In this document: piece after piece, positions 1-64,000 of the stretch
Position numbering within the stretch: the first letter of the stretch is position 1
Layout of the letters: every line of letters starts with the position of its first letter
NCBI GenBank assembly: GCA_963829525.1
Contig: CAWHIJ010000003.1
Span: 512,001-576,000, forward strand
Direction of reading: 5' to 3'
DNA from: an uncultured Actinomycetota bacterium
Lineage (GTDB): Bacteria > Actinomycetota > Actinomycetes > JAHEKZ01
DNA: 64,000 nt
The notes under the pieces: model-generated
Database searches by the model: none
What the model was told of the DNA's origin: nothing
Seen by the model: only the letters and a program-made list of their open reading frames with translations
Program-made: the position numbers and the translations under genes

Positions 1-119
1 ATCGGCTGATTCACTTAGGGGGGTGGGAACAGCCGTGGAGCCCAGGCTCGCGGCTGGTCCCGCTACCTGACGACCTCGACCGTCCCTGACTCGGCATTCA
101 TCGAAGGAGGAGGCATCGC

Positions 120-1298
120 ATGAGCGTCATAGACATCGTGCTGCTTGTCGCTGCCCTCCTCTTTGCCGTCACCGGGTGGCGACGTGGGCTGGTCTACGGC
201 CTGTTGTCGCTGGTTGGCTTCTTGACCGGCGCCGCGGTTGGTCTTTGGCTTGCGCCCCAGCTTGTCGACTCGTGGACAGACGGACTTCCCAAAGCTCTAA
301 CTGCTCTGGCGATCGTCTTCGTCTTCGCTGCCGTTGGTCAGGTGCTGGTGGGAATGGTGGGGCGACGCCTGCAGGGGGCGGTTACCTGGGGACCGATGGT
401 CAAGCTGAACAACGTCGGCGGGGCTACTCTGTCGGTCTTCACGATGCTGCTCGTCGTGTGGTTCCTTGCGGGCGTCTATGCAACCGGAAACCCGAGCTCA
501 CTGGCCCGTGACGTGCGTCAGTCGCAGGTCATTGGTGCCTTTGACTCGTTGATGCCGCTCGAGGCCTACACGGTCACTGGGCAGATCGAGTCGATGTACG
601 ACCAGACCGGCTTCCCCACCGTGTTCACCGGGCTTGGCCCTGAGCCCATCAAGACCATCGGCGCACCCGACTCAGCAGTCCTCCGCAATGAGGCCGTGGT
701 CCAGGCTGCCGCGCAGACGGTCAAGATCTTGGGACAGGCTCCGTCCTGCAATGCCGGGCTAGAGGGTTCTGGGTTCGCTTTCGCGCCAGGCCGCGTCCTC
801 ACCAATGCTCATGTGGTGGCTGGGGTGAAGAGCGTGCAGGTCGTCACCGAGAGCGGCAACTCCGTCGACGGAGAGGTCGTCTACTTCGACCCCGACATGG
901 ACCTGGCTGTGATCGACGTCGCCGAGCCCACGGTGCGTCCATTGCGGTTCTCCGACTCGGCCGCTCGTGGCGACAGTGTCGCGGTCATCGGCTATCCAGA
1001 AAACGGCGGGCTCGAAGCGACTCCGGGGCGCATCCGCGATCAGCTCGTCGCCCCCGGCAACGACATCTACGGGGAGGGGGCCGTCGTTCGCGAGGTCTTG
1101 TCCCTGCGCGCCGATGTGCGGCCGGGTAACTCCGGCGGTCCGGTCGTGAACAAGGCCGGCGAGGTCGTTGGGGTCGTCTTCGCGGCTTCACTCGACCAGG
1201 ACGACACCGGCTACGCCATGACGTCGCGTCAGGTGGCGTCGGCCGTGGCTGAAGGCCTTTCGGCAAACCGGCCGGTCAGCACCGGCCCCTGCGCCTGA
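120..1298 (+). CDS. marP: MarP-family membrane serine protease (CvpA-like TM region + trypsin domain)
   Basis: N-terminal TM helices; TNAHVV, DLAV and GNSGGP catalytic motifs; GGAGGAGG RBS; Rv3671c synteny. Confidence 0.9.
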   Translation: MSVIDIVLLVAALLFAVTGWRRGLVYGLLSLVGFLTGAAVGLWLAPQLVDSWTDGLPKALTALAIVFVFAAVGQVLVGMVGRRLQGAVTWGPMVKLNNVGGATLSVFTMLLVVWFLAGVYATGNPSSLARDVRQSQVIGAFDSLMPLEAYTVTGQIESMYDQTGFPTVFTGLGPEPIKTIGAPDSAVLRNEAVVQAAAQTVKILGQAPSCNAGLEGSGFAFAPGRVLTNAHVVAGVKSVQVVTESGNSVDGEVVYFDPDMDLAVIDVAEPTVRPLRFSDSAARGDSVAVIGYPENGGLEATPGRIRDQLVAPGNDIYGEGAVVREVLSLRADVRPGNSGGPVVNKAGEVVGVVFAASLDQDDTGYAMTSRQVASAVAEGLSANRPVSTGPCA

Positions 1299-1367
1299 GC
1301 TGTCGACGAGCCAACAGGCGCCAAGGCACGCACTTGTCGACGCTCCCCCGTGAATGAAGACTGACTA

Positions 1368-2711
1368 CTAACCGTCAGGTGGGTCGGGGTTGGTGTATTG
1401 CCAGGGTTGGGTGTGAAACTTCCGTCCGGTGGGGGTGGTCCAGGTCATGGTGCCGGTGGGGTGGAGTTCGGCGTTCCATCCGGGGGTGTGTTTGAGGCGG
1501 TGGTGCCGCCGGCACAAGACAGCGAGGTTGGTCGCTGCGGTGGGGCCTTGCGGCCAGGGCACGGTGTGGTCGAGGTCGGTGCCGGCGCTGTCGGCGGAGC
1601 GGCGGCAACCGGGGAACCGGCAGGTCACATCCCGGGCACGAACAGCCCGGTCCAGCCCTGCTGACGGCCGGTAACGTTTCTCGGCGATGTCGGTCAGGAT
1701 CCCGGTGGTCGGGTCGGTCAGCAACCGCCGCACCGTCACGTGGGATCCGACCCCGACGCCAACACCCCCATCGCCAGCATCGTCACCAGCCACTTCACGG
1801 TCACCGTTTCCTGCACCGGTTGCAATGAGCTCGTTGATTTCGGTTGCGGTGACGGGGCCGAGTCCGGGCACCCACCCAGGTTCAGCAGAGGTGCCGGTCA
1901 GGGTGTCGGCCGGGACGACAACCTGGACGGTGACCGGCGTGGGCTCAGCCCGTCCGAGGAGTAGGTCGACCAGGGTGTCGGCGCGACGTTGGTCCATGCT
2001 CCGCGCATCCTCAGCACCGAGCCCTTGGGCTGCGGTGGTCAAAGATTGTTGGATCCGGCGGGCCTGAATGCTGGGCAGCAGCGCCCACAGCTCACTCATG
2101 CCGTCCTCACCGGGGGTGACCACCACCCGCCGGTCACCCAGGGCGCGTTGCCGACGCTCCTCGGCCGCTGCCGGGTCGGCCGCGATGACCCGGCGGCGTA
2201 GCCACTCCCGTAGCTGCGGTGCGGTCCGGGACCGTCCGGGTGCGGTGGCGTACCCGACCCCGTCCGCAGCCAACGACTGGGCGTCAGCAGCGTCGAGGTG
2301 GCTGACCTGCTCACAGATGGTCGCCACTTTCCGGATGTCCAGCAGTCCGGACCGCCAAGCCCGGCCCACCTCCGGCATCTGGGCGGCCTGGCAGGCAGTG
2401 CCGTACCGGGCGGTGGCGGCCATCTTCGTCCAGCCCAGCAGCACCCCGATCTCATCGGGAACATACGTTTCGCGGCACTGCCGCGACCACATCGGCTCAC
2501 CACCGGCGACCACTTCGGCCCGGTCAGCGGCCCGCGCCCGGACCCCCATCTGCACCATGATCTGCGCTTGGCGAGCGGCCAACATCTGCGCTGCCTGCCC
2601 GCACGCCACCAGCTCGTCGCGAAGCGCATCATCACCGAGCCGCGCGACCGGTGTCGCAGCATCGAGCAGGTGATCGACCTGCTCGACGATGCTGACAGAA
2701 GAGGAATCCAT
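1368..2711 (-). CDS. DUF222 / 13E12-family HNH endonuclease
   Basis: RDVTCRFPGC...DLDH...NLAVLCRRHHRLKH at the C-terminus; start uncertain (ORF extends to 2777). Confidence 0.88.
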   Translation of the reverse strand: MDSSSVSIVEQVDHLLDAATPVARLGDDALRDELVACGQAAQMLAARQAQIMVQMGVRARAADRAEVVAGGEPMWSRQCRETYVPDEIGVLLGWTKMAATARYGTACQAAQMPEVGRAWRSGLLDIRKVATICEQVSHLDAADAQSLAADGVGYATAPGRSRTAPQLREWLRRRVIAADPAAAEERRQRALGDRRVVVTPGEDGMSELWALLPSIQARRIQQSLTTAAQGLGAEDARSMDQRRADTLVDLLLGRAEPTPVTVQVVVPADTLTGTSAEPGWVPGLGPVTATEINELIATGAGNGDREVAGDDAGDGGVGVGVGSHVTVRRLLTDPTTGILTDIAEKRYRPSAGLDRAVRARDVTCRFPGCRRSADSAGTDLDHTVPWPQGPTAATNLAVLCRRHHRLKHTPGWNAELHPTGTMTWTTPTGRKFHTQPWQYTNPDPPDG

Positions 2712-2784
2712 GACGTGCACTCTTTCACCTGCCACCGACAAGTCACCGACGACTTTCCCCAGGCCACACATGGCCAAACACGGC

Positions 2785-2909
2785 CGTCAACCAGATGTGC
2801 ACTCGCCGAGCCTGAGCGTCAACGGAGTGCGCACTCGCCGAGCCTGAGCGTCAACGGAGTGCGCACTCGCCGAGCCTGAGCGTCAACGGAGTGTGCACTC
2901 GCCGAGCCT
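2785..2909. repeat. ~3.9 tandem copies of a 32-bp unit containing the palindrome GAGTGCGCACTC (REP-like)
   Basis: ACTCGCCGAG recurs at 2801, 2833, 2865 and 2897; no variable spacers. Confidence 0.95.
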
Positions 2910-2910
2910 T

Positions 2911-3816
2911 TTAGCGGTCTGGCTCGGGGTCGGCCAGCCAGTTGAGCAACTCACCGTTGAACCGGTCGGGATCTTCCTCGTGGGGAAAGTGCCCGACGCC
3001 ATCGAGCAGTCTCCAGCGATAAGGCGCCTCGACATAGCGGCTCGACCCCTGCGCGAAACCGGGTGGGAAGCAGCCGTCCGCCGTGCCGTGCACCTGCAGC
3101 ACGGGGGCGCTAACGGCATTCTGAAGCCGCCGGCGGAACCGCGCGCCGTCCGGGCGAATCATCGACCGGACGAACCATCGGTGATACTCCGCCGCGCAGT
3201 AAGCGGTGTTGCCGAGCGCGAAGGCCCGCCGATACGTCAGCGAGGTCGGCAGATCGGGCCACCCGGGAGCAGCCCACTCGTGCAGCATTGCGTCGACGCG
3301 GCTTGAACTGGCACCACTCCAGGTGCGCTCAGGCAACCAGGGCGCCTGCATCGTCCACAGTTGACGTGTGCGGTCGGGGCGTCGCAGGAGTGAGGAGCGC
3401 AGTCGAAGAGGGTGGGGGGCGGAGACTGCTGCAAACCGACGAACAGCCTTGGGCTCGTAGGACGCCAGCGTCCAGCCGACGAGTCCGCCCCAGTCGTGCC
3501 CGACCACGATCGCGTCGCGGGCGCCCAACGAGCCGATGACCGAGGCAACGTCACCGGCGAGTGACGGCAGGTCGTAACCGCGGGGAGTGTGGTCGCTGCC
3601 GCCGAAGCCTCGAAGGTCCATGGCGACGGCGCGGTAGCCGGCATCAGCCAGCGCCGGAAGCTGGTGACGCCAGGTCCACCAGAACTGAGGGAAACCGTGC
3701 AGAAGCAGCACGAGAGGGCCGTCACCGGCTTCGGCGATGTGGAACCTTGCGCCGCGCGCAGTGACGGTGCGGTGCGTCCAGGGGCCTTCGAGCGTGATCT
3801 CGCTCGCCCGCTTCAT
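2911..3816 (-). CDS. Alpha/beta hydrolase, epoxide-hydrolase-like (Rv3670/EphE-like)
   Basis: HGFP, GHDWGG and GHFPHEE motifs. Confidence 0.9.
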   Translation of the reverse strand: MKRASEITLEGPWTHRTVTARGARFHIAEAGDGPLVLLLHGFPQFWWTWRHQLPALADAGYRAVAMDLRGFGGSDHTPRGYDLPSLAGDVASVIGSLGARDAIVVGHDWGGLVGWTLASYEPKAVRRFAAVSAPHPLRLRSSLLRRPDRTRQLWTMQAPWLPERTWSGASSSRVDAMLHEWAAPGWPDLPTSLTYRRAFALGNTAYCAAEYHRWFVRSMIRPDGARFRRRLQNAVSAPVLQVHGTADGCFPPGFAQGSSRYVEAPYRWRLLDGVGHFPHEEDPDRFNGELLNWLADPEPDR

Positions 3817-4265
3817 GCCTTCGATGATTCCCTGGCGGGCTCAGGGTTCCGCAACTCGGTGGGCACCGGTGGCGTGTTGGGCGGCAGCGACTCGACGATC
3901 TGCTTGGTGCGCTGCATCTCGGTTTTGGCCATCTCAGGGCCACGAGCCTTCTTGAGTCGGAAGTACCCGACAGCGCCCAAGATGATCGCAACGAACAGGT
4001 AGAACCCGGCGACGATGAGGAAGGACGCCCAGGTGGGGAGGTCGGCTACCTCGACCAGAACGTAGACGACGGCCCAGGTGACGAGCAGCCAGACCATGGC
4101 CAGCAGGACGCCGGCGACGACGAAGAGCACTGCCCCGGCAGCGCCAGCTTTGGCCGACTCACGCATCTCAGCCTTGGCGAGCTCGATCTCACCGCGGACC
4201 AGCGCGCTGAGCTCGGCGGTGATGCCAGCCACCAAAGTGCCCAGGCTCGGGCGATCGTCGGTCAT
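3813..4265 (-). CDS. Phage-holin-family (YhjD/Rv3669-like) membrane protein
   Basis: LVRGEIELAKAEM followed by two TM helices; GAGGAG RBS before MTDDRP. Confidence 0.8.
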   Translation of the reverse strand: MTDDRPSLGTLVAGITAELSALVRGEIELAKAEMRESAKAGAAGAVLFVVAGVLLAMVWLLVTWAVVYVLVEVADLPTWASFLIVAGFYLFVAIILGAVGYFRLKKARGPEMAKTEMQRTKQIVESLPPNTPPVPTELRNPEPARESSKA

Positions 4266-4347
4266 TGCTCCTCCTCGCGGGTTCGCCGGGGATCCGGCGT
4301 CCAACCCGATCTTGTCAGGTCCGGGCCGGGGCGGTCATGCCCCAGGG

Positions 4348-5598
4348 TCAAATGGTGTCGGCGGCCTCGGCCCGGCGGTAGGCCCTGTCTCGGGTCTTCA
4401 AGATGATGGCCGCGAACAATGCCGCCACCATGGAGCCGAAGAGGATCCCGGCCTTGGAGATGTTGAGCTGATCGGACGGGTCGTCGAAAGCGAGGTCGGC
4501 GATGAGCAGGCTGACGGTGAAGCCAACGCCGGAGACCAGGCTCAGACCCACCATGTCGAACCAGTTCAGGGACGGGTCAAGCTCGGCCTTGGTGAATCGC
4601 GCCGTCAGGTAGGCGCCGCCGAACACGCCGACGAGCTTGCCGATCACGAGCCCGCCCATGATTGCGTAGAGCAGAGGCTCCTTCGACCAGCTGTCCAGGT
4701 CCCCGATGTCCATGTAGACGCCCGCGGACAGGAAGGCGAAGATCGGCACGGCGATGCCGGCCGAGAGCGGTCTGACGCGGTGCTCGAGCCGTTCGGCAGG
4801 CGAGTGGTCCTCGTCGGCGTCGGGCTTAACCCGGGTCAGCAGACCGATGGCGATGCCCGCGACCGTGGCGTGGATACCGGAGTCGTGAATGAGAGCCCAG
4901 ATCACCAGTGCGAGGGGGATGTAGATCCAGCGGGTGGTGACTCGGGCCCGCTGCAGGAGGTAGTAGCCGATGAGCAGGGCGGTGGCAATGAGCAGCGGAA
5001 GCAGGCGGAGGTAGTCGGTGAAGAAGAGGGCGATGACGGTGATGGCACCGAGGTCGTCAACGACAGCAAGCGTGAGCAGGAACGCGCGCAGTGCTGGCGG
5101 CAGGTGGGAGCCGACGACTGCCAGGACGGCCAGTGCAAACGCAATGTCAGTCGCCATCGGGATGGCCCATCCCGCGCGAGCTGCGGGGTCGCCAGCCGCG
5201 ATCAGCAGAAAGACGAGCGCGGGCACCACCATTCCGCAGACGGCTGCAACGACCGGCAACACCGCCTGCGAACGTTCGCGCAGAGTCCCAACGACCAGCT
5301 CGCGCTTGAGCTCGAGGCCGGCAACAAAGAAAAAGATGGCCAGGAGGCCGTCGGCCGCCCATGTCTCCAACGAGAGGTCGAGATGAAGGGCCGCGGGGCC
5401 AACGACAAAGTCCTTGAGGTTCTCGTAGGCGTCTCGCCACGCTGAGTTGGCGACGACGAGGCCCATAACGGCCGCGACGAGCAGCAGTGCGCCGCCGACG
5501 GTTTCTTGCCGCAGCGCATCGGCGAGGAAGGTGCGCTCACCGAGCGGAAGGCGTCCGAACAGGACGCGACGCGGTGGTGGTGTTAACGGCGCAGACAC
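4348..5598 (-). CDS. nhaA: Na+/H+ antiporter NhaA
   Basis: DGLLAIFFF, GLELKRE, GWAIPMATDIAF, LAVVDD, GVGFTVSL; GGAGG RBS at 5604-5608. Confidence 0.95.
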   Translation of the reverse strand: MSAPLTPPPRRVLFGRLPLGERTFLADALRQETVGGALLLVAAVMGLVVANSAWRDAYENLKDFVVGPAALHLDLSLETWAADGLLAIFFFVAGLELKRELVVGTLRERSQAVLPVVAAVCGMVVPALVFLLIAAGDPAARAGWAIPMATDIAFALAVLAVVGSHLPPALRAFLLTLAVVDDLGAITVIALFFTDYLRLLPLLIATALLIGYYLLQRARVTTRWIYIPLALVIWALIHDSGIHATVAGIAIGLLTRVKPDADEDHSPAERLEHRVRPLSAGIAVPIFAFLSAGVYMDIGDLDSWSKEPLLYAIMGGLVIGKLVGVFGGAYLTARFTKAELDPSLNWFDMVGLSLVSGVGFTVSLLIADLAFDDPSDQLNISKAGILFGSMVAALFAAIILKTRDRAYRRAEAADTI

Positions 5599-5644
5599 CA
5601 GGACCTCCGAAGCGGGATTGGACCGGATCGGCAGGCACGCTGAT

Positions 5645-5678
5645 CTCAGTCGCCGACCAGACTTCCCGGCACGCCTCG
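5645..5678 (-). promoter_or_regulatory. Candidate Na+-sensing riboswitch / conserved nhaA leader (GCCGGGAAGUCUGGUCGGC)
   Basis: GCCG/CGGC hairpin just downstream of a TAGACT -10 box (5682-5687); resemblance to DUF1646/nhaA motif RNAs is from memory. Confidence 0.55.
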
Positions 5679-5783
5679 CGCAGTCTATCGCTGGCCTTGG
5701 ACGACGAACGGGGCGCGCTGGCGACGGTTTGGCCAACCGGAGACGGAGTTGTGTCACCTTTGGGCAGTGAGGGCGGACTGGAC

Positions 5784-7757
5784 TCAGTCGGAGGCGCCGG
5801 GCAGTTCGCTCTCTATCAAGTTCATAACAGTTGGATCGGCCAGCGTCGTCACGTCACCCATGTCGCGGTGCTCGGCGACGTCGCGCAGCAGTCGGCGCAT
5901 GATCTTGCCCGAGCGTGTCTTGGGCAGCTCGGGCACCACCATGATCTGACGCGGTTTTGCGATCGGACCGATCTCGTGCGCAACGTGCTGTCGCAGCTCT
6001 TGCACCAGGACGTCGCCATGGGCCTTGTCGTCGGCGACGTGTCCGCGCACGATGACAAACGCGACGATGCCTTGGCCGGTAGTTGCGTCGGTGGCGCCGA
6101 CAACGGCCGCCTCGGCGACCGACGGATGTGACACGAGTGCCGACTCGACCTCAGTCGTCGAGATGCGGTGGCCCGAGACGTTCATGACGTCATCGACCCG
6201 GCCGAGCAGCCAGAGGTCCCCGTCCTCATCCTTCTTCGCGCCATCGCCGGCGAAGTACATGCCGTCATAGCGCGACCAGTAGGTGTCCTTGTAACGCTGC
6301 GGGTCGCCCCAAATGCCCCGCAGCATGCTCGGCCACGGTTCAGTGAGCACCAGGTAGCCGCCCGCACCGTCGGGTACCGGGTGTGCGTGGTCGTCCACCA
6401 CCTCTGCGCCGATGCCGGGTAGCGGCCGCATCGCCGACCCCGGCTTGGTCGCCGTCACCCCCGGCAGCGGGCTGATCATGATTGCACCGGTCTCGGTCTG
6501 CCACCAGGTGTCAGCGATCGGGCAACGATTTCCGCCGATGTGCTCGCGGTACCACATCCACGCTTCCGGGTTGATCGGCTCGCCGACCGACCCGAGCATG
6601 CGCAACGAACTCATGTCGAACTGCGCAGGGATGTTGTCGCCCCACTTCATAAAGGTCCGAATGGCCGTCGGCGCGGTGTAGAGAGTCGTGACGCGGTACT
6701 TCTCGATGATCTCCCACCACCGGCCTTGGTGTGGGGTGTCCGGTGTTCCCTCGTACATCACCTGCGTCGCACCGTTCGCCAGTGGTCCGTAGACGATGTA
6801 GGAGTGGCCCGTCACCCAACCGACGTCGGCGGTGCACCAGAAAACATCCGACTCGGGTTTGAGGTCGAAGACGTTGTAGTGCGTGTAAGCGACCTGTGTC
6901 AGATAGCCACCCGTGGTGTGCAAGATTCCTTTGGGTTTCCCCGTGGTTCCTGAGGTGTACAGGATGAAGAGGGGATGTTCACTGTCGAACGCCTGCGCCT
7001 CGTGCGACGTCGGCTGCTTGCCCACGATGTCGTGCCACCACACGTCACGTGCATCGTTCCACGCGACATCCTGCTCGGTGCGTCGGACGACCAGGACCTT
7101 CTCGATGGTTGGTGACGCGTCCGCTGCCTCATCAACAGCAGGCTTCAGTGCCATCGGCTTGCCGCGTCGGTAGCCACCGTCGGAGGTGATGACGAGCTTG
7201 GCTTCGGCGTCCTCGATGCGGCTGCGCAACGCCTCTGCGGAGAAGCCGCCGAACACCACCGAGTGGGGAGCACCGATCCGCGCGCAGGCGAGCATCGCGA
7301 TCGCAGCCTCGGGGATCATCGGCATGTAGATCGCGACGCGATCGCCGGCCTGGACGCCGAGCTCGGTCAGCGCATGCGCCGCTTGCGACACCTCGCGTTG
7401 CAGGTCGGCGTACGTGAGCGTGCATGTGTCACCCGGCTCACCTTCGAAGTGGATCGCTACTCGTTCACCGTTGCCCGCCGAGACGTGCCGGTCGACGCAG
7501 TTGACGGCAACGTTCAGAGTCCCCTCGACGAACCAGCGGGCGAAGGGGGCACCGGACCAGTCGAGCGTCTGGTTCCACGGCGTCTCCCACTGCAGCCGGC
7601 GGGCCTGCTCGTCCCAGAAGGCAAGCGGGTCCGCTGCCGCCGATGCATACGTTGCCTCGGTGGCGTTCGCCTGCGCCGCGAACTCCGGCGTCGGCGGGAA
7701 TCTCCGCTGCTCGCGGAGCAGGTTCGACAGGCTCTCGTCGCGGGGGGTGTCGCTCAC
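5784..7757 (-). CDS. acs: Acetyl-CoA synthetase
   Basis: [31 protein letters not shown]. Confidence 0.97.
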
Positions 7758-7855
7758 GGTGCAGTTCTCCTCGGCTGGTCTGGGCTGCTCAGGGCCGCTC
7801 ACGTCTGAACGTAGTCGAGCGATCGGGCACGCGGGAAGGATGACAGTCTTTGCCC

Positions 7856-8596
7856 GTGACGACTACCGACCCGTTGGCCACTCTCGCCGCCCTTCCTGGC
7901 GTTGCCGAGGCGATCGACGCCAGCCGGGCCGCAATGGACGGGCTCCTGCGCGAGCCGGCCCTCCGACGGCAACGGGGTGAGGTTCGGGCAGCCGCTCGAC
8001 TGCGGTCGGCTTGGGCGTCTGCGCGGCTGGCCGGAGCCGACATTGCGTGGGAGCACTTTGCGGCACCGTTTGCCGATGACCAAGATGGGCGCCTTGCAGA
8101 CGCCGCCCTGCAGGTGGCCGGTGAGGTGGGCGGGCTCGCCGATACCTGGAAACGGGCACCGCTGCAGGTCCTCGCTCGACTGCACACGGTTGCGATGTCG
8201 GAGCGGGTGGCCGAGGTCGCACTCGGACGCCCGCGCGCCGATGCAGGCGTCAGTGAACGCCTGAGGACCCTGGCCGGCGTTGTCACGCAGACGAATGCAC
8301 CGGGAGTGCTGGTCGCTGGCGTCGTCCACGCCGAGCTGATGACGCTGCAGCCTTTTGGCTCCGCCGACGACCTGGTCGCGCGTGCGGCGTCCCGCGTGGT
8401 GCTGGTCTCACGCGGGGCCGACCCCGATGCGCTGACGGTTCCGGAGATGGGGCTGCTCGAGCTCGGCGCCGAGGCCTACGGCGAGGCGTTGGAGGCTTTC
8501 GCCGAAGGGTCGCCCGTCGGGCTGGCGCAGTGGCTGACATTCCACGCGGCGTCCGTGCAGCGCGGTGCAACCTTCGCGCGCACCCTCTGCCGTTGA
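7856..8596 (+). CDS. Fic-like protein with degenerate motif (Rv3662c/SCO3559-like 'oxidoreductase')
   Basis: QVLARLH and [19 protein letters not shown]; convergent with the HAD gene as in other actinobacteria. Confidence 0.75.
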
Positions 8597-8628
8597 CCCA
8601 CCTCGCCGGCACTTGACTGCGGCTGCGG

Positions 8629-9462
8629 CTAGGACGATGCCACGCGACGGCGTCGTGACGCGGCCACGGCGACAATGAGCGCGGCAGCCACCAGCACCAT
8701 GCCCATCGATGCCCCAGCGAACGCGCGCTGCCGGGTGTCGAGCTCGGACAGGTGCGGGATATCGGGGACCGAAGGGAGGCGTCGACGCATCGCGACAGGC
8801 CGATTGAAGCGCAGCACCGGCCACTCGCGCTCGGCGGCCACTCGGGCAAGCTCTTTGTCAGGGTTCACAACCGTCGGGTGGCCCACCGCCTCGAGCATCG
8901 GCAGATCGGTCTGCGAGTCGCTGTAGGCGTAGGACGCCGCAAGGTCGTACCCGTGCCTCTCGGCAAGCTCGCGCATGGCGTCGGCCTTCGTTGGGCCGTA
9001 GGCGTAGTACTCGATTTCTCCGGTGTACTTGCCGTCCTCGATCACCATCTGGGTGGCGACAACGCGGTCGGCACCGAGCATCTGGCCGATCGGCTCGACC
9101 ACCTCGGCACCGGAGGAACTGACGATCACGATGTCGCGTCCTGCCTCGCGGTGCTCTTCGATCAGGGTTACCGCTTCGTCGTAGACGATCGGGTCGATCA
9201 GCTCGTGGAGCGTCTCGGCAACGACCTCGCGCACCTGAGCCACCGGCCAGCCGGTCACCATCGACTGGAGGTACTGCCGCATCCGCTCCATCTGGTCGTG
9301 GTCAGCACCGCCGGCAAGGTACACAAACTGCGCGTACCCGCTGCGGAGCACCGTGCGTCGGTTGATCAGCCCGCTCGTATAGAAGGGTCGGCTGAAGGCC
9401 AACGAACTCGACCTCGCAATGATCGTCTTGTCGAGGTCGAAGAAGGCTGCGGCACGGGTCAC
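8629..9462 (-). CDS. HAD-IB hydrolase (Rv3661/CicA-like)
   Basis: AAFFDLDKT, IVSSS, AYSDSQTDLPML; C-terminal TM helix; start chosen at GTG (TRAAAFF). Confidence 0.9.
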   Translation of the reverse strand: MTRAAAFFDLDKTIIARSSSLAFSRPFYTSGLINRRTVLRSGYAQFVYLAGGADHDQMERMRQYLQSMVTGWPVAQVREVVAETLHELIDPIVYDEAVTLIEEHREAGRDIVIVSSSGAEVVEPIGQMLGADRVVATQMVIEDGKYTGEIEYYAYGPTKADAMRELAERHGYDLAASYAYSDSQTDLPMLEAVGHPTVVNPDKELARVAAEREWPVLRFNRPVAMRRRLPSVPDIPHLSELDTRQRAFAGASMGMVLVAAALIVAVAASRRRRVASS

Positions 9463-9615
9463 CTCCTCGACAATAGATAGCCCCGGGGGGGCTATCTGGG
9501 ATTGGGCCATTTGGGTGGTTCTCCGCGTCGACAGGTGCCGGATGGCCTGACCCGATTGCGCTCTGTAGTGACTCGGGTACACGATGTTGTTATCTGGTCC
9601 TCCGCGGTCCAGAAC

Positions 9616-9684
9616 GCGCCTGGCTCCCTCCCCCCGGGGCCAAGCGCCTAGACGGCCCCCGCTATCCCCCCGGCGGGGGCCGTC
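9616..9684 (+). ncRNA. 6C RNA (B11 homologue)
   Basis: Two adjacent hairpins with C-rich loops (CTCCCCCC and TATCCCCCC), in the canonical HAD-ssd intergenic position. Confidence 0.88.
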
Positions 9685-9834
9685 GCATGTCCGGACTCGG
9701 ACCAGCGCGAGTTCGCGACTCCGGGCGGCGTCCACACCCCCTCGCACGTTGCGCTTGTCCCCAGACGCCCTGGCGCCCTCTGCGCGAGACCTCGCCGGTC
9801 GGCCACGCTCGCGTCCCCATGTGAGGAGGCCGTC

Positions 9835-10890
9835 ATGTCGTACGCAACTGCCCGTCCGCTCCTGGTCACCGCTGACGGTGGCCTTCAGGACGCCGTCCTC
9901 GCTGTGGCCTCTGAGGCGCAGGTCGAGGTGGCTGTGGCCGCCGAGGTCGGTGCCGCAGCAGCTCTTTGGGCGACAGCCCCGCTCGTGCTCCTTGACGTTG
10001 GCTTGGTCGAGTCAGCCCTTCGCACCCTGCCGGTGCCGCGTCCGGGTCTTGTCGTCGTGTCACGAAACATCGAGGACCCGGCTGTGTGGCGGCGACTCGT
10101 GGCGGTGGGGGCCGAGCAAGTGGTCGAGCTGCCGCAAGGCGCCCCTTGGCTCTTTGAGCGCTTCGGCCGCAGCCTGGAGTCTGACCCCACAGCGGACCTC
10201 GTCGTGGTCGCCGGAGCCGTTGGAGGAGCTGGCGCAAGCACGCTCTCAGCGGCCCTGGCCCAGCACGCGCTGGCGTCGCAGTCACGCGCGGTGCTGGTCG
10301 ATCTGGACCCTCTCGGGGGCGGACTCGACCTGATGCTCGGGGCCGAGGGTGCCGCAGGGGCACGTTGGGACGAGCTAGCCGGCGTCACCGGCAGGGTCGA
10401 CGACCGAATCCTGGTCGATGCCCTCCCCACCTGTGGCGGCCTGCCACTGCTCAGCTGGCCCACCGACAGCGACCTCGAGCCCGGGCCATCGGCGGTGGGC
10501 CAGGTGCTGGACGCCCTGTGTCGCCGGCCAGGCGTCGTGGTGGTCGATGCTGGCCGGGCCGATGACCAGCGAGCGGCTGTTGCGCTGGCCAAGTGCCGGC
10601 AGCTCGTGCTCGTCGTGCCGCTTCGGGTGCGGGCCGTCGCTGCGGCTCGGCGGATGCTCCACCGGTTGCCTGCTCACATATCACCCGTGGTCGTTGCTCG
10701 TGAGCCGGGCCCAGGCGGTCTGTCGCCTGACGACTTGGCGATGGCGCTCGGGGTGACAGTGACGGTGACGCTGTTCGACGACCGTAGACGCGCTGCCAAC
10801 GAAGAGCTGGGTGGCCCACCGCCATCGTCGTCAGCATGGCGGCGCGTGTGTGGCGCACTTCTCGAGGCTCGGGCTGAGGCAGCGGCCTGA
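9835..10890 (+). CDS. ssd: Septum site-determining protein Ssd (CpaE/MinD-like)
   Basis: GAVGGAGASTL, LVDLDPLGGGLD; GAGGAGG RBS; first gene of the Tad cluster. Confidence 0.88.
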   Translation: MSYATARPLLVTADGGLQDAVLAVASEAQVEVAVAAEVGAAAALWATAPLVLLDVGLVESALRTLPVPRPGLVVVSRNIEDPAVWRRLVAVGAEQVVELPQGAPWLFERFGRSLESDPTADLVVVAGAVGGAGASTLSAALAQHALASQSRAVLVDLDPLGGGLDLMLGAEGAAGARWDELAGVTGRVDDRILVDALPTCGGLPLLSWPTDSDLEPGPSAVGQVLDALCRRPGVVVVDAGRADDQRAAVALAKCRQLVLVVPLRVRAVAAARRMLHRLPAHISPVVVAREPGPGGLSPDDLAMALGVTVTVTLFDDRRRAANEELGGPPPSSSAWRRVCGALLEARAEAAA

Positions 10891-10892
10891 CC

Positions 10893-12032
10893 GTGAGCAT
10901 CTCCGCTGATGTTCGTCGCTCGCTGTTGCTGGACGCCCGAATCGTTGATGCCAAGTCCGTGCGAGAAGTCGTCCGCGCAACCGGGCACGTCGTGGATGAC
11001 CTCGGCCTCAGGCGACTCACGTCCTCGCTCTCTGCTGACCTTCAGGGATTTGGTCCGCTCGAGCCCCTGCTCGCCGACGCATCCGTCACCGACGTCACCG
11101 TCAACGGCGCAGCCGAGGTGTGGGCCGACCGTGGCAACGGCATGCACCTCACCCCGATCCGGTTCGCCGATGACGGATCGGTCCGGCGTCTGGCCCAGCG
11201 TTTGGCGAGTTCGGCTGGTCGTCGTTTCGATGAGGCCGCGCCGTTCGTCGATGCTCCACTTCCCCACGGTGTTCGGCTGCACGCGATGTTGCCGCCCCTG
11301 GCTGACCGCATCAGCTTGGTGCTACGGATCCCTCGACACCGAGCCTGGTCCTTGGCCGACCTGGTGGCGGTGGGAATGGTCGCCCCTGGCCTGGAGCCGG
11401 CGCTTCGTCTACTCATCGAGCAACGACGGACCTTCTTGGTCACCGGCGGCACGGGATCGGGTAAGACGACGCTGCTGAATGCGTTGCTCGGAGTAGTTGC
11501 CGCAGATGAGCGTCTCGTCGTCGTTGAGGACACCCGTGAGCTGGCGCCGCAGCATCCACATGTCGTCCTGCTCCAGACACGCCCCCCGAACATCGAGGGT
11601 GCCGGCGCGGTGTCGATGCAAGACCTCGTGCGACAAACCCTGCGCATGCGACCGGATCGAGTAGTCGTCGGCGAGGTACGGGGTGCTGAAGTCGTTGACC
11701 TGTTGACCGCTTTCAACACCGGACATGACGGGGGTTGCGGAACTGTGCATGCGAACTCGGCCCACGACCTCATGCCGCGTCTTGAGGCTCTTGCGGGTCT
11801 CGGTGGCTTGGCCCGCGAGGCGTTGCACCGACTCGTCGCTGCAGCGATCGAAGCTGTGGTGCATCTGGAGCGCGCCCCTGACGGCCAACGCTACGTGTCC
11901 ACAATCGCGACAGTGGTCGATGGAGGCGCGTCGGTTGGGATCCGGGCCGGACTCGGCGCGACCGCGGACGGGGTCGTCGTCGACCCCGACGCTGCTGATC
12001 TTCTTCGCGTCACGAATGCGGCGCGAAGGTGA
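10893..12032 (+). CDS. tadA: TadA/CpaF pilus assembly ATPase
   Basis: GGTGSGKTT, LRMRPDRVVVGEVRG, NTGHDG. Confidence 0.93.
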   Translation: MSISADVRRSLLLDARIVDAKSVREVVRATGHVVDDLGLRRLTSSLSADLQGFGPLEPLLADASVTDVTVNGAAEVWADRGNGMHLTPIRFADDGSVRRLAQRLASSAGRRFDEAAPFVDAPLPHGVRLHAMLPPLADRISLVLRIPRHRAWSLADLVAVGMVAPGLEPALRLLIEQRRTFLVTGGTGSGKTTLLNALLGVVAADERLVVVEDTRELAPQHPHVVLLQTRPPNIEGAGAVSMQDLVRQTLRMRPDRVVVGEVRGAEVVDLLTAFNTGHDGGCGTVHANSAHDLMPRLEALAGLGGLAREALHRLVAAAIEAVVHLERAPDGQRYVSTIATVVDGGASVGIRAGLGATADGVVVDPDAADLLRVTNAARR

Positions 12033-12715
12033 GCGTCCCTGCACTCATCGCTGCTCTTGCCGCCGGTCTAGCTGCCTGGTGGTGGGCGCCGATACCCGCT
12101 CGTCGTGGGCCATTGCGCGAGCTGGGCAACCCCGCCGCCGGACGGATACCGGCACTGATCCGCTGGAGGTGGCGCCGAGCGTGCGGCTCGCATGCCCGAA
12201 CAGTCGGGGCATTGACCGCTGCGCTTGCTAGCGAGCTGCGATCGGGTCGGTCGCCCGACCAGGCGTTGAAGTCGGTCCTCAGTGGGTGGTCGGGCGAACT
12301 CCCTGGCCGATATGTCCCTGAGGCGGACATCGTCACCCTGCTGACTCGCTGGTCGCGGGTGCGCGGCTGGGGCGGACTGGCTGCTGTCGCCATCTGCTGG
12401 CGGGTCGCCGATTCGACGGGTGCCGGTCTTGCCGATGCACTGGACCGGATCGGTGAGGCGATGGGCCACGAACATGAGATTGCTGCCGAGGTCGACGGAC
12501 AACTTGCCTCCGTCCGCGCCACGGCGTCTGTGCTGGCCACGTTGCCGGCGGTCGCGGTGGCGTTGGGCCATCTGCTCGGTGCCAAACCCCTCTCGGTGCT
12601 GCTGGGGAGCTCGATCGGGATCGCCTGTCTGGTCGTTGGCGCCACGCTTGCCTCGGTCGGCTGGTGGTGGCTCACCCATCAGGTTGAGTCGGCGAGAAGG
12701 ACGCTGCGGTGGTGA
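12029..12715 (+). CDS. tadB: TadB-like (T2SS F family) platform protein
   Basis: ELRSG...GAGLADALD; TM helices; operon position. Confidence 0.8.
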   Translation: MSVPALIAALAAGLAAWWWAPIPARRGPLRELGNPAAGRIPALIRWRWRRACGSHARTVGALTAALASELRSGRSPDQALKSVLSGWSGELPGRYVPEADIVTLLTRWSRVRGWGGLAAVAICWRVADSTGAGLADALDRIGEAMGHEHEIAAEVDGQLASVRATASVLATLPAVAVALGHLLGAKPLSVLLGSSIGIACLVVGATLASVGWWWLTHQVESARRTLRW

Positions 12716-13413
12716 TCGCCCTGTCACTCGTTGCCGCGATTCTGGCCGCGCTCGCGGTCGCGTCATGGCAGCCGGCGACAGGTCTCGTCCGGGGGCGCGT
12801 CGTCCCGGCGTCGTCGATCGGTCGAGGCCGAGTGTCCCCCTGGGTGGCGCCCCTCGGTGCTGGGTTGGCAGGCGTGCTGGTGGTTGACGGTCCCCTCGGT
12901 CTGGTGGTCGGCGCGGTACTGGCCGTCATCGCTGCCCGGCACAAACGGCGCTCGTTGGCTGAGCCGGATCGTGTTGTCGCCGCAACACGCACCTTGGAGC
13001 TACCAATCGCAGTGGAGGTCCTCGCATCATGTCTGGCGATCGGTGCAACACAACAGCAGGCGTTGCATGCGGCCGGCGGTGGTTTGGGCGGCTCCCTTGC
13101 TGCGGACTTCTCGCGCGTCGCCGGTGCGCTTGGAGTGGGAGCAGACGTTGGAGAGGCCTGGTCTCTCGTTCCGTCGACCGACCTCCGGTCTCTGGCCGCA
13201 GTCCTCGGTCGAGCTCACTTCACTGGTGCGCCCGTGGCGACACAGCTGTGGTCGCTCGCCGATCAGCACCGGCAGCTGGCCCGCGTCGTGGCTATGGACG
13301 CAGCACGAACGCTAGGAGTCCGCTCCACGGGGCCGCTCGGCCTCTGCTTCCTTCCGGCGTTTGTTCTGATCGCGGTTGTGCCGTTGGTTCTGTCGCTGCT
13401 CCAGGTGACCTAA
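12709..13413 (+). CDS. tadC: TadC-like (T2SS F family) platform protein
   Basis: PLGLCFLPAFVLIAVVP C-terminal signature. Confidence 0.82.
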   Translation: MVIALSLVAAILAALAVASWQPATGLVRGRVVPASSIGRGRVSPWVAPLGAGLAGVLVVDGPLGLVVGAVLAVIAARHKRRSLAEPDRVVAATRTLELPIAVEVLASCLAIGATQQQALHAAGGGLGGSLAADFSRVAGALGVGADVGEAWSLVPSTDLRSLAAVLGRAHFTGAPVATQLWSLADQHRQLARVVAMDAARTLGVRSTGPLGLCFLPAFVLIAVVPLVLSLLQVT

Positions 13414-13554
13414 CAGTTATGCACATGCCGGTGAGCCACGAGTTGTCCGCAACGTGACAAAGGCGACCGATTACCTGTCGTTCAACGCGTCACCCTTCCA
13501 TCGCGGTCGGCCAGATCGTCCGTCCCGACCGGCTGTCGGACTCCTGGAGGAACC

Positions 13555-13734
13555 ATGATCGACAAGGTGCGGCGACGGCTAGGAGGCGATGACGGGATGA
13601 CGACCGCCGAGTACGCGGTCGGGACCGTTGCGGCGTGCGGTTTCGCGGGGACCCTGCTTGAGCTACTCGGAAGTGACTGGGTGCAAGAGCTGCTCAAGAA
13701 CGTGATCGACAGTGCGTTCAGCTTCCTCTTCTGA
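13555..13734 (+). CDS. Flp pilin (DUF4244), 59 aa, absent from the ORF track
   Basis: MIDKVRRRLGGDDG|MTTAEYAVGTVAACGFAG...; G|xxxxEY prepilin motif; GGAGG RBS. Confidence 0.92.
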   Translation: MIDKVRRRLGGDDGMTTAEYAVGTVAACGFAGTLLELLGSDWVQELLKNVIDSAFSFLF

Positions 13735-13741
13735 TCGCGTC

Positions 13742-14116
13742 GTGGTGCGGTCGGCCAGGTGGGCCGGCCGCACCGGCGAACAGGGCATGGTGACCGCTGA
13801 GCTTGCGGCGGCCCTTCCTGCGCTCGTGCTGGTGGTGTCGCTTCTGCTCGCAGTGGTGGGAGCCGCCTCGGACGCCTCGCGTACGTCTGAAGCAGCCCGG
13901 TCGGCAGCCCGTGCCGCATCTGTGGGAACGGATGAAGCAACCGTGGCGGCGCAGGCAAAGCGGCTTGCACCAGGCGGCGCCTCGATTCAGATCTGGGTTG
14001 ATGGCCCATGGGTGCGGGTCGAGGTGGTTGCGCCCCCTCGCCATTGGGGTCCCATACAGCTGCCTGCGCCACGGACAACTGCAGCGGCGCTGGTTGAGTC
14101 GGGCGTGGTTCTCTGA
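13742..14116 (+). CDS. TadE-like minor pilin
   Basis: EQG|MVTAELAAALP; AARSAAR; start approximate. Confidence 0.82.
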   Translation: MVRSARWAGRTGEQGMVTAELAAALPALVLVVSLLLAVVGAASDASRTSEAARSAARAASVGTDEATVAAQAKRLAPGGASIQIWVDGPWVRVEVVAPPRHWGPIQLPAPRTTAAALVESGVVL

Positions 14117-14466
14117 TGCGTGACGAATCGGGGTCGGCGACGGTCTACGTGATAAGTGCTGTTGCGCTTCTTGCAGCCGTATCACTTCCCGTGGCCGTTG
14201 TCGCGAACGGTTTCGCAGTACATCGGCGCGCGGTGCTCGCTGCCGATCTTTCCGCACTCGGCGGCGCACAGGCATCGCTCCATGACCAGTCGGTGGCGTG
14301 CTCCGCGGCGTCGCAGGTTGCGGTCGTCAACGGAGCCAGCCTGCAGAGCTGCACGCTTTCGGGAAGTGCACTCACCGTCGAGGTGACGATTGCGACGTCG
14401 CTCTCCTTCTTGCCAGAGGTCAGCGCAACCGCGCGAGCCGGTGTCAGACCGCAACCGTCACTGTGA
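14116..14466 (+). CDS. Rv3654c-family TadE-like protein
   Basis: DESG|SATV, AADLSALGGA, two Cys, ATARAG. Confidence 0.85.
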   Translation: MRDESGSATVYVISAVALLAAVSLPVAVVANGFAVHRRAVLAADLSALGGAQASLHDQSVACSAASQVAVVNGASLQSCTLSGSALTVEVTIATSLSFLPEVSATARAGVRPQPSL

Positions 14467-16764
14467 TGGCACCACTAGCTCGAGCAGCAACAGCGCTGCG
14501 GCTTTGTCGAGAGGCTCGTTGCCGTTTCCGCACTTCGGTGATTGGACGCAAGAAGGACATCCTTCAGGGCACTCGCAGTCGGTAATCGTCTGACGGGTCG
14601 CAGCCAGCCACTCAGTGGCAGCCGCGTACCCATGCTCGGCGAAACCCGCACCACCGGCGGCTCCGTCGTACACGAACACGCTCGGCACTCCGGTGTCCGG
14701 GTGGTTGGCAGTCGAAACACCACCGATGTCCCATCGATCACAGATGGCAAAGAGTGGGAGCAGCCCGATGCTGGCGTGCTCTGCCGCGTGCAGGGCTCCC
14801 GGCAGGTCCGCCGGCTCGATTCCCATGGTCGTCGTCGCCGAGTCCGGAAGGGTCCACCACACCGCTCGGGTGCGGAGGGTTCGAGGTGGAAGGTCGAGCA
14901 AGTCCTCACCCAGCACCTCGCCGGAGATGACGCGCCGCCGGAGGAACGACACCACGTGGCGCGTGACTTCGACCGATCCGAAACAGAGTGTCGCCAAACC
15001 GAGCGGCGATCGTCGATCGGTTTCCAGGACCCGGATCTCAGTCAGCTCGCGGGCCGACGTGGTGTAGTCGGGATCGGCAGCGTCCACAAGTGCGACGGAG
15101 TCATCGAGGTCGAGATTGCGCACAACGTAGCTCTCACCCTGGTGAACGTAGATCGCACCTGCATGAACAGTCGTGTGGGATGACCCTGGATCGACGGTGC
15201 CGAGCACCCGTCCTGTGGTGCTCTCGACGACGCGCACCGGGGTCCCTCCGATTCCGCGGAGGTCGGCGAGGTCGGTAGCGCGTTCCCGTCTGGTCCAGAA
15301 CCATCCAGCGCTGCGCCGACGGAGCCAGCCCCGCTCGACGAGAGCGTCGAGAAGCTCCGCAGTGCCCTCTCCGAAGAGCGCCAGGTCGTCGGTGGTGAGT
15401 GGTAGCTCGGCGGCGGCGGCAGCCAAGTGTGGGCCGAGCACGTATGGGTTCTGCGGGTCGAAGACGGTTGCCTCGACAGGTTGTCCAAAGATCGCGTCCG
15501 GGTGGTGCACCAGATACGTGTCAAGGGGGTCGTCGCGAGCGACCAGGATGGCCAGTGCACCTTGGCCAGCGCGACCCGCCCGACCGGCCTGCTGCCAGAG
15601 GGAGGCGCGGGTTCCGGGCCAGCCGGCGAGCAGCACCGCGTCGAGCCCCGCCACATCGATGCCGAGCTCTAGGGCGTTCGTGGCTGCGACGGCGCGTAGG
15701 TCGCCCGAGGTGAGGCGCTTCTCCAGTAGGCGGCGTTCTTCGGGCAGAAAGCCTGCGCGGTAGGCAGCGACAGATCGAGAGAGGTCGGGGTCTACTTCTT
15801 CGAGAGCGTGGCGGGCCAGGAGCGAGACCACCTCCGCACCACGTCTTGAACGGACGAAGGCCAAGGTGCGCGCGTCGTCGACCACCAGATCGGTCAGCAG
15901 AGACGCCACCTCGGCGGCTGCCGTTCGACGGATCGGAGCGCCCCGTTCCCCGTGCAGTTCCGTGAACGGCGGCTCCCAGAGGGCGAAGACGGTCTCACCT
16001 CGAGGCGAGGCATCGTCGGTGACCGAAGCACATCGAACGCCGGTCAACCGCTCAGCCGTGACTTCGGGGTCTGATGCCGTCGCAGACGCCAACACGAAGA
16101 TCGGGTGCGAGCCGTAGCGCGCTGCAATGCGACGAAGTCGGCGGATGACGGCCGCGACGTGTGCGCCGAAGAGCCCGCGGTAGTGGTGCATCTCGTCGAT
16201 GACGATGTAGCGGAGCCGGCGTAGGAACGATGCCCAGCGGGAGTGGCCCGGGAGCATCGAGTGATGCAGCATGTCAGGGTTGGTGAGGACGACGTTGGCG
16301 TAGTTGCGCACCCACTCGCGCTCCTCACTGGGCGTGTCTCCGTCGTAGGTGGCGACGCGAAGCCCATCGACTGAGAGCGCGTCGATGCGCCGTCGTTGGT
16401 CGGCGGCGAGCGCTTTGGTGGGACTGAGATAGAGCACGGTTGCTCCACGCTCGACTCCCTCGTCGCGGCTGGTCAGGACCTCATGAACTGCCGGCATGAG
16501 GTAGGCGAGCGACTTGCCGGACGCCGTTCCCGTCGAGATCACAACCGAACGCCCCGCGTGAGCGAGGTCAGCGACGTCCGACTGGTGCTGCCAGGGGGCG
16601 GCAATCCCCGTAGCGGTGAGGGCTTCTCGCAGCTGTGGATGGAGCCAGGCCGGCCATGGAGCTGTGCGTCCGAGGCGCTCGGGCAGCCTCTCGACGTGGG
16701 TGAGCCGCTCCGCCCGGTCGCCCACTGACGCCAGGCGCGCGAGCAGTGCGTCCGGATCCGGCAT
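14458..16764 (-). CDS. DEAD/DEAH helicase with DUF1998 (Rv3649/SftH, Hrq1/MrfA-like)
   Basis: TGTASGKS, DEMH, SAT, QQAGRAGR; C-terminal CECPEGCPSC. Confidence 0.93.
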   Translation of the reverse strand: MPDPDALLARLASVGDRAERLTHVERLPERLGRTAPWPAWLHPQLREALTATGIAAPWQHQSDVADLAHAGRSVVISTGTASGKSLAYLMPAVHEVLTSRDEGVERGATVLYLSPTKALAADQRRRIDALSVDGLRVATYDGDTPSEEREWVRNYANVVLTNPDMLHHSMLPGHSRWASFLRRLRYIVIDEMHHYRGLFGAHVAAVIRRLRRIAARYGSHPIFVLASATASDPEVTAERLTGVRCASVTDDASPRGETVFALWEPPFTELHGERGAPIRRTAAAEVASLLTDLVVDDARTLAFVRSRRGAEVVSLLARHALEEVDPDLSRSVAAYRAGFLPEERRLLEKRLTSGDLRAVAATNALELGIDVAGLDAVLLAGWPGTRASLWQQAGRAGRAGQGALAILVARDDPLDTYLVHHPDAIFGQPVEATVFDPQNPYVLGPHLAAAAAELPLTTDDLALFGEGTAELLDALVERGWLRRRSAGWFWTRRERATDLADLRGIGGTPVRVVESTTGRVLGTVDPGSSHTTVHAGAIYVHQGESYVVRNLDLDDSVALVDAADPDYTTSARELTEIRVLETDRRSPLGLATLCFGSVEVTRHVVSFLRRRVISGEVLGEDLLDLPPRTLRTRAVWWTLPDSATTTMGIEPADLPGALHAAEHASIGLLPLFAICDRWDIGGVSTANHPDTGVPSVFVYDGAAGGAGFAEHGYAAATEWLAATRQTITDCECPEGCPSCVQSPKCGNGNEPLDKAAALLLLELVVPSQ

Positions 16765-16942
16765 GTGCACAGTCTGGCAAGGGCGGGCCTCCCACGGGGC
16801 GTAACCGACCTGTGACCATTCTGAGTACATCCTCAGGCAGCGACTCGCCCGGAATCCTTACGGAATCGCGTGGCCCCTGAATAGACTCCCGAGCGGCCCG
16901 CCTGGCGCATGGCCCGGCTGTGCCCGCCCTCGAGGAGGATTG

Positions 16943-19273
16943 ATGTCGTTGCTCGCCATGGGACAGGTCTCGATCGACCTGACTTCCCAGCAGCTCACCT
17001 ACGTCGCGATCGTCGCGCTGATCGCGGTCGCCGCGATCGTGTTTGCCGGTGTGCTCGTTCGTCAGGTGCTCGCCGCGCCTGAAGGAACCGAGCGCATGCA
17101 GGAGATCGCCAGGGCCGTGCAAGAGGGAGCGTCGGCGTACCTGGCCCGACAGTTCCGCACCTTGGCCGTATTCGCGGTCGTCGTGTTCTTCCTCCTCTAC
17201 CTCCTTCCGGCTGACACCACGTCTTTGAAGGTCGGCCGCTCCATCTTCTTCATCATCGGTGCTCTCTTCTCGGCAGTGACCGGGTACGTGGGTATGTGGC
17301 TCGCGGTCAGGGCCAACGTCCGTGTAGCAGCGGCCGCCCGCGACGGTGGTGAGCAGTCGGCGATGAAGATCGGCATCCGCACCGGTGGCGTAGCAGGTAT
17401 GTTCACCGTCGGACTTGGCCTGCTCGGCGCGGCCACGGTGGTGCTCATCTACCAGGGCGACGCACCCGTCGTCCTCGAAGGTTTTGGTTTCGGCGCGGCG
17501 ATGCTCGCGATGTTCATGCGTGTTGGTGGCGGAATCTTCACGAAGGCTGCCGACGTCGGCGCCGACCTGGTGGGCAAGGTTGAGCAGGGCATCCCCGAGG
17601 ACGACCCACGCAACGCCGCCACGATCGCCGACAACGTCGGGGATAACGTCGGGGACTGCGCCGGCATGGCAGCCGACCTCTTCGAGTCCTACGCCGTCAC
17701 CCTCGTTGCCGCCTTGATTCTGGGCAAGGCGGCCTTCGGGGACATCGGTTTGGTGTTCCCGCTGATCGTTCCCGCGATCGGTGTCATCACCGCCGTGATC
17801 GGCATCATGTCGATCGTCCCGCGTCCCGGCGACAGGTCTGGCATGACGGCCATCACACGCGGCTTCTTCATCTCGGCCGCTGTCTCGGCCGTACTGGTCA
17901 TCGGAGCGTCATTCTGGCTCATCCCGGCGCGCGCGGTCGACCTCACGGGTGTGGTGGTCGGGGCGGACAGCGCCGTGTTCGCTGCTGTCAACGTCGAGAC
18001 GTACAGCCTACGGGCTCTGACGATTGGGGCCGTGCTCATCGGCATCGTGCTGGCAGCTGCAATCCAACAGCTGACCGGGTACTTCACCGAGACGAACCGC
18101 CGCCCGGTCGACGACGTCGCCAAGTCGTCGCTCACTGGCCCCGCGACGGTCATCTTGTCGGGTATCTCGTTGGGCCTTGAGTCCGCCGTCTACTCCGCAC
18201 TCCTCATTGGGGCGGCCGTCTACGGAGCCTTCCTCCTCGGTGCTGGGTCGATCACCCTCGCGCTCTTCGCGGTCGCCTTGGCAGGAACCGGGTTGCTGAC
18301 CACAGTCGGTGTCATAGTTGCGATGGACACCTTCGGACCGGTCTCCGACAACGCGCAGGGAATCGCGGAGATGTCCGGGGACGTCGACGGTGAGGGCGCC
18401 CAGATACTCACCAGCCTCGACGCGGTGGGAAACACCACCAAGGCAATCACCAAGGGCATCGCGATCGCCACGGCCGTCCTTGCTGCCACCGCCCTGTTCG
18501 GCTCGTTCCGTGAGGGGATCTTGACCGCAGCCAATGACGCAGGTGGTGCGGCGCTCCTGGCGCTGCCGGAGATCGACATCTCGCAATATGCGGGAATCAT
18601 TGACGTCTCCAACCCGCGCAACCTCGTCGGCCTGCTGATCGGTGCAGCGGTTGTCTTCCTGTTCTCCGGTCTGGCCATCAACGCGGTTTCCCGCGCCGCC
18701 GGAGCAGTGATCTTCGAGGTGCGTCGGCAGTTCCGCGAGCACCCCGGGATCATGGACTACAGCGAGCGTCCCCAGTACGGCAAGGTCGTGGACATCGTGA
18801 CCCGAGACTCACTCCGTGAGCTGGCGACGCCGGGTCTGCTCGCGGTGCTGACCCCCATCGCCGTCGGTTTCGGTCTGGGCGTCGGTGCGCTCGGCGCCTT
18901 CCTGGCCGGAACGATTGCTACTGGACTGCTGATGGCGATCTTCCTGGCGAACTCCGGTGGCGCGTGGGACAACGCCAAGAAGTTCGTCGAGGACGGCAAC
19001 TACGGGGGCAAGGGGTCTGAACCCCACGAGGCCACCGTCATCGGTGACACGGTTGGGGACCCGTTCAAGGACACTGCCGGTCCGGCGATCAACCCGCTGA
19101 TCAAGGTGATGAACCTCGTCGCGTTGTTGATTGCTCCCGCGGTTGTCCAGCTCTCGGTCGGTGACGACCAGAACACAGCGCTACGTGTTCTCATCGCTCT
19201 GGCCGCTGTCATCGTCGTCGTTGGTGCCGTCGTCGTCAGCAAGAGAAGGAGCATCACGGTCGGCGAGGAGTGA
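16943..19273 (+). CDS. hppA: Membrane-bound pyrophosphatase, predicted K+-independent H+-translocating type
   Basis: GGGIFTKAADVGADLVGKVE, DNVGDNVGD, GNTTKA, GDTVGDPFKD. Confidence 0.95.
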   Translation: MSLLAMGQVSIDLTSQQLTYVAIVALIAVAAIVFAGVLVRQVLAAPEGTERMQEIARAVQEGASAYLARQFRTLAVFAVVVFFLLYLLPADTTSLKVGRSIFFIIGALFSAVTGYVGMWLAVRANVRVAAAARDGGEQSAMKIGIRTGGVAGMFTVGLGLLGAATVVLIYQGDAPVVLEGFGFGAAMLAMFMRVGGGIFTKAADVGADLVGKVEQGIPEDDPRNAATIADNVGDNVGDCAGMAADLFESYAVTLVAALILGKAAFGDIGLVFPLIVPAIGVITAVIGIMSIVPRPGDRSGMTAITRGFFISAAVSAVLVIGASFWLIPARAVDLTGVVVGADSAVFAAVNVETYSLRALTIGAVLIGIVLAAAIQQLTGYFTETNRRPVDDVAKSSLTGPATVILSGISLGLESAVYSALLIGAAVYGAFLLGAGSITLALFAVALAGTGLLTTVGVIVAMDTFGPVSDNAQGIAEMSGDVDGEGAQILTSLDAVGNTTKAITKGIAIATAVLAATALFGSFREGILTAANDAGGAALLALPEIDISQYAGIIDVSNPRNLVGLLIGAAVVFLFSGLAINAVSRAAGAVIFEVRRQFREHPGIMDYSERPQYGKVVDIVTRDSLRELATPGLLAVLTPIAVGFGLGVGALGAFLAGTIATGLLMAIFLANSGGAWDNAKKFVEDGNYGGKGSEPHEATVIGDTVGDPFKDTAGPAINPLIKVMNLVALLIAPAVVQLSVGDDQNTALRVLIALAAVIVVVGAVVVSKRRSITVGEE

Positions 19274-20739
19274 ACCTGGTGCGCCTCCCTGGGGGCGACC
19301 TCCCGGCCCGACTGTCCGATCGGCTGCACGCCCTCGACTACACCGTCGAGGGCGTGCGTCGCTATCTGGGACCAGTGGCCGCAGATGCCCTGGACCGTGC
19401 CGAGACCGTGCCCGCGTCCCGACGACTGGCGGGCGTCGACTCTCCGCTTGGGACAGTGACATGCCTGTTCCTTCTTGGTGAACCCGTTCCTGAGAAGGTG
19501 GCGGCAGCCGCTTTGGAACGCGACGCCGCAGAGCTCGGCGACCTGGTCGAGATCGTCGAAGGCCGGGTCAGGGCGCGCGTTGAGGTGGCTCCCTACGCCG
19601 TGGACGACAAGGACTGGTTCGTCGCGTCTGACTGGTCCGCCAGGCGCACTGGGCGGCCCACAGCCGCCGACCACGTGCTCGGTGTTGGTGGCGCCTCCAC
19701 CATGTTGGCGCAGTACACGGTGCGTATGCCGATTGAGCGCGCGCTCGATCTCGGCACCGGATGCGGGGTACAGGCCTTCCATCTCGCGGGACACGCGGAG
19801 CACGTGGTCGGGACCGACATCAGCGAACGTTGTCTGCAGCTGGCCTCGTTCAACGCTGCCATGAACCGGATTCCGCTCGACCTGCGTCGCGGGAGCCTGT
19901 TCGAACCAGTAGAGCAGGAGCGGTTCGACGTGATCGTGAGCAATCCGCCTTTCGTGATCGGATCTCCCGATGCTGCGCGGCACGACTACCGGGACTCCGG
20001 GCTCGACGGTGACGCGGTCTGCGCGTCAGTGGTCGTCGGCGCCGCTGCTCACCTTGCCGAGTCGGGCTGGTGCCAGTTGTTGGCCAACTGGGAGATCACC
20101 GACGGCGATGACTGGGCGGCACATCCGAGGTCGTGGGTCGCGGCGTCCGGCCTGGACGCGTGGGTCATCCAGCGGGACGTGCAAGACCCTGCGGCCTACA
20201 TCGAGATGTGGCTCCAGGACGCGGGACAGCAGTGGTCGGCGGAGTACCGCGGTCTCTACGACGCGTGGATGTCGAACCTGGAGCGGCGTGGGGTGTTGGG
20301 CGTCGGGTTCGGTCTGATCTCGCTCCGCCGTACCGAGCGTGACTCACCTGTGCGGCGGTTTCAGCATGCTCCTCAGGCCTGGGTGCAGCCGGTGGCGCCC
20401 GATGTCGAGCGGTGGTTCACCGTCCAGGATGCGCTGGCGACAGACCCGGCGAGCGTGCTGATGCAACCTCTGCGCCTGGGCTCGGACGTCGTCGTCGAGC
20501 AGCACCAGGGGGGTGGTGAGGACGAGGCGGTGGTGATCCTGCGGCGATCTGGCGGGATGGGGTGGTCTGGGCCGGTCGACCCGTTCGGGCTCGATCTGCT
20601 GGCCCAATTAGATGGTGTTCGACCGGCTGCGGACGCTGCTCTCACCGCCGCCGCCAAGCACGAGGTCGAGCCTGAGGATGCCCTGGCGGCCGCGGTGCCC
20701 GTTCTCGGACAATTGGCGGTTGAGGGCTTCGTGCTCTGA
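19270..20739 (+). CDS. Class I SAM-dependent methyltransferase (small-MTase/HemK-like)
   Basis: LDLGTGCG, SNPPF. Confidence 0.85.
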   Translation: MNLVRLPGGDLPARLSDRLHALDYTVEGVRRYLGPVAADALDRAETVPASRRLAGVDSPLGTVTCLFLLGEPVPEKVAAAALERDAAELGDLVEIVEGRVRARVEVAPYAVDDKDWFVASDWSARRTGRPTAADHVLGVGGASTMLAQYTVRMPIERALDLGTGCGVQAFHLAGHAEHVVGTDISERCLQLASFNAAMNRIPLDLRRGSLFEPVEQERFDVIVSNPPFVIGSPDAARHDYRDSGLDGDAVCASVVVGAAAHLAESGWCQLLANWEITDGDDWAAHPRSWVAASGLDAWVIQRDVQDPAAYIEMWLQDAGQQWSAEYRGLYDAWMSNLERRGVLGVGFGLISLRRTERDSPVRRFQHAPQAWVQPVAPDVERWFTVQDALATDPASVLMQPLRLGSDVVVEQHQGGGEDEAVVILRRSGGMGWSGPVDPFGLDLLAQLDGVRPAADAALTAAAKHEVEPEDALAAAVPVLGQLAVEGFVL

Positions 20740-20868
20740 GAGGCCCTCGTGCTGGGCCGGCGACACGCTGCTAGCGTCCCTGTGGTTTGACAAGACCGCC
20801 CCTGGTGCGGTCAGACTCCCCGCGGTGCCTAAATGCGGGGCGCAACCTAATGGTGAGGAGCAACCGAC

Positions 20869-23574
20869 GTGGCGACGAGCGACGAGGGCGTGACGCGACG
20901 CCTGGTGATCGTCGAGTCGCCGGCGAAAGCCAAGACCATCCGCGGGTATCTGGGCGAGGGGTACGAGGTCGAGGCCAGTGTCGGCCATATCCGTGACCTC
21001 CCCAAGAGCGCTGCTGACATCCCCGCGAAGTACAAGAAGGAGAAGTGGGCGAGGCTCGGTGTCGACATCGAGAACGGGTTCGAGCCGCTCTACCTGGTCA
21101 GCCCAGACAAGAAGTCCAAAGTTGCTGAGCTGAAGAGAATGCTCGCCAACGTCGACGAGCTGCTGCTGGCCACGGATGAGGACCGCGAGGGCGAGGCGAT
21201 TGCCTGGCACCTGCTGCAGGTGCTGAAGCCGACGGTGCCTGTGCACCGGATGGTCTTCCACGAGATCACCAAGGACGCCATTCGCGCAGCCGCGGAGTCC
21301 CCCCGCGAACTCGACCAGCGGATGGTCGACGCGCAAGAGGCCCGGCGGATCATCGACCGGCTCTATGGGTACGAGGTCTCACCCGTTCTCTGGAAGAAGG
21401 TCACGACCGGGCTGTCGGCCGGCCGGGTCCAGTCCGTCGCGACCCGCCTGGTCGTCGAGCGTGAGCGCGCCCGCATGGCCTTCATCTCGGCCGGCTACTG
21501 GGACATCGCCGGCACCTTCGACCCGTCGCGGTTCACCGCGACCCTGGTAGCCGTGGACGGTCGCCGCGTCGCACGTGGCAGCGACTTCAACGACCGGGCG
21601 GAGTTGAAGAAGCCTGACGGCATTGTGGTGCTGGACGAGGCCGTCGCGCGTTCGCTTTGTGACTCGCTCACCGGCGTCGCGCTGTCGGTGCGCTCGGTGG
21701 AGGAGAAGCCATACCGGCGCTCACCAGCTGCGCCGTTCATCACCTCCACCCTTCAGCAGGAAGCAAGCCGCAAATTGCGGATGTCGGCGCAGACGGCGAT
21801 GCGCGTCGCCCAGCGACTGTACGAGAACGGCTACATCACCTATATGCGTACCGACTCGACGACACTGTCGGCGACAGCGGTCGCGGCGGCACGAGCTCAG
21901 GTGACCGAGCTCTACGGCGCCGACCATGTGAGCGACAAGCCGCGGTCGTGGGCCAAGAAAGTCAAGAACGCGCAGGAGGCCCACGAGGCGGTTCGGCCTG
22001 CCGGTGACACCTTTCGCACTCCCGGTGAGCTCGGGGCAGAGCTGTCACCAGACGAGCTCAAGCTCTACGAGTTGATCTGGAAGCGCACGCTGGCGTCGCA
22101 GATGTCAGACGCTCGCGGAACCACGATGAGCGTGCGTTTCGGCGGAGTCGCCAATGATGGACGCGACGCTGAGTTCTCCGCGACCGGGACCGTCATCACG
22201 CACCGCGGTTTCCTGGCCGTTTACGAAGAGGGTAAGGACGCCGACGCTGAAGCTGCCGACGACGAGGACGAGCGCCGACTGCCAGCGCTGAGCGAGGGCG
22301 AAACGATAACCGCACTTGAGTTGGAGGCGGAGGGTCACGCCACCAATCCGCCGGCTCGTTACACCGAGGCGAGTTTGGTCAAGGCGCTCGAGGAGCGCGG
22401 CATCGGACGCCCATCGACCTATGCGGCGACGATCAGCACCATCGTCGATCGCGGGTACGTCTTCAAACGCGGAACTGCACTTGTCCCTTCGTTCCTCGCC
22501 TTCAGTGTTGTCAATCTCATGGAGCGGCACTTCGCCGACCTCGTCGATTACGGCTTCACCGCTCGCATGGAGGAGATCCTCGACCTCGTCGCCGCTGGCG
22601 AGACGCCGCGGCAGCGCGTGCTTGAAGGGTTCTATTTCGGCGACGCGGGCCGCGACTTCCCGGGGCTGCATCCTCTCGTCGGCAACCTGGGCGAGATCGA
22701 TGCCCGGGAGGTCAACTCGATGCCGCTCGGCGACGGCATCGTGTTGAGGGTCGGACGCTATGGCCCCTACGTGCAGCGCGGTGAAGGCGACGCTCTCGAG
22801 CGCGCCAACGTGCCTCACGACATGACCCCGGACGAGCTGACCATCGTCAAGGCTCATGAGCTGCTCGATGCTCCGTCAGGAGACCGTGAGCTAGGTGTGC
22901 ATCCGGAAACCGGACGTCAGATCGTGGCCAAGTCGGGAAGGTACGGCCCCTACGTCACCGAGATCCTGCCCGACGATGTGCCCAAGACGGGCAAGAACGC
23001 TGTCAAGCCGCACACGGCGTCCTTGCTGTCGACGATGGCGCTTGACACTGTCACGATCGACGACGCCGTCCGCCTCCTGTCGCTGCCGCGTGTGGTTGGA
23101 GTCGATCCGTCCGACGATGCGCAGATCACGGTGCAGAACGGCCGATATGGGCCGTACTTGAAGAAGGGCACCGACTCTCGGTCGTTGGAGTCCGAAGAGC
23201 AGATGTTCACCGTCACCCTCGACGAGGCATTGGCGATCTACGCCCAGCCGAAGCAGCGGGGAAGGCGCGCTGCAGCGCCGCCGCTACGCGACCTCGGCCC
23301 CGATCCCGTGACTGGCCTCACGGTCTTGGTCAAAGACGGCCGCTTCGGGCCTTACGCCACTGACGGCGAGACAAACGCGACCCTCCGCCGAACAGACGCA
23401 CCAGAGACGATCACCATTGAGCGAGCAGCCGAGCTGCTCGCTGACAAGCGTGCCCAGGGGCCTTCCACAAAGAAGCGGACCACCAAGAAGGCGGCGCCGC
23501 GCACCACCAAGCGGACGGTCAAGAAGGGCGCAGCCAAGAAGAGTGCAGCCAAGAAGACGGCTGCCAAGAAGTAG
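20869..23574 (+). CDS. topA: DNA topoisomerase I with actinobacterial C-terminal repeats and Lys-rich tail
   Basis: IVESPAKAKTI, DEDREGE, ITYMRTD, repeated GRYGPY, AAKK tail. Confidence 0.98.
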   Translation: MATSDEGVTRRLVIVESPAKAKTIRGYLGEGYEVEASVGHIRDLPKSAADIPAKYKKEKWARLGVDIENGFEPLYLVSPDKKSKVAELKRMLANVDELLLATDEDREGEAIAWHLLQVLKPTVPVHRMVFHEITKDAIRAAAESPRELDQRMVDAQEARRIIDRLYGYEVSPVLWKKVTTGLSAGRVQSVATRLVVERERARMAFISAGYWDIAGTFDPSRFTATLVAVDGRRVARGSDFNDRAELKKPDGIVVLDEAVARSLCDSLTGVALSVRSVEEKPYRRSPAAPFITSTLQQEASRKLRMSAQTAMRVAQRLYENGYITYMRTDSTTLSATAVAAARAQVTELYGADHVSDKPRSWAKKVKNAQEAHEAVRPAGDTFRTPGELGAELSPDELKLYELIWKRTLASQMSDARGTTMSVRFGGVANDGRDAEFSATGTVITHRGFLAVYEEGKDADAEAADDEDERRLPALSEGETITALELEAEGHATNPPARYTEASLVKALEERGIGRPSTYAATISTIVDRGYVFKRGTALVPSFLAFSVVNLMERHFADLVDYGFTARMEEILDLVAAGETPRQRVLEGFYFGDAGRDFPGLHPLVGNLGEIDAREVNSMPLGDGIVLRVGRYGPYVQRGEGDALERANVPHDMTPDELTIVKAHELLDAPSGDRELGVHPETGRQIVAKSGRYGPYVTEILPDDVPKTGKNAVKPHTASLLSTMALDTVTIDDAVRLLSLPRVVGVDPSDDAQITVQNGRYGPYLKKGTDSRSLESEEQMFTVTLDEALAIYAQPKQRGRRAAAPPLRDLGPDPVTGLTVLVKDGRFGPYATDGETNATLRRTDAPETITIERAAELLADKRAQGPSTKKRTTKKAAPRTTKRTVKKGAAKKSAAKKTAAKK

Positions 23575-23678
23575 TCATCAAGAAGTAACCGCAGAAGCTC
23601 ACTTGGCATGCCTTCCCGCACTCAGGGGGATGGCCGGCTCGCCTTGGGAGGGTCGGGGGGTCGGGATAGATTGGCCCG

Positions 23679-24305
23679 GTGCCTCCATCCAGCCCTGGTC
23701 TCTTCGTCGCCTTCGAGGGCGGGGAAGGCGCTGGCAAGAGCACCCAGGTCGAGCTGCTCGCCAAGGCCCTGAGCGAGCAGGGGCACGAGGTGGTGACCAC
23801 CTTCGAGCCGGGCGACACAGAGGTAGGACGTCAGCTGCGCGAGATCTTGCTCGGTCACCAGACGGGGGCGATCAATCCGCGCACGGAGGCGCTCCTCTAT
23901 GCGGCCGACAGGGCCGAGCACGTGGCGTCGGTGGTGGAGCCGGCCCTCCACCGGGGCGCGGTCTGCATCACCGACCGGTACATCGACTCCTCCATCGCCT
24001 ACCAAGGCGCTGGACGCACCCTCGAGCCGGCCGATATCGAGAACATCTCGAAGTGGGCGACTGGTGAGCTGTGGCCCGACATCACCATCCTTCTCGATAT
24101 CGATCCGGCGATCGGGCTCACTCGCTTCGACACTCCTGCCGATCGTCTCGAAGCCGAACCGCTCGCATTTCATCAGCGAGTACGTGAGCATTTCCTGGCA
24201 CTGAGTGCAAGAAGGCCGGAGCGGTACCTCGTCGTGGATGCGGTGGCGTCGGCCGATGCTGTCTTCAGCGCCGCGTACGCAGCAGTGCAGAAGCGTCTGC
24301 CATGA
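23679..24305 (+). CDS. tmk: Thymidylate kinase
   Basis: FEGGEGAGKST, DRYIDSSIAYQG. Confidence 0.96.
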   Translation: MPPSSPGLFVAFEGGEGAGKSTQVELLAKALSEQGHEVVTTFEPGDTEVGRQLREILLGHQTGAINPRTEALLYAADRAEHVASVVEPALHRGAVCITDRYIDSSIAYQGAGRTLEPADIENISKWATGELWPDITILLDIDPAIGLTRFDTPADRLEAEPLAFHQRVREHFLALSARRPERYLVVDAVASADAVFSAAYAAVQKRLP

Positions 24306-25453
24306 CCGTCTTCGACGCTCTGGTGGGCCAGGCACGAGCCGTCGAGACTTTGGCTCGCGCGGTGAAAGATGCTGCCTTGCCGTCGCCTGGGTCGGCAATG
24401 ACCCACGCCTGGCTCTTCACTGGGCCTCCTGGGTCGGGCCGGTCCGTAGCGGCCAACGCCTTCGCTGCGGCACTCGTCTGCCCACAGGCTGGTTGTGGAC
24501 ACTGCCCTGACTGCCACACCGCACTGCTTGGTACGCACTCTGACGTCGAACACGTCTCCACCGAGTCGATGACGATCTCGGTCGAGCGTGCGCGGTCGCT
24601 CGTCCTCGAGGCATCCACCGCGCCTTCGGTCGCCCGCTGGCGGGTCATAGTTCTTGAGGACGCAGACCGGCTCACCGAGGCTGCCAACAACGCTCTGCTG
24701 AAGTCACTGGAGGAGCCGACACCGCACACCGTCTGGCTGCTCTGCGCGCCTTCCATGGAAGATGTCCTCCCGACCATCAGGTCGCGATGCCGCCACGTAG
24801 TGCTGAACACTCCCACAACGGCCGACGTCGCCCGCCATCTCGTCGAGCGTGACGGCGTGGACGAGGCCATGGCCTCCTTTGCTGCACGTGCGTCCATGGG
24901 TCACATCGGTCGCGCGAGAGGGCTGGCCCGCGACGAGCGGGCGAGGATAACCAGGGCGGCGACTCTTTCGTTACCTGTCAATGTGGCCTCGCTGGGCTCA
25001 GCACTGCTTTCGGCGCGCGAGCTGGTGGATGCGGCCGCCGAGCGAGGCGGTGAGCGAACCAAATCGGTCGATGAGAAGGAGCGCGCTGAGCTGGCACGCG
25101 GGATGGGCGTTGAGAACCCCGAGCGCCCCCCCAAATGGGCTCGAAGCGACTTCAAGCGACTCAAGGACGGACAGGACAAGCGGCGTAAGCGTGCGACCAT
25201 TGACGAGCTCGACCGTGATCTGCAGGACCTCCTAGCCTTCTACCGCGATGTACTCGTCGTGCAGGTCGGCGGCCATGTGGCTCTCGTCAACGCCGAAATG
25301 CGGCAAAGCATCGAGAAGGTTGCTGGACGATGCGAGCCAGAGATGACGATGCGAGCGATGGAAGCGATACTTGAAGCTCGCGAAAAGATTGCAGCGTACG
25401 TAACTCCACTGCTTGCAGTGGAGGAGTTGGCTCTGGCGCTGCGCGCCAGCTAA
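24302..25453 (+). CDS. holB: DNA polymerase III subunit delta'
   Basis: HAWLFTGPPGSG, CGHCPDC, NALLKSLEEP, TIRSRC. Confidence 0.95.
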   Translation: MTVFDALVGQARAVETLARAVKDAALPSPGSAMTHAWLFTGPPGSGRSVAANAFAAALVCPQAGCGHCPDCHTALLGTHSDVEHVSTESMTISVERARSLVLEASTAPSVARWRVIVLEDADRLTEAANNALLKSLEEPTPHTVWLLCAPSMEDVLPTIRSRCRHVVLNTPTTADVARHLVERDGVDEAMASFAARASMGHIGRARGLARDERARITRAATLSLPVNVASLGSALLSARELVDAAAERGGERTKSVDEKERAELARGMGVENPERPPKWARSDFKRLKDGQDKRRKRATIDELDRDLQDLLAFYRDVLVVQVGGHVALVNAEMRQSIEKVAGRCEPEMTMRAMEAILEAREKIAAYVTPLLAVEELALALRAS

Positions 25454-25465
25454 TCGGGAGGTCAC

Positions 25466-26152
25466 ATGCAGGTCGAACTGCGCCACCAGCCGAGCTTTTC
25501 GGTCGCTCGTATCCACCTCGCACCCGGCGAACAGGTTCGCGCGGAGTCGGGGGCGATGGCGATGCACTCGTTCGGGGTCACTGTTGACGCCCAGATGCAG
25601 GGTGGGTTGAAGGGTGCGTTCAAGAGAGGTGTCATGGGTGGTGAGTCGTTATTCGTCACTACCTTCACCGGGCATCCCCAGTCTCCGACGTGGGTCGACG
25701 TTGCAGCTAACCTCCCCGGCGACATCTGGGTGGCGGAGGTTGTCCCCGGGCGGGCACTCGTGGTGACGCGAGGCTCTTGGCTGGCCAACGCGGCGGGCAT
25801 CGACCTTGATACGAAATGGGGCGGAGCGAAGATGTTCGGCGGTGGTGAGGGAGCCTTTGTGCTGCACGCCACGGGCGAGGGCCCCATCGTTTTGGCCGCG
25901 TACGGTGCGATGGATGTTCACGATCTGCAGCAGGGGCAGGGTTTCACCGTTGACTCCGGTCACCTCGTGGCTTACGACGACACGATCTCGGTCCAGACCC
26001 GCAAGGCGACGTCGGGGATCATGGCGACGATGAAGTCCGGTGAGGGCCTCGTGATGGACTTCCAAGGCCCCGGTCGTGTCGTGACCCAGAGCCGCAACCC
26101 CAACGGCCTGATCAACTGGCTGCAGTCGGTCCTTCCAGGCAGTCGCGGTTGA
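25466..26152 (+). CDS. TIGR00266/AIM24 family protein
   Basis: AESGAM, GGESLF, FGGGEG, VDSGH, SGEGLV. Confidence 0.88.
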   Translation: MQVELRHQPSFSVARIHLAPGEQVRAESGAMAMHSFGVTVDAQMQGGLKGAFKRGVMGGESLFVTTFTGHPQSPTWVDVAANLPGDIWVAEVVPGRALVVTRGSWLANAAGIDLDTKWGGAKMFGGGEGAFVLHATGEGPIVLAAYGAMDVHDLQQGQGFTVDSGHLVAYDDTISVQTRKATSGIMATMKSGEGLVMDFQGPGRVVTQSRNPNGLINWLQSVLPGSRG

Positions 26153-27664
26153 TCCGGCGGCTCGTGCTGGGGGCGGCGGCCGGCCTGCTCTTGGCTGGGT
26201 GCACCTCCGGCGAGCCAGAGGTGACCGCATCTCCCGTACCGAGTCCGAGCGCTACGACTGAAGCGCCAAGTGCCCTCCGGCCCTTCTATGAACAACGGGC
26301 TGAGTGGGCAGAGTGTGGGCAGTTCGACTGCGCCACCCTCCAAGCGCCACTCGACTATCGCCAGCCTGGCGCTGGCTCGATTGATCTCGCGATGCTCAGG
26401 CGACCAGCTGACAACCAGGACGAGAAACTCGGCTCACTCTTCGTCAACCCGGGTGGCCCCGGCGTCTCGGGGATCGGCTACGCCAAGCTTGCTGAGGTGC
26501 TTTTCACTGAGCCGGTTCTCGAGCACTACGACATCGTGGGGTGGGACCCAAGAGGCGTGGGCGAGAGCACAGCCATCTCGTGCATGACCGATGAAGAGAC
26601 CGACATCTACTACGAGACGGACGGCACACCTGACACTGCTGCTGAGGTGCGCGACCTCGTTCGGCTGAACGAGCGGTTCACCAAAGGGTGCGTAGCCGAT
26701 GACGCCGCCCTGATTCCGCAGCTGGGCACCTTCAGTTCCGCGCGAGACATCGACATTCTGCGTGCGGCCGTGGACGAACCGCGCCTCAACTACTTCGGTG
26801 CCAGCTACGGCACAGAGCTGGGAGCGATCTACGCCGAGCTCTTTCCACAGCGGGTTGGTCGCATGGTTCTGGACGCCGCACTCGACCCGGCCGTCACCGC
26901 TCAAGATCTCTCACGTGGACAGCTCCGAGGATTCCAGGGTGCGACTCAGGCGTTCATCGAGGACTGCATCGCGCGCGAGGGCTGCGCTGTCGGGCCCACA
27001 TCGGCAGAGGCTGAAGCGCAGTTGGCCGACCTGCTCCTTGAGCTAGACACCGCTCCGCTCCCCACTGACTCCGGGCGTCCCCTGACAGAGTCGCTTGCCA
27101 CCGTCGGCATGATCTCGGCCATGTACAGCGAGTCGTCAGGGTGGCCATCGTTGCGGCTGGGACTGTCTCAGGCATTCAGTGGAGACGGCACGGTCCTTCT
27201 TGGCTTTGGCCGACGCCTACACGGAACGAAACGCTGACGGCACCTACGCATCAAACGTCAACTCTGCGTTTCCGGCAATCAGCTGCACCGATCGCCCGGG
27301 TACCTCGTCAGTGGCGGAGGCCAAGCGCCTCTCCCGAAAGTACGAGCAGATCTCACCGATCTTCGGCCGCACGTTCGCCTGGGGCGCGGTTTCTTGTCGA
27401 GACTGGCCGGTAAAGAAAGGTGCCTTCCCCACTTCGGCTGTTGCCAAAGGCGCCGATCCCATCGTTGTGATCGGTACGACTCGCGACCCTGCGACGCCCT
27501 ACGCCTGGTCAGTCAGTCTGGCCAAGTCTTTGGAGAACGGCGTCCTGATTTCTCGGGACGGCGACGGGCACACCGGCTACAACGCCGGTAACACGTGCGT
27601 CGATGACGCCGTCGATGCCTACCTTGTGGGCGGCGTCGTTCCGAACGACCCGACCGGTTGCTGA
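26149..27664 (+). pseudogene. TAP-like (Hip1/CaeA-type) alpha/beta hydrolase lipoprotein with a +1 frameshift near 27200 (possible sequencing error)
   Basis: LLAGC lipobox, NPGGPG and GASYG in frame 1; DPATP and GDGHTGY in the second ORF; join reads GDGTVLL|ALADAY. Confidence 0.85.
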
Positions 27665-27777
27665 GCCAGCGGTTGGTGGGGCGGGCGTTGGGCGTAACTG
27701 GCCTGTTTCGCGGGTCCCTACGAGCATGGCTGCACGCCGTCGGTAGACTCTGGGCCCTGGCCTGCCCTGCAGGACAC

Positions 27778-27854
27778 GCCGCCTTAGCTCAGTCGGCTAG
27801 AGCGACGCACTCGTAATGCGTAGGTCATCGGTTCGACTCCGATAGGCGGCTCCA
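27778..27854 (+). tRNA. tRNA-Thr(CGT)
   Basis: Acceptor stem GCCGCCT/AGGCGGC; anticodon arm ACGCA-CTCGTAA-TGCGT; GGTTCGACTCC T-arm; encoded CCA; TAGACT -10 at 27744. Confidence 0.97.
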
Positions 27855-27921
27855 CAGTCTGATCCCCGGAATCCCGTATTGGCGATTGGCCAAGGTGGAG
27901 ACCAGCTACACGGGCAACGAA

Positions 27922-27950
27922 TTGCCGGAAGTTTGTTTCTTACGTACTCT
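27922..27950 (+). promoter_or_regulatory. Sigma70-type promoter TTGCCG-N17-TACTCT
   Basis: Consensus spacing; predicted start (~27957) coincides with the 5' end of the riboswitch. Confidence 0.7.
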
Positions 27951-27953
27951 GTG

Positions 27954-28048
27954 GGTAAGGGGAGTACCTCGCCAAGCGCGCTTCGTCAGTCCGGTGGTCC
28001 ATTGGTCACCCGGAGCGCCGCCCGGACGCCCGGGTGAGGGAGACCGTC
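27954..28048 (+). promoter_or_regulatory. yybP-ykoY (Mn2+) riboswitch
   Basis: AAGGGGAGTA...CCTCGCC/GGTGAGG stem...TCGTCAGT...GGGAGACC hallmark segments in correct order. Confidence 0.8.
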
Positions 28049-28108
28049 GTATCTGCGGCTCATGCCGCGACCGGTCCCGAAGGGCCCGCCCGTGAATGTC
28101 GTGAACCG

Positions 28109-28930
28109 ATGACCGAGGTCTCCCGAGGTGGCCGACTCGCCCAACTTGTCGACTCCGATCGCTTCAACGGAGCCATTGCCGCGGTGATCGTGGCCAACGC
28201 TGTGGTACTGGGGCTGGAGACCTACCCGGCTGTTACCCGGGACCACGGATCGATGTTGATGTTTCTCAACGGTCTCTTCTACAGTGTCTTCGCTCTTGAG
28301 CTAGTCCTCAGAATCGCTTCATACGGTCGAAGGCCACAGGACTTCTTCCGCAGTGGCTGGAACATCTTCGACCTCGTCATCATCGGGTCGGTCGCGATCC
28401 CGGCCGTGCGCGAGCAGACGCAGCTGCTTCGGCTGCTTCGGCTGGCCCGCATCGTGCGCCTTGTGCGATTCCTGCCGGATGCTCGAATCCTGATCCTGAC
28501 GGTTCTTAAGTCGATTCCGTCGGTCTTCAGCATGGTGGTCCTGACCCTTGTGCTGATGTTTGTGTACGGCATGGTCGGCTGGTCCCTCTACGGTGAGGCG
28601 CTCCCAGAGACCTGGGGGACGATCGGTCAATCGATGCTCACCCTGTTCATCTTGCTGACGTTGGAGAACTTCCCGACCTACCTCGCCGAGGCAGAGCAGG
28701 TGAGCCCCTTTGCGCCGGCCTTCTTCGTCTCGTACGTGTTGCTTGCCGCCTTCATCGTCTTCAATCTGCTGATCGGGATCGTCATCGCGTCCATGGAGAA
28801 GGCTCGCCGACACGAGGCGGGTGATGGCGTCCCCGTGTCCGATGATCTTCTTCTGGAACGGATTGCTGACCTCCGGATGTCACTGAGCAAACTCGAATCC
28901 GACCTCACGCAGCGAGGGACCGGGCATTGA
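28109..28930 (+). CDS. Bacterial voltage-gated Na+/cation channel homologue (Ion_trans, NaChBac-like)
   Basis: FFRSGWNIFD; S4 LLRLLRLARIVRLVR; filter TLENF; S6 FNLLIGIV; C-terminal coiled coil. Confidence 0.9.
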   Translation: MTEVSRGGRLAQLVDSDRFNGAIAAVIVANAVVLGLETYPAVTRDHGSMLMFLNGLFYSVFALELVLRIASYGRRPQDFFRSGWNIFDLVIIGSVAIPAVREQTQLLRLLRLARIVRLVRFLPDARILILTVLKSIPSVFSMVVLTLVLMFVYGMVGWSLYGEALPETWGTIGQSMLTLFILLTLENFPTYLAEAEQVSPFAPAFFVSYVLLAAFIVFNLLIGIVIASMEKARRHEAGDGVPVSDDLLLERIADLRMSLSKLESDLTQRGTGH

Positions 28931-28972
28931 TCTGACGATCGCCGGCTGCGGATGCTCCCCCAAGGACGGCGT

Positions 28973-30452
28973 CTAGGGTGTCACCTTGGTGTAGACGACA
29001 TCGGAGGTGTTTCTCGCAGAGCCGGTCCGCGTAAAGAGCAGGCCGAAGTCGTTGCCGGCCGTTGCGATCCCCTGGTAGTCACCGAGGAAGTACCCGCGGG
29101 CAATGGGTGCGTTCTCCATGTCGAACGGCCCCTCGACGTGTGTCTCGGTCCAGTTGCCGGGCGAGGTGCAGTCCGAACTGGAGGCGCATGACGTGAACCA
29201 GTAGTCGGTAGGCAGGCCCGCTGCGGCGTCGTTGTTTCGGAAGTCGTAGTAGGCGACGCCGACGGTGCCATCTTGGGCGACAGCGACGCTCGGTGTGAAG
29301 GCGCTGACGTTGGTTGGGGCATTGTCGATCTTTGTCGGGCGCGCTCCAGGTACGGCCGCCGTCCGTCGACTGCGAGAACGCAACGTGGGAGTAGGCACCG
29401 TTCGCAAATCGGCCGTCCTGCCATACCGCATACAGGTTTCCAGTCGTACGGTCCACAGCAACCTCCGGAATGATGTCTCCGGTGCGTACGGCAGCGCCAG
29501 TGTCGGGGTCTGTCACCTGGACGAACTGCAGGTTGGAGACGATGGTGGCCTTGCTGTCCCAGGTAACGCCCTTGTCGGCGGATCGGATCACCGCGACGTT
29601 GTAGCCGCGGATCTTTCCCTTGTTGTCATTGCGGATCAGGTTGAACAGGTCGACCAGTGTGCCGTTGGGAAGCACCACGATCTGGTTCCCGATCGTCTGG
29701 TTGTGCGTTCCGAGGTTGTAGATGATTCGCGCAGGCTCCCAGGTGTCGCCACCATCGACGGTCCGGGCCAGCAGCGTCGGTCCCCGGTAGCCAGAGGTGT
29801 TCTCCGAGCTCTTCAGCGAGCCCTTGCCTGGGGGTGAGTCGAGCCGGTCCCAGATTGCGTAGACGTAGTTGGAGTCGTAAGGGTCGGCGGTGATGCTGTT
29901 CTTGTCGTTGAAGAGGGACGTGTCGGTGTCGTAAGCGATGAAGGTCGGGCTTCCCCAGATGAGGCCGCCATTGGTTGATCGGCTCACTGACATGCCGGTC
30001 GGAGTGTTCCCGCCGGTTGGCACCTTGGTCTCCACCAATGACATCTGGTAGAGCGTTCCGTTGGGGGAGAAGGTCAACCACGGGTCGCTGGCGCGGGAGA
30101 AGTCAGTGCCGCCGGAACAATAGGTGAGGCCGGGAATCGCTCCGGTCGTGAAGGTTGCCCCACCGTTGAAGCTGGCGCCGAATCCCGAGCCAACAGCCGC
30201 TCCACTCGACCAGCGGTCCTGCTGCCAGCTTCCGACGACGTTGTTTGAGTTGGTGGGGTTGATCGCCAGGGAGGGCTCAAGCTCGGTGTTCAGGAACTTG
30301 GACCCAGGGCCGGTGTCGGTGATGGTGCATCCGGCAAGCGGACTGACGCTTGGGCTGGCCGGAACTACCGTCCCGGGTGTGTAGGCAGCTGCTGCGGCGA
30401 CGCCCATCCCCATGAGCGGCAAGGTGGCGACAACGACGAGAACGCGGCGCAT
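28973..30452 (-). pseudogene. Secreted Asp-box (BNR) sialidase-like beta-propeller protein with a +1 frameshift at ~29338 (possible sequencing error)
   Basis: Signal peptide; STNGGLIW, TVDGGDTW, SADKGVTW, STDGGRTW; join WSAP|TKIDNAP; C-terminal FLGDYQG. Confidence 0.82.
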
Positions 30453-30716
30453 GAGTACTCCCTGAACGAGATGCCTGCGGTGCACGAGGGCTCACCAGCG
30501 AACCACTCGTGGCGTTTGTCGGACTCGGTTTAGCACACTTGAAATGGAGCCACGAGGGTCTTGCATCAACTGTGACTCCGGGTGATCGCTTGATAACCGC
30601 AGCGAGCGTCCGGGTTGTGCCGATATTCGGCGCCGCGCCGCCAGCGGGCTCAAGAAGTTCCTGTACAACCGTTCAGGCCTCGGGCTAGGTTCCAGGCGTC
30701 GACGAAGGGACCCCCC

Positions 30717-32174
30717 ATGAGCTACTCGCGGCGTTACCCACTCATTGCACTCGCGGTCGCCCTGCTTGTCGTGGCGACCTGGATCGTTCTCTCCCGGCCC
30801 TTCTCCGACGAAGGGTCCTCAGCTGCAGTTTCTGCGCTCACGTCGGGAGAGGACCCGGGCGAGCAGGGCGTTGGTGATGCCGAGTTCGAGCGAGGGATGG
30901 CCCGTCAAGAAGCCTCCCAGTCGGTGCCCCTGCGAACGGCGCCCGTCCAGGCCAGTCCTGCGAGCGGATGGGCCGGTTCAACGCGATTTAGCGCGACCGG
31001 CAACGATTGGGAGCCGGCGGTAGCAGCTGCGCCGAACTCGGGCTCGGTGTACGTACTCACCACCCGTTACGGCGGCGCCAAGGCGTGCCGGAGCGCTTGC
31101 CCAGACCCCGCTCTGATCCTTCGGGTCAGCAGCGACTACGGCAAGACATTTGGTTCGGAGTCTTACCTGTGCGCATGCAAGAACGTGAAGGCGCAGAATG
31201 ACCCTGAGATGGTGGTGCTTCCAAATGGGACGGTCTATGCCGCGTGGATGAATGACTGGCGCATCGTCTTCGCGAAGTCAACGGACAAGGGCAAGACCTG
31301 GTCTGCCCCGGTTTCTGTCGTAGGCAATCTCTCCTGGTCGGACAAGCCGATCATGGTCGCGTCGCCGACGGGACAGGACGTGTACATCGCCTTCAACAAG
31401 AGCGATGCCTATGTGGCGGTCTCCCACGACTTCGGGGTGACGTGGACGCAGCAGCTCTCCCAAGCCAATGGCCAGTACCACTTTGCCAACGGCGGTGTGG
31501 TGCTCCCGAACGGTGGTATTGCGTTCGGCGAGGTGGCCTACGCGCAGGATTCGACGGGCCCGTCGACAGTGCAGGTGCACCGGTCAACCGATGGCGGAGT
31601 CACTTGGTCGGTGACCAACGTCGACACGATGCAAGAGATGCCTCATTGCACCTCGGCCGGCTGCGGGATCGACTACTACGGGCCACAAGCTGCGCTCGCT
31701 GCAGACAGCAGTGGTCAGTTGATGATCGCCTACAACGGGAACAGCAGCGCTCTAGCCCCGCAAAGGATGTACACCAGGACATCGACCAATGGTGGGAGTA
31801 CCTGGTCGGCGCGTACCGACGTCACCGGCGTGGCTGGAGCAGGCTCGGGAACCGCTGGGGCAGCGTTCCCTGCAGCTGCGGCGGGAGGAGCCGGAGACTT
31901 CCGGCTGTACTTCATGGATGACCGCAACGGAGCTGCGTCCTGGAACGTGTGGTTCGTCAAAAGCACGAATGGTGGTGGCACTTGGTCGACGCCAGCGCTT
32001 CTGAGTGACGCGACAGCAGGAGCCAGCTACATCAGTGCGAACGGGTTCGCGCAACCGTACGGTGACTACGGTCAACTAGCCGTCCGGGCCGATGGTGGAA
32101 CGATCGCCGTTTGGGGTGAAGGAGTCTCCTACACGGGACCGGGAAATACCTGGATCAACCGCACAACTCCCTAG
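30717..32174 (+). CDS. Secreted or membrane-anchored Asp-box (BNR) sialidase-like protein
   Basis: N-terminal TM helix; six SxDxGxTW-type repeats; YGDYG near the C-terminus. Confidence 0.85.
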   Translation: MSYSRRYPLIALAVALLVVATWIVLSRPFSDEGSSAAVSALTSGEDPGEQGVGDAEFERGMARQEASQSVPLRTAPVQASPASGWAGSTRFSATGNDWEPAVAAAPNSGSVYVLTTRYGGAKACRSACPDPALILRVSSDYGKTFGSESYLCACKNVKAQNDPEMVVLPNGTVYAAWMNDWRIVFAKSTDKGKTWSAPVSVVGNLSWSDKPIMVASPTGQDVYIAFNKSDAYVAVSHDFGVTWTQQLSQANGQYHFANGGVVLPNGGIAFGEVAYAQDSTGPSTVQVHRSTDGGVTWSVTNVDTMQEMPHCTSAGCGIDYYGPQAALAADSSGQLMIAYNGNSSALAPQRMYTRTSTNGGSTWSARTDVTGVAGAGSGTAGAAFPAAAAGGAGDFRLYFMDDRNGAASWNVWFVKSTNGGGTWSTPALLSDATAGASYISANGFAQPYGDYGQLAVRADGGTIAVWGEGVSYTGPGNTWINRTTP

Positions 32175-32187
32175 CGATCCTGCTGGC

Positions 32188-33193
32188 ATGGGAGGGCAGA
32201 CAGCTGACGAACGTCGGACGCCGCAGTCTTCTGAAGGCCGTGGGACTCGTGGGGGCTGCGGGGGGCATCGTTGGATGCACGAGCACGGGGGGCCGCGGTT
32301 CCGCGGATGCCCTGCGACTTGATCCGTCCGTGAGCCCGTCGCCGTCGACGAGTCCCATGGGTGTCGCGCTCCCAAAGCCACAGCCCTGGGTGCCAAGCGC
32401 GAATGACGTTGCCGCTGACGCCAAGGCACGTGCGGTCGGGCTGGTCGAGACCGCAGCCACGTGGGAGTCCGGCAATGGGGGGTTCCAGAACGCCCGTCGT
32501 CGGCTGAACGAGTCAGGGTTCGATGGCGATCTGGTTGACGACCTCGGGTCAGTGCTCGTCGACGGGGTCGAGTCAGTGGCACGCGTCGTCGTGGCCCAGT
32601 ACGGGGGCCTTCTTGCCGACAGCGCATCGGTGCTGGTGGTCGTGGACCAGTGGGTGCTGCGGAGGGATGGGAGGATTCGGGCTGGCGGGACGACACTCGA
32701 CATCCGGCTGGCGGTCGACGAGCCTGAGTGGGCCGTCACGGTTGTGCGGCCAGCTCGACCGGGGCGTGCGGTCGGCGGTCTCTCTCGCGCCGCGCGGCGT
32801 CTACTGGCGAGTACTCGTGTGACCTTGCCGGAAGCTGCCGCGTCGGACATCCGTGCCGGCGAGATCAACGATGTCGTGCTGAACGCGCTCCATTCGCTTT
32901 CAGAACGGCGCCAACTCGATGTCAGCGTCCTCCGTTCAGGGCACCCGGTGCGGGTCTTCGGCACCGACCGGGTGAGCAATCACACCGAGGGAAGGGCCGT
33001 CGACGTGTGGGCCCTCGACGGTCGCCCCATCGTCGACATGAGGGTTGCCCCAGAGCTGACGGAGTTCATGAAGGAGGCCTCGGATGTTGGTGCTTACCAG
33101 GTTGGCGGCCCAACAGACCTCGACGGAGGGGATGCCGTCTACTTCTCGGACGACACCCATCAGGACCACATCCATCTAGGTTTCCCGACCTGA
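32188..33193 (+). CDS. Tat-exported lipoprotein with putative LAS/M15-like metallopeptidase C-terminus; 5' end needs a +1 correction or a CTG start at 32204
   Basis: In-frame upstream of 32240: TNVGRRSLLKAVG...IVGC; C-terminal SNHTEGRAVD and HQDHIH. Confidence 0.65.
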
Positions 33194-33217
33194 CGTGGCC
33201 ACGGTTGCAGCGGGTGC

Positions 33218-34330
33218 TCAGGCCTCGCCCATGACCTTTCGGTAGTACTGGTTGAACTGGTGCACGTAGTCATCCTTGGCCGGGTAGACGCCATGCGCGA
33301 ACCCGCGTGAGGTGATGCCACGTTGCACCCGCGCGGAAACGGCGTAGTCCTGACCGGCTACGAGCTCACAGAAGTCGACAACTGGCTGATGGTCGAAGTC
33401 TGGCTCGGCGATATCCTCTGGAAGGAAGAGGTACTCGGTGAGCACCCGCGTCTGGGTTGGCCCCTCTGGCACCAGGCGGGTTGCTACGACGTTGCTTCCG
33501 GCGACGTCGATGAACATGTTGGGGAACACTTGGCTGCCGTAGATGGAGTGCGCCATCTCGTCGTTCATACCGGGGAGCACTGCCTTTCGTGCGCGCGGGT
33601 CGTCGGAGTAACTGGTACCTCCTGTGATCAGCGCGACACCGCCGTCTTCGCGGCTCCGGTCGCCCGTCATGCCCTTCTTGTAGGTCGGGACGACCTCGAC
33701 AAGCTCCGGGTGCACGATCGGGCAGTGCAGGCACTCGTTGTAGTTCTCGATGATTATCTTCCAGTTTGCTGCGACTACAGACTCAGTGCGGTGCACGGTG
33801 ACCAGGCGGTCCATCTTGTGCTTTTCGAAGCGGAGGGGAGAGTCGTAGTGGGCATCGAGTGCCTCGCGGAGCGGGGTTGGTGTGGTCCGGCTGAGGTTGA
33901 CGAAGAGAAACCCTTGCCAGTCGTCGACGTGAACCGGCTTGAGGCCCAATACCGAGCGGTCCACCTCACCCTCGTCAACGCGTGGTGTGGCGACGAGAGC
34001 TCCGTTCAAGTCGTAGCACCATGCGTGGTACGGGCATTGGAAGACTGCCTTCGTCTCCCCGCGGACGTCGTCACACAGAACTGCGCCACGGTGGCTGCAG
34101 ACGTTGTAGAAGGCCCGAAGCTCGCCCGCGTCGTTGCGCGTGACGAGCACACCCTGTCCGGCAATGTCGATGGTGAGGAACTGCCCCGCAGTAGCCACCT
34201 GGTCGGTGCGTCCAGCGAACACCCACTGCTGGTACCAGAGCTGCTCCTGCTCGACGGCGTACTGCTCGGGTGAGTAGTAGTGGCCAGCAGGCAGGGTGTG
34301 GCGTGCCTCCGTTGGCGCCTCGATGGTCAT
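33218..34330 (-). CDS. Rieske non-heme iron oxygenase alpha subunit (choline monooxygenase/GbcA-like)
   Basis: CSHRG...CPYHAW; NWK, ENYNECLHCPIVH, QD. Confidence 0.92.
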   Translation of the reverse strand: MTIEAPTEARHTLPAGHYYSPEQYAVEQEQLWYQQWVFAGRTDQVATAGQFLTIDIAGQGVLVTRNDAGELRAFYNVCSHRGAVLCDDVRGETKAVFQCPYHAWCYDLNGALVATPRVDEGEVDRSVLGLKPVHVDDWQGFLFVNLSRTTPTPLREALDAHYDSPLRFEKHKMDRLVTVHRTESVVAANWKIIIENYNECLHCPIVHPELVEVVPTYKKGMTGDRSREDGGVALITGGTSYSDDPRARKAVLPGMNDEMAHSIYGSQVFPNMFIDVAGSNVVATRLVPEGPTQTRVLTEYLFLPEDIAEPDFDHQPVVDFCELVAGQDYAVSARVQRGITSRGFAHGVYPAKDDYVHQFNQYYRKVMGEA

Positions 34331-34368
34331 CGTCCCTCCGTCAGGATCGCTTGCCGGGCCTACTCAAG

Positions 34369-34386
34369 TGACTGAACGATCAGTCA
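34369..34386. promoter_or_regulatory. Palindromic operator TGACTGA-N4-TCAGTCA (TetR/BetI-like)
   Basis: Perfect 7-bp inverted repeat just downstream of the minus-strand -10 TATCCT (34394-34399). Confidence 0.7.
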
Positions 34387-34487
34387 GTGAAGCAGGATAC
34401 CGCGACACCCAGGTCCTGGGGAAGAAGGCGGGGACGCTCACCCAGGTGGTGTCGTAGGGTCGTTCGGACTGAGGGCGGGAGCGCCGG

Positions 34488-35729
34488 GTGGACGTCGTGG
34501 TGGTCGGGGCGGGTATCGGTGGGCTCACGGCTGCCCTCAGCCTCCATGCCGCCGGACTTGACCGGGTGCAACTGCTCGAGTCGGCGACCCGGATCCAACC
34601 ACTTGGTGTGGGGATCAACGTGCTCCCGCACGCGGTCCGGGAGCTGACCGAGCTGGGCCTGGCGGACGCTCTGGACAAGATCGGCGTCGCCACGGCCGAG
34701 CTGGCGTACTACGACCGCCACGGAAGCAGGATCTGGTCCGAACCGCGCGGTCTCGATGCCGGTTACCACTGGCCTCAGTACTCAGTGCATCGCGGCCACC
34801 TCCAGATGCTCCTCCTCGACACCGTTCGGGAACGACTCGGGGCAGATGCGGTGACTTGTGGCGCCAGGGTGCGCTGGGTGAGTAGTGACGACGAAGGGGC
34901 CACCGTCATCTGGGGTGACCTCGACCAGCCCCGGCAGACGCGGGCAGATGTCGTGGTCGCCGCCGACGGGATCCACTCGGCGGTGCGCGCAGAGCGGCAC
35001 CCCGACGAAGGATCACCGATCTGGAACGGGTCCGTGCTCTGGCGCGGCACCTCGTACGCGTCCCCCTTCCTGACCGGCCGAAGCATGATCATGGCCGGTC
35101 ATCGTGACCTGAAGTTCGTGGCGTATCCGATTGGGCCGGTCCGCGACGGCGTCCAGCTGATCAACTGGATCGCCGAACGTCGAGCGCCTGACGAGTACTT
35201 CGCCCCCGAGGACTGGAACCGCGAGGTGGACACGGAGGTCTTCGCCGACCACTTCAAGCAGTGGCGATTCCCTTGGCTTGACGTCCCACAGCTCATCTCG
35301 ACCGCCTCCACCGTCCTGGAGTACCCGATGGTCGACCGCCCGCCGTTGGATGACTGGACCGAAGGAAGGGTGACCCTTCTGGGCGACGCCGCACATCCGA
35401 CTTTTCCGATCGGGTCCAACGGTTCATCCCAGGCCATCTTGGACGCCCGCGTCCTGGCCAGCTGCTTGGCGTCGTACCCCGTGGACGAGGGCCTTCGGCG
35501 TTACGTGGACCTCCGGCTTCCACCGACGCGGGCCCTGCAGCAGGCGAACCGCTCGATGGGACCGGAGATCGTCATGCAGCTTGCGCACGAGCGGGCGCCA
35601 GAGGGATTCGCCACCGCCCACGACGTGTTCGCTCCGGGTGAGCTGGCAGGGCTGGCCGCCGAGTACAAGCGGGTGGCGGGGTTCCTCCCCGACGAGCTCA
35701 ATGACCGCGCTTCGTGGAGTGTCCGGTGA
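34488..35729 (+). CDS. Flavin-dependent monooxygenase, PhzS-like family
   Basis: GAGIGG, PLGVGIN, WSEPRG, HRGHLQ, ADGIHS, YPMVDR, GDAAH. Confidence 0.88.
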   Translation: MDVVVVGAGIGGLTAALSLHAAGLDRVQLLESATRIQPLGVGINVLPHAVRELTELGLADALDKIGVATAELAYYDRHGSRIWSEPRGLDAGYHWPQYSVHRGHLQMLLLDTVRERLGADAVTCGARVRWVSSDDEGATVIWGDLDQPRQTRADVVVAADGIHSAVRAERHPDEGSPIWNGSVLWRGTSYASPFLTGRSMIMAGHRDLKFVAYPIGPVRDGVQLINWIAERRAPDEYFAPEDWNREVDTEVFADHFKQWRFPWLDVPQLISTASTVLEYPMVDRPPLDDWTEGRVTLLGDAAHPTFPIGSNGSSQAILDARVLASCLASYPVDEGLRRYVDLRLPPTRALQQANRSMGPEIVMQLAHERAPEGFATAHDVFAPGELAGLAAEYKRVAGFLPDELNDRASWSVR

Positions 35730-36142
35730 CACCGATCGCGGCGCCTCGGCTGCGATGGGTAGCGCACGCCGCAGTTGAGGTCGGTGCCCCTATTCCGCTG
35801 GATGTGGTGCCCGATGGGCGTCGGCAACTGATTCCGGTCCGAGGTGGTCGGGTAACCGGTGAGTGGAACGGCACCATCCTCGACGGCGGCGCAGATCGGC
35901 AAACCGTCCACGACGACGGGTCGGTCACCATCGATGCCCGCTACCCGGTGCAGATCGGCGACGGGACCACGGTGACCTTCATCGCCAGAGGGGTCCGGCT
36001 CGTTGGTGGTGGGGATGGTGCTTTCTCAACCTCGCTGCTGCTCGAGGGTGCGGCCCCGGAGGGCATAGGAGCCACCGTCTATCTCGCAACGGGGTGCAAG
36101 GGTGTCGGGGCGGTCGAGTTCGACATCTTCGAGGTGGCATGA
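35726..36142 (+). CDS. DUF3237 family protein
   Basis: GRRQLIPVRGG, ILDGGAD, IDARY; GTGA overlap with the upstream gene. Confidence 0.8.
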   Translation: MTPIAAPRLRWVAHAAVEVGAPIPLDVVPDGRRQLIPVRGGRVTGEWNGTILDGGADRQTVHDDGSVTIDARYPVQIGDGTTVTFIARGVRLVGGGDGAFSTSLLLEGAAPEGIGATVYLATGCKGVGAVEFDIFEVA

Positions 36143-36609
36143 CAGACACGTCAGACGCACCACCGATGACGCTCGTCTTCACCATCGACGTGTCGGTACA
36201 GGCGCCGGTGCTTCTGGCAGACTCGTCCGCAGGCCGACGTGTCTTCATCCCCATCGTCGGAGGCACTGTTCGCGGCTCCAGCCTGCGGGGCGAGATTCTC
36301 GCCGGAGGCGGAGACTGGGCGGTCGAGCGCCCCAGCGGGGTGATGGACATCCACGCGCACTACCTGATCCGCTCCGACGACGGCGTTGTGATCGAGGTCG
36401 ACAACAGGGGTCACTGGCGCGAAGTGCCAGGCGAGTCACCGTACTTCGTGACGACGCCGGTCTTCTCCGTGGGTTCCGACCGGTACCGGTGGCTCACGCA
36501 CCATGTCTTCATCGGCATGATGCACGAGGTCGATGAGACACGCATCATGATCGATGTCTACGCTGCCGAGCCGCCGAGGAACGTGGGCGGCACGGATGTC
36601 GACACATGA
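36139..36609 (+). CDS. DUF3237 family protein (second copy)
   Basis: GRRVFIPIVGG, ILAGGGDW, YFVTTPVF, YRWL; ATGA overlap. Confidence 0.85.
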   Translation: MTDTSDAPPMTLVFTIDVSVQAPVLLADSSAGRRVFIPIVGGTVRGSSLRGEILAGGGDWAVERPSGVMDIHAHYLIRSDDGVVIEVDNRGHWREVPGESPYFVTTPVFSVGSDRYRWLTHHVFIGMMHEVDETRIMIDVYAAEPPRNVGGTDVDT

Positions 36610-38091
36610 CCGGCACGCTGCCTGAGCTGTTCGCCACCCGGGCGCCAGACCCCTCTCGACCCTTCCTGCGCGAGGCTCGAGGTGGCGTCGCGCAGCTATC
36701 TCGATCTCGAGACGGAAGTCTCCCGCTGGGCGGGTGGACTGGTGGCGTCCGGCGTTTGCCCGGGTGACCGAGTCGTCTACCAGGTCGAGAAGTCGCCGGC
36801 GGTGCTGACGCTGCACCTGGCACTCCTCCGGTGTGGCGCAGTCCAGGTGCCGGTCAACCCCGCCTACGCGGACAGCGAAGTGGCCGCCCTTTTGGTCGAT
36901 GCGGATCCGGCGCTGGTGATTCGTGATCCCGCAAGGGTGGTGCTTCCCGGCGAGTGGCAATCGCTCACGCTTGATGCGAGTGGCAATGGGAGCGCATGCG
37001 AGCTGGCGAGCGACGCCGACATCGCGATGCCGGCGCTTGATTCAGCTGATGGCGCGGCACTGCTCTACACGTCGGGAACGACGGGACGCCCTAAAGGTGC
37101 GCTGCTGACGCACTCAAACCTTGTCTGCAACGCCAAGACGCTGGTCGACGCATGGGGTTTCAGCAAAGAGGACGTGCTGCTGCACATTCTGCCGCTCTTC
37201 CACACGCACGGACTCTTCGTCGCCACTCACTGTGTGCTGGCAAGCGGGGCTTCGATGGTGTTTCTTCCAGCCTTCGATGTCTCGCAGATCGTGGAGGAAC
37301 TACCGCGGTGCTCGGTGCTGATGGGCGTCCCCACGCACTACTCACGGCTGCTGGCCGATGATCGCTTCAACGCGAGCCGGGTCCGTGGCATGCGTCTCTT
37401 TGTCTCGGGCTCGGCACCGATGACCCCCGCTCTGCACTCGGCGTTCGAGGCGCAGACCGGACGGACTGTTCTGGAACGCTACGGAATGACCGAGACGTCC
37501 ATGCTCACGTCGAATCCACTCGATGGTGTTCGCAAGCCGGGAAGCGTTGGTCCACCGCTCCCGGGGGTCGCCGTGCGGGTCGTCGACGACGAGGAGACGC
37601 CCATGGTCACGGGATCTGTCGGGCACGTACAGGTGCGGGGGCCCAATGTCTTTGGCGGCTACTGGCGGCGTCCAGATCTGGCTGATGAAACCTTCACCGA
37701 GGACGGATGGTTCCGGACCGGTGATCTCGGCGCTTTCGACTCCGACGGCTATCTCGAGCTAGTGGGCCGGTCGAAGGACCTGGTGATCTCGGGTGGTCTG
37801 AACGTTTACCCGCGGGATGTCGAGGATGTACTGGACGCGCTTGTGGGAGTTCAGGAGTCTGCAGTCTTCGGCGTCCCCGACCGGGACCTCGGCGAACGGC
37901 TCGTTGCGGTGGTCGTCGCCGACGATGGCGTTGCTCTTGACCCAGAAACGCTGAGAGCTGCGTCCCGCGAGCAGTTGGCCGGCTACCAGGTTCCCAAGAA
38001 GATCACCATTGTCGAATCCCTGCCGCGCAACGCGATGGGAAAGGTGGAGAAGGGCGCTCTTCGTGAGGCGGCAAGGGGATGGATGACGTGA
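36606..38091 (+). CDS. MatB-like acyl-CoA synthetase; the ATG at 36606 joins the main ORF only via a +1 frameshift near 36690
   Basis: MTGTLPELF...RPFLRE then SYLDLE; YTSGTTGRPKG, ERYGMTET, PRNAMGKV. Confidence 0.82.
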
Positions 38092-39512
38092 GCCACGCAG
38101 AGAGGGCGAGGCTGTTCGACTATTCCGCGCTCGCGCTGAGTGATGCCATTCGGCGCCGTGAGCTCTCCTGCGTCGAGGTGGTGGGTGCCCATCTTGACCG
38201 GATCGACGCTATCGATGAGAGGTTCCATGCGTTCATCAGTCGACGGCCCCGTGACGAGATCCTGAAGGAGGCCTCCGAGCGCGACGGCGATCTGGACCGG
38301 GGTACGTGGCGTGGCTGGATGCACGGTCTACCTCATGCGGTGAAGGACCTAGCGGCTGTCCGGGGGCTACCGACGACGTCCGGCTTCCATCCACCAGCAG
38401 GCACCCCTGCGGCCGAACATGACGACCCGTTCGTAGCCAGGATCCGGGAGTCCGGAGCGGTCTTCATCGGTAAGACCAACACCCCCGAGTTCGGCTTGGG
38501 GTCGCACACCTACAACGCGATTGGACCGACCACAGGCAATGTCGTCGATCCAGCGCTGAGTGCTGGAGGCAGCAGCGGCGGAGCAGCAGTGGGAGTCGCG
38601 TCAGGGATGGTTCCCGTTGCAGACGGGAGTGACTTCATGGGGTCGCTGCGCAATCCGCCTGGTTGGAACGGCGTCTTGGGGCTGCGTCCGTCACCCGGCG
38701 TCATCCTCGGCTCTGGGGAGAACCCGGTTTCGCCGGGTCTCGGGGTCGATGGCCCTATCGCTCGGTCAGTAGGCGATCTATCGGCCTTGCTCGTCACCAT
38801 GGCTGAGCCGGGCATGTTCGCCCAGCACGACGCTCCACACGAGACCTGGCCGCCACGGGTGGGCTGGCTCGGTGACCTGGATGGCTACCTGCCGTTCGAG
38901 GATGGCGTCCTGGAGACCTGCAGGGAGGCGCTGCATCACTGGTCGCCGACAGCAGAAGAGGTCTTGCTGCCGGCCGCCGGCGTCTATCAGGGCACCAGCC
39001 AGCTGTGGCCGACATGGCTGACGTTGCGCCATCTGGAGGTGGGTTCGTGGCTGGCGTCGGAGTTCACCGATGACGAGATCAGCCGCATGAAGCCCGAGGC
39101 GTGGTGGGAGTTGGAAGGATTCCGAGCCTTGGCCAACAGACAGGTGAACTACGCGCGGCAGGTGCAACACGATCTGAGGCGCGCAGTTCTCGCCATGCTC
39201 GACCGGTTCGATCTGCTGGCGCTTCCGACTGCACAATGCTGGCCGTTCAGGGCAAGTCAGCACTGGCCTTCTGCGATCGCGGGCGTGGCGATGGATACCT
39301 ATCACCGGTGGATGGAAGTGACAACGCTCGCGACTCTTGCGGGCTGTCCGGTGATCGTGGTGCCGGCTGGGGTCAACGAAGCTGGCCTGCATATTGGGCT
39401 GCAGCTCATCGGGCGTCCTGGCGACGAACTGGGTCTGCTCTCGTGGGCGGAGCAGGCTGAGCGACGCGAGATCTTCACGGTTGCCCCACCGTCCCAGGTG
39501 TCACGACCTTGA
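38088..39512 (+). CDS. Amidase signature family enzyme
   Basis: AVKDL, GKTNTPEFG, GGSSGG, GSDFMGSLRNP. Confidence 0.92.
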   Translation: MSHAERARLFDYSALALSDAIRRRELSCVEVVGAHLDRIDAIDERFHAFISRRPRDEILKEASERDGDLDRGTWRGWMHGLPHAVKDLAAVRGLPTTSGFHPPAGTPAAEHDDPFVARIRESGAVFIGKTNTPEFGLGSHTYNAIGPTTGNVVDPALSAGGSSGGAAVGVASGMVPVADGSDFMGSLRNPPGWNGVLGLRPSPGVILGSGENPVSPGLGVDGPIARSVGDLSALLVTMAEPGMFAQHDAPHETWPPRVGWLGDLDGYLPFEDGVLETCREALHHWSPTAEEVLLPAAGVYQGTSQLWPTWLTLRHLEVGSWLASEFTDDEISRMKPEAWWELEGFRALANRQVNYARQVQHDLRRAVLAMLDRFDLLALPTAQCWPFRASQHWPSAIAGVAMDTYHRWMEVTTLATLAGCPVIVVPAGVNEAGLHIGLQLIGRPGDELGLLSWAEQAERREIFTVAPPSQVSRP

Positions 39513-39539
39513 CGCGAAGCAACCCAGTCTCGCTGCGCC

Positions 39540-40544
39540 TCACCGTTTGAGGGTTGCCACCATGAGGGCCTTGATCGTGTGCAGCCGGTTCTCTGCCTGG
39601 TCGAAGGCGATGTTGGCCGACGACCGGAAGACCTCGTCGGTGACCTCAAGGCCGCCCGTGACACCAGTGAGCGCAGCCACCTCACGGCCCACCCTGGTGT
39701 GCTCGTCGTGGAATGCCGGCAGGCAGTGCATGAACTTGGGGTTCGGGTGGCCGGTCTTGGCCATGGCGGCGGCGTTCACCTGGTAGGGCATGAGCTCGCG
39801 GACGCGTGACTCCCACACCTCCGGTGGCTCACCCATCGAGACCCAGACGTCGGTGTGCACGAACTCAGCGCCGCGTAGGCCCTCGTCGGGGTCCTCGGTC
39901 AACGTGATCGTGGCGCCGGAACGTTCAGCATGCTCGCGGGCGATGGCCTGCACTTCGGCGTCCGGCCAGAGTGCCTTGGGAGCACAGATGCGGACGTCCG
40001 AGCCCATGATGGCACCCATCACCAGCAGGGAACGGCCCATGTTGAAGCGGCCGTCTCCCAGGAAGCAGTAGCTGGGGCTGGTCGTGACGCCCTCCGCGTG
40101 CTCCTCCATGGTCAGGAAGTCCGCAAGCATCTGTGTGGGGTGCCACTCGTCGGTGAGCCCGTTGTAGACGGGGACGTCGGCATGCTCGGCAAGCTCTTCG
40201 ATCGTGGACTGGGACTTGCCACGAAACTGGATGGCGTCGAACATGCCGGCGAGGACGCGACCGGTGTCGGCCGCCGACTCCTTGTGACCGAGCTGCGACG
40301 ACGATGGGTCGAGGTAGGTGACATGGGCCCCCTGGTCGTAGGCGGCGACCTCGAAGGCGCAGCGGGTACGGGTCGACGTCTTCTCGAAGATCAGAGCGAT
40401 GGAGCGACTGCTGAGGTGACGCTCCTCGGTGCCCGACCGCTTACCATCCTTGAGCTGGGCAGCGAGATCGATCAGATGCTGCAGCTCATCCCGGGTGAAG
40501 TCGATCTCCTTTAAGAAGTCACGATCCTTGAGGACGTCGCTCAT
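39540..40544 (-). CDS. argF: Ornithine carbamoyltransferase (ArcB/ArgF type)
   Basis: [27 protein letters not shown]. Confidence 0.9.
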
Positions 40545-40647
40545 CGACGGCACCACCCTTTCGTCGGTTCGGATCCTAACGAGCCTGCGACACCAGGCGT
40601 TGCTAGGTGTCGCGCTCTGCGCGGTGCCAGCACCTACCCTGTGGGCC

Positions 40648-41244
40648 GTGACGAACTTGCCGCGCAATCGGGCCATCGCACTCACGATCTTTGGACTCAC
40701 CGTCGTGCAGCTGGCCGTCGCTGCCTTCGTCCCAGGCCTGGAGCAGTTCGAGGGCAAAGGTTTCGGCGCGAGGCTCATGGCCTACCCCGCGATGATGCTC
40801 ATCGTCCCTGTGCTCTATCGGGTCTGGTCGAGGCGCAGGAGCCCGGTGCCGGAGACGCCATGGGCTGCCTACGCGTTTCTCTGGGCGCCCTTCCTGATCG
40901 ACGTCACTGGCAACACGCTCAACCTCTATGACGCCGTGGTGTGGTGGGACGACGCCAACCACTTCGTCAACTGGTTCCTGCTCTCCGCCGGCGTCGGACT
41001 GATTCTGTCCAGGACTTCCACACTCCCGCCGTGGGCGCTCGGCTGGCTGGTCGTCGGGATTGGTGCGATCTTGGCCATCACCTGGGAACTCGGCGAGTGG
41101 TACACCTTCATCAGACATGGAACCGAGCTCAACACCGCTTATGAAGACACCCTCTTTGACGAGTTCCTCGGGACGATGGGGGCAGGAGTCGCGGGGATCT
41201 GGATGGCGGTCCGTCGAAGGGGTGAGATCAGGCGCGAGGCTTGA
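40648..41244 (+). CDS. Multi-pass membrane protein (DUF2238/YjdF-like)
   Basis: WDDANHF, WELGEW and EDTLFD among TM helices; TACCT -10-like box before the GTG. Confidence 0.6.
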
Positions 41245-42313
41245 CCTTCGTCGGGTCGAAGATTGACAGGTCTGCAACGGTGGCCGTCGTACCACCGACG
41301 TCCACGACGGTGTCGTTACGGGCAGCAGAAGATTCCATGATCGCTAACGCAATGGCACCAAAGCGTGGACTGTTGGTTGGACTCGTGAGCGTCCCAACGA
41401 CCCGTCCGTCTTTGGTGACCTCGGAACCGCCCTCGGGAAGCTCGCCAGCCTCCAGACGCAGCGTCTTCAGACGTCGGGGCGGTTGGGATGCGGTCTTCTG
41501 CAACACGTCCTTGCCGAGGTAGTCGATGTCTGGTGCAAAGCTGACCATGCGGTCCATGCCCAGGTCGAACGGCGTCAACTGACCTGGTTCGTACTCGAAC
41601 TCGAAGACGATGAGACCAGCCTCGATACGGGCGATGTCGATGGCGTTGAAGCCGACCGGCCGAACTCCGGCATCTGCCAAGGCGAGCCAGAGTCGCTCAG
41701 CCTCAGCACGCGTCGGGATGAGTTCATATCCGAGCTCTCCGGAGAACCCGGTACGGGAAATGAAGACTTCGATACCAGCGATCGTCACCGGCTCTGTGAA
41801 CCGGAAGTAGGGGAGGCGGGAGAAGTCGAAGTCACTGAGGGACTGGAGGATCTCGCGCGACCGCGGACCTTGCACCGATACCAGTGGCATCTCGTGCAGC
41901 CGGTTGACCATTGTCACGTCAGCGTTGGGTGAGTGCTCACGCACGAACCCGTCGAAGGTGTCGGTGTTGGTGAAGGCGAAGTATGAGCCATCAGCGCGTT
42001 TGTAGATCGTGCCCTCGTCCATCATCACGCCACCGCCATTGACGAAGGCCCCGTAGCGAACCTGGTCGACTTGTTGGGTGGCCAGGTTGTTGGTGAAGCC
42101 GCGCTGAAGTGCGGCCTGGGCGTCCGGGCCGGTCACGTGCCACTTGTTCAGCGCATAGACGTCCCACATCCCCGCACCGGACCGAAGTGACTCGTACTCG
42201 GCGAGGACATCTCCGAAGTCGAGGGTCCACATCCATCCACCGAAGTCGTCGAAGGTCCCCCCTTGGCGTTCCTGGACGTCAAAGAGGACAGAGCGAATCG
42301 GTGCGTCAGTCAT
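41228..42313 (-). CDS. Aminomethyltransferase (GcvT-family, THF-dependent)
   Basis: VQGPRS, SRTGFSGELGYE, ARIEAG. Confidence 0.88.
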   Translation of the reverse strand: MTDAPIRSVLFDVQERQGGTFDDFGGWMWTLDFGDVLAEYESLRSGAGMWDVYALNKWHVTGPDAQAALQRGFTNNLATQQVDQVRYGAFVNGGGVMMDEGTIYKRADGSYFAFTNTDTFDGFVREHSPNADVTMVNRLHEMPLVSVQGPRSREILQSLSDFDFSRLPYFRFTEPVTIAGIEVFISRTGFSGELGYELIPTRAEAERLWLALADAGVRPVGFNAIDIARIEAGLIVFEFEYEPGQLTPFDLGMDRMVSFAPDIDYLGKDVLQKTASQPPRRLKTLRLEAGELPEGGSEVTKDGRVVGTLTSPTNSPRFGAIALAIMESSAARNDTVVDVGGTTATVADLSIFDPTKVKPRA

Positions 42314-42333
42314 GGCACCACTCTGGCGAGAAC

Positions 42334-42351
42334 TAACTGACCAGTCAATCA
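42334..42351. promoter_or_regulatory. Second copy of the operator (TAACTGA-N4-TCAATCA) overlapping the promoter of the gcvT-like gene
   Basis: Two arm mismatches to 34369-34386; minus-strand TTGACT-N17-CAGAGT-N6-ATG leaderless promoter. Confidence 0.62.
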
Positions 42352-43319
42352 GTCAAGCCGAGAACCCTTCGAGCGTTCTCGGAGTACAGGCCGGGGAGGT
42401 ATCGCGGTTCGACGGCCGCCCCATTGATGGCCCAGTTGCCTTGCGGCGGGATCGGGTCGCCGGAGTAGGCGAAGTCGCGATCGTCGGTCTCCAGGAAACG
42501 GCGATGCCGTGCGTAGTCATCGGCGCTCGGCGGAAAGCAGTCCGTTCCGAAGAGGACGCGGTCGGGAAACGCTGAGACGAGCTTGGCAAAAGCGTGTGGT
42601 CGCCGGCCTAGCTCACCGAGGCGTCCCGCGATGTCGACGTTCCAGTGGGGGTGGGAGGCCAACATCTGACCCACCCCCAGGAGGTCCTCAGCCCAACAGC
42701 CGACGTGGGCGCCGATGAATGTGGTTCCGGGGCACTGTGTGACAAGCCGATCAAGGCTGCCCATGAGGTCGGAGAAGCTTGGCAGCCCAGCCCCTCCGAA
42801 CCACCACTCCGGATGCACTTGCAGCTCGTCCCACCGTTCGTTCTCTTCGGTGAGTGGCTCGAAGAACGCGACGGGATCGGCGGTGTGGATCAGAACCGGC
42901 AACGCGAGCTCGCCCGCTGCCTGAAGGACCGCGACAACGCGAGGGTCATCAGGCATGACAAGCGCGCCAGACGCGTCGCGCACTCCGAGGCCAAGGTCCT
43001 TCCACACCTTGACGCCTCGAGCCCCCGCGGCACATGAGGCCGCAAGCTGCGTCGTCATCGCCTCGATGGCCAGGCGTGAGTCGGACTCAGACTGGAGAGC
43101 GGACCAGTCGACTTGGCAGAAAGTGAGAATGCGCCGAGGGTGTCTGGCGTCGTACCTGGCGATGTTGGCGACCAGCTCATCTCCCCACCGACCATCGAGA
43201 TTGACGATGGTTTCGACGCCGGCCGCATCGAGCATCGTCAGGAACCCATCGACATCTCTGACCAGCCAGTCGCCGTCCTCGGAGAGCCAGCGGCCGAGGT
43301 GATTGTGTGCGTCGATCAC
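42345..43319 (-). CDS. Amidohydrolase family 2 protein
   Basis: IDAHNH, LIHTAD, GAHVG, LFGTD. Confidence 0.88.
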   Translation of the reverse strand: MIDAHNHLGRWLSEDGDWLVRDVDGFLTMLDAAGVETIVNLDGRWGDELVANIARYDARHPRRILTFCQVDWSALQSESDSRLAIEAMTTQLAASCAAGARGVKVWKDLGLGVRDASGALVMPDDPRVVAVLQAAGELALPVLIHTADPVAFFEPLTEENERWDELQVHPEWWFGGAGLPSFSDLMGSLDRLVTQCPGTTFIGAHVGCWAEDLLGVGQMLASHPHWNVDIAGRLGELGRRPHAFAKLVSAFPDRVLFGTDCFPPSADDYARHRRFLETDDRDFAYSGDPIPPQGNWAINGAAVEPRYLPGLYSENARRVLGLTD

Positions 43320-43355
43320 CCCAGCATTGTGACGCCTAACCCGCCGAGGTACTGC

Positions 43356-43703
43356 TCAGTCGAAGATTTCTTCGAGGAAGCTCTTCTTCCTCTTGGGGGG
43401 CTTCCCGTACTGCTGCTGAGGCGGGTATCCCTGGGGCTGCTGGGGTGGGTATCCCTGGGGCTGCTGGGGTGGGTATGGCTGCTGGTAGCCCTGGGGAGCG
43501 GGCGCAGCAGGAACCGGGGTCGGCGCAGCTTGAACGGGGGCATTGGCCTGGGCGGCCCATCGCAGCTCGGCGTCGACGAGACCCTCGAGCTCGCCGCGGT
43601 CGAGGAAGACTCCGCGGCACTCGGTGCACTGGTCAACGTGGATGCCGCTGCGCTCGTACTGACGCATGTCACCGTGGCACTTGGGGCAGGTCAACGCTGT
43701 CAT
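43356..43703 (-). CDS. TFIIB-type zinc ribbon protein with Q/P/Y-rich tail
   Basis: CPKC...CTECRGVFLDRGELE; QGYPPQQP repeats; KKSFLEEIFD. Confidence 0.85.
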   Translation of the reverse strand: MTALTCPKCHGDMRQYERSGIHVDQCTECRGVFLDRGELEGLVDAELRWAAQANAPVQAAPTPVPAAPAPQGYQQPYPPQQPQGYPPQQPQGYPPQQQYGKPPKRKKSFLEEIFD

Positions 43704-43800
43704 GGTCCGCGTCCTTCCGTCGGGGCCCCAGCCTGACATACGAAAGACTCTTCTGCAATCTGGATGTCGAGAGGTTGCCTCGGGGGCTGGGTGGAGTCGA

Positions 43801-44442
43801 TCAGTTTCCTGGCCGCGGACAGCGCCAGACGCCGAGGCGTTGCGCGGCAGCTGCGGCCTGGGCTCGGCGGAACTCCTGTTGCCACAGATAGGGGTCGTCG
43901 TACGTGTACTCCAGGGCGTACCCACGGCGGACAGCATCTCGATTGAACTGCCGTGGTGCTCCGTCGGTCGTCCAGACGTACGCGAGCGTGCGGTCGTAGT
44001 AGTCGAGTCGCCCCTGCGAGCGGTCGAACTCCAAGGCTGCTGGTTCGCCGAGCAGACGCCGGGTAGCGAACTTTGTGGCTTCTGGCCCGTAGCATTCGAT
44101 GGGCTCTGTCGGGTGCACGGTCTCGGGGGTGTCGATTCCGATCAAGCGCAGCGTGAGGGTGCGGCGTCCCTTGGTGACGTCAACGGTGTCACCATCGACG
44201 ATGCGGGAGACTCGCCAACCCGAGCTGACTGGCCCCCTCGCAAGTCGACGTACGGCAACAACACCGGTTGGTCCGCTGCCTCCACCGTGCCCGACCCCCT
44301 CGTTTCCCGCGGCCTGGTCCTTGTGCGTAGCGCGCTCACTTGCAGAAGATTTGTCTCGCGTTCGAACTCGGCCCGGTTCGGATGGGGTGCAGGCTGAGAG
44401 TGCAAGGGACAGGCAGATGACCATCAATATCGCTCGGCGCAC
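43801..44442 (-). CDS. Thermonuclease (SNase) family lipoprotein
   Basis: LSAC lipobox, IVDGDT, RLIGIDTPE, DYYDRTLAYV. Confidence 0.9.
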   Translation of the reverse strand: MRRAILMVICLSLALSACTPSEPGRVRTRDKSSASERATHKDQAAGNEGVGHGGGSGPTGVVAVRRLARGPVSSGWRVSRIVDGDTVDVTKGRRTLTLRLIGIDTPETVHPTEPIECYGPEATKFATRRLLGEPAALEFDRSQGRLDYYDRTLAYVWTTDGAPRQFNRDAVRRGYALEYTYDDPYLWQQEFRRAQAAAAAQRLGVWRCPRPGN

Positions 44443-44468
44443 GCGTACCTCCCGTTGTCAGGAGGGTC

Positions 44469-45650
44469 TCATGCGACAGATGAGTCGGACTCTCTGACGT
44501 CGATGGTCTGGGCGAGCGACAGTGTCCGTTGCACGAGGTCGGCCACGGCATCGACCTCGAGCAGGAACCCATCGTGCCCATACGGCGATGTGATGACGTG
44601 CAGCTGGTCTGCTGTCGGGATCAGGTCTGCGAGCTCTTGCTGGAGCCGCAGTGGGTAGAGCCGATCACTGTCAACGCCACCTACTACGACGGGCACCGTG
44701 ATGGTGGAGAGCGCGGCCGAGGTACCACCGCGTCCGCGTCCGACGTCATGCGTCGTCATGGCGTCGGTGAGGGCCACGTAGGTTCCCGCGTCGAAGCGAC
44801 GGGCCAACTTGTCAGCGTGGTGGTCCAGGTAGCTCTGCACCGCGTACCTGCCGTAACGAAGTGGCTCTTCGCCTGACTGCGCCTCGCGGCCGAAGCGCAC
44901 GTCGAGCTCGACCTCGGTGCGGTAGGTGAGGTGCGCGACGCGTCGGGCTACGCCCATGCCCAGGTGTGGACCGTCGCCGGGTGCGGCGTCGTGGTAGTCG
45001 CCGCCGCACCACTTGGGGTCAGCGGTGATTGCGTGAATCTGAGCGGTCTGAGTGCCGATCTGGTCGGCAGTGGCCGCAGCACCGACGGCAACGACGAGTG
45101 CTGAGCGCAGGGCTCCGGGGTACGTGATGGCCCACTCCAGAGAGCGCATGCCGCCCATCGAGCCACCGATGACCGATGCCCATGCATCAATGCCAAGGTG
45201 GTCGGTGAGCAGCCGCTCGACTGCTATCTGGTCGCGGACTGTAATGCGGGGGAAACGCGAGCCCCAAGGGCGTGCGTCAGGTGCCAGCGAGGCGGGTCCG
45301 GTCGTCCCTTGGCAGCCGCCCAGGACGTTCGGCGCCACGACGAACCAGTCGGCAGGGTCGAGAGGCGCACCCGGTGCGAGAAGTGGCTCCCACCACCCGG
45401 CGGTCGGGTGCTCAGGCCCCGCCGGCCCGGCGAGGTGCGAGTCGCCGGTGAGTGCGTGCAGCACGAGGACCGCATTCGAAGCGTCGGCGTTGAGGGTGCC
45501 GTAGGTCTCGTAGGCAACGCGAATGCTCGGCAGCTCGCCTCCGAGCTCGAGCTCAACGCGTCCGAGATCGACGAAGCGACGTTGACCGGGAGGATCCCCC
45601 TCCCGCCAGGCACCGCTGGCAGGAGGGGGTGTCCGTTGATCGATCGTCAC
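44469..45650 (-). CDS. metX: Homoserine O-acetyltransferase
   Basis: HALTGD, GGSMGGM, DSDRLYP, GHDGFL. Confidence 0.95.
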   Translation of the reverse strand: MTIDQRTPPPASGAWREGDPPGQRRFVDLGRVELELGGELPSIRVAYETYGTLNADASNAVLVLHALTGDSHLAGPAGPEHPTAGWWEPLLAPGAPLDPADWFVVAPNVLGGCQGTTGPASLAPDARPWGSRFPRITVRDQIAVERLLTDHLGIDAWASVIGGSMGGMRSLEWAITYPGALRSALVVAVGAAATADQIGTQTAQIHAITADPKWCGGDYHDAAPGDGPHLGMGVARRVAHLTYRTEVELDVRFGREAQSGEEPLRYGRYAVQSYLDHHADKLARRFDAGTYVALTDAMTTHDVGRGRGGTSAALSTITVPVVVGGVDSDRLYPLRLQQELADLIPTADQLHVITSPYGHDGFLLEVDAVADLVQRTLSLAQTIDVRESDSSVA

Positions 45651-45657
45651 TGACGCC

Positions 45658-46962
45658 TCAGGCGCCCTTGACGGCGCGGAATCCGGCCTCGAGGTCGGCA
45701 ATGAGGTCGGGTAGTCCCTCGAGACCAACCGCGAGGCGAACCAGGCCGGGTGTGACGCCGGACGCCGCCTGCTCCTCTGGGGTCAGCTGTGAGTGCGTCG
45801 TCGACGCCGGCGCGATCACCAAGGAGCGAACGTCGCCGATGTTGGCGACATGGCTGAAGAGCTCGAGCGAGTCGACGAACTGCTTCGCGGCTTCTCGGCC
45901 GCCCACGACCTCGAACGACAGGACGGCACCAGGGCCCTTGGGGGCATACTTCTGGCCGCGCTCGTACCAAGGAGAGCTCGGCAACCCGGAGTAGTTCACC
46001 GACTCGACCTGCGGGTGTTGCTCGAGCCACTCCGCGATCGCCTTCGCATTCTGCACGTGGCGCTCGATGCGCAGGCTCAGGGTCTCCAGGCCCTGAGCAA
46101 TGAGGAACGCGTTGAAAGGAGCAACCGCTGACCCGAGGTCGCGAAGCAGCTGGATGCGAGCCTTGATGATGTAGGCGATGTCGCCCAGCGCCTCGGTGTA
46201 AACCAGACCGTGGTAGCTGGGATCGGGCTCGCTGAACTCAGGGAACTTCTCAGCGTTGGCCGCCCAGTCGAAGCTGCCACCGTCGACGATCACGCCCGCG
46301 ACCGCGGTGCCGTGGCCTCCCAGGTACTTGGTCGCAGAGTGCACGACGATGTCGGCGCCGTGCTTGAGCGGCTGGATGAGGTACGGCGTCGCGACGGTGT
46401 TGTCAACGATCAGTGGCACGCCGGCGTCATGTGCAACGCCAGCTACGCCCTCGATGTCAAGAATGTCGGTGCGTGGGTTGGCGATCGTCTCACCGAAGAA
46501 CGCTTTGGTGTTTGGACGAACCGCCGCTCGCCATGCGTCCAGGTCGTCAGGGTTGTCGACCAGCGTGACTTCGATGCCGAGCTTGGGCAGCGTGTAGTGG
46601 AAGAGGTTGTACGTGCCGCCATAGAGCGATGCCGACGAAACGATGTGGTCCCCGGCGCGTGCGATGTTGAGAATGGCGAAGGTCTCTGCCGCCTGTCCGC
46701 TGGCGACCAGCAGGGCGCCCACGCCTCCTTCGAGAGCAGCAATGCGTTGCTCAACGGCGTCCTGCGTGGGGTTCATGATGCGTGTGTAGATGTTGCCCGG
46801 CTCGGCCAAACCGAAGAGCGCAGCTGCGTGGTCGGTGTCGCGGAAGACGTACGAGGTGGTCTGGTAGATCGGTAGCGCGCGGGCGCCTGTGGCGGTGTCG
46901 GCGCTCTGGCCAGCGTGAATCTGCTTGGTCTCGAAGGACCAGGCACTGGGGTCGGTCGTCAT
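45658..46962 (-). CDS. metY: O-acetylhomoserine sulfhydrylase
   Basis: PIYQTTSY, YTRIMNPT, HSATKY, ANIGD, TTHSQL. Confidence 0.95.
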   Translation of the reverse strand: MTTDPSAWSFETKQIHAGQSADTATGARALPIYQTTSYVFRDTDHAAALFGLAEPGNIYTRIMNPTQDAVEQRIAALEGGVGALLVASGQAAETFAILNIARAGDHIVSSASLYGGTYNLFHYTLPKLGIEVTLVDNPDDLDAWRAAVRPNTKAFFGETIANPRTDILDIEGVAGVAHDAGVPLIVDNTVATPYLIQPLKHGADIVVHSATKYLGGHGTAVAGVIVDGGSFDWAANAEKFPEFSEPDPSYHGLVYTEALGDIAYIIKARIQLLRDLGSAVAPFNAFLIAQGLETLSLRIERHVQNAKAIAEWLEQHPQVESVNYSGLPSSPWYERGQKYAPKGPGAVLSFEVVGGREAAKQFVDSLELFSHVANIGDVRSLVIAPASTTHSQLTPEEQAASGVTPGLVRLAVGLEGLPDLIADLEAGFRAVKGA

Positions 46963-47094
46963 GAGGTACTCCTGATATCGGTAGGCGGGGGCAGCGGATC
47001 AAAGCGGAAGCGCGTCGTGCTGGGCACGAACCCGGGATGGCCGGCGAGCAGTGCTCGCAGCGCAGGTGACGGCGAAGGATGGAGCCCGGGTCCG

Positions 47095-47172
47095 TCAGAC
47101 CATGCAGGGGCACATACAGCGACAACACATTCGTGCGCAGCTGGGCGTCACGAGGGTTGCGGCAGAAGTCAT
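47095..47172 (-). CDS. Leaderless Cys/Met-rich leader peptide MTSAATLVTPSCARMCCRCMCPCMV (attenuator)
   Basis: TAACCT -10 box 7 nt before the ATG; 6 Cys and 3 Met in the last 14 codons; directly upstream of metY. Confidence 0.82.
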   Translation of the reverse strand: MTSAATLVTPSCARMCCRCMCPCMV

Positions 47173-47297
47173 GCGGAGAAGGTTAAGCGCGATCGAGGAA
47201 AGTGTCCATTTGTTGAGCAGTGATCTCAAATGGTGAGATCGACCGACCAACGGTTGCCCGATCTCCCTTCTCTGCACCCTGCCTACACAATGGGGAC

Positions 47298-47693
47298 GTG
47301 AAGATCACCATGCTGCTCGCCGACGCCGCCCAGCAGGTCGGCGGGAAGCTCTACATCCTCGGGGGCGGATGGTCGACGACAGGTGCGCCTACGGCGCCCA
47401 TGGCTGTCGCTATCAAGATCGAGGTCCCCTGGGATCGCACCAACGTCGGCCATGACTGGCGACTGGCGCTGATAGACGCTGACGGCCGCCCCGTCCAAAC
47501 GTCGGATGACCGCCCCGTTGAGGTCACCGGTCAGCTTGAAGTAGGTCGACCGGCTGGGTTGCCGGAAGGCACGCCGCTCGATGCGCCCCTGGTCGTGAGC
47601 TTCGGTTCGATGCCTTTGCAGCCGGGTCGCTACGAATGGCGGCTCGAGATTGAGGAGTTCGTCGAGTCGTGCGCTTTCCTGGTGCGCAGCTGA
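47298..47693 (+). CDS. Conserved hypothetical protein (DUF6941-like)
   Basis: LLADAA..GKLYILGGGW; PGRYEW. Confidence 0.6.
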   Translation: MKITMLLADAAQQVGGKLYILGGGWSTTGAPTAPMAVAIKIEVPWDRTNVGHDWRLALIDADGRPVQTSDDRPVEVTGQLEVGRPAGLPEGTPLDAPLVVSFGSMPLQPGRYEWRLEIEEFVESCAFLVRS

Positions 47694-47743
47694 CGGTGTC
47701 GCCTATGTTGAGGTGACTGAGCCGCCTCATCCGGGAGAACCGC

Positions 47744-49108
47744 ATGCGACGAAGCACCAAACTTCAGACCGTTGCCCTGGTCGCCACACTCGCCGCCGGA
47801 GTTGCCCTGGTGGCGCCCGCAACGGCGTCAGCCGAACCTTCGCCAAGTGAGCAGCTGGCGGAGAGCTTGCAGCGCGCCATGCAGAACGCTGCTTTCGACG
47901 AGGTGGTCGACTTCGAGTACGACACCGCTGACGGTCCGGCACCGCAGGTGGCGAACATGCCCAATGTTGACGTGGCAGTGATCGAGCTCGACCAGATGGG
48001 GCGTCCCATTGCTGCGGCCAACGTGCTTCAGTCGAGGGACTTCCCCGAGGGACACGTCGTCGAGCTCGATGATGATCTGGCGGCGACCGGAGTGGATTGG
48101 CGGGCCTGGGACATCGATCGGTGGGACGGAGATTGGAACGCACCGTTTGCCGCCGGTTCGCAGATCGTCCCTGGGTCGGAAGGCGAGACGTTCATGTCCC
48201 CCTACCCGGCGTCGACATTCAAACTGCTCGTTGCAGTGCACACCCTGCAGCTGGTCGACGCGGGCGTCATTGATCTGGATGCTGAGTTCGTGTACAAGCG
48301 CCAGAGGGGCGATACCTGCCTAGGTGAGAGGGCGAAGTTCCGGTCAACGACGGCAGCCGAGCTCGAGAAGATGATCACCTACTCGAGCAACCTTTCAACG
48401 TGTGCACTCCTCAAGCAACTTCACAACCTGCACGAGATCGGTGCCATGAATCAGGGCTACGTCGACCTTGGGCTGCCGACCCTCCAGGTGACCGGCACCG
48501 ACGCCGGTGCGGGTGGTACGTGGAACCCCGGTTCGATCCACATGACGGCAATGGACACCGCGCGCCTCCTGCTCATCGTCAATGGCTCACCGGGAGTTCT
48601 GTGGAGGGCCCCCGACGGCAACCCTGTCGTCGCTGACCGGGTGCTCAGCGAGGAGTCTCAGGCACTGCTGATGAAGCATCTCGGCAACCAAGGATTCAAT
48701 GAAGTGCTCTCAACGCCCAACTGGTGCGGCCTCGACTATCCCGCGCAAGGCATTCCGGCCACCGTTCCCGAGCGATGGGTCGATCCCGTCGACGGAACCG
48801 TCACCGTCGACGGCATCCCTTACTTCCAGGACGTGCGGCCGTGCAACGAGGCAGCAGAGGTGACATTCGCGCACAAGACAGGGCTGACCTACAACTACGG
48901 GTCTGACGCCGGCATCGTCAAGGCCGTTGCCGGTCAAGATGGACGGCACTACATCGTGGCGGCCTTTGCCAATCTCGGGTACCGGTACAGCGATGCCAGC
49001 CAGGCAGATTCACCTGATCTCCCTTGCTTTGTTTCCGGCGTCTGCTACACCGAGAAGTTCGCGATCTTGGGCAAGTCGATCGACGACCTCATGCGCAGGG
49101 TTTCGTAA
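47744..49108 (+). CDS. Secreted serine hydrolase of the beta-lactamase/PBP fold
   Basis: Signal peptide; PASTFK (SxxK), YSSN (SxN), HKTG. Confidence 0.85.
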   Translation: MRRSTKLQTVALVATLAAGVALVAPATASAEPSPSEQLAESLQRAMQNAAFDEVVDFEYDTADGPAPQVANMPNVDVAVIELDQMGRPIAAANVLQSRDFPEGHVVELDDDLAATGVDWRAWDIDRWDGDWNAPFAAGSQIVPGSEGETFMSPYPASTFKLLVAVHTLQLVDAGVIDLDAEFVYKRQRGDTCLGERAKFRSTTAAELEKMITYSSNLSTCALLKQLHNLHEIGAMNQGYVDLGLPTLQVTGTDAGAGGTWNPGSIHMTAMDTARLLLIVNGSPGVLWRAPDGNPVVADRVLSEESQALLMKHLGNQGFNEVLSTPNWCGLDYPAQGIPATVPERWVDPVDGTVTVDGIPYFQDVRPCNEAAEVTFAHKTGLTYNYGSDAGIVKAVAGQDGRHYIVAAFANLGYRYSDASQADSPDLPCFVSGVCYTEKFAILGKSIDDLMRRVS

Positions 49109-49147
49109 GACCGCGCCGTTCTGCCGCGTGCTGTACGAAGGCGTCTG

Positions 49148-49208
49148 TACGAGAGTTGGCCTCGGATTCTGGCCCAGATTCACCGTGATCTCGGGGCTAA
49201 CTCTCGTA
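49148..49208. repeat. Imperfect inverted repeat TACGAGAGTTGGCC...GGCTAACTCTCGTA (REP-like doublet 1)
   Basis: Arms read directly; same motif as doublet 2. Confidence 0.8.
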
Positions 49209-49325
49209 GCGGGGCTGCGCCACCGTCGTCGGCGCGTCATTCTCCCCAACCGGTGAGGGGACGTACCGTCCACAGTGGACGTCAGATGTGCCGCCACACC
49301 TGAGGAGACACTTCATGGTGTCGGC

Positions 49326-49574
49326 ATGTCAGCACACCTACCTCCTGCTATCGGCTCTCGTGTCTTCCGCGGGGTCCCCCGGCCGGAGTGCAACCCGACG
49401 TTCTGCTTCCAGGGGGAGCAGTTCCGTGCGCCACTCTCCAGACGCGGCAACGGCGCGATGGCAGCGGCTCGCTGCGCGACCAGAGGTGCGGCTGTGGGTT
49501 CCGCCGACTGGCCTCGAGATCGTTCGAAGGCCGCTCGTACGCCGCTACGAGAGACAGCCCCGAAATCTGGCTGA
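49326..49574 (+). pseudogene. Probable internally deleted DUF559/AbiEi-like gene remnant
   Basis: N-terminus MSAHLPPAIGSRVFRG resembles actinobacterial DUF559-type proteins (from memory); bracketed by the two palindromes. Confidence 0.35.
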
Positions 49575-49609
49575 CGTCGGACCCACCTACGGAGCTAACT
49601 CTCGTAGCG
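49543..49609. repeat. Imperfect inverted repeat CGCTACGAGAG...GCTAACTCTCGTAGCG (REP-like doublet 2)
   Basis: GCTAACTCTCGTAGCG occurs identically at 49196 and 49594. Confidence 0.82.
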
Positions 49610-49733
49610 ACCCGCGCGTGGCGGTGACCCGCTTGACGGTCTGTGCGGGCCGACGCTTGAGATTCGTCGTTGCAACGCATTCGTGTCGTTGCCGGGGATC
49701 GTCAGCGGCATCACGCAGACTGGAACCAGACGC

Positions 49734-49771
49734 AGAAAGGCCCCTCCAACTAGGCATTGGAGGGGCCTTCT
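49734..49771 (-). terminator. Intrinsic terminator hairpin, possibly bidirectional
   Basis: AAGGCCCCTCCAA/TTGGAGGGGCCTT stem flanked by AGAA and TTCT. Confidence 0.85.
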
Positions 49772-50009
49772 GTGGTTCACCCGGAGGTGAACCGTGGACC
49801 GGCCCGAGGGCTGGCCCTGTCGACCCGAGGGTCGACGACCCGGCCGGAGCCGGGCCAGACATCGCTGCGCTTCCCCGCCAGTTGATCCGTCTGGGTCGCC
49901 CCTGCGGTCCAACTGCTCCAGCGGTTACCCGCTGGCCTGATCCGGTGAGTTGCCTCTCCGGATCGATCCTCTGGTTGCCCTTCGGATCGGGTGCGCCTCA
50001 CGGCGTCGT
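49734..50009 (-). ncRNA. Unannotated ~280-nt structured RNA (five GNRA hairpins, four UNCG/CUCG hairpins, terminator)
   Basis: Stable tetraloops occur only on the minus strand; promoter TTGCGC(50045-50040)-N18-TAGAAC(50021-50016); no credible ORF. Confidence 0.72.
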
Positions 50010-50076
50010 GAGAGAGTTCTACGCCCGATCCGCGAGACCGCGCAAGGGTTTCGAGAAGGATTCTCAAGAACTTTCT

Positions 50077-50156
50077 TCACCCACAGATTCGTCCACAGAA
50101 CGCCACGCTTGTGTCCCCAACGCATCCCCAGGGTCGTCCACAGCGCCTGTGAACAA
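50077..50156. promoter_or_regulatory. Cluster of degenerate DnaA-box-like 9-mers
   Basis: TCACCCACA 50077, TCGTCCACA 50089 and 50134, GTGTCCCCA 50111, GCATCCCCA 50122, inverted TGTGAACAA 50148. Confidence 0.45.
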
Positions 50157-50191
50157 GTCCCCGCCGTGCGCTGGCCCGTTGCGGTTCGGGC

Positions 50192-50671
50192 TTACGGCGT
50201 GTAGCGCTTGAAGGAGGCTTCGATCTCTTTCTCAGTCTCCGAGCGGCCTTCCCAGCTGGCGCCTTCGACCGACTTGCCGGGCTCGAGGTCTTTGTAGACC
50301 TCGAAGAAGTGCTGGATCTCGAGCTTGTCGAACTCCGGCATGTGGTGAATGTCGCGTAGGTGTTCCTTGCGAGGGTCACGGGCGGGGACACAGATGATCT
50401 TGTCGTCGCCACCGGCCTCGTCGGTCATTCGGAACATCCCGATGGCCCGGCACATGATCACGCAGCCGGGGAACGTTGGCTCGTCAAGCAGGACCAGGGC
50501 GTCCAGGGGGTCGCCGTCGAGGCCGAGGGTGTTCTCGATGAAGCCGTAGTCGGCTGGGTACCGCGTCGAGGTGAAGAGCATCCGGTCGAGGCGGATGCGG
50601 CCGGTCTTCTTGTCGAGCTCGTACTTGTTGCGATTGCCCTGTGGGATCTCGATGAAGACGTCGAACTCCAC
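50192..50671 (-). CDS. ppa: Soluble inorganic pyrophosphatase
   Basis: [31 protein letters not shown]. Confidence 0.97.
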
Positions 50672-50771
50672 GACGGTCCCTTCTGGATGGTTCGTTGCGG
50701 TGGCTTAGGGTCGCTTTTGCGCGACGCTTCAGTGTCCCGCACGACTACATAACCGCCACGAGGGGGTCCGG

Positions 50772-52145
50772 ATGCCGCGAGCCCGCTGGTGGGCGATCGG
50801 CGCCCTGTCCGTGGTCACCCTTCTGGTCGTGCTGCTCGATGTCACAGGGGTCATTTTCACCGAGGAGGCGCCGCCGCTCCCGCCTCCTGCAGTCGTCGTC
50901 CCCACGCTGGCGGACGCCGCCGATGCGGTACCCGCCGCGGTGGAGCCGGGACCTGTCGCTGCCGACCCTCGGGTGGTGCGCGCCGTCGAGCGAGCGTTGG
51001 AGTCTGATGCGCTGGGTACCTCGGTCCATGGCTCGGTGGCCCCGCTGGCTGGGCCGGCTGCTGCTTGGATCGACGTGGACGGTTCCGGGCAGGCCACACC
51101 CGCGTCCACACTCAAGCTTTGGACCGCTACGGCGGTGCTCGACGCCTACGAGCCGCACAGTCGGTTGGAGACGTCAGTTCTGTGGGACCCCGTTGACGAG
51201 CGTCTTGTGCTGGTCGGTGGGGGAGATGCCACTCTCACGACTGGTCCCGACCGTGCTGCAGACACCGCATCGCTGGCTGAGCTCGCCAAAGCCACGGTTC
51301 GAGTCCTGCGTCGCGAAGGTGTCACGTCCGTGCGGCTGGGATATGACGACGGGCTCTTCTCCGGCCCCGCGGTTTCGCCGGCGTGGGAGCCCACTTACGT
51401 CACCTCGGGTGTGATCGCGCCTGTCACTTCGTTGATGGCCGATCAGGGCAGAGTCACCCCCGATGGTGTCGCCCGGCTGCCCGACCCGGCGTCGGGCGCT
51501 GCTGAGAGCTTTGGGGCGTTGCTCGAAAGGGGTGGTGTCGCCATTCGGGGTGCGGTCAATCAGGTGGCATCCTCGAGCAGCGAACCGATCGCATCGGTGG
51601 TCTCGCCCCCCATGAACGACCTGGTCGAACGCATGCTGCGAGACAGTGACAACCAGCTCGCCGAGTCACTGGGTCGGATGGCGGCACTGGCGCAGGGCGA
51701 GCCGGGAAGCTTCGCCGGAGCGGTACGGGCACTTGAGCAGGCGGCTGCAGATCAGGGAGTCGATCTCGGCGCCTCCGACCTCTTTGACGCCAGCGGGCTC
51801 TCCCGCGAGGACACCTTGCCGCCCGAGTCGCTGGTCGAGGCCCTTCAATCAGCCAGTGCGGAGCCACAGCTGGCATCGATCCTCTCGGGCCTGGCCGTTG
51901 CCGGCTTTGACGGAACGCTGGCCGACCGATTCGTGCTGGGAGAGGCCGCCCAAGGAGCCGGCGTCGTACGCGCCAAGACCGGCACTCTCACCGGAATCTC
52001 AGCCGAAGCCGGTCTCGTGACCACGTGTGACGGCGGCCTTGTGGCGTACGCATTCATCGCTGACGAGGTCGTCGACACCGAGGCGGCCCGGGCTGCACTT
52101 GATGACGCTGCGGCGATCTTGGCCTCGTGCCGTGGGCAGCGCTGA
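50772..52145 (+). CDS. dacB: D-Ala-D-Ala carboxypeptidase/endopeptidase (PBP4, S13)
   Basis: PASTLK, SDN, AKTGTL. Confidence 0.92.
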   Translation: MPRARWWAIGALSVVTLLVVLLDVTGVIFTEEAPPLPPPAVVVPTLADAADAVPAAVEPGPVAADPRVVRAVERALESDALGTSVHGSVAPLAGPAAAWIDVDGSGQATPASTLKLWTATAVLDAYEPHSRLETSVLWDPVDERLVLVGGGDATLTTGPDRAADTASLAELAKATVRVLRREGVTSVRLGYDDGLFSGPAVSPAWEPTYVTSGVIAPVTSLMADQGRVTPDGVARLPDPASGAAESFGALLERGGVAIRGAVNQVASSSSEPIASVVSPPMNDLVERMLRDSDNQLAESLGRMAALAQGEPGSFAGAVRALEQAAADQGVDLGASDLFDASGLSREDTLPPESLVEALQSASAEPQLASILSGLAVAGFDGTLADRFVLGEAAQGAGVVRAKTGTLTGISAEAGLVTTCDGGLVAYAFIADEVVDTEAARAALDDAAAILASCRGQR

Positions 52146-52167
52146 TGGCGCCCCGTACGGTAGAGCG

Positions 52168-53214
52168 ATGACTGAAGCATCCGCCGTCGACTGGGGTTTG
52201 GCGCGCACGGTTGCGCGCCGGGTGGGCGGCAACGGCCCGACGATCGGCCGCGAGGGTGCGCGGCAGGCTGTCGCAGAGCTGCGTTCGGGTGCCGAGCTTG
52301 CGGTAGATGTGGTGCGCGACCTCACTGGCTTGCACGCCGACGCGGCCCCCGACTCTGTGCGTGTGGTTGACCGCCCTCGTTGGGTCGATGCCAATGCAGC
52401 CTCGTTCGCGACCGTGCTTGAGCCACTGACACAGCGTTTGCGTCGTGATACCGCCGTCGGCGCCGTTGGCTCACGATTGGCCGGCGCTGAGATTGGTGCT
52501 GCCTTGGGATTCTTGTCGTCGCGCGTGCTCGGGCAGTACGAGCTCTTCACCGCGCCGGCCGCCGAACCCTCGCTGCTGCTCGTCGCGCCCAACATCGTCG
52601 ATGTAGAGCAGCGTCTGGGCGTGAACGGGTCTGACTTTCGCCTCTGGGTGTGTCTGCACGAAGAGACGCATCGCGTGCAGTTCACCGCAGTCCAATGGCT
52701 GGGGCCGTGGCTGCGCGAACAGATCCTCACTTCCCTGGATGGTCTGACGGACGAACCGGGTGATCTCGGGAAGCGGCTGCAGCAAGTCTTGGCAGCGGTG
52801 ATCGGCGCCTTGCGTGGGCTCGACGTCGTGAAGGCACTTGAGGAGCAGATGTCGGACGAAGACCGCGAGACTCTTGGGCGCCTCACCGCTGTCATGTCGC
52901 TGCTCGAAGGTCACGCGGACGTGATGATGGACGCCGTTGGTACAGATGTGATCCCCTCCGTCGAGGTTCTGCGACTCCGAGTGTCTGAGCGCCGCTCGAA
53001 CCCCAAGGCAACGGAAGCCTTCGTACGCCGGCTTCTGGGAATGGAGGCGAAGCTTGCGCAGTATCGGGACGGCGCTGCCTTCGTGCGGTCCGTGGTCGAC
53101 GACGTTGGCATGGACGGGTTCAATCTCATCTGGCAGTCGCCTGACCACTTGCCAACCCGAGACGAGCTGCATGCACCACATGACTGGGTCGCCCGGGTCG
53201 CGACAGCGTCATGA
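52168..53214 (+). CDS. Zinc-dependent metalloprotease (Rv3626c-like)
   Basis: LHEETHRVQF, EGHAD; TACGGT -10 box, leaderless ATG. Confidence 0.88.
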   Translation: MTEASAVDWGLARTVARRVGGNGPTIGREGARQAVAELRSGAELAVDVVRDLTGLHADAAPDSVRVVDRPRWVDANAASFATVLEPLTQRLRRDTAVGAVGSRLAGAEIGAALGFLSSRVLGQYELFTAPAAEPSLLLVAPNIVDVEQRLGVNGSDFRLWVCLHEETHRVQFTAVQWLGPWLREQILTSLDGLTDEPGDLGKRLQQVLAAVIGALRGLDVVKALEEQMSDEDRETLGRLTAVMSLLEGHADVMMDAVGTDVIPSVEVLRLRVSERRSNPKATEAFVRRLLGMEAKLAQYRDGAAFVRSVVDDVGMDGFNLIWQSPDHLPTRDELHAPHDWVARVATAS

Positions 53215-54215
53215 GCGGGCCGCACCCGGCAGTCGCGCAGGTGCGACGTGCGGTGCGTGCAGCGCTGGCTGACATCGCCCCAGGTTCGTATGTGCTTGTT
53301 GCCGCCAGCGGCGGCGCAGACTCCATGGCATTGGCCGCGGCTACCACCTTCGAGTCGGGTTCGGGCGGATGGCGATGTGCGGCGGTAGTGGTTGACCATC
53401 AACTGCAAATGGAGTCGGGAGTGGTTGCGCGGCGGACCGCCGAAGTACTGACCGGACTGGGCTTCGAAACCGTTCGCGTCGAAGCTGTCCAGGTCGGGTC
53501 GCACGGTGGCCCCGAGGCCGCTGCACGCGCGGCGCGATATGCGGCGATCGATACGGCAGCTGATGAGCTCGATGCCGCTGCGGTACTTCTCGGGCATACC
53601 CGTGACGACCAGGCTGAATCGGTTCTGCTCGGGCTGACTCGCGGTTCTGGAGCGCGATCTATCAGTGGCATGGCACCCCTGCGGGGGCGTTACCGCCGTC
53701 CGCTGCTCGACGTCGACCGGGCGACGACGCGGGCAGCCTGTGGCGCCGAAGGGGTCGAGGTGTGGGATGACCCCCACAACGACGATCGCGCATTCACCCG
53801 GGTGCGGTTGCGTCATCAGGTGATGCCAGTCCTCGAGCGGGAGCTGGGTCCTGGTGTCTCTGTTTCCCTCGCGCGCACTGCTGAGCTGCTGCGCGAGGAC
53901 GACGCCGCGCTTGAACAGTGGGCTGACGAGGTGAGGGCTGCAGCGCGGTGTACAGACGACGAGGGCAAGGATGCTCTTGATGTGGAGGTGCTCGTCCGAG
54001 CCCCCGCGGCGGTACGGCGACGGGTCCTCCGCGCCGAGGCGCTCGACTCTGGTGTGTCAGGGGGAGACCTTCGGGCGTCCCAGCTGTCCGATATCGACGC
54101 GTTGGTGACCCGGTGGAAGGGGCAGGGCGCGGTCCACCTGCCGGGCGGTGTCCGCGCCACCCGAGACTGTGGCAGGCTCCAACTCGCGCCGCAGCAAGCG
54201 GCCGAGCGCCGGTAG
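53211..54215 (+). CDS. tilS: tRNA(Ile)-lysidine synthetase
   Basis: SGGADS, GHTRDDQAE, RPLL, DPHN. Confidence 0.95.
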   Translation: MSGPHPAVAQVRRAVRAALADIAPGSYVLVAASGGADSMALAAATTFESGSGGWRCAAVVVDHQLQMESGVVARRTAEVLTGLGFETVRVEAVQVGSHGGPEAAARAARYAAIDTAADELDAAAVLLGHTRDDQAESVLLGLTRGSGARSISGMAPLRGRYRRPLLDVDRATTRAACGAEGVEVWDDPHNDDRAFTRVRLRHQVMPVLERELGPGVSVSLARTAELLREDDAALEQWADEVRAAARCTDDEGKDALDVEVLVRAPAAVRRRVLRAEALDSGVSGGDLRASQLSDIDALVTRWKGQGAVHLPGGVRATRDCGRLQLAPQQAAERR

Positions 54216-54230
54216 CGGGAAGGCGGCACC

Positions 54231-54809
54231 GTGGATGCCAACGACATGGGCGACGATCTCGCCGCTGTGCTGGTCGACGCCGACCGGATCCAGGTTCGGC
54301 TGCGCGAGCTGGCGGCGGAGATCGATCGCGACTACGCGGGGCGTGAACTGCTGCTTGTCGGCGTTCTGAAGGGAGCCGTGATGGTCATGGCCGACCTTGC
54401 CAGAGCGCTGCACACGCCGGTCGAGATGGACTGGATGGCGGTGTCCTCGTACGGGTCCGGCACCCGCTCGAGCGGTGTTGTGCGCATCATCAAGGATCTC
54501 GATGCCGATCTCACCGACCGGCATGTGCTCGTGGTCGAGGACATTGTGGACTCCGGCCTGACGCTGTCCTGGTTGCTGCGCAACCTCTCCTCACGCGGCC
54601 CAGCATCCCTCGAGGTCTGCACGCTTCTGCGTAAGCCGGACGCTCAGAAAGGTCAACGAGGCAAGGGAGGGCCAACGCCGGTGAAGTATGTAGGTTTCGA
54701 CATACCCCCAGAGTTCGTGGTGGGCTACGGGCTCGACTACGCCGAGAAGTACCGGTCGCTGCCATTCGTCGGCAGCCTCGCTCGCCATGTGTACCGCCCC
54801 GGAGGCTGA
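54231..54809 (+). CDS. hpt: Hypoxanthine phosphoribosyltransferase
   Basis: [23 protein letters not shown]. Confidence 0.97.
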
Positions 54810-54933
54810 TCGCTGGCGGCGAACGCGGGGCCATCTGGCCTTCCTGTGGGCGCGCACTCAAGTGCGGCGGTGTACCGTCGAACTCCCAAGTCTTCCCCGG
54901 TAGCAGGAGGTCCAGGGCGCCTGCGCCCCCGCC

Positions 54934-56934
54934 ATGAACATCAAGCGTATCGTCCGCGGCCCGATTTTCTGGATCGTTGTGGTCGTCATGCTGGCCCTTG
55001 TCCTCGCCCAGGTGATGACTGCTGCCGGCGGCTACGAGAAGAAAGACACCTCAACGGTGATCGCCGCGATCCAGGACGGCGATGCTGCGCAGGTCACGCT
55101 GATCGACCTCGACCAGGAGGTCCGCGTCGAGCTGGCCAACGGCGACAAGATCAAGGCCAACTACATCGCCCAGCAGGGAGACCTGCTCGCTAAATTGGTG
55201 CAGGATGTGCCACCGCCCGACGGTCAGATCTCTGAGGTGCCGGCGCAGGGTTGGTTGGTGACACTGCTCTTCACCTTCGGTCCGATCATCTTGATCCTGG
55301 GGCTGCTGTTCTTCTTCATGACGCAGATGCAGGGCGGTGGCTCGAGAGTCATGAACTTCGGCAAGTCCAAGGCAAAGATGGTCAACAAGGACATGCCCAA
55401 GACCACCTTCAGCGATGTGGCCGGGGCCGACGAGGCCGTCGAGGAGCTCGAGGAGATCAAAGAGTTCCTGCAAGATCCGGCGAAGTTCCAGGCGGTTGGA
55501 GCCAAGATTCCCAAGGGGGTCCTTCTATATGGCCCGCCCGGGACCGGCAAGACGTTGCTGGCTCGCGCGGTTGCAGGGGAGGCGGGAGTTCCCTTCTACT
55601 CGATCTCCGGATCGGACTTCGTCGAGATGTTCGTTGGGGTGGGTGCCTCGCGCGTCCGGGACCTCTTTGAACAGGCTAAAGCCAACGCCCCCGCCATCGT
55701 CTTCGTCGACGAGATTGACGCGGTCGGGCGCCACCGCGGTGCTGGACTTGGTGGTGGCCACGATGAGCGGGAACAGACACTGAACCAGCTGCTCGTCGAG
55801 ATGGATGGGTTCGACGTCCAGGGCGGCGTCATCTTGATCGCCGCCACCAACCGCCCCGACATCCTCGACCCGGCGCTTCTGCGTCCAGGGCGGTTCGATC
55901 GTCAGATCGCCGTTGAGCGCCCCGACCTCGCCGGGCGCCAGCAGATCCTCGAAGTCCACGCCAAGGGCAAGCCGCTGGCTGAGGGCGTCGATCTCGTAGC
56001 CGTCGCGCGACGAACGCCTGGCTTCACCGGGGCTGACCTCGCCAACGTGCTCAACGAGGCGGCGTTGTTGACCGCGCGCGTTGGCAAGACGCTGGTCGAT
56101 GACGATGCACTCGATGAGGCGATTGACCGAGTTGTTGCTGGCCCGCAGAAGCGCACCCGCCTGATGAACGAGAAGGAAACGAAGATCACCGCCTACCACG
56201 AAGGTGGGCACGCACTGGTGGCGGCGGCTTTGAACAACACCGACCCGGTGCACAAGGTGACAATTCTTCCCCGTGGACGTGCCCTCGGCTACACGATGGT
56301 CCTCCCCACGGAAGACAAGTACTCCACCACAAGAAACGAGATGCTCGACAAGCTTGCCTACATGCTCGGTGGGCGCGCGGCCGAAGAGATGGTCTTCCAC
56401 GACCCGACCACGGGCGCGTCGAACGACATCGAGAAGGCCACACAGCTGGCCCGAGCGATGGTCATGCAGTACGGAATGAGTGACAAGGTGGGGGCCGTTC
56501 GCCTCGGTGAAGGTGAAGGCGAGATCTTCCTTGGGCGAGACATGGGTCACAAGCGTGACTACTCCGAGCAGATGGCCGAAGTGATCGACGGTGAGGTGCG
56601 CACGTTCCTCGAGACTGCGCACCAAGAGGCGTACGAGATCCTCAGTGAGAACCGCGACGTGCTCGACCGACTGGTTGTCGAGCTTCTCGACCGTGAGACT
56701 TTGGACCAGAGTGAGGTGGCAGAGATCTTCAGCGACCTCCACAAGCGTGACTACCGCGAGGTCTGGCTCTCGTCGACAGATCGTCCGGTGTCCGACCGTG
56801 GACCGGTGCGAAGCCGTAAGGAACTTGCCGGCGAGAACGGCCATGGTGCAGTGGGTTCGCCAAATGGCTCGACCGCTGGCGATGTCCCGGCGTCCGGTGG
56901 AATCGTGGGCGGCCAGTCCGAGTCGGACGGGTAG
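54934..56934 (+). CDS. ftsH: ATP-dependent zinc metalloprotease FtsH
   Basis: Two TM helices; [23 protein letters not shown]. Confidence 0.98.
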
Positions 56935-56939
56935 GCGTC

Positions 56940-57551
56940 GTGGTCGATCCCATCGCGTTGTCCAGTGACGACGTGAGCGCGTTGCCTTTCGACCATGAGC
57001 GGGCCGCTGCTGCGATCCGCGAGCTGCTGTTTGCGATCGGTGAGAACCCTGAGCGTGAGGGGCTCCGGCAGACTCCGGATCGAGTGGCCAGGATGTATGC
57101 CGAGACCCTGGCCGGGTTGCGGCTCCGCGCTGAAGATGTCCTCACCACCACGTTCGACCTCGGCCATGACGAGATGGTGCTCGTCAAGGACATCGAGGTC
57201 TACTCACTCTGCGAGCACCACCTCGTGCCGTTCCACGGTGTGGCGCACGTCGGCTACATCCCGAGTGAGCAGGGCCACATCACGGGGCTGTCGAAGCTTG
57301 CGCGGCTCGTCGATGTCTTCGCCAAACGTCCGCAGGTGCAGGAACGTCTCACCACCCAGATCGCTGATTCGTTGCTCGAGATCCTCGAACCACAGGGCGT
57401 GATCGTGGTGCTTGAGTGCGAGCACCTTTGCATGTCGATGCGCGGCGTCCGCAAGCCGGGGGCGCGCACCGTCACCTCAGCAGTGCGCGGTCAGCTACGT
57501 GACACCGCCACCCGTGCAGAGGCGATGAGCCTCATCCTCGACTCTCGTTGA
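56940..57551 (+). CDS. folE: GTP cyclohydrolase I
   Basis: [30 protein letters not shown]. Confidence 0.97.
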
Positions 57552-57591
57552 GGTCGGACACCGCTACCGGCGAGTCCTCTAGGCTCACAGA

Positions 57592-58458
57592 GTGCTCTCC
57601 CGTCCCGTCCCCGCCGGGCTGCCGCCATCGCTGGCTTCAGTTGGTCGCACGGTCGTGATGGCTGTCCTCAACGTGACGCCCGACTCTTTCTCTGACGGAG
57701 GTAGGTTTCTCAACTCCGATCGGGCCATCGAGCGAGGAATGCGCCAGGTCAAGTTGGGCGCGGACTTGATCGATGTCGGAGGGGAGTCGACTAGACCTGG
57801 CGCCAAGCGGATCTCAGAGGCAGAGGAGCTCAGCCGAGTAATTCCCGTCATCGAGACATTGGCTGGTGATGGAGTCTTCGTCTCGATCGACACCATGCGC
57901 GCCGGGGTAGCTCGTGCTGCGGTTGCCGCTGGGGCCATCCTGGTCAATGACGTCTCGGGGGGACTTGCGGACGACGCCATGCTGCCGTTCGTCGCCGAGG
58001 CTGGTGTCCCCGTCGTCCTGATGCACTGGAGGGGTCACAGTGACCAGATGCACTCAAGGGCCGAGTACCCAGGCGGGGTCGTTCGCGAGGTTGTCGACGA
58101 GCTCGTGGCGCGGCTGGCGGCGGCCGTTCAAGCGGGCGTGCCGGCCGATCGCGTCGTGCTGGACCCAGGACTCGGCTTCGCGAAAGAAGGAGAGCACAAC
58201 TGGGCGCTGCTGGGCTCGCTCGAGAGCCTGATCGAGTTGGGTCAGCCGGTGCTCGTTGGTGCCTCCCGGAAGAGGTTCCTCGGCGAGCTGCTCGGTGACG
58301 AGGACGGTCCTCGACCCTTGGACGAACGCGATGATGCAACGCTGGCAATCACCGCCCTGCTTGCGGCGGCTGGCGCCTGGTGTGTTCGCGTGCACGATGC
58401 GCGTGGCAACGTGGATGCGGTGCGAGTCGCTCAGGCGTGGGAAGCGGGTCAAGCGTGA
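57592..58458 (+). CDS. folP: Dihydropteroate synthase
   Basis: NVTPDSFSDGG, GGESTRPG, DPGLGF, SRKRF. Confidence 0.97.
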   Translation: MLSRPVPAGLPPSLASVGRTVVMAVLNVTPDSFSDGGRFLNSDRAIERGMRQVKLGADLIDVGGESTRPGAKRISEAEELSRVIPVIETLAGDGVFVSIDTMRAGVARAAVAAGAILVNDVSGGLADDAMLPFVAEAGVPVVLMHWRGHSDQMHSRAEYPGGVVREVVDELVARLAAAVQAGVPADRVVLDPGLGFAKEGEHNWALLGSLESLIELGQPVLVGASRKRFLGELLGDEDGPRPLDERDDATLAITALLAAAGAWCVRVHDARGNVDAVRVAQAWEAGQA

Positions 58459-58883
58459 GTAACGATGTGGTTGGAGTTGAGGCGGCCAACGAAGAGCTTT
58501 ACGCGGCCTTCGAGGCGGGAGACCTCGACCGGATGACCGCGCTATGGGTAGGCGGACCCGATGGCGCCATGGCCAAGTGCATTCACCCAGGAGGGGCAAT
58601 CATCCGGGGTGCCGATGCGGTGCTGAGATCGTGGGCGCTGATCATGGCGAATGCCGACGACATGCAGTTCATCGTTACCGATGTCGAGTGCCTGGTGCAG
58701 GATGCAGTGGCCACGGTCAACTGCACCGAGATCATCATTCGGCCTGGCGACGGGAGAGACCCGTTCACCTCGAGCCACGCCGTTGCCACGAACGCCTTTA
58801 TCCGCGTCAACGACCAGTGGCGCATGTGGCTGCATCATGCGTCGCCTGTCATGGTTGACTCGGGACCAGGTGAGGACACATGA
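58455..58883 (+). CDS. NTF2/SnoaL-like protein
   Basis: ANEELYAAFEAGD, CIHPG, ATNAF, HHASP. Confidence 0.85.
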   Translation: MSNDVVGVEAANEELYAAFEAGDLDRMTALWVGGPDGAMAKCIHPGGAIIRGADAVLRSWALIMANADDMQFIVTDVECLVQDAVATVNCTEIIIRPGDGRDPFTSSHAVATNAFIRVNDQWRMWLHHASPVMVDSGPGEDT

Positions 58884-59242
58884 GCCCGGACCGCATCGTC
58901 GTGCGGGGTATCGAGGCGTATGGCTACCACGGTGTCCTTCCCGAAGAGCGTCGTCAGGGGCAGCCGTTTGTCATCGACCTCGAGGTGTGCACCGACATGT
59001 CGGAGGCTGCTGGGTCTGACGATCTCGCGAAGACGATTGACTACGCGGCCCTGGCGAATGAAGCGGCGACCATCGTTCGGGGTGCGCCCAGAGACTTGAT
59101 CGAGACGGTGGCGGTCGAGATCGCCGAGCGAGTGCTGGCCCGTCAGCGAGTCATCTCTGTGCAGGTGACAGTGCACAAGCCCCAGGCCCCGGTAGGCGTC
59201 CCCTTCGCCGATGTCGCTGTCACGGTGGAGCGATTCAAGTGA
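58880..59242 (+). CDS. folB: Dihydroneopterin aldolase
   Basis: YHGV..EERRQGQPF, TIDY, LIE, HKPQAP. Confidence 0.96.
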   Translation: MSPDRIVVRGIEAYGYHGVLPEERRQGQPFVIDLEVCTDMSEAAGSDDLAKTIDYAALANEAATIVRGAPRDLIETVAVEIAERVLARQRVISVQVTVHKPQAPVGVPFADVAVTVERFK

Positions 59243-59739
59243 CTGCTCCCGTGCGCGCAGCGTTTGGACTCGGGTCAAACCTCGGTGACCGTCGCGCCCA
59301 TCTGCAGACGGCGATTGAGACTCTCCGCTCCGCACCCCAGATTGTCGTGCTCAAGGTGTCACCTTTTGTGGAGACCGACCCTGTGGGTGGACCCGAGCAG
59401 CCGGACTTCTTGAATGCAGTCGTCGTCGTCGATACGACCCTGCCACCTGCAGCGTTGCTTGATCTGGCGCATCAGTGCGAAAGTGCCGCCCATCGTGAGC
59501 GTGTCGAGCGTTGGGGCCCGAGAACCTTGGACGTGGATGTTCTGGCATACGGCGAACTGGTGTCCAACGACCCCAAGCTGACACTGCCTCATCCCCGGGC
59601 CACCGAGCGCGCCTTCGTCCTGGTGCCTTGGGCGGCCGTCGATCCTGAGTTCTTTGTCTCTGGTCGTTCGGTGGCTGAATGGGTCGTTGCCGTCGATACC
59701 AGCGTTGTCCGGCCGTTTGTGCTGGAGGGGGACGTCTGA
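59239..59739 (+). CDS. folK: HPPK (7,8-dihydro-6-hydroxymethylpterin pyrophosphokinase)
   Basis: GLGSNLG, FLNAV, WGPRTLDVD, LPHP. Confidence 0.96.
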   Translation: MTAPVRAAFGLGSNLGDRRAHLQTAIETLRSAPQIVVLKVSPFVETDPVGGPEQPDFLNAVVVVDTTLPPAALLDLAHQCESAAHRERVERWGPRTLDVDVLAYGELVSNDPKLTLPHPRATERAFVLVPWAAVDPEFFVSGRSVAEWVVAVDTSVVRPFVLEGDV

Positions 59740-60218
59740 TGCATCAGACGTCGTGGCGTCTCTTGGTGACCACTGGTGTGATCGGCTTCGCCGTCGGATT
59801 CCTTGGTGCACGGTTCTGGGATCTGTGGACCGGCTCGCCGCCCGCTGTCCCATGGGCCGCCCCGACGCTGCTGATGGTGCTTGCAGTCGGGTTCGCCGTC
59901 GCAGCGTGGGTGCTACGTCCACGGATCCAGCGCCGTGAGGGCCATCCACCGCTGAACCCCTTCGTTGCAGCGCGAACCGCAGTCCTGGCGATGGCTGGCT
60001 CCCGGGCTGGCGCCGCCGTCGCCGGTGTCTACCTTGGGTATGCGGGATTCTTGCTGCTCGACCTGGCCAACGACTACCGGCGCCGGATGGTGCTGATCGT
60101 CCTCTCGGCGGCCGTAGCCGGCGTCGCACTGGCCGCCGCTGCCCTGTGGCTTGAGCGGATTTGCCGGATAAAGGGTGACGATGATGAACAGGGTGGGCCA
60201 ACGTCAGCACCCGCTTGA
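59739..60218 (+). CDS. DUF3180 membrane protein
   Basis: TM helices, AARTAVLA, LERICR; conserved position after folK. Confidence 0.85.
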   Translation: MHQTSWRLLVTTGVIGFAVGFLGARFWDLWTGSPPAVPWAAPTLLMVLAVGFAVAAWVLRPRIQRREGHPPLNPFVAARTAVLAMAGSRAGAAVAGVYLGYAGFLLLDLANDYRRRMVLIVLSAAVAGVALAAAALWLERICRIKGDDDEQGGPTSAPA

Positions 60219-60284
60219 TCGGCCGGTGGTGACCGAGAGTGTCAATCGCCAGTTCTGCTCACCCGTTCGGCGTACCCTGATGCC

Positions 60285-60923
60285 ATGTCACGAGGACGTC
60301 ATGCGCAGCCAGCGCCCCCCAGTTCCGACAAACCACTCCTTGGGCTTGCCCTGCTCATCGCGGCTGGGGTCGTCGTCTCGATTTGGGTCATCGACGACAC
60401 CTGGACGCTTCAGGTTGGCCTCACAGGAATCGTGGTCCTGGCGCTGGTCGGTCTCTGGGCCGCCGTACGCTCATCAACTCGCGCCATCGAACAACTGCGG
60501 CGCGAGACGCTGGAGCGGCGGCGCGACCTCGCCGAGACCCAGCGCGAGCTCGCCGAGTTGAAGACGCAGCATGTCGAGCTGCTCCTTGAGCTGCGCGCCG
60601 TACGTGACCAAGCAGCTCGCGTCGCTCAGGAAGCCGCCCAGGCAGCAGCTCAGCTGGCCAGCGACGATGCCGACCAGCGCGCGCTCATCCACCAGTTGAC
60701 GCAGCCGCGCCAGCCGGTCCTTGACCCGGTGTACCCGTCGCTGCACCTGCCGTTGGTACGGGCTGCTTTCTCGACCGAGCTCCCCAGCGGCCCGATCGCC
60801 ACGCCGCGTCCGGCGGCGCCCGGCCTGCAGCGCGAGTCGACGACCGGTGGAGAAGCCCATCCGCCGCGCCAGCTGCTCGACCTCACGGCCTCCGAGATTG
60901 CCAGGCTTCGCCCCGCCAACTGA
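60285..60923 (+). CDS. Hypothetical membrane protein with coiled coil
   Basis: Two TM helices, heptad region, Pro-rich tail; TACCCT -10 box, leaderless. Confidence 0.65.
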   Translation: MSRGRHAQPAPPSSDKPLLGLALLIAAGVVVSIWVIDDTWTLQVGLTGIVVLALVGLWAAVRSSTRAIEQLRRETLERRRDLAETQRELAELKTQHVELLLELRAVRDQAARVAQEAAQAAAQLASDDADQRALIHQLTQPRQPVLDPVYPSLHLPLVRAAFSTELPSGPIATPRPAAPGLQRESTTGGEAHPPRQLLDLTASEIARLRPAN

Positions 60924-60932
60924 GATGTGGGG

Positions 60933-62078
60933 TTACTTGTCGACGTCACCGACGACGAAGAACATCGAGCCAAGGATCGCCACCATGTCGGCGACCAGCT
61001 GCCCTGGGAGCATCTCGCCTAGTACCTGCACGTTGTTGAACGACGCCGAGCGCAGCTTGAGCCGGTACGGAGTCTTCTCGCCCCGTGACACCAGGAAGTA
61101 GCCGTTGAGCCCGAGCGGGTTCTCGGTCCACGCGTAGGTGTACCCCTCTGGGGCCTTGAGCACTTTGGGCAGGCGCAGGTTGATCGGCCCTTGTGGCAGT
61201 TGATCCAGCCGCTCGATGCACGCATCCACGAGGTCAAGAGAGACGTGGACCTGCTCGCGGAGGACGTCAAAGCGTGCGAAGCAGTCGCCCTCGGTGCGGG
61301 TTGGGACACGGAGGACATCCTGCAACTCGCCGTACGCGAGGTAGGGCTCGTCACGACGCAGGTCGATGTCGACACCGGACGCCCGCGCGATCGGTCCCGA
61401 GAGCCCGTACTGGTGAACCTGTTCCTGGGTCAGGACGCCGACCCCCTGCGTGCGCGCGGCGAAGATCTCGTTGCCGAAGACCAGGCTCTCCAGCTGCGGC
61501 AGTCGGTCACGCACGCCGGCGATGGCAGTACGTGCGCGGCCGAGCCAGCCGTTGGGGAGGTCCTCTTTGAGCCCGCCGACACGGTTGAACATGAAGTGCA
61601 TACGACCGCCGGAGATCTCCTCCATGACCTCCTGGATCGCCTCGCGCTCGCGGAACGCGTAGAACACCGGCGTGATCGCCCCGACTTCAAGGGGGTAGGA
61701 GCCGAGGAACATCAGGTGGTTGAGCAGGCGGTTGAGCTCGGCCAGCAGTGTGCGCGCCCAGACCGCACGCTCGGGCACCTCCATGCCGAGCATCCGCTCG
61801 ACGGCCAGCACTACTCCTAGCTCGTTGGAGAACGCGGACAACCAGTCGTGCCGGTTGGCGAGCATGATGATCTGCCGGTAGTCGCGCACCTCGAAGAGCT
61901 TCTCGGCCCCACGGTGCATGTAGCCGATGATCGGTTCGGCCGACACGATCCGTTCACCGTCCAGGACCAGCCGTAGGCGTAGGACGCCGTGGGTCGCCGG
62001 GTGCTGGGGACCGATATTGAGCACCATGTCGGTGGCGACGATTCCGCCCCCGGTGCTTATCACTCGCTCCTCGGTCAC
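60933..62078 (-). CDS. nuoD: Stand-alone NADH-quinone oxidoreductase subunit D homologue
   Basis: [35 protein letters not shown]; no other nuo genes in the window. Confidence 0.9.
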
Positions 62079-62131
62079 GGACCGATCCTTCCATGTCGGC
62101 CCTGCAACGTGCGGAAGGTATGTTGCCCAGC

Positions 62132-62623
62132 ATGAGTATCGATCCATTCGTGGCCGACGCACGAGGCTGGATCCCCGTCAACGCGCGCCTGGCCACCGCA
62201 CGTCGGCTGATTGCAATGAGCCTGACGACTGTTGTCACGTTGATCGCAGTCGTTGCGCTTGCTGTGGGTGGCTTGCCTGAGCTCGGCTTTGTTGCCCTGG
62301 TGGTCGGTCTTGTGGTCCTGGCTTGGCTTTGGTGGTTGATCGGACGACAGGTTCGGGCCATCGGGTACTCCGAGCGCACCGATGACTTGATCGTCGTCTC
62401 AGGCATCTTGTTCCGTCGACTTGTACTCGTTCCCTACGGCCGGATGCAGCTGGTCGACGTTCGGCGGGGTCCGGTTGAGCGCTATTTCGGCCTTGCCACC
62501 GTCCAGTTGCACACCGCGGCGGCCACGACCGATGCCACCATTCCCGGCCTCCCGCCGAATGAGGCCGGCAGACTTCGCGACAAACTTGCTGCGCTGGGCG
62601 AACAGCGGAGCGCCGGTCTGTGA
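62132..62623 (+). CDS. bPH_2 domain membrane protein (YdbS-like)
   Basis: Two TM helices; [21 protein letters not shown]. Confidence 0.87.
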
Positions 62624-63984
62624 CCGAGCCTCGTCATACGCATCCCGTTACGCCCTTAGTCACCATGGTGCGTGCAGTACCCGTGCTGATCTTCGGAGTC
62701 TTCGTGACGGGAGGGGGTGAGGCCGCCAACGTCCTCGGCGGACTCGGTACCGGAGGAGTGATCGTTCTCATCCTTGTCGGGGTCGGCATCTATGCGTACT
62801 TCTCGTGGACGCGGCTCACGTTCTTCTATGACGATGACGGCGACCTGCGAATCAACTCCGGTGTCTTTGTCCGCAACGAGCGACGCGTCCAGCTGTCTCG
62901 GCTCCAATCGGTGGATGTGACTCAGCCGATCCTCGCCCGACTCTTCGGGCTGGCCGAGCTACGCCCAGAAGTTGCCGGTGCCTCATCCGAAGGCACCAAA
63001 TTGCAGTACTTGGCTCTCGAGGACGCCCAGCAGCTGCGTGCAGAGCTTCTCGCCAGGGCATCTGGCCTTCGCCGGGAGGAAGGCGCCGCGGTCGCGACAG
63101 CCCCCGAGCAAGTACTGGTCCAGGTGCCCTCGCCGCATCTGCTCGCCTCCCTCGTGCTTCAGCCGACGACGATCTTCCTCCTGCTGCTGATCCCGACGGT
63201 GGTGGCCGTCGCCGGGGTCTCGGGAGTGTGGGAGCTGGGGCTAACCGGGCTCCTTTTGGTCTTCGCCCCGGTCACCGTGGTCGGTGGGCAGTTCCTCAGG
63301 TACTTCGGTTTCACCGTCGCGCAGTCCCCAGACGGACTGCGGCTGCGCTTCGGTCTCACGTCACACCGCTCGCAGACCGTTCCGCCCGGGCGCGTCCAGG
63401 CGGTGCGAATCGAACGCCCACTCATGTGGAAACCCTGGGGGTGGGTTCGTGTCGTCGTCAATGTTGCTGGCACCGTGGGCGGCGAGGAGGGCGAAGACCG
63501 CCCTTCGGTCATCCTCCCGGTCGCACCCCTGCCAGTGGCTCGCACCCTGTTGCAGCAAGTTCTGCCCGGAGTGGATCCGTTCGGCGTCGACCTGACGCCA
63601 GCACCGGCCACGGCACGTTGGCGCGCGCCGCTCCAGTGCAAGCAGCTGGGGGTGGGAGCAACGCCGGTCGCGTTCGTCACTCGACGAGGCTGGCTCGTCC
63701 CGAAGTGGGATGTGGTTCCGCATGCGCGTACGCAGAGCGTCCGCCTTACACAAGGTCCCTGGCAGCGCTGGCTGGGACTCGCCACAGTCCGCGTCGACTC
63801 GACTCCTGGTCCGGTGTCGATAGCAGCATTGCACCAGGATGCCAGGACCGCGCGCATCCTGGCTCAGGAGCAGGCTGACCGGGCGGGGTTGGCTCGTCGC
63901 CAAGCCGGTCCAGGGCAGCCTGAGAGTTATCCGGTCGCGTCGCCGACTGTCCCGCCTCCAGGGACTGAGTCCGACCTTCCGTAG
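62620..63984 (+). CDS. bPH_2 domain membrane protein (YdbT-like)
   Basis: Three repeats such as RLQSVDVTQP, RVQAVRIERP and RTQSVRLTQGP. Confidence 0.87.
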   Translation: MTEPRHTHPVTPLVTMVRAVPVLIFGVFVTGGGEAANVLGGLGTGGVIVLILVGVGIYAYFSWTRLTFFYDDDGDLRINSGVFVRNERRVQLSRLQSVDVTQPILARLFGLAELRPEVAGASSEGTKLQYLALEDAQQLRAELLARASGLRREEGAAVATAPEQVLVQVPSPHLLASLVLQPTTIFLLLLIPTVVAVAGVSGVWELGLTGLLLVFAPVTVVGGQFLRYFGFTVAQSPDGLRLRFGLTSHRSQTVPPGRVQAVRIERPLMWKPWGWVRVVVNVAGTVGGEEGEDRPSVILPVAPLPVARTLLQQVLPGVDPFGVDLTPAPATARWRAPLQCKQLGVGATPVAFVTRRGWLVPKWDVVPHARTQSVRLTQGPWQRWLGLATVRVDSTPGPVSIAALHQDARTARILAQEQADRAGLARRQAGPGQPESYPVASPTVPPPGTESDLP

Positions 63985-64000
63985 CGCCGAAGGCGCCATG

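Follow-up and report, generated by a model that had tools for sequence, protein, structure and literature searches.

In the yybP-ykoY riboswitches, the adenosine of a GUCA loop binds Mn2+ through its N7 (PMC11672702; described also within PMC12153347). The alx aptamer, as set out in part of the latter article, lacks P2 and forms a three-way junction, and in the Mn-free state the ribosome binding site pairs with the disrupted P1.1/L1; the same article confines alx-like riboswitches to Enterobacteriales. The leader of S. pneumoniae mgtA, an accepted family member, is likewise given as P2-less in a section of PMC6649816. The terC RNA motif, which a section of Weinberg et al. 2017 (PMC5737381) places upstream of TerC-family genes and suspects of a metal-related role, is separate from the leader considered here; it was not reported by cmscan at E ≤ 10, its presence in Rfam 15 being assumed. 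A search of one literature library yielded no link between yybP-ykoY and a sodium channel, and a search for manganese riboswitch, TerC, ion channel and operon gave nothing relevant among the matches listed.

The window, a 64,000-nucleotide stretch of DNA from an uncultured Actinomycetota bacterium, contains a leader that a preliminary description had read as a yybP-ykoY riboswitch controlling a BacNav-type channel. The aptamer motifs and the CCTCGCC/GGTGAGG stem named there are all in the sequence at 27957-28045, and the one gene that follows the leader in this genome encodes, in agreement with that description, a channel of BacNav type, its TLENF filter lacking Trp. The elements of the leader and its upstream neighbour are as follows.

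27778-27854, + strand: tRNA-Thr (anticodon CGT; ARAGORN; Rfam tRNA 69.8 bits), the upstream neighbour, outside the unit and marking its 5' limit
27922-27950, + strand: promoter, read from the sequence (-35 TTGCCG 27922-27927, 17-nt spacer, -10 TACTCT 27945-27950)
27957-28047, + strand: aptamer of an alx-like three-way-junction yybP-ykoY riboswitch (alignments with covariation counts; covariance models)
27957-27966, + strand: AAGGGGAGTA, the 5' motif of the aptamer
27957-27960 with 28044-28047, + strand: P1.1
27961-27966, + strand: 5' strand of L1, GGAGUA
27967-27971 with 28035-28039, + strand: P1.2
27967-27973, + strand: CCTCG(CC), pairing with (GG)TGAGG at 28033-28039
27977-27982 with 28014-28019, + strand: P3.1
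27983-27988, + strand: TCGTCA
27983-27990, + strand: L3, UCGUCAGU; its A27988 is the candidate metal ligand
27991-27998 with 28005-28013, + strand: P3.2
28021-28025 with 28030-28034, + strand: P4
28038-28045, + strand: GGGAGACC, the 3' motif of the aptamer
28040-28043, + strand: 3' strand of L1, GAGA

The promoter claimed in the preliminary description is present and would place the start of transcription near 27957. A generic sigma-70 promoter and terminator scan was silent, with no promoters and nothing on the + strand, but in 13 of 19 orthologous leaders, read by eye, hexamers of the form TTGC.. and TAnnnT stand at matching positions. An assembled contig of 132 nt from an RNA library matches 27967-28098 with seven differences from the window; it comes from a single run, at a small share (0.05), its source is a relative, it could be DNA, and it does not count as a sign of expression in this organism.

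In an alignment of 39 sequences the leader comprises 28 base pairs in five to six helices, with compensatory changes at 23 of the pairs, including all five of P1.2; the smaller set of seven sequences has double changes at 8 of the 28, and G14-C103 and G15-C102 are paired in all seven. Paired cells amount to 90.2% in the 39 sequences; the share drops to 69.1% on shuffling and to 31-54% if the partners are offset, and none of 500 shuffles equalled this set in any structure measure. Hardly any variation is seen in the unpaired GGGGAGUA, GUCA and AGACC, which at the starred columns are conserved in at least 37 of the 39 sequences. In the window, GGGGAGUA forms the 5' strand of L1 between P1.1 and P1.2 (27959-27966), the L3 loop carries the GUCA adenosine (A27988, conserved and a candidate Mn2+ ligand), and (G)AGACC closes onto the 5' GG as the 3' strand of L1 and P1.1 (28040-28045). 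There is no P2 hairpin and no four-way junction, the gap between P1.2 and P3.1 consisting only of CCAA at 27972-27975. The comparative evidence thus shows a real structured RNA, which is assigned to the yybP-ykoY family as a member with a three-way junction and without P2. The single-sequence fold of the leader is uninformative (MFE z-score -0.49). That low score and the lack of an Rfam match are what would be expected of accidental motifs in a GC-rich spacer with no riboswitch, a reading that is refuted by the covariation over 39 loci, by the constant position of the leader before terC and by the matches to E. coli alx and mntP described below, and whose probability is negligible.

The search with the Rfam yybP-ykoY model proposed in the preliminary description came back empty. 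With cmscan, RF00080 (Manganese; gathering threshold, 45 bits) gave no match in the window, even with the cut-off relaxed from the gathering threshold to E ≤ 10, nothing but one 8.5-bit match elsewhere in the whole genome, and no match at the loci of seven relatives. Rfam matches to che1 (E 1.4) and Actinomyces-1 (E 5.2) were weak and were dismissed as chance. RF00080 was also run, for control, on the mntP leader of E. coli, a validated member; at 44.9 bits this too falls below the threshold. Two models were built from the leaders themselves: R1 from seven leaders of this genus only, and R2 from 39 actinobacterial leaders, none of them from E. coli. R1 scores the window leader at 111.7 bits and matches sites in Actinomycetes that RF00080 finds below its threshold (L028, 43.0; L029, 34.6; L030, 30.6; and L027, 27.2 bits), and for a sister-genus leader (L024) RF00080 ranks best of 4,227 Rfam families (14.7 bits, E 0.021). 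In 16 kb of E. coli sequence the single significant R2 match is the alx leader, at full length (53.5 bits, E 3.3e-14), and over 20 kb of E. coli sequence R2 ranks the mntP leader first (19.4 bits, E 4e-4); R1 alone also detects the alx leader (21 bits, E 2e-4). Because R1 finds the sub-threshold RF00080 sites and R2 finds alx and mntP, the leader is assigned an alx-like yybP-ykoY identity, and the family membership claimed at the outset is supported by a route other than the Rfam model. Several candidate sites were set aside as false or unclear, namely the R1 matches L025 (22 bits) and L026 (24.6 bits), which lie in apparently coding sequence, and L135 (26.6 bits), L134, L136 and L123, which have no clear adjacent exporter ORF; an RF00080 match of 17.7 bits (L033) was not confirmed by R1.

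R1 matches 24 of 151 sampled Actinomycetes genomes, whereas the RF00080 cut-off is reached in none of the 151, so annotation pipelines miss this regulon; alx-type three-way-junction Mn riboswitches are common before terC in Actinomycetes. The genes behind ten R1 matches tested encode TerC (nine) and GDT1 (one), and those in a second set behind related leaders encode Na_Ca_ex (three), GDT1 (one) and TerC (three). Na_Ca_ex genes follow three of the four RF00080 sub-threshold sites tested, and together with the cation channel of the window they would suit a leader of the same fold that answers not to Mn2+ but to a different divalent cation (Ca2+, for example) or mainly to alkaline pH. The L3 UCGUCAGU, which has no 3' strand and is shorter than the RF00080 consensus L3, is consistent with such a change of signal, as are the tighter binding of Ca2+ than of Mn2+ by the S. 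pneumoniae mgtA member given in a section of PMC6649816 and the response of alx to alkaline pH described in part of PMC12153347. The conserved nucleotides are, however, those of L1 and L3, including the GUCA adenosine, and a section of PMC12153347 describes abolition of the pH response of alx when its Mn-coordinating adenosine was mutated; exporters of Mn2+ occur within both the TerC and the GDT1 families, this being the annotated function of E. coli Alx, while the Pfam entry for GDT1 gives a divalent cation/proton antiporter. A different signal is accordingly regarded as improbable.

Downstream of the aptamer, the window holds the following elements.

28039-28078, + strand: expression platform, with the anti-P1.1 helix of GG.GACCG (28039-28046) and CGGUCCC (28072-28078), from the RNAfold MFE structure
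28055-28059 with 28064-28068, + strand: hairpin enclosed by the anti-P1.1 helix, from the RNAfold MFE structure
28069-28078, + strand: GACCGGTCCC, directly before GAAGGG
28079-28084, + strand: Shine-Dalgarno GAAGGG, originally that of terC, 7 nt before the GTG at 28092
28092-28112, + strand: terC relic ORF, six codons (V-N-V-V-N-R-stop) in which the terC start, first codons and stop are kept

Relatives carry terC between the leader and the channel, and the stop and start codons of the two genes overlap (L004, L006, L011, L042, L043, L052, L059 and L062, of which L052 is from Longivirga aurantiaca, a cultured carrier of the operon); the terC stop overlaps the channel start as GTGA or ATGA, and in several genera the channel is the second gene, overlap-coupled to terC. 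An intact terC occupies the corresponding place in L004/L036 (339 aa, Pfam TerC 1.4e-54). The window has no TerC domain between leader and channel, only the six codons that are left; by blastn, 24 nt stand in the place of 1,024 nt in L036, about 1 kb having gone, and DNA contigs of three runs span the relic junction without gaps. These comparisons show the operon history and the deletion of terC in this lineage, and it is because this exporter gene was deleted that the leader lies directly before the channel. Only the leader-channel cassette aligns between the window and its relatives when the flanks are compared by blastn, and no tRNA was found beside the cassette in seven relatives, so the deletion cannot be placed in a shared context. 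Two TerC paralogues are encoded elsewhere in the genome (C3:1875029-1876657), neither of them with the leader. The only GGGGAGTAC near them lies inside the upstream coding region (UvrB-like by eye) and therefore does not mark a second leader copy.

The complement and the GAAGGG element singled out in the preliminary description are both present, but the Shine-Dalgarno sits at the relic GTG (28092) and not at the channel ATG. Since 24 nt separate it from that ATG, GAAGGG does not directly serve the channel start; the same element stands ahead of the terC start in L004, L006 and L011. The alternative helix is likewise that of terC-bearing relatives, where it reads GAGACCG/CGGUCUC. In the ancestral operon, Mn2+ would have stabilized P1.1 and L1 and turned on translation of terC, with the channel translated by coupling behind terC through the overlapping stop and start. 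In the present lineage about 1 kb of terC was lost while the promoter, aptamer, anti-P1.1 helix, Shine-Dalgarno and the start and stop codons of terC were kept. Ribosomes would now load at the riboswitch-controlled Shine-Dalgarno and GTG, read six codons and stop at the TGA (28110-28112), which overlaps the channel ATG (28109-28111); from this overlap we infer that they may restart at the ATG at 28109, which would leave the channel as the one protein made under an ON switch that answers to Mn2+. That a Mn2+-family riboswitch, inherited from a terC operon, now controls the channel as its sole product is probable. The parts of the scheme that we infer are the response to Mn2+ and its direction (ON), coupling by way of the relic ORF, and any part that the channel plays under metal or pH stress.

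The preliminary description had named, as a refuting outcome, a riboswitch left over from a deleted gene. Its premise holds, as terC has been deleted, but the channel was already the coupled second gene of the operon. A decaying remnant would be a leader that switches nothing, the channel being constitutive or hardly read and the aptamer kept for lack of time. When the aptamer was forced in folding, the modelled accessibility of the Shine-Dalgarno rose in 9 of 10 leaders, and in the window it went from 0.21 to 0.37; the changes in terC-less leaders (+0.16, +0.17 and -0.06) are smaller than in terC-bearing ones (+0.28, +0.28 and +0.22), and in L005 the change is reversed. In the terC-bearing L004, the stretch after the Shine-Dalgarno pairs with the rising strand of L1/P1.2, and this Shine-Dalgarno-sequestering complement is altered and missing as such in the terC-less leaders. 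P1.1 of the window is weak, with two G-C pairs, one A/G mismatch and one A-U, and forcing the aptamer costs 10.5 kcal/mol relative to the unconstrained MFE in a model that has no tertiary or metal contacts, which counts against the switch scheme. The operon also decays in several ways within the genus, with terC reduced to a pseudogene by an internal deletion in G013, only 96 aa of the channel left in G004, and a channel looked for and not found in G006. The lost complement, the smaller modelled changes, the weak P1.1 and the decay within the genus would fit a remnant.

The pattern of substitution argues in the other direction. Two terC-less genomes, G007 and G008, are identical at 89 of 92 aptamer positions at a channel dS of 0.38, and the window aptamer is 84-85% identical to theirs at a dS of about 1.4-1.5, while the promoter spacers, unlike the aptamer, vary freely. 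The changes among terC-less leaders leave the helices paired, and the channel dN/dS among the three terC-less genomes is 0.083-0.124; these comparisons show purifying selection on aptamer and channel after the loss of terC. The junctions in terC-less genomes are of three kinds (relic ORF with ATGA overlap, in-frame fusion and direct TTG), and all three place the channel start behind the riboswitch Shine-Dalgarno. Because the channel was already coupled in the riboswitch operon and both elements are under purifying selection after terC loss, the pairing is no meaningless remnant, and a leader without function is unlikely. The pairing of riboswitch and channel is, on this comparative evidence, real but derived.

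The channel controlled in this reading has the following features.

28109-28930, + strand: voltage-gated-type cation channel, BacNav-like, 273 aa (Pfam Ion_trans 8.5e-39)
28430-28468, + strand: S4 arginines R108, R111, R114, R117 and R120, at every third residue
28658-28672, + strand: filter TLENF, residues 184-188

The preliminary description of a 6-TM channel with an Arg-rich S4 is borne out by the Ion_trans match and by the arginine repeat, all five arginines being invariant in seven orthologues. Matches to structures in the PDB are nearly full length (NavMs 5hvx, 1.8e-40; NaChBac 6vwx, 3.5e-38; NavAb 3rvy, 2.6e-33), and the C-terminal tail may form a coiled coil. The BacNav assignment is made from sequence; a voltage-gated, Na+-selective current would be its functional mark. 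In place of a T-x-E/D-x-W filter the window has T-L-E-N-F. The filter had been called atypical, and it does lack the Trp, but it is the rule across a large actinobacterial clade and not an oddity of this gene: a TLENFP-type filter, in which Trp is replaced by Phe or Leu followed by Pro, is common to all 80 actinobacterial relatives. PMC7041947 nowhere contains the string 'TLEN'. As to the proposed survey of TLEN-type channels for the riboswitch, the leader-terC-channel order occurs in several genera, and most of the TLENFP-clade loci (70 of 80) have no leader within the flank examined.

The position of the riboswitch directly ahead of the channel after the loss of terC hints that the channel family takes part in metal-stress defence. 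That the channel has been repurposed for Mn2+/divalent-cation or alkali homeostasis, as first suggested, is a conjecture. It is also possible, though doubtful, that the W-less TLENFP channel does work of its own in the response to stress by Mn2+ (or alkalinity). It would then have joined the operon of riboswitch and terC, with its translational coupling conserved, in several actinobacterial genera, and have stayed under the riboswitch in at least two terC-loss lineages, where aptamer and channel are both under purifying selection. If so, it would be the first ion channel with synthesis gated by a metal-sensing riboswitch and would give manganese defence a branch that acts on membrane potential or cation flux, for instance through depolarization, which would reduce electrophoretic entry of divalent cations, or through a return of Na+ that supplies antiporters, a role proposed for Nav channels of alkaliphiles. 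The physiological role of prokaryotic voltage-gated channels is a long-standing gap, and a channel that is the only regulated gene would be a clean handle on it; the TLENFP clade is a large uncharacterized branch of the BacNav channels. The locus can also be viewed as a natural experiment in operon reduction, in which removal of the regulated gene with retention of its start, stop and riboswitch would pass control to the next gene.

Compared with known systems, the leader is closest to the PRE element of E. coli alx, which also has no P2 and matches it in the L1 GGGGAGUA, the UCGUCAUU-type L3 and the 3' GAGACC. As described in part of PMC12153347, alx also has a TerC-family gene downstream, which is the ancestral arrangement here, and is controlled translationally; as in the terC-bearing relatives, the falling L1/P1.1 strand lies in one helix in the Mn-free state and the Shine-Dalgarno pairs with the rising strand. 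In contrast to alx, the window leader is from Actinomycetes, outside the Enterobacteriales named above, has no long P4 with an internal terminator, and has lost its TerC gene, so that the channel is the regulated gene. The core motifs in its L1 and L3 are those of RF00080, which includes E. coli mntP, L. lactis yoaB and B. subtilis yybP and ykoY; P3 and P4 follow each other in the same order, and both are found with the Mn exporter families TerC and GDT1/UPF0016, whereas the Rfam model has a P2 hairpin, a longer L3 and a structure line that ends after P4. The channel resembles NaChBac, NavAb, NavMs and the CavMr/NavPp 'AnclNav' group in its single 6-TM domain of about 270 aa, its five S4 arginines at every third residue and the filter Glu within T-L-E, and differs from these characterized groups in having TLENFP rather than TLESW, TLEGW or TLDSW, without the Trp that is universal among them.

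All sequence elements listed for the leader in the preliminary description were found in the window at the positions claimed. CCTCGCC and GGTGAGG are complementary strands of one stem in the leader, and the two promoter hexamers are separated by 17 nt. The elements and the flanking genes are as follows:

tRNA-Thr gene, 3' end at 27854, upstream neighbour of the leader
27922–27927, + strand, −35 hexamer TTGCCG
27945–27950, + strand, −10 hexamer TACTCT
27957–27966, + strand, AAGGGGAGTA
27983–27988, + strand, TCGTCA
28038–28045, + strand, GGGAGACC
28069–28078, + strand, GACCGGTCCC
28079–28084, + strand, GAAGGG, Shine-Dalgarno (SD) sequence
28109–28930, + strand, channel ORF of 273 aa, ATG at 28109 (open frame; Pfam Ion_trans)

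In the surrounding region, tmk (thymidylate kinase) and holB (DNA polymerase III delta') at 23679–25453 (+) have, by eye, their usual overlapping arrangement. An alpha/beta hydrolase at 26149–27664 (+) is split into two overlapping frames, containing Abhydrolase_1 (26149–27234) and a TAP-like C-terminal domain (27179–27661), and is either a frameshifted gene or the result of an assembly indel near 27180–27237. A BNR-repeat (sialidase-like) gene at 28973–30485 (−) is convergent on the channel gene; an overlapping second ORF at 28973–29461 suggests a displaced C terminus of this gene, i.e. another frameshift. A BNR-like paralogous ORF is present at 30615–32174 (+).

The leader is a structured RNA. 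In seven sequences from the genus, a three-way-junction model (P1.1, P1.2, P3.1, P3.2, and P4) has 92.3% of cells paired, with double changes at 8 of 28 pairs. In an alignment of 39 leaders, which was fitted to the structure model and is therefore biased in its favour, 90.2% of cells are paired as compared with 69.1% in shuffles and 31–54% with partners slid; double changes occur at 23 of the 28 pairs, and none of 500 shuffles reached any of these measures. The most conserved columns of the 39 sequences are the unpaired GGGGAGUA, GUCA, and AGACC. The fold of the window leader as a single sequence is not better than that of shuffles (z −0.49). The preliminary description had proposed a search with the yybP-ykoY model as a check, and the Rfam model, RF00080, gave no match in the 321-nt leader at E ≤ 10 (cmscan), a result that taken alone would refute the assignment by the first criterion of that description. 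At gathering score, a tRNA was the sole match reported in the window, and across the whole genome RF00080 gave nothing above one 8.5-bit match located elsewhere. The leader is missed because RF00080 was modelled with a P2 and with an L3 of greater length, and because the structure line of the model stops after P4.

Covariance models built from the leaders themselves connect them to the known family. R1, from seven leaders of the genus, matches sub-threshold RF00080 sites in unrelated Actinomycetes (L028, 43.0 bits; L029, 34.6 bits; L030, 30.6 bits; L027, 27.2 bits; locus L033 was not matched) and by itself also matches Escherichia coli alx (21 bits, E = 2e-4). R2, from 39 actinobacterial leaders, was applied without filters to two regions of E. 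coli K-12. In the 16-kb alx region, the sole match with E < 0.1 (L138 8367–8511, 53.5 bits, E = 3.3e-14) is 70 nt upstream of the alx CDS and is full length, with all helices present in the alignment; in 20 kb around mntP, the best match (10457–10583, 19.4 bits, E = 4e-4) lies in the mntP leader. The top Rfam family for a sister-genus leader, L024, is RF00080 (14.7 bits, E = 0.021). Downstream genes encode TerC (nine) or GDT1 (one) in the 10 cases tested of a first set of R1 matches, and Na_Ca_ex (three), GDT1 (one), or TerC (three) in a second set of leader matches. The literature agrees with this placement: the alx aptamer is described as a three-way junction that lacks P2 (PMC12153347), and the mgtA member of Streptococcus pneumoniae is likewise a three-way junction (PMC6649816). 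Together, the matches, gene contexts, and literature place the window leader in the Mn2+ riboswitch family as an alx-like member, with a predicted metal response. The experimentally studied mntP leader of E. coli K-12 (L137 10468–10558) scores 44.9 bits against RF00080, so that a scan at the gathering threshold of 45 reports nothing there. Alx-type three-way-junction Mn riboswitches are common upstream of terC in Actinomycetes (L114–L132, L023/L024). Leaders resembling yybP-ykoY precede Na_Ca_ex (CaCA) genes in L028, L029, and L027 (Pfam 1.7e-22 to 2.4e-21), which hints at a wider cation-transport regulon of such riboswitches in this group.

Channel orthologues are present in 10 of 61 related genomes, that of the window included. 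In G007 and G008 the same leader is immediately upstream of the channel gene. In G001, G010, and G004 a TerC gene (336–339 aa; Pfam TerC 1.4e-54) is immediately upstream and the leader motif precedes it; terC starts 7–8 nt after the same SD sequence, and its terminal TGA overlaps the channel start (ATGA or GTGA). Outside the genus, the leader-terC-channel order with the GTGA overlap recurs at five loci (L042, L043, L052 from the cultured Longivirga aurantiaca, L059, and L062), TerC being confirmed by Pfam in L042 and L052. At L041 (2772–3843), from one MAG, the leader-terC unit is divergent from the channel gene with 117 nt between them, apparently through an inversion that ended the coupling of the channel to the riboswitch but left the two adjacent. 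In G001 (L004 1501–2988), the channel frame lacks a stop at its usual position and continues to 496 aa, which may be due to loss of the stop codon or to an error in sequencing.

In the window, a GTG at 28092, 7 nt past GAAGGG, opens a six-codon frame, the relic of terC, whose TGA (28110–28112) overlaps the channel ATG at 28109. Alignment (blastn) with locus L036 pairs 27959–28084 with 1852–1976 and 28109–28820 with 3001–3712, leaving 24 nt between the blocks in the window versus 1,024 nt in L036, which indicates that almost exactly the terC coding region was deleted. Neither the junction nor its reading frame is an assembly error, since contigs of three DNA runs from two studies, X1 (27949–28839) and X2 (27848–28270), both possibly derived from the source sample, and X5 (28008–28158), run ungapped from the leader through the relic into the start of the channel gene. 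Other states are seen in relatives: (i) in G008 the relic start is fused in-frame to the channel; (ii) in G007 the channel starts with TTG directly behind the SD sequence; (iii) in G013 terC persists but carries a frameshift and an internal deletion; and (iv) in G004 terC is retained and the channel is truncated to 96 aa. In the channel tree, the window clusters with G007 and G008 (support 84/49), the terC-bearing G001 and G010 adjoin them (all five, 100/97), and G013 clusters with G019. These positions point to at least two losses of terC; that in the window's clade may have been a single event, although branch support for this is weak. Two TerC paralogues without the leader elsewhere in the genome may account for the dispensability of the lost copy. 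The pairing of riboswitch and channel proposed in the preliminary description thus stands in that a Mn-riboswitch-family leader now fronts the channel only, but it is derived, by terC deletion from a conserved riboswitch-terC-channel operon.

Channel dN/dS is 0.104 for the window and G007, 0.083 for the window and G008, and 0.124 for G007 and G008 (dS 0.379). The aptamers of G007 and G008 are identical at 89 of 92 positions, and each matches the window at 77–78 of 92, with channel dS to the window of about 1.4–1.5. Promoter spacers vary freely, whereas the −35/−10 hexamers, read by eye, are in the same register in 13 of 19 rows. These features argue that the promoter, the aptamer, and the channel are all under selection with terC gone.

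In the L023 leader, the 3' strand of P1.1 runs on into a helix with the SD sequence, CCUUCCAAGC with GCUUGGAAGG; sister-genus and more distant leaders do likewise, and the arrangement would be a textbook case of an ON switch acting on translation. The free minimum-energy fold of the genus's terC-bearing leaders contains two helices, one of GAGACCG with CGGUCUC and one between the SD region and the rising L1/P1.2 strand, as described for alx. When the aptamer was forced in the folding model, the unpaired probability of the SD sequence rose in 9 of 10 leaders (window, 0.21 to 0.37; L004, 0.25 to 0.53), the exception being L005 (0.46 to 0.40). The anti-P1.1 helix is intact in the window (28039–28046 with 28072–28078), but P1.1 is short and the complementarity between the SD region and L1 is weakened, so this switch may be leakier than those of terC-bearing relatives. 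Because the channel ATG has no SD sequence of its own, initiation would likely depend on its ATGA overlap with the terC relic.

The channel protein (Pfam Ion_trans 8.5e-39) has as its top one-domain PDB relatives NavMs (5hvx, 1.8e-40), NaChBac (6vwx, 3.5e-38), and NavAb (3rvy, 2.6e-33). The filters of known groups include TLESW, TLEGW, and TLDSW (PMC7041947). All 80 relatives from Actinomycetota genomes have T/S-L-E-N/D-F/L-P and lack the Trp. The leader is within the available flank, which is <700 nt upstream at 6 of the 80 loci, at 11 (10 upstream on the same strand, and the divergent L041). The filter is thus a property of the clade, independent of the riboswitch, and selectivity is not readable from the sequence. 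On simple thermodynamic grounds, export of Mn2+ through a channel would be impossible against an inside-negative potential; a protective role, if any, is more likely to involve the membrane potential or a flux of monovalent cations.

As far as our literature searches show, a channel as the regulated gene is new to the yybP-ykoY family, although supplementary files might list such contexts. The leader itself is a new member of the alx-like subclass already known from E. coli. According to a 2025 paper (PMC12153347), riboswitches of the alx-like type occur exclusively in Enterobacteriales; in contrast, among 151 Actinomycetes genomes sampled, R1 has matches in 24, whereas RF00080 reaches E ≤ 0.01 in 7 of the 151 and its own cut-off in none.

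What the first reader, a model, noticed from the sequence alone, without database searches (positions are those of the whole stretch)
49734..50045. Orphan ~280-nt RNA built from consecutive tetraloop hairpins, with its own promoter and terminator; candidate relocated Ms1-like or new ncRNA class
Seen on the minus strand: five GNRA-capped hairpins in a row (CGCC-GUGA-GGCG; CGAUCC-gaa-GG-GCAA-CC-aga-GGAUCG; GAUCCGG-a-GAG-GCAA-CUC-a-CCGGAUC; CCAGCGG-GUAA-CCGCUGG; CAGUUG..GG-GCGA-CC..CAACUG). A purine-rich linker (GCGGGGAAGCGCAGCG) follows. Then come four hairpins with UCCG/CUCG loops (e.g. GGCCCGGC-UCCG-GCCGGGUC, GUCGACC-CUCG-GGUCGAC, GGUUCACC-UCCG-GGUGAACC) and a strong terminator. TTGCGC-N18-TAGAAC lies upstream. 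No gene follows on that strand, so it is not a riboswitch leader. The strand-specific tetraloops imply selection at the RNA level (inference). I cannot assign it to a family I know. Its size and the empty Ms1 locus at ~8600 suggest a possible RNA-polymerase-binding substitute or a repeated-hairpin protein sponge (inference).
Basis: partly seen in the sequence, partly recalled or inferred. Interest (0 to 1): 0.85.

Follow-up and report, generated by a model that had tools for sequence, protein, structure and literature searches.

The report
Replication-linked hairpin-array RNA of actinobacteria
The window holds a real, conserved non-coding RNA built from tetraloop hairpins; it belongs to a widespread, undescribed actinobacterial RNA family whose promoter always sits behind binding-site-like boxes for the replication initiator DnaA.

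Summary
Window 49734-50009 (- strand) encodes a ~275-nt RNA with five GNRA-capped hairpins, a purine-rich linker, four UNCG-type hairpins and a long terminal hairpin. A TTGCGC-N18-TAGAAC promoter precedes it. It is single-copy, matches no Rfam family, and its helices covary in 12 loci of the genus. Contigs from RNA libraries of three studies lie wholly inside it.

It is not an orphan. Homologues of about 154-882 nt, carrying 1-15 GNRA hairpins, occur in at least 89 of 401 sampled genomes of the class. Their flanking genes differ between families.

The new point is upstream. Every checked member has an array of heptamers like the genome's own oriC DnaA boxes. The proximal box ends 33-36 nt before the -35 in 33 of 39 loci.

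It is not Ms1. Its sequence, fold and synteny all differ, and four genomes carry both RNAs.

Best reading: a stable, multivalent hairpin RNA, probably protein-binding, whose synthesis is coupled to DnaA. Its existence and conservation are shown. DnaA control is inferred, and its target is unknown.

The parts
50079..50154 (-). Array of six DnaA-box-like heptamers: GTTCACA (inverted) 50148-50154, TGTGGAC 50136-50142, TGGGGAT 50124-50130, TGGGGAC 50113-50119, TGTGGAC 50091-50097, TGTGGGT 50079-50085
   Evidence: The same order and spacing hold in all 16 loci of four genera of the order, although their flanking genes differ. The same heptamers cluster in the genome's own dnaA-dnaN spacer and dnaA promoter.
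50046..50078 (-). A/T-rich spacer of 33 nt with phased A-runs, between the proximal box and the -35
   Evidence: The spacer is 33-36 nt in 33 of 39 family loci.
50040..50045 (-). -35 hexamer TTGCGC
   Evidence: TTGCG is invariant in 12 of 12 genus loci. The family consensus is TTG[TC]G[CG].
50016..50021 (-). -10 element TAGAAC (followed by T)
   Evidence: It reads TA[GC]AA in 12 of 12 genus loci and TA[GC]A[AC]N across the family.
49734..50009 (-). Predicted transcript of about 275 nt. The start near A at 50009 is inferred from the -10 spacing; the end lies after the terminal hairpin.
   Evidence: Contigs from RNA libraries of three studies cover 49756-49985, 49768-49996 and 49802-50001.
49994..50005 (-). 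H1: CGCC-GUGA-GGCG, at the very 5' end
   Evidence: The stem is invariant in 12 of 12 loci, and the loop is GNRA in 11 of 12. The single-sequence MFE instead pairs this stretch with the linker, so H1 versus a closing helix is unresolved.
49965..49988 (-). H2: GAUCC-GAA-GG-GCAA-CC-AGA-GGAUC
   Evidence: Three of its 7 pairs change on both sides.
49939..49964 (-). H3: GAUCCGG-A-GAG-GCAA-CUC-A-CCGGAUC
   Evidence: Three of its 10 pairs change on both sides.
49918..49935 (-). H4: CCAGCGG-GUAA-CCGCUGG
   Evidence: Four of its 7 pairs change on both sides.
49879..49915 (-). H5: long irregular hairpin capped by GCGA
   Evidence: Six of its 10 outer pairs change on both sides. The alignment is weakest here (72% of cells paired).
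49857..49878 (-). Purine-rich linker GGCGGGGAAGCGCAGCGAUGUC, the longest stretch predicted single-stranded
   Evidence: The motif GGGRAG.CGCAGCG is semi-conserved in the genus.
49774..49856 (-). Four hairpins with UCCG/CUCG loops. Their number varies between species.
   Evidence: Relatives carry from one to five, with whole-hairpin insertions and deletions.
49736..49770 (-). Terminal hairpin GAAGGCCCCUCCAA-UGCCUAG-UUGGAGGGGCCUUU with a U-rich tail
   Evidence: Family members found without using the hairpin carry it too, with compensatory stem changes.

Best explanation
Window 49734-50009 (-) is the gene of a stable, independently transcribed non-coding RNA. It belongs to a class-wide actinobacterial family not present in Rfam.

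Family members share a fixed frame:
- a pair or array of DnaA-box-like sites;
- a spacer of about 34 nt with A-runs;
- a TTGYGC-N17-19-TAGAAA-type promoter;
- a hairpin at the very 5' end;
- a long G+C-rich terminal hairpin.

Between the two end hairpins lies a body of 1 to about 15 GNRA-capped hairpin modules.

I propose two things. First, DnaA bound to the boxes sets the rate of transcription, so the amount of RNA follows the replication-initiation state. Second, the RNA acts as a multivalent binder (sponge or scaffold) of a still unknown protein through its repeated hairpin modules.

Shown: the structure, its conservation and covariation, the box array with its fixed spacing, and presence in RNA libraries.
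Inferred: that the boxes bind DnaA, the direction of control, and the sponge mechanism.
For: Structure and selection
- Fold z = -8.97.
- On 12 genus loci, 86.9% of 474 cells pair, against 23.6-46.9% when the partners are slid.
- 16 of 41 pairs change on both sides, against 2-7 when slid. In the shuffles, 0 of 500 reach the observed pairing or covariation score.
- Across 39 family RNAs there are 219 GNRA-capped hairpins of at least 4 bp on the sense strand and 4 on the antisense.

Independence
- It is single-copy.
- ppa lies upstream in only one genus. Neighbours differ in the other genera and families.

Family
- The terminal-hairpin pattern matches 62 of 401 genomes of the class, nearly always once per genome. 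The reversed-pattern control matches 0.
- A promoter/5'-end model found the RNA in 27 of 77 genomes that lacked the pattern.
- All 14 such loci that I read show GNRA hairpins and a terminal hairpin.

Modularity
- Predicted lengths run from 154 to 882 nt.
- One member's body is a 54-nt unit repeated 8.4 times.

Boxes
- There are six upstream of the window's gene, four of them strict matches within 52 nt. The window average is one per 1.8 kb.
- The same words cluster in the genome's own oriC and dnaA promoter.
- Over 39 loci, box density is 17.6 per kb in the 200 nt upstream against 0.50 per kb elsewhere.
- The proximal box ends 33-36 nt before the -35 in 33 of 39 loci. The next box usually lies 11-12 nt further upstream.

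Expression
- Contigs of 230, 229 and 200 nt from RNA libraries of three studies lie wholly inside the predicted RNA, with 0-1 mismatch.
Against: - No binding was tested. The boxes are called DnaA boxes only by likeness to the genome's own oriC and to the recalled actinobacterial consensus TTGTCCACA.
- The heptamer is not over-represented in the window as a whole: 35 found against 36.6 expected. Only its clustering is unusual.
- No protein gene travels with the RNA across families, so nothing points to a partner.
- GNRA loops are common structural caps and need not be binding sites.
- The fifth measure (further pair types) was not above the shuffles (261 of 500).
- The tested structure was derived from the window's own sequence, which favours it in the slid control.
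- H1 never varies, so it is untested, and the single-sequence MFE replaces it with a closing helix.
- Contigs cannot show strand or ends, and DNA carry-over in RNA libraries is not excluded.
- MAFFT alignments of the wide family gave few consensus pairs.
Confidence: 0.5

Rival explanations
1. It is a functional analogue of Ms1 or 6S RNA. It would bind RNA polymerase and store or inhibit it, replacing Ms1 in lineages whose Ms1 slot is empty.
For: - The Ms1 slot in the window is only 33 nt.
- No Rfam 6S match exists in the genome.
- The Ms1 3' motif is found in 0 of 20 genomes of the order.
- Size and high structure are comparable.
- The promoter type resembles that of putative Ms1 loci: CCCTTG..-N17-18-TACAAA, and GAAACCCTT before the -35.
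- Corynebacterium, which also lacks Ms1, uses an unrelated RNA, CoRP (PMC11077062, sections 27-28 read).
Against: - There is no long hairpin with a central bubble, the element needed for Ms1 binding (PMC4191392, passages read). The consensus is a row of local hairpins.
- It shares no sequence with putative Ms1 loci.
- Four genomes carry both RNAs: G059, G235, G280 and G308, the last unpublished.
- A body varying from 1 to 15 hairpins is unlike an open-promoter mimic.
Confidence: 0.15
2. It is a base-pairing sRNA. A conserved single-stranded part, either the terminal heptaloop (CUCAUAC in most families, UGCCUAG here) or the G-rich linker, pairs with mRNAs or another RNA. The hairpins would only stabilise it.
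For: - The heptaloop is conserved while the stem below it covaries: 12 of 14 independently found loci have CUCAUAC.
- The top pair of the stem switches A-U to U-A, 15 loci each way.
- The linker is semi-conserved in the genus.
Against: - A search of the genome for the complement of the window's loop, allowing up to one mismatch, found only the gene itself and four sites that did not look like targets.
- The loop differs between the window's genus and the other families without an obvious co-varying target.
- This reading does not explain why the number of modules varies.
Confidence: 0.12
3. The functional unit is the DNA. The box array would be a DnaA-titrating or DnaA-modulating locus, like datA/DARS of E. 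coli or the DnaA-box clusters described in Streptomyces (recalled). Transcription of the neighbouring gene would serve mainly to modulate DnaA occupancy.
For: - The array resembles the genome's own oriC in its words and its 11-12-nt phasing.
- It is one of few such clusters in the genome.
- Array and gene move together through different gene neighbourhoods.
Against: - The transcribed part is under RNA-level selection: compensatory changes and a 219 to 4 strand asymmetry of GNRA caps.
- It is found in RNA libraries.
- Other arrays of the same type stand before protein genes with no such RNA.
Confidence: 0.1
4. It is a self-assembling or mimic RNA. Either its GNRA loops dock into helices of other copies to build a higher-order particle, or the terminal 7-nt loop mimics an anticodon arm and binds a factor of translation or tRNA modification.
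For: - Many GNRA loops occur in one molecule.
- The loop CUCAU[AG]C has the general form of an anticodon loop: pyrimidine, U, three bases, purine, N. This resemblance is recalled, not tested.
Against: - No tetraloop receptor motif was seen.
- The window's own loop, UGCCUAG, lacks the U at the second position.
- The variants CUCGUAC and CCCUUAC occur.
Confidence: 0.05

Closest known systems
Ms1 RNA (MTS2823) of mycobacteria and other actinobacteria
   Same: Both are abundant, highly structured stand-alone actinobacterial RNAs of about 300 nt. Both have a strong promoter of similar type and a hairpin terminator. In the window's order the RNA gene lies 240-290 kb from dnaA and is read towards it. 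PMC4191392 (passages read) reports the same for Ms1.
   Different: - It shares no sequence with Ms1.
- It has no long hairpin with a central bubble.
- It is not next to the HAD-IB gene in any of 65 loci.
- DnaA-box-like sites precede it, but not the putative Ms1 loci.
- The two RNAs co-occur in four genomes.
- Its orientation towards the origin does not hold in three other genomes.
6S RNA
   Same: Both are abundant structured regulatory RNAs with their own gene.
   Different: There is no Rfam RF00013 match in the window or the genome, and no open-promoter-like bubble.
CoRP RNA of Corynebacterium (PMC11077062, sections 27-28 read)
   Same: Both are lineage-specific, long structured actinobacterial RNAs found where Ms1 is missing.
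   Different: CoRP is 516 nt, flanked by tRNA genes and confined to one genus. This RNA has no tRNA neighbours: the only tRNA in the window is at 27778-27851. It also spans many families.
CsrB/RsmZ-type protein-sponge RNAs (features recalled)
   Same: Both have a variable number of repeated hairpin modules between a strong promoter and a terminator, and their size differs widely between species.
   Different: The loops here are GNRA, not GGA motifs. The partner is unknown. No CsrA-type protein is known to me in actinobacteria (recalled).
CcnA of Caulobacter (PMC8959179, search listing only) and DnaA-controlled genes such as sda or nrdAB (recalled)
   Same: Expression of a regulator is tied to the replication or cell-cycle machinery through sites for a master regulator beside its promoter.
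   Different: CcnA is a base-pairing sRNA under CtrA control. No DnaA-box-coupled structured RNA was found in my literature searches.

Membership tests
Ms1 RNA | The gene lies between a HAD-IB hydrolase gene and its conserved neighbour (synteny phrases of PMC9130861) | tested here: not met
   The window's slot is 33 nt long (8596-8629). The RNA lies 41 kb away. None of 35 plus 30 family loci has a HAD-IB gene within 1.5 kb.
Ms1 RNA | [quoted passage not shown] | tested here: not met
   The predicted and covariation-supported structure is a row of local hairpins. This rests on prediction, not on probing.
Ms1 RNA | Sequence likeness to Ms1 homologues | tested here: not met
   Putative Ms1 loci fetched by synteny (L102-L105, L110-L115) share no block with this RNA. 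Their 3' motif occurs in 29 of 401 genomes of the class and in 0 of 20 of the window's order.
Ms1 RNA | Binds the RNA polymerase core | not testable with these tools
   This needs RIP or a pull-down.
6S RNA (RF00013) | Match to the covariance model | tested here: not met
   No match in the window at the gathering score or at E up to 10, and none in the whole genome at E up to 1.
Any Rfam 15 family | Match at the gathering score | tested here: not met
   The window gives only a tRNA at 27778-27851. Sixteen family loci give 0 matches.
CoRP RNA | [quoted passage not shown] | tested here: not met
   The flanks are the ppa gene and a beta-lactamase-like gene. There is no tRNA nearby.
CsrB/Rsm-type sponge RNA | Repeated GGA motifs in hairpin loops (recalled) | tested here: not met
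   The commonest loops are GCGA (99), GCAA (69), GAGA (25) and GUGA (14).
DnaA-box cluster / DnaA-controlled promoter | Several sites matching the organism's own oriC boxes, in helical phase | tested here: met
   There are six sites at 50079-50154, with neighbouring starts mostly 11-12 nt apart. The same words occur in the dnaA-dnaN spacer and before dnaA.
DnaA-box cluster / DnaA-controlled promoter | Position fixed relative to the promoter across species | tested here: met
   The proximal box ends 33-36 nt before the -35 in 33 of 39 loci. Box density upstream is 35 times that elsewhere.
DnaA-box cluster / DnaA-controlled promoter | DnaA binds and changes transcription | not testable with these tools
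   This needs ChIP or EMSA, and reporter assays.

The most novel reading that the evidence does not exclude
A class-wide actinobacterial RNA regulator is wired directly to the replication initiator. DnaA would set the level of a multivalent hairpin RNA, which in turn titrates a global factor: RNA polymerase, a ribonuclease, or DnaA itself. That would couple chromosome replication to gene expression or feed back on initiation, a circuit not described for any bacterium.
Probability: 0.2. Interest if true: 0.9.

Novelty: new variant of a known kind. Interest (0 to 1): 0.8.

Why it matters
Actinobacteria lack Hfq, ProQ and CsrA (recalled), and few of their global RNA regulators are known. Here is an unannotated RNA present in at least 89 of 401 sampled genomes, with a defined promoter, defined ends and a modular body. 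A conserved array of initiator-protein sites precedes it.

If DnaA controls it, the RNA would link replication initiation to a trans-acting RNA. It would also add a clear member to the poorly known actinobacterial DnaA regulon. The family gives a ready covariance-model target for annotation. Its fixed promoter architecture is a direct handle for experiments.

Tried and rejected
- **Rfam.** Nothing beyond a tRNA. The weak hits (snoZ248, COG3610-DE and others, E 0.35-9.5) are chance.
- **Generic promoter/terminator scan.** It found 0 sites.
- **Repeat element.** Rejected: one copy in the genome, and no tandem repeat in 49600-50200.
- **3' UTR of ppa.** Rejected: ppa is the neighbour in only one genus.
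- **Small protein.** Rejected. The ATG at 49862 is not conserved, and the indels are not multiples of three.
- **Conserved protein neighbour.** None across families.
- **Target search with the loop complement.** Nothing convincing.
- **Position and direction relative to dnaA.** In three genomes of the window's order the gene lies 240-290 kb away and is read towards oriC. In G027 it is 90 kb away, and in G104 and G147 about 1.3 Mb, all co-directional. There is no general rule. In one search dnaA lay on other contigs.
- **Wide-family MAFFT alignment of the 5' end.** It gave only 6 consensus pairs because the hairpin registers differ.
- **Invariance of the hairpin core.** This is partly by construction, since those loci were found with that pattern.
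- **RNA-library contigs.** They gave no cover of 49200-49755 or 50002-50700 in X15, X16 and X19. The tool warns that a part without cover proves nothing. The X20 cover of ppa is at 90-95% likeness and comes from other organisms.
- **Dismissed matches.** The G005 match (E 0.0072) lies in coding sequence and was dismissed. The G025 and G027 BLAST hits were not used as homologues. G027 was later confirmed by the pattern.

Full report
- The promoter is TTGCGC, an 18-nt spacer, then TAGAAC.
- Five hairpins follow, capped by GUGA, GCAA, GCAA, GUAA and GCGA.
- Then come the linker GCGGGGAAGCGCAGCG, four hairpins with UCCG or CUCG loops, and a 15-bp terminal hairpin with a U-rich tail.

The sense strand folds to -187.7 kcal/mol (z = -8.97; 0 of 100 shuffles as good). 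The antisense strand gives z = -5.16. The generic promoter/terminator scan saw nothing. Rfam gives no credible match.

**2. Setting.** Pfam names three of the neighbours.
- Upstream on the same strand is inorganic pyrophosphatase (50192-50671).
- Diverging from it is a D-Ala-D-Ala carboxypeptidase gene (50772-52145).
- A metalloprotease-like ORF follows, then tilS-, hpt- and ftsH-like ORFs. I named these from the translations; Pfam was not run on them.
- Downstream, about 625 nt hold no convincing ORF. Then comes a convergent beta-lactamase-family gene (47744-49108).

The element is a single copy in its 2.96-Mb genome.

**3. Conservation and covariation in the genus and order.**
- BLAST found the element in 10 of 13 other genomes of the genus. 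The three without it are 69-76% complete. Identity falls to 66%.
- In the 12-locus alignment the -35 (TTGCG), the -10 (TA[GC]AA), the first 21 transcribed bases and the terminal hairpin are nearly invariant. The stems change.
- For the five 5' hairpins, 86.9% of 474 cells pair, against 23.6-46.9% when partners are slid.
- 16 of 41 pairs show changes on both sides, against 2-7 when slid. Shuffles reach the observed pairing, double-change cells or covariation score in 0 of 500 trials.
- The measure 'further pair types' was not above the shuffles (261 of 500). H1 never varies. The structure came from the window's own sequence, which favours it in the slid control.
- The 3' part gains and loses whole UNCG hairpins.
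- A covariance model of the 5' domain found shorter versions of about 155 nt in two more genera of the family. The family is also the whole order, 20 genomes in all.
- The hairpin pattern found one in a fourth genus, and the later promoter model found one in the fifth.

**4. The upstream array.** Between the ppa stop and the -35 lie six heptamers: GTTCACA (inverted), TGTGGAC, TGGGGAT, TGGGGAC, TGTGGAC and TGTGGGT. Neighbouring starts are mostly 11-12 nt apart. A 33-nt A/T-rich spacer follows.
- Their order and spacing are kept in all 16 loci of four genera. Yet ppa is the neighbour in only one genus.
- The same words fill the genome's own dnaA-dnaN spacer and the region before dnaA.
- Genome-wide, clusters of TG[TG]GGAC are few. 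The list is headed by oriC and one other intergenic site (5 each) and includes this locus.
- In the window the heptamer is no commoner than chance (35 found, 36.6 expected). But four strict copies fall within 52 nt here.
- I call them DnaA boxes by this likeness and by the recalled actinobacterial consensus TTGTCCACA. Binding is not shown.

**5. A class-wide family.**
- BLAST with the array and promoter found a full homologue in another family, G134.
- A pattern for the terminal hairpin matched 62 of 401 genomes sampled from the class, nearly always once per genome. The reversed control gave none.
- A sequence model of the box pair, promoter and first hairpins (A5, R2) then matched 27 of 77 pattern-negative genomes and all three positive controls. 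This added further families.
- All 14 of these loci that I read show GNRA hairpins and a terminal hairpin. The loop is CUCAUAC in 12, and the stems carry compensatory changes such as CCUCC/GGAGG, CCUCG/CGAGG, CCUUC/GAAGG and CCUCU/AGAGG.
- The model found nothing in the 1-4 genomes tested from each of about a dozen families. Among these are the two families whose genomes carry putative Ms1 at the HAD-IB gene.
- Over 39 loci the predicted RNA is 154-882 nt long.
- GNRA-capped hairpins number 1-15 per RNA, 219 on the sense strand against 4 on the antisense.
- In one long member the body is a 54-nt unit repeated 8.4 times.
- Some genomes carry two or three tandem genes.
- Box-like heptamers reach 17.6 per kb in the 200 nt before the promoter, against 0.50 per kb elsewhere in the loci.
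- The proximal box ends 33-36 nt before the -35 in 33 of 39 loci (34 nt in 21). The next box usually lies 11-12 nt upstream.
- No protein gene accompanies the RNA across families.
- Sixteen family loci gave no Rfam match.

**6. Expression.**
- Of 20 public runs that hold part of the stretch, six are RNA libraries.
- In three of them, from three studies, the only contig laid on window 49200-50700 is 230, 229 or 200 nt long.
- Each of these contigs lies wholly inside the predicted RNA (49756-49985, 49768-49996, 49802-50001), with 0-1 mismatch.
- Contigs show neither strand nor ends, and DNA carry-over is not excluded.
- This is therefore supportive, not decisive.

**7. Not Ms1.**
- Ms1 is defined by its place beside a HAD-IB hydrolase gene (PMC9130861: passages and section 22 read).
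- It is also defined by a long hairpin with a central bubble that is needed for binding the RNA polymerase core (PMC4191392: passages read).
- In the window that slot is 33 nt long.
- Putative Ms1 loci fetched by synteny from four genomes of the class look quite different. They have no box array, no GNRA rows and no such terminal hairpin.
- A 3' motif derived from these loci occurs in 29 of 401 genomes and in none of the window's order.
- G235, G280, G308 (unpublished) and G059 have both that motif, at the expected synteny, and this RNA.
- None of 65 family loci lies beside a HAD-IB gene.
- The promoters are of a similar type: CCCTTG..-N17-19-TA[GC]AAA, and in some lineages GAAACCCTT before the -35. 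This may point to shared regulation.
- CoRP of Corynebacterium lies between tRNA genes and is confined to one genus (PMC11077062: sections 27-28 read).

**8. How it most likely works.**

*Shown:* a conserved, structured, apparently expressed RNA with hairpins at both ends, a body of repeated GNRA-capped modules whose number varies, and a promoter at a fixed distance from DnaA-box-like sites.

*Inferred:*
- DnaA bound there controls transcription. The direction of control is unknown.
- The end hairpins make the RNA long-lived.
- The repeated modules bind several copies of a protein, as in sponge or scaffold RNAs.

I put the whole reading at 0.5. The RNA's existence and family are near certain, DnaA coupling is about 0.65, and the sponge mechanism about 0.35.

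The rivals are an RNA polymerase binder (0.15), a base-pairing sRNA acting through the conserved heptaloop or linker (0.12), a DNA-level DnaA-titration locus (0.10), and a self-assembling or anticodon-arm-mimic RNA (0.05).

**9. Novelty.**
- Three full-text searches found no description of such an RNA or of a DnaA-box-coupled sRNA. The terms were DnaA box/small RNA/actinobacteria, GNRA/hairpins/Actinobacteria, and DnaA boxes/sRNA/promoter/regulon.
- The listings were read as titles and abstract starts only.
- The supplementary tables of PMC9130861, which list the Ms1 candidates, could not be seen. Some candidates in Micrococcales might be this RNA, although none of my 65 loci has the Ms1 synteny.

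**10. Limits.**
'Actinobacterial' is inferred from gene order, G+C content and the Ms1-type loci in the same class.
- Absences rest on small samples and on pattern or model sensitivity.
- One co-occurrence case rests on an unpublished genome (G308).

Noticed in passing
window 8596-8629: The HAD-IB hydrolase gene (8629-9510, -) and a 248-aa gene (7850-8596, +) converge with only 33 nt between them. In relatives, putative Ms1 sits at this place. In this genome the slot is empty.
   Followed up: yes
window 9730-9819: Three DnaA-box-like heptamers, all on the - strand, lie in the 325-nt spacer between the HAD-IB gene start and a 351-aa gene (9835-10890) that has no Pfam match. This is one of the few clusters in the genome.
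   Followed up: partly
window 49109-49733: About 625 nt between the RNA's terminal hairpin and the beta-lactamase-like gene have no convincing ORF and no Rfam match. They are only weakly conserved in the two closest relatives. In other species the RNA is followed within about 180 nt by that gene or by a DUF6941 gene.
   Followed up: partly
L056 and L062 (genus), L054, L059, L061, L069, L070 (other families); in the window's genome G000:C3:958993-959131, outside the window: A second array, TGTGGAC-N5-TGGGGAT-N4-TGGGGAC and further boxes, is conserved class-wide. It stands before a gene whose product begins with a conserved ...VRRS.RRRRTVSAYREG... stretch, which I recall as DUF45/YgjP-like (not tested). 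It is probably another member of a DnaA regulon.
   Followed up: partly
L057, L058, L065: A similar box array lies beside the start of an ORF that reads (reverse strand) like the N-terminus of NrdR. That identification is recalled, not tested.
   Followed up: no
L126 (G024:C1:1890658-1891919); L077, L078; G099:C5:556995-557521: Some genomes carry two or three tandem genes of this RNA family, each with its own box pair, promoter and terminal hairpin.
   Followed up: partly
L006 and L016 (G010, contigs C6 and C15): Two copies of the whole dacB-ppa-RNA-DUF6941 region, 79-81% identical to the window, lie on two contigs of one assembly with 4% contamination. This looks more like two strains in one bin than a duplication.
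   Followed up: no
L034 (G014:C59:3696-3785): A second hairpin of the same type follows the first by about 40 nt, downstream of the RNA.
   Followed up: no
L072-L101, L116-L145, terminal hairpins: The 7-nt loop CUCAU[AG]C is conserved over many families, while the stem covaries. Its form resembles an anticodon loop with CAU (recalled). The window's genus has UGCCUAG instead.
   Followed up: partly
L110-L114 and window 50040-50078: Putative Ms1 promoters of some families share AAAGATC..GAAACCCTT before the -35, and a TACAAA/TAGAAC -10, with this RNA's promoter. This hints at a common promoter class.
   Followed up: no
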